A stretch of DNA of 17,566 nucleotides from Rhodobacter sp. (GTDB lineage Bacteria; Pseudomonadota; Alphaproteobacteria; Rhodobacterales; Rhodobacteraceae): contig JBFKQC010000079.1 in assembly GCA_041627895.1 (NCBI GenBank), positions 1 to 17,566 of the forward strand, given 5' to 3'. The notes below the pieces were generated by a model. The model saw only the letters and a program-made list of their open reading frames with translations, searched no databases and had not been told where the DNA came from. Shown one piece after another: positions 1 through 17,566 of the stretch (the stretch's first letter is position 1; each line of letters begins with the position of its first letter). Both the position numbers and the translations under genes were made by a program.

Positions 1-2
1 CG

Positions 3-653
3 CTGCGCCGCACGTCCAACCGGTATGACCGGCGCTACGTGCTGTGCATGCGGCCCACGGTGATCACCGGGGGCGAGCTGTCGCTGGACATGCTGGATCT
101 GGTCTATAACCCGATCTCCAAGACCTACCAGGCGCCGCTGCAGCTGAAATCCACCGGCGGCGTGTTCATCGTCGACGACCTCGGCCGCCAGGCCGAGCCG
201 CCGCAGGCGCTGATCAACCGCTGGATCGTGCCGCTGGAAGAGGGCAAGGACATCCTCGCCCTGCAATCGGGCGAAAAGTTCGAGGTGCCGTTCGACACGC
301 TGGTGATCTTCTCGACCAACTTCCACCCGAACGAGATTTTCGACAAGGCGGCGCTCAGACGGATCTTCTTCAAGATCAAGATCGACGGGCCGAGCCAGCA
401 GGACTATCTGAAAATCTTCTCGCTGGTGGCCAAGAAGAAGAAGATGCCGCTGAACGAGAAGGCGCTGGTGCACCTCCTGAAGAACAAGTACCCGACGATC
501 AACAACGTGTACGCGAACTATCAGCCGATCTTCCTGATCGACCAGATGATCGCGATCTGCGAATTCGAGGGCATCCCCTACCAGATGAGCGCCGATCTGA
601 TCGACCGCGCCTGGTCGAACATGTTCGTCAAGGACGAGATCATCGTGAAGTAA
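3..653 (+). CDS. MoxR-like (dynein-related) AAA+ ATPase, C-terminal part. The 5' end lies outside the window; the reading frame is open from nt 3.
   Basis: Translation matches the MoxR pattern: VFIVDDLGRQAEPPQALINRWIVPLEEG is a Walker-B/INR-like segment, TLVIFSTNFHP is a sensor-1 TxN segment, and AALRRIFFKIKIDGP is an Arg-finger/sensor-2-like segment. GC3 is high and matches the neighbouring genes. The frame is open back to nt 3. Followed 80 nt downstream by a vWA-like gene, the classic MoxR-vWA arrangement. Confidence 0.55.
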   Translation: MRRTSNRYDRRYVLCMRPTVITGGELSLDMLDLVYNPISKTYQAPLQLKSTGGVFIVDDLGRQAEPPQALINRWIVPLEEGKDILALQSGEKFEVPFDTLVIFSTNFHPNEIFDKAALRRIFFKIKIDGPSQQDYLKIFSLVAKKKKMPLNEKALVHLLKNKYPTINNVYANYQPIFLIDQMIAICEFEGIPYQMSADLIDRAWSNMFVKDEIIVK

Positions 654-733
654 CCGGGATCGCGCCAGAGCCGAGACTCGGCGGTTGCGCGGTTTGATGC
701 TAGCATGACGCACGTCTCGAAAAGGAGGCCGCC

Positions 734-1435
734 ATGCGCCTTTTGCCGATTCTCGTTCTTCCATTGATCTTCCTGACAGTCACACCCGCCCGGGCCTGCG
801 AGTTGAAACTGCTTCTGTCCTGGGACGTCTCCGCCAGCATGAGCGCGCAGGACTACGACATCCAGCGCGGCGGCACGGCGGCGGCATTCCGGCATCCCAC
901 GATCCAGAACATGGTGGCGCTCAATCCCGGCGGCGTCGCGGTGTCGATCCTGCAATGGGCCGGCGAGCACCAGCAGGACGTCTCGGTTCCCTGGGTCCTC
1001 TTGCGCAGCAACCGCGACGCGCGCGACTTCGCCGATGCGATCGAGGCGATGCACGATCCGTTCGACGGGACGACCGGAACCGCGATCGGGGCGGGCCTGG
1101 AATTCGCGATCGGCCACCTCGAGGCCGGGCCGGATTGCGCGCGCACGGTGATCGACATCTCCGGCGACGGCGTCTCGAATATCGGTCAGCCCCCGGCCGC
1201 GATTGCCGACTACCTGCACACGCGCGGCGTCACGATCAACGGGCTTGTCCTCCCCCACAAGGTGAAGATCTACACGCCCGACCGCGACCCCTTCCTGCAT
1301 TACATCCGCAACGTCTCGCGCGGGCCGGATTCGTTCGTGATGTCCGTCAACAGCTACCAGGACTTTCCCCGTGCCATGCAACTGAAGCTCCTGCGCGAAC
1401 TTGCGCCGCGGCTGGCGATGCTCGACGCCGAATAG
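734..1435 (+). CDS. Secreted DUF1194-family protein with a vWA-like fold and MIDAS-type motif
   Basis: Strong RBS AAAGGAGG 5 nt upstream of the ATG. N-terminal signal peptide MRLLPILVLPLIFLTVTPARA. DVSASMS resembles the MIDAS DxSxS motif, with a later GTTGTAIG Thr and a DISGDG Asp. Overall resemblance to Pfam DUF1194 proteins of about 230-250 aa from alphaproteobacteria. Confidence 0.6.
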   Translation: MRLLPILVLPLIFLTVTPARACELKLLLSWDVSASMSAQDYDIQRGGTAAAFRHPTIQNMVALNPGGVAVSILQWAGEHQQDVSVPWVLLRSNRDARDFADAIEAMHDPFDGTTGTAIGAGLEFAIGHLEAGPDCARTVIDISGDGVSNIGQPPAAIADYLHTRGVTINGLVLPHKVKIYTPDRDPFLHYIRNVSRGPDSFVMSVNSYQDFPRAMQLKLLRELAPRLAMLDAE

Positions 1436-1512
1436 CGCGGGCGGCGCGGCGCCGGGCGTGCGCATGAAAAACCGCTTTCGGCCCGGGGGGCTTCCGCACT
1501 AGCCTGACCGGC

Positions 1513-3969
1513 ATGGCCGCCCTGCCCGCCACCTTCCACGACTGGTTCGCCGCGCGCGGCTGGACGATCCACCCGCACCAGCAGGCGATGCTCGACCGCG
1601 CGGGCGAGCCGGCGCTGCTGCTGATCGCGCCGACCGGCGGCGGCAAGACGCTGGCCGGATTCCTGCCCACGCTCGCCGATCTGGCGGATGGCGGGCATGA
1701 CGGTCTGCACACGCTTTACGTCTCGCCGCTGAAGGCGCTGGCGGCGGATATCAAGCGCAACCTGCGCAGCCCGGTCGACGAGATCGGCCTGCCCGTCCGG
1801 ATCGAGGACCGCACCGGCGACACCAGCGCCACGCAGAAGAGGCGCCAGCGCGCCGATCCGCCGCACATCCTGCTGACCACGCCCGAAAGCCTGGCGCTGC
1901 TGATCAGCTACGAGGACGCGCCGCGGATGTTCGCGGGGCTGAAACGGGTCATCGTCGACGAAATCCACGCGCTGGCGGAATCGAAGCGCGGCGACCAGCT
2001 GATGCTGGCGCTGGCGCGGCTGCAGACGTTCTGCCCCGGCCTCTGCCGCGTCGGGCTGTCGGCCACGGTCGAGGACCCCGCGGGCATCGCGCGGATGCTG
2101 GCCCGTCATCCCGACGCTTGCGACATCCTTCAGGCCGACCCCGGCCCCGAGCCCGACATCCGCATGCTGGAGACCGGGGAAATGCCGCCCTGGTCGGGCG
2201 GCGGCGCGGCCTATGCCGTGCCGGCGGTGCTAAACGAGGTCGGGCGGCACAGGACCACGCTGATCTTTCACAACACCCGCGCCCAGGCCGAGATCTTCTT
2301 TCACAACCTGTGGCTCGCCAATGACGAGGGCCTGCCGATCGGCATCCACCACGGGTCATTGGCCCGCGAGCAGCGCCAGAAGGTCGAGGCGGCGATGGCG
2401 GCGGGGCGGCTGCGCGCCATCGTCTGCACCGGCACGCTGGATCTGGGCATCGACTGGGGCGACGTCGACCTGATCGTGCAGGTCGGCGCGCCGAAGAACG
2501 TCAAGCGGCTGGTGCAGCGGATCGGCCGCGCGAACCACCGCTACAACGCGCCGTCCAAGGCGATCCTGGTCCCGGCGAACCGCTTCGAGGTGGTCGAGTG
2601 CGTCGCCGCGCTCGAGGCCGCGCGCGCGCGTCAGCTCGACGGCGACGCGCGCGGCCCCGGCCCGCGCGACGTGCTTTGCCAGCACATCCTGATCGCTGCC
2701 TGCGCCGGGCCGTTCCGGGCCGGCGAGCTTTATGCCGAGGTCCGCACCGTCGGCGCCTATGCGCAGCTGTCGCGGGCGGAGTTCGACGAATGCCTCGATT
2801 TCGTGGCGACGGGGGGCTATGCGCTCAGGGCCTACGACCGCTGGCAGCGGATGCGGCAGGGCGCAGACGGATGCTGGCGCCTGCGCGACCCGCGCGCGGC
2901 ACAGCGCATCCGGATGAACATCGGCACAATCCAGGATACCGACCTCGTCAAGGTGCGGTTGCGCGGCCAGGCCAGGCCGCTCGGCGAGATCGAAGAGGGG
3001 TTCGCCGCGACGCTGACGCCGGGCGACACCTTCCTGATCGGCGGCCGCATCGTGCGCTACGACCGGATGCGCGAAACCGTGGTCGAGGTCACGCGCGACG
3101 CCGCGCGAAAGCCGAAGATCGCCACCTTCATGGGCACCAAGTTCGCCACGTCCACGCAGCTTTCGCAGCGCATCCTGGCGATGTTCCGGCAAGCCGACTG
3201 GCCCGGCCTGCCGCCGCACACCGCGGCCTGGCTGGCGCTGCAGCGCGAGGTCTCGAAACTGCCCGAGGCCGACCGCATCCTGGTCGAAAGCTTCCCCCAT
3301 GACGGGCGCCGGCATACTTGCGTCTACGGCTTTGCCGGGCGCAACGCGATGCAGACGCTGGGCCTGTTGCTGACCCAGCGGATGGAGTCACAGGGGCTCG
3401 ACCCGCTGGGGTTCGTCGCGACCGATTACGCCGTGCTGATCTGGGGGCTCAAGGCGGTTGCCGACCCGGCACCGCTGTTCCGCGGCGCGGCGCTGCGCGA
3501 CACGTTCGAGACCTGGCTTGCCGGCAACGCGGTGATGAAACGGACCTTCAAGGCCAGTGCGGTGATCGCCGGGCTGATCGACCGCAACACCCCCGGCGCC
3601 CGCAAGACCGGGCGGCAGGCGACGTTTTCCTCGGACATCCTGTATGACACGCTCTGCCGCTACGACCCGGACCACGTGCTGCTGAAGATTACCCGCGAAG
3701 AGGCGCTGAAGGGGCTGGTGGATTTCGGGCGGATCGAAGAGATGCTGGCGCGGACCCAGGGCCGGGTCGATCACGTGGTGCTGGACCGCGTGACGCCGCT
3801 GGCGGCGCCCCTGATGCTGGAGCATGGCCGCGTCCCGGTGCAGGGCGCGGCGACCGAGCGGCTGCTGGCCGAGGAAGCCGCCAGGCTGATCGAGGCCGCG
3901 GGGCTGGCCGAGCCTGCGGCACGCCCCGCGCCGCCAAAGACCGTGCCCCGGCGGCGCGCGCCGCATTGA
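1513..3969 (+). CDS. lhr: Ligase-associated DNA damage response DEXH-box helicase (Lhr-core family)
   Basis: 818 aa. Walker A APTGGGKT, DEXH box VIVDEIHAL, helicase motifs YVSPLKALA, SATV and QRIGRANH. N-terminus (HDWFAARGWTIHPHQ) and length are typical of TIGR04121-type Lhr-core proteins. Followed by a pdeM-like gene. Confidence 0.8.
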   Translation: MAALPATFHDWFAARGWTIHPHQQAMLDRAGEPALLLIAPTGGGKTLAGFLPTLADLADGGHDGLHTLYVSPLKALAADIKRNLRSPVDEIGLPVRIEDRTGDTSATQKRRQRADPPHILLTTPESLALLISYEDAPRMFAGLKRVIVDEIHALAESKRGDQLMLALARLQTFCPGLCRVGLSATVEDPAGIARMLARHPDACDILQADPGPEPDIRMLETGEMPPWSGGGAAYAVPAVLNEVGRHRTTLIFHNTRAQAEIFFHNLWLANDEGLPIGIHHGSLAREQRQKVEAAMAAGRLRAIVCTGTLDLGIDWGDVDLIVQVGAPKNVKRLVQRIGRANHRYNAPSKAILVPANRFEVVECVAALEAARARQLDGDARGPGPRDVLCQHILIAACAGPFRAGELYAEVRTVGAYAQLSRAEFDECLDFVATGGYALRAYDRWQRMRQGADGCWRLRDPRAAQRIRMNIGTIQDTDLVKVRLRGQARPLGEIEEGFAATLTPGDTFLIGGRIVRYDRMRETVVEVTRDAARKPKIATFMGTKFATSTQLSQRILAMFRQADWPGLPPHTAAWLALQREVSKLPEADRILVESFPHDGRRHTCVYGFAGRNAMQTLGLLLTQRMESQGLDPLGFVATDYAVLIWGLKAVADPAPLFRGAALRDTFETWLAGNAVMKRTFKASAVIAGLIDRNTPGARKTGRQATFSSDILYDTLCRYDPDHVLLKITREEALKGLVDFGRIEEMLARTQGRVDHVVLDRVTPLAAPLMLEHGRVPVQGAATERLLAEEAARLIEAAGLAEPAARPAPPKTVPRRRAPH

Positions 3970-4012
3970 CGGCCCAAGCGGGGTTTCCGCGCGGCGCCCC
4001 GGCCGCGGCCTC

Positions 4013-4043
4013 TTGACCTGCCCCCGCGCGATGCGGGTATAGA
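4013..4043 (+). promoter_or_regulatory. Candidate sigma70-type promoter: TTGACC (4013-4018), then either TATAGA (4038-4043) at a 19-nt spacer or GGTATA at a 17-nt spacer, directly abutting the pdeM ATG
   Basis: Read directly from the sequence. The -10 element ends 5 nt before the ATG at 4049, which implies either a leaderless transcript or an internal promoter within an lhr-pdeM operon. Confidence 0.3.
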
Positions 4044-4048
4044 GGGTT

Positions 4049-4738
4049 ATGTGCAAGGAACATAAGAAGAACGTCGTCCCCTTCACGCTGGCCGGCGCGG
4101 CGCTCGAGGCGCGCGCTTCCGGGGCGCTCTGGTGGCCCGGGCAGCGCGTGCTCGTGATCTCGGATCTGCATCTCGGCCGGTCCGAGCGCGTCGCGCGCCT
4201 CGGCGGCGCGCTGTTGCCGCCCTACGAGACGCAGGACACCATGGCGCGCCTTGATTCCGAGGTCGCGGCGACCGCGCCGGCGACGGTGATCTGCCTCGGC
4301 GACAGCTTCGACGACCGGGCGGTCGCCGAGGGGCTGGCCGAAGCGGCGATCCTCTGGCTGGCGCGGCTGATGGCGGGCCGGCGCTGGATCTGGATCGAGG
4401 GCAATCACGATCCCGGGCCGATGGACCTCGGCGGCACGCATCTCGCGGAACTGCCGATCGCGCCGCTGACCTTCCGCCATATCGCCCGGCCCGGGGCCAG
4501 CGGCGAGGTTTCGGGGCATTACCATCCCAAGGCAACGGTGAACGCGCGGGGCCGGCGGGTGTCGCGGCCCTGCTTCCTGTTCGACAGCGACCGGGTGATC
4601 CTGCCCGCGTTCGGCACCTATACCGGCGGGTTGCGGGCGTCCGATCCGGCGCTTGCGGGCCTGATGCGGCCCGAGGCGATGGCGGTCCTGACCGGGCCGA
4701 ACCCCTGCATGATCCCGCATCCGGGACGCGCCGGATAG
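4049..4738 (+). CDS. pdeM: Ligase-associated DNA damage response phosphoesterase PdeM (calcineurin-like metallophosphoesterase)
   Basis: 229 aa. Metallophosphoesterase motifs ISDLHLG (D-x-H), CLGDSFD (GD) and IEGNHD (GNHD). Position immediately downstream of the Lhr-core helicase matches the known lhr-pdeM pairing. The N-terminal MCKEHKKNVV stretch is atypical and AT-rich, so the start codon is uncertain. Confidence 0.7.
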   Translation: MCKEHKKNVVPFTLAGAALEARASGALWWPGQRVLVISDLHLGRSERVARLGGALLPPYETQDTMARLDSEVAATAPATVICLGDSFDDRAVAEGLAEAAILWLARLMAGRRWIWIEGNHDPGPMDLGGTHLAELPIAPLTFRHIARPGASGEVSGHYHPKATVNARGRRVSRPCFLFDSDRVILPAFGTYTGGLRASDPALAGLMRPEAMAVLTGPNPCMIPHPGRAG

Positions 4739-5039
4739 GCCCGCGGCCGCCCGGCGGGCGGGGCCATCTGCGCTTGCTCGCTGTCCCGGGGCGGGGCCGC
4801 GTGCGGGCTGAGCGGTCGTTGCCGTTTCAACGCAAAGCCGCGCCATCGCCGACCCGCGGGGTGGCGAGCCAACGTCCGTTCGGCGCGCTTTATCCCGCGG
4901 TTCCCGCGCAACTTCGGACCTGTGCACTGACCTCGCCCGATCGCCGCCCCGGGGGGCGGGTCGGCGATGGCGCGGCGGCCTGCGGCCGCTGTTCGCGCCA
5001 CGGGAAGAATGTGAACGGCGGGAATTGGCCGATCCCGCG

Positions 5040-5417
5040 CTAGTTCTGGTCCAGCGCGTAGCGGCGCAGCACCTCGAGCGGCACGATTTCCAGCGCCCGC
5101 ATGTGCGTCGCCGCAAGGTGCAGCCGCGGCGCGCAGCCCTCGTCATGGGCCTGCAGGAAGCGCCCCGCGCACAGGCACCAGCGGTCGCCCGCCTTCAGCC
5201 CCGGAAAGCCGTAGGCCGGCAGCGGCGTCGACAGGTCGTTGCCCACGTATTTCGAGAAGGCCAGGAACTCGTCGGTCATCACTGCACAGACCGTGTGGCT
5301 GCGCCGGTCCCGGTCGCAGGTGTCGCAGGCGCCGTTGCGGAAGAACCCGGTGACCGGGTCCTGCGAACACGGGGCAAGCCGGTCGCCGAGCACGTTGAGC
5401 GAGGGATCCATGTCCAT
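5040..5417 (-). CDS. DUF2237-family small conserved protein
   Basis: 125 aa with the TGFFRNGACDTC and SHTVCAVMT motifs typical of DUF2237 (about 110-125 aa). Start lies 3 nt after the stop of the upstream ORF, consistent with coupling. Confidence 0.6.
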   Translation of the reverse strand: MDMDPSLNVLGDRLAPCSQDPVTGFFRNGACDTCDRDRRSHTVCAVMTDEFLAFSKYVGNDLSTPLPAYGFPGLKAGDRWCLCAGRFLQAHDEGCAPRLHLAATHMRALEIVPLEVLRRYALDQN

Positions 5418-5420
5418 GGG

Positions 5421-6464
5421 CTAGAGTGTAGCCTCTTCCGGGCGCCAGTCGACCCATCGTCCGTGATAATCGGCGCGCCCCGGCGCAAGGCGCCGGTTGC
5501 CCGGCCAGAGCCGCAGCGTCAGCCCGGCGCCGGGGCTTGCGCCGTCGGCCTCCATCCCCAGCCAGGCCAGTGGCGCCGCGGCGGTGGCCCGCGCCCCGGC
5601 GGCCTCGATCAGCGCGCGGGCGCGGGCCTGGACCACGGCCGGGAAATACTGCCAGGCGACGGTGTGGAAGATCAGGTGCAGCTGGCCGGGGACGGGTGCG
5701 GCGAGCCGATGCGCCAGCCAGTCCGCCGCATCCGACCGGTCGACCGGCGCGCCGGCCACCGCGAGCGCGGCGCGGGTGCGGGCCAGCCGGTCCGGCTGGT
5801 CGGGCCAGAGATAGGCCAGAAGCCGCAGCCGGTCGCCCGCGTCGCGCGGATCGAGCGGGGTCAGGTCGGCGCCGCGGCGCTCGGCCACTTCCGGCGCCGC
5901 GCGGGGCGGCACCTCGCCGCGCCAGTCCGGCGCAAGCACCAGCGCAGGGGTCTGCGGCCCGTATCTTTTGCCCCGGACATCCAGCGCGAAGCGGTCCCAC
6001 ATCAGGTTCAGCCCGGCGCTGGCGCCCGGCTCGGACAGCCGCAGCGGCAGGCCGTATCGCGCCGTCAGCCAATGTCCGGCGGCGATCAGCACCGCGCTGC
6101 GCCCGACCTCGTTGGTCTGCGGCGGCCGGTCCAGCCAGGCGCCGATCCGCCCGGCATGGGCGTCGAGCGCCCGCGCGACGGCGTCCCACAGCGCCTCGTC
6201 GCCGGGCGCCGGCGCCGGCGGGTAGACCGCGGCCAGCGCGGGGTCGGCCCCCGACAGCACCAGCCCGTGCAGCGCGCCGGCCAGGCGCAGCGGCACCGAG
6301 GCGCCCGACGCCGAGATATCGCCCGGCCAGGCGAACAGCCGGTCGGTCAGCGGCGTGCCCGGCGCCAGCCGGCCCGCCAGAAGCCGCAGCACCCGCCCGG
6401 TGAAGGGCGAGCCGAGCGCGGCGCAAACCCCGGCCTGCCGGCTGAGCGCCGCGGCGAGGCTCAT
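5421..6464 (-). CDS. Conserved hypothetical protein, DUF2332-like
   Basis: 347 aa. N-terminus [30 protein letters not shown] resembles DUF2332 family members. Start ATG overlaps the pth stop in an ATGA arrangement at 6461-6464. GC3 is consistent with coding. Confidence 0.5.
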
Positions 6465-7150
6465 CGGAACTTGTCGATCAGCTTTTGCAGCGCGCGGCGC
6501 CCGTCCGGCCCGGCCGCGGGCGGCGGCTCTGCCCCGGGAGGCGGTTCCGCGGGCTTCGGTTCGGGCGCGGCCGAGGACCGGGGCGGCGCGGTACGCAGCG
6601 CCACCGCGTTCATGAAGCGGCCGGTATCGCCCGCCGCGAGGTCGGCGGCGCCGTCGCTGATGCCGCGCAGCAGGTCCTCCAGCCAGTCGCGGTCGGCCTT
6701 GGCGAAGTCGTGCAGCACGTAGCCCGACACCCGGTCCTTGTGGCCGGGATGGCCGATGCCGAGGCGCACCCGCACGTAATCCGGCCCGATCTGCGCATGC
6801 AGCGAGCGCAGCCCGTTATGGCCCGCATGCCCGCCGCCGGTCTTGACCCGGCACTTGCCGGGGGCGAGGTCCAGCTCGTCGTGGAAGACGACGATGTCCT
6901 CAGGCGCCAGCTTGTAGAACTGCGCCGCCGCCTGCACCGAGTTGCCCGAGAGGTTCATGTAGGTCTCGGGCTTCAAGAGCAGCACCTTCTCGGTCCCCAG
7001 CCGGCCCTCGGCGATCACGCCCTGGAACTTCGAGCGCCACGGGCCAAAGCCGTGATCCCCGGCGATCCGGTCCACGGCCATGAAGCCGATGTTGTGCCGG
7101 TGCCCGGCATGTTTGGCCCCCGGATTGCCGAGGCCGACGAACAGGCGCAT
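6461..7150 (-). CDS. pth: Peptidyl-tRNA hydrolase with an alphaproteobacterial-type Pro/Ala-rich C-terminal extension
   Basis: N-terminus [23 protein letters not shown], then catalytic-region motifs [15 protein letters not shown] and RLGIGHP. 229 aa with a [19 protein letters not shown] tail. Confidence 0.9.
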
Positions 7151-7233
7151 GGCCGCGCTCCATGGGTCAGGGTCGGGCGATACCTAGTCCGACCCGCCGC
7201 GTTGCGCAACGCCCGGTGCCGGGGGCGCGGGGC

Positions 7234-7581
7234 TCACGAGGCCGGCGCGGGCAGCCGGTCGGCCACCGGCACGAAAAGGTATTTCACCGCGCGCTCGCCC
7301 TTCAGCTGCAGGGCGCGGGTGGCGTCCATGTCCGGGGTCACCGCGCTGCGGGTGCAAAGGTGAAAGACGCGCCCCGTCGCCCTGACGATGCGCGGATCGC
7401 CGTGGCTGAGCTGGGTGCGCAGGCTGCGGATGTAATAGCCGTCGGGATTGGCCCGGATGTCGCCCGGGCCGGCGGCCTCGTTGGCATGGCCGGCGCCGCA
7501 AAGCGTGTCGATGCGGCTTTCGGCGGCGGCGGCCGTGGCGAGTGCGATCGTCAGGGCGGTGATCGTGGCGGTCGTTTTCAT
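7234..7581 (-). CDS. Small secreted protein of unknown function, about 115 aa with a signal peptide
   Basis: ATG at 7581 is preceded by RBS AGGAGGA at a 5-nt spacing. Signal peptide MKTTATITALTIALATAAAAE. Two Cys residues. Divergent from the adjacent regulator gene. The ORF-track start at 7608 (MNRDRQEDS...) lacks an RBS. Confidence 0.5.
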   Translation of the reverse strand: MKTTATITALTIALATAAAAESRIDTLCGAGHANEAAGPGDIRANPDGYYIRSLRTQLSHGDPRIVRATGRVFHLCTRSAVTPDMDATRALQLKGERAVKYLFVPVADRLPAPAS

Positions 7582-7713
7582 GCTATCCTCCTGTCGGTCC
7601 CGATTCATCGGCGCCGCCCTGCCGGACCACCAGCGGTTGCCGGCGTGGCGGCGCGGTCGCTGGGATAGGGGGGCGCAGAGAACGGCGAATTGTCCCGAAC
7701 GAGAGCCGAAATC

Positions 7714-9339
7714 ATGCCGAAAAAATACGAAGCGCTTCGCATCGGCAAGTTCAGCTATTCCCTGAAAACCAGGGAATTACAGGATGATAGCGGCCAGCCC
7801 GTCGCGCTGCGCAGCCAAAGCGCCGAGGTCCTGGCCTGTCTGGCGGACCGCGCCGGCCGGATGGTCTCGAAAGACGAACTGATCGCCGCCGTCTGGGCCG
7901 ACACCTTCGTGACCGACGACAGCCTGGTGCAATGCATCGGCGACATCCGCCGCGCGCTCGGCGACGATCGGCACCGGATCGTGCAGACCTTCCCGAAAAA
8001 GGGCTACCGGCTGAATGCCGCGCCGGTCCGGCCCGGGGCGCCGGCGCGGCGGCTGCGCTGGCCGCGCCCTGCGCCCGGTGCCGCGCTGGCGGTGCTGGCC
8101 GTGGCGGCGCTGGCCTGGGCGTTCCTGGCCGGCCCCTTCGGCGCCCCGCAGCGGAGCGGGGACATGCCGCGCATCGCGGTGCTGCCGTTCGACGATTTCA
8201 GCGCCGGGCCGGACCGGGGCTATCTCAGCGACGCCATCGCCGAGGGGATCATCACCGAACTGGCGCGCAGCCGCACCTTCGCGGTGATCGCGCGCAATTC
8301 CAGCTTCCGCTACCGCGTCAGCGACGCCGACATGCGCCGGATCGCCGAGGAACTGGGCGTGCACTACATCCTGGAAGGCAGCCAGCAGAAGAGCGGCAAC
8401 AAGCTGAAGGTCACGGCGCAACTGGTCGACGCGACGAGCGGCGCGCATATCTGGGCGCATTCCTACGACCAGGAGATCGGCGATCTCTTCGTGGTGCAGG
8501 ACCACATCATCCGCACCGTCGCCGACCGCGTCGGAATTCGCATCGAACGCCCCCTGCCCGGCAGCGACCCCGACAGGGTCAATGCGCTGCACCATTACCT
8601 GGCGGGCCTCGAGGCGATCCGGGCGGACTATAACGAAGAGACCAACGGCATGGTCTTCGAAGCCGGCCGCAGGGCCATCGCGGCCGACCCGGAGGCGCAT
8701 TTCGGCTATCTGGCACTGGCCTTCGCCAGCCGCGGCGCGGCGACGTTCGGCTGGCACGGGCTGGACCGCGACGCGACGCTGGCCGAGGGGCTCGGCTATG
8801 CGCAAAGGGCGCTCGACATCGCGCCGGACGATCCCGAAGTGCATTATGCCTTCGCACGGCTCTATACCGAAACCGGCGACCGCGACCTGGCGCTGGCGAG
8901 CTTCGCCAAGGCCATCGCGCTCAATCCGAGCGCGTCCGACTACCTCGTCGCCAGCACCACGCCGATGCTCTACGCCGGCGGACAGGTCGACGCGGCCATC
9001 GCGCGGCTGGAACAGGCGATGGGCATCGATCCGTTCCACGAGGACTGGTATCACTGGCAGATGGGCTGGGCGCTGTGGGAGAAGGACGATTGCGACGGCG
9101 CGCTGGCGGCGATGCAGCGGATGAAGAAGATCCCCCGGGGCGCGCACCGGATGCTGGCGGGGATCTATGCCTGTCTCGGCGAGGCCGACAAGGCGCAGGA
9201 CGCCTACAAGGTGTTCTACACCGACAGCGACGAGCCGACGATTGCCGAGCAGCGCGCGGAGTGGGAGGACATCTGGACCGCGCCGGGCAGCCTGGAGCGC
9301 TGGCTCGACCACATGCGGATTGCGGGGATGAAGGATTAG
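7714..9339 (+). CDS. Membrane-anchored winged-helix (OmpR/CadC-type, trans_reg_C) transcriptional regulator with a periplasmic TolB-N-like domain and TPR repeats. An alternative TTG start lies at 7690.
   Basis: Winged-helix motif SKDELIAAVWADTFVTDDSLVQCIGDIRRALGDD...KKGYRL. One TM helix ALAVLAVAALAWAFLAG. PRIAVLPFDDFS...YILEGSQQKSGNKLKVTAQLVDATSG matches the TolB-N-like domain seen in CadC-like and adenylate-cyclase-associated regulators. The C-terminal region is TPR-like (AFARLYTETGDRDLALASFAKAIALNP). Confidence 0.7.
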   Translation: MPKKYEALRIGKFSYSLKTRELQDDSGQPVALRSQSAEVLACLADRAGRMVSKDELIAAVWADTFVTDDSLVQCIGDIRRALGDDRHRIVQTFPKKGYRLNAAPVRPGAPARRLRWPRPAPGAALAVLAVAALAWAFLAGPFGAPQRSGDMPRIAVLPFDDFSAGPDRGYLSDAIAEGIITELARSRTFAVIARNSSFRYRVSDADMRRIAEELGVHYILEGSQQKSGNKLKVTAQLVDATSGAHIWAHSYDQEIGDLFVVQDHIIRTVADRVGIRIERPLPGSDPDRVNALHHYLAGLEAIRADYNEETNGMVFEAGRRAIAADPEAHFGYLALAFASRGAATFGWHGLDRDATLAEGLGYAQRALDIAPDDPEVHYAFARLYTETGDRDLALASFAKAIALNPSASDYLVASTTPMLYAGGQVDAAIARLEQAMGIDPFHEDWYHWQMGWALWEKDDCDGALAAMQRMKKIPRGAHRMLAGIYACLGEADKAQDAYKVFYTDSDEPTIAEQRAEWEDIWTAPGSLERWLDHMRIAGMKD

Positions 9340-9404
9340 CCGGCGGGCAGGCGACGGGCCAAGACAAGCGGCTAGACCGGTCCGAAGCCGTCACGCACCA
9401 TGGC

Positions 9405-9430
9405 GAAAGCCGCGTCGACGCGGCTTTCTC
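9405..9430 (+). terminator. Bidirectional intrinsic terminator: perfect palindrome GAAAGCCGCGTCGACGCGGCTTTC followed by TC
   Basis: 24-nt perfect inverted repeat, followed by TTTCTC on the plus strand and TTTCGCC on the minus strand. Lies 66 nt after the regulator stop. Confidence 0.5.
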
Positions 9431-9526
9431 GCGCGCGCTCGACCGCGCGTGCGCCGCCCGTCGACAGGCGGCCGGCATGGTCCGTCGACGGACCATTCGC
9501 GCCAGGCCCGGCAGCGCGGGTCAGGA

Positions 9527-9552
9527 ATGCAAAACGGGGCCCGGAGGCCCCG
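9527..9552 (-). terminator. Rho-independent terminator of rplY
   Basis: Stem CGGGGCC / GGCCCCG with loop CGGA at 9535-9552. On the minus strand it is followed by TTTTGCATTCC. Lies 28 nt downstream of the rplY stop. Confidence 0.6.
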
Positions 9553-9579
9553 CAGTTCGCAGCGTTCCGACGCCGAGGA

Positions 9580-10254
9580 CTATTCCTCGTCGCCCTCGCC
9601 CCCGGCTTCGGCCTCTTCGCCGGCCAGCGGCACCTCGTCGGCGGCGACCTCTTCGCCCTCTTCCTCTTCCTCGTCGGCGCGCAGGCCCGACGGGGCCGAG
9701 ATGTTGGCGATCACGAAGTCGCGGTCGATCGTGGGCCGGGTGCCCTCGGGCAGCGTCACCATGCTGATCGTCACGACGTCGTTGATGTCCAGCCCGGTCA
9801 GGTCGACGGTGATGTGATCCGGAATCTCGGACGCGGTCACCACAAGCTCGACCTCGGGGCGCACCACGGTCAGCACGCCGCCCTTCTTGATCCCGGGCGC
9901 GATCGCCTCGTTCTCGAACTCGACCGGAATGTAGAGCTTGACCTTCGAGGTCCGGCGCAGGCGCATGAGATCGACATGCGTGGGCAGGTCCTTGACCACG
10001 TCGCGCTGCACGCCGCGGCAGATCACGCGGACGTCGTCATGGCCGTCCACCTTGAGGTTGAAGAGCGTCGACAGGAAGCGGCCCGCCTTCAGCGTCTTCA
10101 AGAGCTGGTTGTAGGGAATGGTGATCGGCAGCGGATCGACGCCGCCCCCGTAGACGATGCCTGGCACCAGATTTTCGCGGCGTGCCTGACGGGCGGCCCC
10201 CTTGCCTGTCCCCGTCCGTTCCGCGGCGATGAGATCGGGAATCCCGCCGGCCAT
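9580..10254 (-). CDS. rplY: 50S ribosomal protein L25 / general stress protein Ctc, with an acidic C-terminal tail
   Basis: [38 protein letters not shown] is the canonical L25/Ctc N-terminus. RBS AAGGAGA 7 nt upstream of the ATG at 10254. The C-terminal [11 protein letters not shown]...GEGDEE tail is typical of alphaproteobacterial Ctc. The ORF-track extension to 11109 is an upstream artefact. Confidence 0.9.
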
Positions 10255-10416
10255 TGGAAGTCTCCTTGATTGAGGGGGCATCCTCCAAGGGTGTATGCCC
10301 CGAATGAAGCGCCGCCTATAGGACAGAACCGCCACGATGGGAAGGGCAAATGTCGATTGCCGATTGGCACGGCCCGCGGCACCGGATAGTCCGGTTCGGG
10401 CCGCCCTGTCCCGGAG

Positions 10417-11583
10417 ATGTGCATGTCTGTCGTCAAGGCGTTGAGATTGTCGCGCGCGCCGGCCGCCGCGCTGATGGCGGTGGGCATGCTGTGGGGCGGC
10501 TTCGCGGCCTTGGTGCCGGATATCAAGGCCGCCGTCGGCGCCTCGGATGCCGGGCTCGGCGCGGCGCTTCTGATGTCGGCCGTCGGCGGGCTGATCTCGA
10601 TGGCGCTGGCGCCGCGGATCGGCCGGGCGCTGGGGCGGCTCGGCCTGCCGCTGATCGGCGCCGCGCTCTGTCTGGCGTTCCTCTACCCGGCCTTCGCCAC
10701 CGGCGTCGCCACGCTCGGCGCCGCGATGTTCGCCATGGGCGCCACCGTGGCGCTTCTCGACATCACCGCCAATGTCGAGATCAGCGCCCGCGAGGCGCGC
10801 CACCGCGTGCACCTGATGAACGTGAACCACGCAATGTTCTCCTTCGCCTTCGCCGCGACCGCCTTCGGCACCGGGCTGGCAAGGCAGGCGGGATACGGCC
10901 CCGGCCAGGTGCTGCCGGTGCTCGGCCTCCTGAACCTGGGCCTGGTCTGGCTGATGTGGAGCCCACGCCTGAAAGGCCCGTCGGCGGGCGCCGGGACCGA
11001 GGCCGAGACGCCGCGCCGCCCGCCCTGGCTGGCGATCGGCCTGACCGGGCTGGTGCTGTTCGCCTCGTTCATCGGCGAGAACGCGACCGAGGCCTGGTCG
11101 GCGCTGCATATCGAGCGCACGCTCGGCGCCGCGCCGGGCGAAGGCAGCCTCGGCCCGGCGATGCTAGGCCTGGTGATGGGGATCGGCCGGCTATCGGGCC
11201 AGGTCGCGGCCGAGCGGCTGGGTCACGGCCGGGTGATCTTCTGGTCGGCGGCGCTGGGCATCGCCGGGGCGTTGACCATCGCGGCGGCGCCCAGCGTGGC
11301 CGTGGTGGTGGCCGGCGTCGCGGTCACGGCGCTGGGGATGGCGGTGATCGTGCCCTCGGCGAACTCGATCCTGGGCGCGCACGTGACCGAACGCCAGCGG
11401 GCCCATGCGCTGTCGCGCGCCTGGATGCTGGGCATCGTCGGCTTCTTCATCGGACCGGCGATGATGGGCGGGATCTCCGAGATGCTGGGACTGCGCGCCT
11501 CCTTCGTCGCGGTCAGCGGCGTGATCGCGCTGATCCTCCCCGCGGTCTGGTTGCTGGAGCGCCAGCCGCGTGCCATTGCGTGA
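10417..11583 (+). CDS. MFS-family transporter, 12-TM-like. An alternative start lies at 10423.
   Basis: 388 aa and hydrophobic throughout, with about 12 predicted helices, internal two-fold repeat organisation, and a short cytoplasmic loop [16 protein letters not shown] in the middle. Confidence 0.6.
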
Positions 11584-11584
11584 G

Positions 11585-11659
11585 GGGCCGTTGCGTGGCG
11601 GGCCGCTGCGTTTCGGGCCGTTGCGTGGCGGGCCGTTGCGTGGCGGGCCGTAACGCCGC
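11585..11659. repeat. 15-bp tandem repeat GGGCCGTTGCGTGGC x5 (units 2 and 5 degenerate) starting 1 nt after the MFS stop codon
   Basis: Direct reading of the sequence: units at 11585, 11600, 11615, 11630 and 11645. The last 18 nt of the MFS gene resemble the unit. Confidence 0.8.
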
Positions 11660-12035
11660 GCGGTGCGGTCGGAATTGGTTAACCCCGGCGCGGTATACCC
11701 CGGCCCCGAAGCTTCCGCGCGGGCAGAAATCCGCGTGATACCAGATGTCCGGTCCCTTGCCGCACACCCGGCGGGGACGGCCCAAAGATCGCTCGGGGAC
11801 TTAAAACCTCCCCGGGGCCCTGGGGGCAGTGCCCCCGGACAGACCTACCGGCGGCGCCGCCACCTTCTGGACGCGAAACCGCAGCCCCATCGCAGAGCAC
11901 CGCATGACGCACCGCCGCCCCGGGCAGCCGGTCGGCGCCGCATCCTGCGCATTCGCGCGCTTCCTCCCAATGGGAGCCCGCGCGCCGCTTCACCGCGGCC
12001 AAACGCGCGCGCCCGCGCATCGCGCGGCGCTGGGG

Positions 12036-13211
12036 TCAGCTCTCGCCGCCCGCCCAGGCCCCGGCGAACCCGTCCGGCACCAGCAGGATGTCGCGGCCAA
12101 GCTCGTCGATCCGCCGCCGCCCGCACAGCGCCATCGAGTAGTCCAGCTCCTTGTGGATCACCTCCAGCGCCCGCGTCACCCCGGCCTGGCCCATCGCCCC
12201 CAGCCCATAGACGAAGGCGCGGCCGATATAGGTGCCCTTCGCGCCCATCGCCAGCGCCTTCAGCACGTCCTGCCCGGACCGGATGCCGCTGTCGAGATGC
12301 ACCTCGACCTTGTCGCCGACCGCGTCCATGATCGCGGGCAGCGCGCGGATCGCGCTCAGCGCCCCGTCAAGCTGGCGCCCACCGTGGTTCGACACGATGA
12401 TCGCGTCGGCGCCCACGTTCAGCGCCTGCCGCGCGTCCTCGGCATCGAGAATACCCTTCAGAATGAGCGGCCCGCCCCAAAGCCGCTTGACCTCTTTCAC
12501 CTTCTCCCAGTCCAGCGACGGATCAAAGCTTTCCGCCGCCCAGGACGACAGCGACGACAGGTTGCTGACGCCCTTGGCGTGGCCGACGATGTTGCCGAAG
12601 GTGCGCCGTTTCGTCCCGAGCATCGCCAGGCCCCAGGACCACTTGGTCGCGAGGTCCAGGATGTTGCCGACCGAGGGCCTCAGCGGCACCGTCAGCCCGT
12701 TCTTCAGGTCCTTGTGGCGCTGGCCGAGGATCTGCAGATCGAGCGTCAGCACCAGCGCCGAGCACTTCGCTTCCCTGGCGCGCTCGATCATGCGCACGAC
12801 GAAATCCCAGTCGCGCATCACGTAAAGCTGGAACCAGAACGGTTTGTCGGTGTTGTCCGCCACATCCTCGACCGAACAGACCGACATCGTCGACAGCGTG
12901 AACTGGGTGCCGAACTCGTGCGCCGCGCGGGCGGCGAGAATCTCGCCGTCGGCCCATTGCATCCCGGTCGAGCCCACCGGCGCCAGCACCACCGGCATGG
13001 CGACGTCCTGGCCGATCATCCGGGTCGCGGTCGAGCGCCCGGTCATGTCCACCGCCACCCGCTGCCTGAGCCGCAGCAGATCGAAATCCGAGGAATTCTC
13101 GCGAAACGTCTGCTCGGTCCAGGACCCGCTTTCGCAGTAATCGTAGAACATCTTCGGCACACGCCGCCGATAGAGCCGCCTGAGGTCGTCGATCTCGGTG
13201 ATGACGGGCAT
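12036..13211 (-). CDS. FMN-dependent alpha-hydroxy-acid dehydrogenase (L-lactate dehydrogenase LldD-like)
   Basis: 391 aa. N-terminus MPVITEIDDLRRLYRRRVPKMFYDY. Active-site region IIVSNHGGRQLDG and SGIRSGQDVLKALAMGA, typical of the LldD / glycolate oxidase family. The ORF-track extension to 13517 is upstream read-through. Confidence 0.8.
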   Translation of the reverse strand: MPVITEIDDLRRLYRRRVPKMFYDYCESGSWTEQTFRENSSDFDLLRLRQRVAVDMTGRSTATRMIGQDVAMPVVLAPVGSTGMQWADGEILAARAAHEFGTQFTLSTMSVCSVEDVADNTDKPFWFQLYVMRDWDFVVRMIERAREAKCSALVLTLDLQILGQRHKDLKNGLTVPLRPSVGNILDLATKWSWGLAMLGTKRRTFGNIVGHAKGVSNLSSLSSWAAESFDPSLDWEKVKEVKRLWGGPLILKGILDAEDARQALNVGADAIIVSNHGGRQLDGALSAIRALPAIMDAVGDKVEVHLDSGIRSGQDVLKALAMGAKGTYIGRAFVYGLGAMGQAGVTRALEVIHKELDYSMALCGRRRIDELGRDILLVPDGFAGAWAGGES

Positions 13212-13338
13212 TGCTGGGGTCCTTTCCCGCAAAAACTGGTCAGGTCTTCGTACCAATGCCCGGATTGGCTGACAATGCGTCGCCTTGCGCCGTGCCCGCA
13301 TAGCTGCTTTGCCTCGGGAAGCGATCGGCGGGGGCGGC

Positions 13339-14112
13339 ATGGACATCGTGACGACCGGAATACTGGCAAGCCTCGGCGCCGGGCTGATGACCGGGGTCGG
13401 CGCCGTGCCGGTGCTGTTCGGCCGGTCGGTTCCGCAAGGCCTGAACGACGCCTTCCTGGGCTTCGCCGCGGGCGTGATGCTGTCGGCGGCGTTCCTGTCG
13501 CTGATCCTGCCCGGCATCGACGCCGGCGCGGCCGCCTATGGCGGTCAGGCGCGCGCGGCGCTGGTCGCGGCGGCGGGGATCGCGCTGGGCGCGCTGGCCG
13601 TCGCCGCGCTGAACGAGGCGCTGCCGCACGAGCATTTCGTGCACGGCACCGAGGGGCGCGACCCGGGCACGCTCGCGCGGATCTGGCTTTTCGTCTTCGC
13701 GATCACGATCCACAATTTTCCCGAGGGCCTTGCCGTCGGCGTCGGCTTTGGCGGCGGCGACGTGGCGCGGGGAATGTCGCTGGCCACCGGGATCGGGCTG
13801 CAGAACGCGCCCGAGGGGCTGGCCGTGGCGCTGGCGCTGCGCGGGCAGGGATACCGGCGCGGCACGGCGGTCTTCGTCGCGCTAGCGACCGGGCTGATCG
13901 AACCCGTCGGCGGCGCGCTGGGGGTCTGGGCGGTGCACGCCTCGGCCGCGCTTCTGCCCTGGGGGCTGACCTTCGCGGCCGGTGCGATGATGTACATCAT
14001 CAGCCACGAGATCATCCCCGAGACCCACCGCCACGGCCACCAGAACGCCGCGACGGCGGGGCTGGTGCTGGGCCTGGTCGTGATGATGGTTCTGGACGTC
14101 ACGCTGGGATAG
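13339..14112 (+). CDS. zupT: ZIP-family zinc/divalent metal transporter ZupT
   Basis: MDIVTTGILASLGAGLMTG N-terminus. Conserved HNFPEGLAVG and QNAPEGLAVA motifs and an HEIIPETHRHGH segment. 257 aa. The ORF-track TTG start at 13285 is probably too far upstream. Confidence 0.8.
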   Translation: MDIVTTGILASLGAGLMTGVGAVPVLFGRSVPQGLNDAFLGFAAGVMLSAAFLSLILPGIDAGAAAYGGQARAALVAAAGIALGALAVAALNEALPHEHFVHGTEGRDPGTLARIWLFVFAITIHNFPEGLAVGVGFGGGDVARGMSLATGIGLQNAPEGLAVALALRGQGYRRGTAVFVALATGLIEPVGGALGVWAVHASAALLPWGLTFAAGAMMYIISHEIIPETHRHGHQNAATAGLVLGLVVMMVLDVTLG

Positions 14113-14205
14113 CGCCGCCCCACCCGGCACCCGCGGGCGGCCGGCAGCGCACCGCCGGGTACCGGCACGCGGCGTTGGCGAAGCCGCCGCGGCGGCTCGG
14201 CGCGG

Positions 14206-14739
14206 TCAGGACTCCGCGGTTTCCCGGCGCCCGGTCTGCGACGGCGTGCCGCCGACCAGCGCCTCGGCCATCAGGTGGTCGATGAACAGGCTCAGCAGTT
14301 GCGGCCGCCCGCTGACCCCGGCCTTGCGGTAGATCGCGTTGCTCTGCGCCTTCACGGTTCCTTCCGAGGTCTGCCGCGCCGCCGCGATCTCCTGCAGGCT
14401 CAGCCCCTTGATCGCGAACAGCGCCACGTCGCGCTCGGCCGCGGTCAGGCCCCAGTCGTCGAAATGCTCTTCCAGAAGGTCCATGAACGCGCCGGAGGCC
14501 ACGCGCAACTGCGCCTCGGCCCGGGACGAGCGCGCATGGGCGCGGAACAGCATCGTCGTGCCCAGCACGAGCCCCAGCAACAGCCCCAGCGCCGCGCCGA
14601 TTTCCAGCAACTCGCGGGTCTGCCAGCTGATCGGGGTCGACCGCAGGCCGAACAGCCCCGACAGGAGATCCCACAGAAACACCAGCGTGCAGGCCGCCTG
14701 CACCACGATGATGCCGACCAGAACCGGCAGCCGGCTCAT
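14206..14739 (-). CDS. Membrane-anchored LuxR/GerE-type HTH transcriptional regulator with two N-terminal TM helices and no receiver domain
   Basis: TM1 VLVGIIVVQAACTLVFLWDLLSGLF and TM2 LLEIGAALGLLLGLVLGTTMLF. The C-terminal LTAAERDVALFAIKGLSLQEIAAARQTSEGTVKAQSNAIYRKAGVSGRPQLL is a LuxR-type HTH. Lies 19 nt downstream of PepSY-1 and is co-oriented with it. Confidence 0.65.
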   Translation of the reverse strand: MSRLPVLVGIIVVQAACTLVFLWDLLSGLFGLRSTPISWQTRELLEIGAALGLLLGLVLGTTMLFRAHARSSRAEAQLRVASGAFMDLLEEHFDDWGLTAAERDVALFAIKGLSLQEIAAARQTSEGTVKAQSNAIYRKAGVSGRPQLLSLFIDHLMAEALVGGTPSQTGRRETAES

Positions 14740-14757
14740 GCCGCGGTCCCCGTCGCG

Positions 14758-15219
14758 TCAGTCGTCTTCACTGCCGCCACCCGAGCCGGAATTGCCGCTT
14801 CCGGACCCGGAATTCGAACTGCCCGATCCCGAATTCGAGCTGCCCGATCCCGAGTTCGAGCTGCCCGAGCCGCTGTTGTCGTCCTCTTCGTCCTCCGCCT
14901 CGTCCCTTTCGTCCTCTTCGTCCTTTTCGTCCTTTTCGTCCTCGGGATCGTCGTCCGAACCGAACGGCAGCCTGAACGACCCGTCGGCGTGGCGCGACAG
15001 GTCGCGCAGCACTTCGCCGGTCCGGGAGTTCAGGACGATTTCCCGCTCGATCTCGCCCTTTTCGGCCAGGATGCGGGTGCGGCCCAGCCAGGTCCGGCTG
15101 ATCGTGATGCGCTCATAGCCCTCGCGGGTCAGCTGGCGCACCCAGGCATCGGCCACGCCGGCGGCCCAGGCCGCGGCCGCAACCAGCACCATCGCCAAAA
15201 CAAGAAGCGTCTTTCGCAT
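14758..15219 (-). CDS. Secreted PepSY-domain protein with a poly-acidic (D/E/K) plus Ser/Gly-repeat low-complexity C-terminal tail
   Basis: ATG at 15219. Signal peptide MRKTLLVLAMVLVAAAAWAAGVADA. PepSY-like core GYERITISRTWLGRTRILAEKGEIEREIVLNSRTGEVLRD. Tail DDDPEDEKDEKDEEDERDEAEDEEDD(NSGSGSS)x4...SEDD. The track's TTG start at 15234 lies upstream in the same frame. Confidence 0.6.
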   Translation of the reverse strand: MRKTLLVLAMVLVAAAAWAAGVADAWVRQLTREGYERITISRTWLGRTRILAEKGEIEREIVLNSRTGEVLRDLSRHADGSFRLPFGSDDDPEDEKDEKDEEDERDEAEDEEDDNSGSGSSNSGSGSSNSGSGSSNSGSGSGNSGSGGGSEDD

Positions 15220-15240
15220 CTCAGCCGCCTTCAAACGGGT

Positions 15241-15265
15241 ATCCCCGGTCTACAAGACCGGGGAT
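15241..15265. promoter_or_regulatory. Perfect inverted repeat ATCCCCGGTCT-ACA-AGACCGGGGAT (11-bp arms) between the two PepSY genes. Candidate operator or terminator-attenuator.
   Basis: Direct reading of the sequence. Lies 22 nt upstream of the PepSY-1 start and 38 nt downstream of the PepSY-2 stop. On the minus strand it is followed by ACCCGTTTGAAGG, a weak U-tract. Confidence 0.45.
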
Positions 15266-15302
15266 CGGGCCTCAACAGGATCGGGTCGGGGATAGGAACG
15301 GG

Positions 15303-15827
15303 TTACCCGGAACTGCCGCTGCCCTTGCCGCTGTTGTCATCCTCCTCGTCGTCTTCCTCGTCGTCTTCCTCGTCGTCTTCCTCATCGTCCTCTTCGTCGT
15401 GGCCGCCGCCATGGCCGCGGTTATCGTCCTCCTCGTCCTCTTCGTCCTCCTCGTCATCCTCTTCGTCGTCTTCCTCGTCGTCCTCTTCGTCGTCCTCTTC
15501 GTCGTCCTCCAGGTCGTCGCCTTCATCGTCGAGGAAATCCCGGTTCCGTCGGTCGATCTCGATCCCGGTCCGGCCGATCTCGTCGGCCTCGGCGGCCTCG
15601 AATTCCTGCTTCAGGATCCGGCCGGTCGCCAGATCGAAGATCACCTCGATCTTGCGGTTGCCGCGCACCGCCTCGGCCTTCAACTGGGTCAGGCCCTCCT
15701 TGATCTCGATATACTCGTAGCCCTGGCTTTGCAGGTCGGCGATGACCCTGTCGGCAAAGCTCTGGGCAAGGCCGGCGCCGGCGGCGAGCGCGATTGCGGC
15801 GGTCGTGGCAAGGGCAATCTTCTTCAT
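15303..15827 (-). CDS. Secreted PepSY-domain protein with an extreme poly-Asp/Glu tail carrying an HGGGH insert and a Ser/Gly end
   Basis: RBS AGGAGA 7 nt upstream of the ATG at 15827. Signal peptide MKKIALATTAAIALAAGAGLA. PepSY-like core GYEYIEIKEGLTQLKAEAVRGNRKIEVIFDLATGRILKQE. The tail is about 80 residues of (EEDD)n...NRGHGGGH...(EEDD)n NSGKGSGSSG. Confidence 0.65.
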   Translation of the reverse strand: MKKIALATTAAIALAAGAGLAQSFADRVIADLQSQGYEYIEIKEGLTQLKAEAVRGNRKIEVIFDLATGRILKQEFEAAEADEIGRTGIEIDRRNRDFLDDEGDDLEDDEEDDEEDDEEDDEEDDEEDEEDEEDDNRGHGGGHDEEDDEEDDEEDDEEDDEEDDNSGKGSGSSG

Positions 15828-16035
15828 CGGTGATCTCCTGGTCCGGACGGCCCCGCCCGATGCAGGCCCGACGCCGCCAAGCCTGCCGCGTCGGGCCGCG
15901 CCGGGCCATTGGCCCCGGGTTTAGCCGCGGCAGGGCAAACCAAGGATGGACGGGAATAAACCCGGGTTTAGGACAGGATCCCCAGGCGGACACGCCCGGC
16001 AGCCAGGGCGCGTTCAGGGGGCGCGCAAACGAAAG

Positions 16036-16063
16036 GACCGGCCCGGATCGCTCCGGGCCGGCC
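16036..16063 (-). terminator. Rho-independent terminator of the SPFH gene
   Basis: Stem CCGGCCCGGA / TCCGGGCCGG with loop TCGC, beginning 6 nt after the stop codon. On the minus strand it is followed by CTTTCGTTTGCG. Confidence 0.55.
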
Positions 16064-16069
16064 CCGTTC

Positions 16070-17206
16070 TCAGTCGCGCAGCCGCACGACGTCGGTCAGA
16101 AGGCCCTCGGTCCCGTTGGTGACCGTCAGCCGCTCGACCTTGCCGGCGATGGCTTCAAGGGCTTCCAGCTCTTTCAGCCGCAGCATCACCGGGTTTTCCG
16201 CCATCACCTTCGCGGTGTTCAGAAGCGAACGCGTCGCGTTCGTTTCCTCGCGCCGGCGGATAACGTTCGCCTCGGCCGCCTTCTGCGCCTCGACGACCCG
16301 GTTCAGGATCTCGCGCATCTCGCCCGGCAGGATCACGTCCTTCAGGGCGATCTCCGCGACTTCGATCCCGATCTCCGCCATCTCGGCCCGGACCGCGTTC
16401 GCGGCCTCGGCGTCGACGGCGACCTTGTCGGCCAGCAGCGCATCCAGCGTCAGCGCCCCCAGCGTCTTGCGGAACGCCAGCTGCAGCGCGCGGTGCAGCG
16501 CCTCGACGTGGTCCTTGACCGCACGGGTCGCGCGGACCGGGTCGGTGACGCGGTAAACCGCGGCGATGTTGACCCGCAGCGTGACGCGGTCGCGGGTCAG
16601 GATCTCCTGCCCGGCCACGTCATGGGTCCGCCAGCGGGTGTCCACCAGCCTGACCTCGACCTTGCGGCCGACATCCCAGACCCAGTGCGCCCCCGGCCCC
16701 AGCGTGCCCGCCTCGGCGCCGTCGACCGTCATCAGGCCGACATGCGCCTCCGGCACCTCGGTGCGGACCATCGCCACCGTCCCCGGCGCGCGCTCCAGCC
16801 GCTTGGCCAGCGCCGCCGGAACCGCCAGCGTGCCCGTCAGGTCATGCGCCTCGGCCGTCCACGGCCCCGCCGCGGTCCAGTAGGTCGCCCGCGCCGCCGG
16901 GCGCAGCACCTCGTGAAGCCGCCCCTCGCGGTGCACGATGACCACCTCGTCCGGACCGGCCTCGATCCGGGTCAGGTGCCGTTCGGCGAGATCGGCATGA
17001 TCGCGCCACAGCGCGTCCTCGTAGGCGGACGTGAAACGGAGACGGTCCAGATCGTGCACCTCGCGCAGCGTGGTCCGGCGGTTCAGCCAGTAGACACCGG
17101 CGCCCAGGATCGTCTCGATCCGCCCCCGGCGCAGGACGAGCGCGCGCTCGCGCTCGGTCACGGTGATCCGGTCATGGCCGGTCAGGTATTCGATAAGCCG
17201 CATCAT
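16070..17206 (-). CDS. SPFH/Band-7 (slipin-like) family protein, apparently without an N-terminal TM helix and with an extra N-terminal partial SPFH-like segment
   Basis: RBS AAGGAGA upstream of ATGATG at 17206. The C-terminal half (TRDRVTLRVNIAAVYRVTDP...IEVAEIALKDVILPGEMREILNRVVEAQKAAEA...) fits the SPFH-domain pattern. N-terminal residues 10-60 (ERALVLRRGRIETILGAGVYWLNRRTTLREVHDLDRL) resemble the start of a second SPFH unit. Confidence 0.65.
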   Translation of the reverse strand: MMRLIEYLTGHDRITVTERERALVLRRGRIETILGAGVYWLNRRTTLREVHDLDRLRFTSAYEDALWRDHADLAERHLTRIEAGPDEVVIVHREGRLHEVLRPAARATYWTAAGPWTAEAHDLTGTLAVPAALAKRLERAPGTVAMVRTEVPEAHVGLMTVDGAEAGTLGPGAHWVWDVGRKVEVRLVDTRWRTHDVAGQEILTRDRVTLRVNIAAVYRVTDPVRATRAVKDHVEALHRALQLAFRKTLGALTLDALLADKVAVDAEAANAVRAEMAEIGIEVAEIALKDVILPGEMREILNRVVEAQKAAEANVIRRREETNATRSLLNTAKVMAENPVMLRLKELEALEAIAGKVERLTVTNGTEGLLTDVVRLRD

Positions 17207-17566
17207 GGTTGTCTCCTTTCATCGTCGTCCTATCGTCGTCGCACTGTGCGAACTCCGTTCGGTTGGCGTGCAATTCAGCCCGGACACAGATTCCCGCGTT
17301 CCGGATTGCACCTTGGTTTCAGTTGGTTGCACCCGGGCGGGTGACAGGTGTGACGCGCGGGCCCGATTGCCCGCACGGGGAATTGACAACCTGCGCCGCG
17401 GCGCAGGAAAGGGTGGGCCCGGAACCGCCCGTGCCATGCCCCTTGGCGGGGGCGCGGGGGAGCGGGCCTTTGGGGCCGCCCGGGCGGCGCGCGGGGCGCA
17501 TGTGCCCGTTGCGCGGCCCGGGGGCGCGTTCCGGCCGTCACCCCCGCCCCGGCCGCAGGCCAGAGC

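What the first reader, a model, noticed from the sequence alone, without database searches (positions are those of the whole stretch)
14206..15827. Possible uncharacterised envelope sensing / cation-binding module: two tandem secreted PepSY proteins with poly-acidic tails feeding a 2-TM membrane-anchored LuxR regulator
Two adjacent co-oriented genes each encode a signal peptide, a single PepSY domain, and a 60-80 residue poly-Asp/Glu tail. One tail carries an HGGGH insert, the other (NSGSGSS)x4. They are followed after 19 nt by a small regulator made only of two TM helices and a LuxR/GerE HTH. PepSY domains are established partners or modulators of membrane sensors and proteases, for example YpeB and PepSY-TM proteins. 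Long poly-D/E tracts are classic low-affinity Ca2+/Zn2+/Fe binding or histone-like polyanions. I do not recognise this three-gene arrangement (a one-component TM-LuxR regulator with no kinase or receiver) as a described system. The neighbouring ZIP zinc importer suggests a divalent-cation theme, for example periplasmic metal buffering that is reported to the regulator.
Basis: partly seen in the sequence, partly recalled or inferred. Interest (0 to 1): 0.8.

Follow-up and report, generated by a model that had tools for sequence, protein, structure and literature searches.

The report
Membrane LuxR regulator with acidic PepSY partners
This is a real, uncharacterised three-gene operon, conserved across Rhodobacterales, that encodes a membrane-anchored LuxR-type regulator, two exported PepSY-like proteins with long acidic tails, and its own palindromic operator; it most likely senses an envelope signal, and the suggested zinc-transporter link is not conserved.

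Summary
Three co-oriented minus-strand genes encode A (174 aa), B (153 aa) and R (177 aa). A and B each have a signal peptide, a PepSY-like domain and an acidic tail. R has two TM helices and a GerE/LuxR HTH.

The arrangement is not coincidental. In 84 of 84 Rhodobacterales loci a B-type gene lies directly upstream of R. In 54 of these an A-type paralogue precedes B, and at least 12 more have an acidic secreted protein there.

New findings:
- A conserved operator, TAAAC-N4-GTTTA plus two weaker sites, lies upstream of A. It occurs in 71 of 84 loci, against 6 hits elsewhere in 781 kb.
- B-family signal peptides are mostly twin-arginine (124 of 142).
- The A domain is net acidic and the B domain net basic.
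- R's TM2 runs as one predicted helix into the HTH.
- A strong hairpin separates A from B-R.

PepSY assignment rests on sub-threshold Pfam hits and a predicted helix-plus-four-strand fold. The ZIP neighbour recurs in only 1 of 83 other loci, so the zinc reading is unsupported.

No paper describing the module turned up. The best reading is an autoregulated one-component envelope sensor with periplasmic polyanionic accessory or effector proteins. The signal is unknown; multivalent cations are plausible.

The parts
15957..15970 (-). Operator site 1: the perfect palindrome TAAACCCGGGTTTA (core TAAAC-N4-GTTTA).
   Evidence: Single match in the window, 0.03 expected. The same palindrome (up to 1 mismatch) lies upstream of the module in 71/84 loci, against 6 hits elsewhere in 781 kb.
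15936..15949 (-). Operator site 2: degenerate (CCATCCTTGGTTTG). The right half-site GGTTT is kept.
   Evidence: Other loci have a second GGTTTA or a CAAACC-N3-GGTCTA element at this position. Read directly from the sequence.
15909..15923 (-). Operator site 3: TAAACCcggGGCCAA (family consensus TAAACC-N3-GGTCAAT). It starts 33 nt after site 1.
   Evidence: Conserved element with a fixed spacing of 32-33 nt. A metagenome scan with site 1 plus site 3 recovered A/B/R operons.
15303..15827 (-). Gene A (174 aa). Sec-type signal peptide (residues 1-21), acidic PepSY_2-like domain (about 23-83), conserved GRTGIEI..RDF motif (85-98), and a D/E tail (99-174) with an HGGGH insert.
15241..15265 (-). Stem-loop of 11 bp in the A-B intergenic region (GAUCCCCGGUC-UUG-UAGACCGGGGAU). 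It may be a partial terminator or a stabiliser that sets the ratio of A to B-R.
   Evidence: Centroid structure. A stem of at least 7 bp is present in the A-B spacer of 51/52 loci. Its function is inferred.
14758..15219 (-). Gene B (153 aa from ATG 15219; an alternative TTG lies at 15234). Signal peptide (RK here, RR in most relatives), basic PepSY-like domain (about 19-87), and a D/E then (NSGSGSS)n tail that ends in EDD.
14206..14739 (-). Gene R (177 aa). TM1 (3-30), a short conserved periplasmic loop (31-38, with P36 and W39), a continuous predicted helix 39-96 (E43 and E46 at its periplasmic end, then TM2 about 43-67 and a cytoplasmic stalk), and a GerE/LuxR HTH (98-150).

Best explanation
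The region is a self-contained, autoregulated one-component envelope-signalling operon that is typical of Rhodobacterales.

R is a transcription factor anchored in the inner membrane by an N-terminal TM hairpin. Its LuxR-type HTH sits in the cytoplasm at the end of a long rigid helix that continues from TM2. R most likely binds as a dimer or oligomer to the three TAAAC-N4-GTTTA-type sites upstream of gene A, and so controls the operon.

A (exported by Sec, acidic domain) and B (mostly exported by Tat, basic domain) are periplasmic PepSY-like proteins with long disordered polyanionic tails. I infer that B, possibly paired with A through complementary charge, contacts R's short, highly conserved periplasmic loop and TM interface (D24, P36, W39, E43, E46) and modulates R. 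This would resemble ToxS acting on ToxR, or CpxP and ZraP acting on their kinases. A, encoded before a conserved hairpin, would be the abundant regulated output.

The signal is probably a charge-related envelope condition: free multivalent cations, cationic compounds or ionic strength, titrated by the tails.

What is shown: gene structure, conservation, the operator, domain families, predicted topology and charge patterns. What is inferred: which protein binds the operator, any B-R or A-B contact, the direction of regulation, and the ligand.
For: - B lies immediately upstream of R on the same strand in 84/84 loci, and A in 54/84. Acidic A-like proteins are present in at least 12 more.
- The association persists in a distant R relative (31% identity over R's N-terminal 97 residues, the query). 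Its upstream gene ends ...DDDHDVEAGDD.
- The operator is specific to this promoter: 71/84 loci against 6 hits in the remaining 781 kb. A two-site metagenome scan returned A/B/R operons or truncated contigs among the high-GC hits, and no other gene class.
- The R loop and TM residues are invariant across genera.
- The AF2 model of R has one continuous helix from TM2 to the HTH.
- GerE scores above the Pfam cutoff.
- A and B are paralogues. Their domain charges are opposite, median -4 and +2, and their tails have median charges of -35 and -21.5.
- 124/142 B signal peptides carry a twin-arginine motif.
- An upstream terminator at 16065-16034 isolates the operon.
- There is precedent for acidic PepSY proteins that bind hard cations (LanP; UipA, which sits next to the UipRS two-component system): PMC9988556 and PMC8963506.
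Against: - There is no direct evidence that R binds the operator, or that B or A touches R.
- R's periplasmic loop is only about 8-12 residues, a small docking surface.
- Several B tails are Gly/Ser-rich with few acidic residues (L006, L013, L020, L037, L081). Polyanion chemistry is therefore not strictly conserved in B.
- The PepSY assignment is sub-threshold in Pfam, and the structure searches do not discriminate.
- No regulon beyond the operon itself was seen, but only flanks of about 5 kb and a stringent two-site pattern were examined.
- The window's B has RK rather than RR.
Confidence: 0.45

Rival explanations
1. Protease-control model. The PepSY proteins act as PepSY domains were first proposed to act, as peptidase inhibitors. 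They would protect membrane-bound R from a periplasmic or membrane protease, or expose it to one. R would then be regulated by stability or by release from the membrane, as with ToxS/ToxR, TcpH/TcpP or anti-sigma cascades.
For: - A and B are PepSY-like.
- R is membrane-anchored with a conserved loop.
- The accessory gene is co-transcribed directly upstream of R in 84/84 loci.
- The original PepSY proposal is cited in PMC9988556.
Against: - No protease gene is conserved in the neighbourhood; the conserved neighbours are trpF, trpB, DUF2237 and pth.
- The model does not explain the conserved polyanionic tails or the opposite domain charges.
- Released R would still carry TM helices unless it were cut within the stalk.
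Confidence: 0.15
2. Effector-only model. A and B are simply the regulated products: periplasmic polyanions that serve as a cation reservoir or buffer, as contributors to periplasmic charge and osmotic balance, or as surface or matrix proteins. R senses its signal alone through its TM hairpin (membrane state, or a cation bound at D24/E43/E46), without contacting B or A.
For: - The operator was found only at this operon. The operon's own proteins are therefore the only demonstrated candidate output.
- Conserved polar and acidic residues lie in the TM hairpin.
- Tail sequences evolve freely while keeping their composition, which is typical of bulk physicochemical function.
Against: - The B domain is well conserved, with invariant Arg, Thr and Gly positions, and is always tightly coupled to R (median gap about 30 nt). 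That suggests a specific partner rather than bulk function.
- Tat export and the basic domain of B differ from A, which suggests distinct roles.
Confidence: 0.25
3. The first reader's zinc or divalent-metal homeostasis reading. The tails buffer Zn2+/Ca2+ and R reports to metal transport genes such as the adjacent ZIP importer.
For: - A ZIP/ZupT-like gene lies convergent to R in the window.
- His residues occur in some A tails.
- Acidic PepSY proteins can bind metals.
Against: - ZIP lies next to R in only 1/83 other loci.
- No operator lies near ZIP in the window; the only match is at 15957-15970.
- His content of the tails ranges from 0 to 11 and is not conserved.
- The conserved neighbours are housekeeping genes.
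Confidence: 0.07
4. Coincidental adjacency of unrelated small genes, or ORFs that are artefacts of low-complexity sequence.
For: - The tails are low-complexity DNA repeats.
- B alone has no Pfam hit.
Against: - The arrangement is conserved in 84/84 loci.
- The B family has 2530 members.
- GC3 supports the coding frames.
- The domain model is confident, with pLDDT above 90.
- The promoter carries a dedicated operator.
Confidence: 0.02

Closest known systems
ToxR-ToxS / TcpP-TcpH / CadC-type membrane-integrated one-component regulators
   Same: DNA-binding domain and membrane anchor sit in one polypeptide. There is no kinase or receiver. A co-transcribed periplasm-facing accessory protein is present.
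   Different: Those regulators have an N-terminal OmpR-type winged helix, a single TM and a folded periplasmic sensor domain. R has a C-terminal GerE/LuxR HTH, an N-terminal TM hairpin and only a loop of about 8-12 residues outside. The accessory proteins here are soluble PepSY-like proteins with polyanionic tails.
CpxP, ZraP and Spy: periplasmic accessory proteins of envelope two-component systems (from general knowledge)
   Same: Small periplasmic proteins whose genes are controlled by the system they modulate. They act as both effector and feedback element.
   Different: Those proteins act on histidine kinases and have helical folds unrelated to PepSY. None has a polyacidic tail of this length.
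LanP (lanpepsy) and UipA, acidic PepSY metal-binding proteins (PMC9988556; PMC8963506)
   Same: Exported or extracytoplasmic PepSY proteins rich in Asp and Glu. UipA is encoded beside a regulatory system (UipRS).
   Different: LanP and UipA carry tandem PepSY domains whose folded acidic faces bind the metal. A and B have single domains. B's domain is basic, and most of the charge lies in disordered tails. No sequence match to solved PepSY structures was found.
NarL/FixJ-type response regulators and LuxR solos
   Same: The same GerE/LuxR four-helix DNA-binding domain, with palindromic target sites.
   Different: R has no receiver domain and no autoinducer-binding domain. It is membrane-anchored.
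NCBIfam NF047608, LIC13292 family transcriptional regulator
   Same: Best NCBIfam match, of similar total length (166 against 177 aa), with a C-terminal HTH.
   Different: The score is 58.4 bits against a cutoff of 200, and only residues 84-159 align. R is not a member. No literature on LIC13292 was found.

Membership tests
GerE/LuxR HTH (PF00196) | Profile score at or above the Pfam gathering threshold | tested here: met
   28.2 bits against 23.5, residues 98-150.
GerE/LuxR HTH (PF00196) | Compact bundle of four helices at the C-terminus | tested here: met
   The AF2 model has helices at 100-110, 115-121, 126-140 and 145-162, with pLDDT 95-98. This is a prediction, not a solved structure.
PepSY / PepSY_2 (PF03413 / PF13670) | Profile score at or above the gathering threshold | tested here: not met
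   Window A scores 19.1 bits against 24.3. Window B has no hit.
PepSY / PepSY_2 (PF03413 / PF13670) | Consistent family-level similarity to the profile | tested here: inconclusive
   40/82 B domains and 27/40 A domains hit PepSY_2 at E<0.1, with best values of 3.5e-5 and 4.2e-7. A and B are homologous to each other (hhalign E 3.5e-21).
PepSY / PepSY_2 (PF03413 / PF13670) | Fold of one helix packed on a four-stranded antiparallel sheet, about 60-70 residues | tested here: met
   The AF2 model of B has one helix modelled over residues 4-33 (the signal peptide runs into the domain helix, about 24-33) and strands 37-42, 48-54, 57-63 and 70-77, with domain pLDDT 89-97. This is a predicted model only.
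PepSY / PepSY_2 (PF03413 / PF13670) | Significant structural match to solved PepSY domains | tested here: inconclusive
Two-component response regulator (NarL/FixJ class) | N-terminal receiver domain with a phospho-acceptor Asp, and a partner kinase | tested here: not met
   No Response_reg hit. The N-terminus is a TM hairpin. No kinase appears among the conserved neighbours.
ToxR-like membrane-integrated one-component regulators | DNA-binding domain and TM segment in one protein | tested here: met
ToxR-like membrane-integrated one-component regulators | OmpR-type winged helix at the N-terminus, a single TM and a folded periplasmic domain | tested here: not met
   R has a GerE HTH at the C-terminus, two TM helices and a loop of about 8 residues.
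NCBIfam LIC13292 family (NF047608) | Score at or above the curated cutoff over the full length | tested here: not met
   58.4 bits against 200, and only the C-terminal half aligns.
Tat-exported proteins | Twin-arginine motif (RRxFL-like) before the hydrophobic core | tested here: inconclusive
   124/142 B-family proteins carry RR followed by hydrophobic residues, typically KRREFLxGL. The window's B has RK. Export itself cannot be tested here.
Acidic metal-binding PepSY proteins (LanP / UipA) | Measured binding of metal cations | not testable with these tools
   Only composition is available: tail net charges of -55 for A and about -17 for B in the window, with family medians of -35 and -21.5.

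The most novel reading that the evidence does not exclude
The operon is a closed homeostat for periplasmic charge. Membrane-anchored R reads the balance between free multivalent cations and polyanion in the periplasm through the Tat-exported basic PepSY adaptor B. B's own acidic tail, or the acidic A, would compete with R's acidic loop for B. R would then adjust production of the secreted polyanion A accordingly. That would make A a protein counterpart of anionic periplasmic glucans, run by a new class of kinase-free, membrane-tethered LuxR sensor.
Probability: 0.12. Interest if true: 0.8.

Novelty: new variant of a known kind. Interest (0 to 1): 0.55.

Why it matters
Rhodobacterales are abundant marine and freshwater bacteria, and this module sits in their core chromosome. 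At least 591 stretches in species-representative genomes encode a relative of R. The B family has about 2500 members at 90% clustering. Despite this, all three proteins are annotated only as 'hypothetical' or 'helix-turn-helix regulator'.

The module offers a compact, testable example of signal transduction across the membrane without a kinase: a two-TM hairpin rigidly coupled to a LuxR HTH, with soluble PepSY partners. The operator defined here makes reporter, EMSA and regulon experiments immediately possible. If the tails bind cations, the system would also extend the emerging role of PepSY proteins in metal biology.

Tried and rejected
- **Exact-sequence look-up.** The look-up of R in public assemblies found nothing, so homologues were used instead.
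- **Foldseek against PDB with the B model.** No significant hits. The afdb50 library was not available.
- **B-domain profile against PDB sequences.** Only chance-level matches.
- **Literature.** Searches for PepSY+LuxR+transmembrane, LIC13292, PepSY+Rhodobacter, membrane-integrated one-component LuxR, and LuxR+transmembrane helices+Rhodobacterales found nothing on this module. One search was too broad to be useful.
- **ZIP, Band_7 and LldD as functional partners.** Rejected. They recur near R in 1, 2 and 8 of 83 other loci, and at varying positions.
- **Sigma-70 promoter scan.** No consensus promoter in the region. The promoter and the sign of regulation stay undefined.
- **Rfam scan of 14000-16200.** No known RNA.
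- **PADLOC.** Only a weak stretch of HTH-like similarity, residues 92-140 of R. This is not a defence system.
- **A search for further operator-controlled genes.** The metagenome two-site scan found only A-like genes or truncated contigs. Many of the 120 hits were low-GC chance matches.
- **Complex prediction.** A B-R or A-B complex could not be predicted, because the structure tool folds single chains and accepts only a restricted set of sequences.
Full report
**1. Observation**

The window carries three co-oriented minus-strand ORFs at exactly the coordinates given:
- A, 15303..15827, 174 aa.
- B, 14758..15234. The ATG at 15219 gives the 153-aa protein held in public databases as P0121.
- R, 14206..14739, 177 aa.

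GC3 is 0.82-0.93 in these frames and lower in the others. Each start is preceded by a purine-rich ribosome-binding motif (read). A strong terminator of the upstream SPFH/Band_7 gene lies at 16065-16034, so the three genes have their own upstream region.

A has a Lys-Lys signal peptide, a weak PepSY_2 match (19.1 bits against a cutoff of 24.3) and a tail of about 75 residues with net charge near -55 that includes HGGGH. B has a signal peptide and no Pfam PepSY hit. Its tail runs through D/E-rich sequence into NSGSGSS-type units and ends in EDD. The tails are encoded by 12-nt and 21-nt tandem DNA repeats.

R has two hydrophobic segments (1-30 and 43-67) and a GerE/LuxR HTH above the Pfam cutoff (28.2 against 23.5 bits). 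The B-R gap is 18 nt.

**2. Conservation**

R belongs to a tight family, 60-77% identical across many Rhodobacterales genera. A scan of species-representative genomes found at least 591 stretches encoding a relative, and the 80 best were all Rhodobacterales/Paracoccaceae, apart from one MAG labelled Phyllobacteriaceae (L034).

I called ORFs in the 83 fetched loci plus the window and searched them with profiles:
- All 84 have a B-type gene directly upstream of R on the same strand, with a typical gap of about 30 nt.
- 54 have an A-type paralogue before B.
- At least 12 of the remaining 26 informative loci have a secreted acidic protein in that position (examples).

A distant R relative (31% identity over R's N-terminal 97 residues, the query) is still preceded by a gene ending ...DDDHDVEAGDD. 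The TM-hairpin part of R defines a small family: 199 cluster representatives at E<=1e-3, mostly 160-200 aa.

The usual chromosomal context is HU/IHF-lapA-trpF-trpB-[A]-B-R, followed by a convergent DUF2237 gene, a beta-lactamase-family gene (Pfam Beta-lactamase), pth and the L25 gene. The window keeps pth and L25 nearby but has Band_7 upstream and ZIP downstream. ZIP recurs next to R in only 1 of 83 other loci, and Band_7 in 2. The zinc-importer link is therefore lineage-specific adjacency.

**3. The exported proteins**

The B domain is well conserved (consensus QLRxQGFxxIxVxRTLLGRVRIxA....REIIxNPRTGEILRD), and the family has about 2530 members. Sources name them 'hypothetical', and a few 'PepSY domain-containing'.

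Evidence bearing on the PepSY assignment:
- 40 of 82 B domains and 27 of 40 A domains hit PepSY_2 only below the cutoff, with best E-values of 3.5e-5 and 4.2e-7.
- A and B are clear paralogues (hhalign probability 99.4%, E 3.5e-21).
- An AlphaFold model of B built on 142 sequences gives a helix packed on four antiparallel strands, with pLDDT 89-97. This is the PepSY topology.
- Foldseek and PDB sequence searches gave nothing significant.

I therefore call the domains PepSY-like, with membership supported but not proven.

Three further features emerged:
- B-family signal peptides carry a twin-arginine motif in 124 of 142 sequences, typically KRREFLxGL. This predicts Tat export. The window's B has RK, and A has a Sec-type KK.
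- The folded domains have opposite charge: median +2 for B and -4 for A.
- Tails are strongly anionic (medians of -21.5 for B and -35 for A), and about half end in DD. Their sequences are not conserved, and a few B tails are Gly/Ser-rich with little acid.

A carries an extra conserved motif, GRTG(V/I)E...RDF, between domain and tail.

**4. The regulator**

Alignment of 24 orthologues shows invariant or near-invariant residues in the hairpin: Q14, F21 and D24 in TM1; G31, P36 and W39 in the loop; and R42, E43 and E46 at the periplasmic start of the TM2 helix. TM2 has a small-residue motif (GAALGLxLG). The stalk (E75, L78, ASGAF, E91, F93, W96) and the HTH are also highly conserved.

The AlphaFold model (pLDDT 87) shows TM1 at 3-30, a loop at 31-38, one continuous helix at 39-96 spanning TM2 and a cytoplasmic stalk of about 30 residues, and then the four-helix HTH. 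With two TM helices and a DNA-binding domain that must be cytoplasmic, the loop faces the periplasm.

There is no receiver domain, no ligand-binding domain and no nearby kinase. The best NCBIfam match, the LIC13292 family, is far below its cutoff and covers only the HTH half.

**5. The operator**

K-mer enrichment in the upstream regions revealed GGTTTATGC/GCATAAACC. Inspection showed a fixed architecture:
- site 1, gcaTAAAC-N4-GTTTAtgc;
- a second half-site or imperfect palindrome about 20 nt further on;
- site 3, TAAACC-N3-GGTCAAT, starting 32-33 nt after site 1.

In the window these are 15957-15970 (a perfect TAAACCCGGGTTTA and the only match in 17.5 kb, with 0.03 expected), 15936-15949 and 15909-15923.

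The core palindrome, allowing one mismatch, lies upstream of the module in 71 of 84 loci, with only 6 hits elsewhere in 781 kb. Most loci without it are truncated or carry two mismatches.

A metagenome scan for site 1 plus site 3 returned 120 stretches. Of the 26 with GC>=0.55, 16 have A and/or B genes immediately downstream, 9 of them with R also on the contig. The rest are truncated or precede another acidic PepSY-like protein, and no other gene class appeared.

The simplest reading is that R binds these palindromes and autoregulates the operon. This is inference from co-occurrence and from how GerE-type dimers generally behave. Whether R activates or represses cannot be decided, because no sigma-70-like promoter was recognisable.

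**6. Transcript organisation**

The A-B spacer contains an 11-bp stem-loop at 15241-15265. A comparable stem of at least 7 bp occurs in 51 of 52 A-B spacers, often as GGCCCCGGTCTTGCCGGGGCC. It may attenuate read-through, so that A is made in excess over B and R, or it may stabilise the A message. In some loci a TTGCCG...CATAGT pair around it could be an internal promoter. None of this was tested.

**7. Mechanism**

I favour, at about 45% confidence, an autoregulated one-component envelope sensor. R is tethered in the membrane, and B is its periplasmic partner, possibly paired with A through complementary charge. A is the main regulated product, and the polyanionic tails make the system responsive to multivalent cations or other charge-related envelope conditions. 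Acidic PepSY proteins that bind lanthanides, uranyl or iron, one of them encoded beside a two-component system, give precedent (PMC9988556; PMC8963506).

The rivals are:
- PepSY-mediated control of R proteolysis (about 15%);
- A and B as pure effectors, with R sensing alone through its hairpin (about 25%);
- the zinc/ZIP reading (about 7%);
- coincidence or artefact (about 2%, refuted by conservation).

**8. Comparison and novelty**

Functionally the module resembles ToxR-ToxS-type membrane-integrated regulators with accessory proteins, and CpxP/ZraP-type feedback. It differs in its DNA-binding family, topology, lack of a periplasmic domain and the nature of the accessory proteins. It is neither a response regulator nor a LuxR solo with a ligand domain.

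Seven literature searches found no description of it. The library covers open-access papers only, so an account in a subscription journal cannot be excluded. I rate it a new variant of a known kind: an uncharacterised but clearly real and widespread system, with interest 0.55.

Noticed in passing
window 15828-15915 (-): The leader between operator site 3 and the A start codon folds into a very stable structure (-54.8 kcal/mol, z -2.46). No Rfam family matches it. Conservation of this structure in other loci was not examined.
   Followed up: partly
window 7690-9339 (+): A 549-aa ORF has an N-terminal OmpR-type winged-helix domain (Trans_reg_C, residues 35-108) followed by TPR repeats. This is the layout of ToxR/CadC-like one-component regulators. 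It would be a second kinase-free regulator in the same window. Its TM status was not checked.
   Followed up: no
window 1513-3969 (+): An 818-aa Lhr-like helicase (DEAD, Helicase_C, WH_Lhr and DEAD_assoc domains). It is unrelated to the finding.
   Followed up: no
window 13285-14112 (+); L016 at about +546 from the R start: A ZIP/ZupT-like gene lies convergent to R in the window and in one Actibacterium MAG only. The shared position may reflect common ancestry of these two genomes rather than function.
   Followed up: yes
L196:337-390 (-): A full two-site operator copy lies downstream of R on the same strand, in a metagenome contig that ends 336 nt later. This may be a second regulated gene or a tandem module. 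The target is cut off.
   Followed up: partly
L063:1785-2216 (+) and L063:999: This locus has a third PepSY-like gene about 2 kb upstream of R, and an operator-like TAAACGAAGGTTTA about 800 nt before it. That suggests local expansion of the A/B family.
   Followed up: no
L169:376-427 and L169:566-1096 (+): The operator here precedes a different acidic secreted protein, with the domain LTVERLRLRGDGSVRVEATTADGERVRVIVKDGEVRYRIKD and a Ser/Asp tail. The regulated slot therefore accepts divergent PepSY-like proteins.
   Followed up: partly
L082, L061, L015, L050, L083 (B or A tails): Some tails contain runs of X/N or switch to non-acidic sequence such as QRQRQR. Assembly gaps or frameshifts in the repetitive DNA are the likely cause. 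Tail statistics are therefore slightly noisy.
   Followed up: no
window 14758-17206 compared with L001-L083: In most genomes trpF-trpB precede the module (70/84 loci have the trpB-like gene at about -2.6 kb). In the window an SPFH/Band_7 gene sits there instead, which indicates a local rearrangement.
   Followed up: partly
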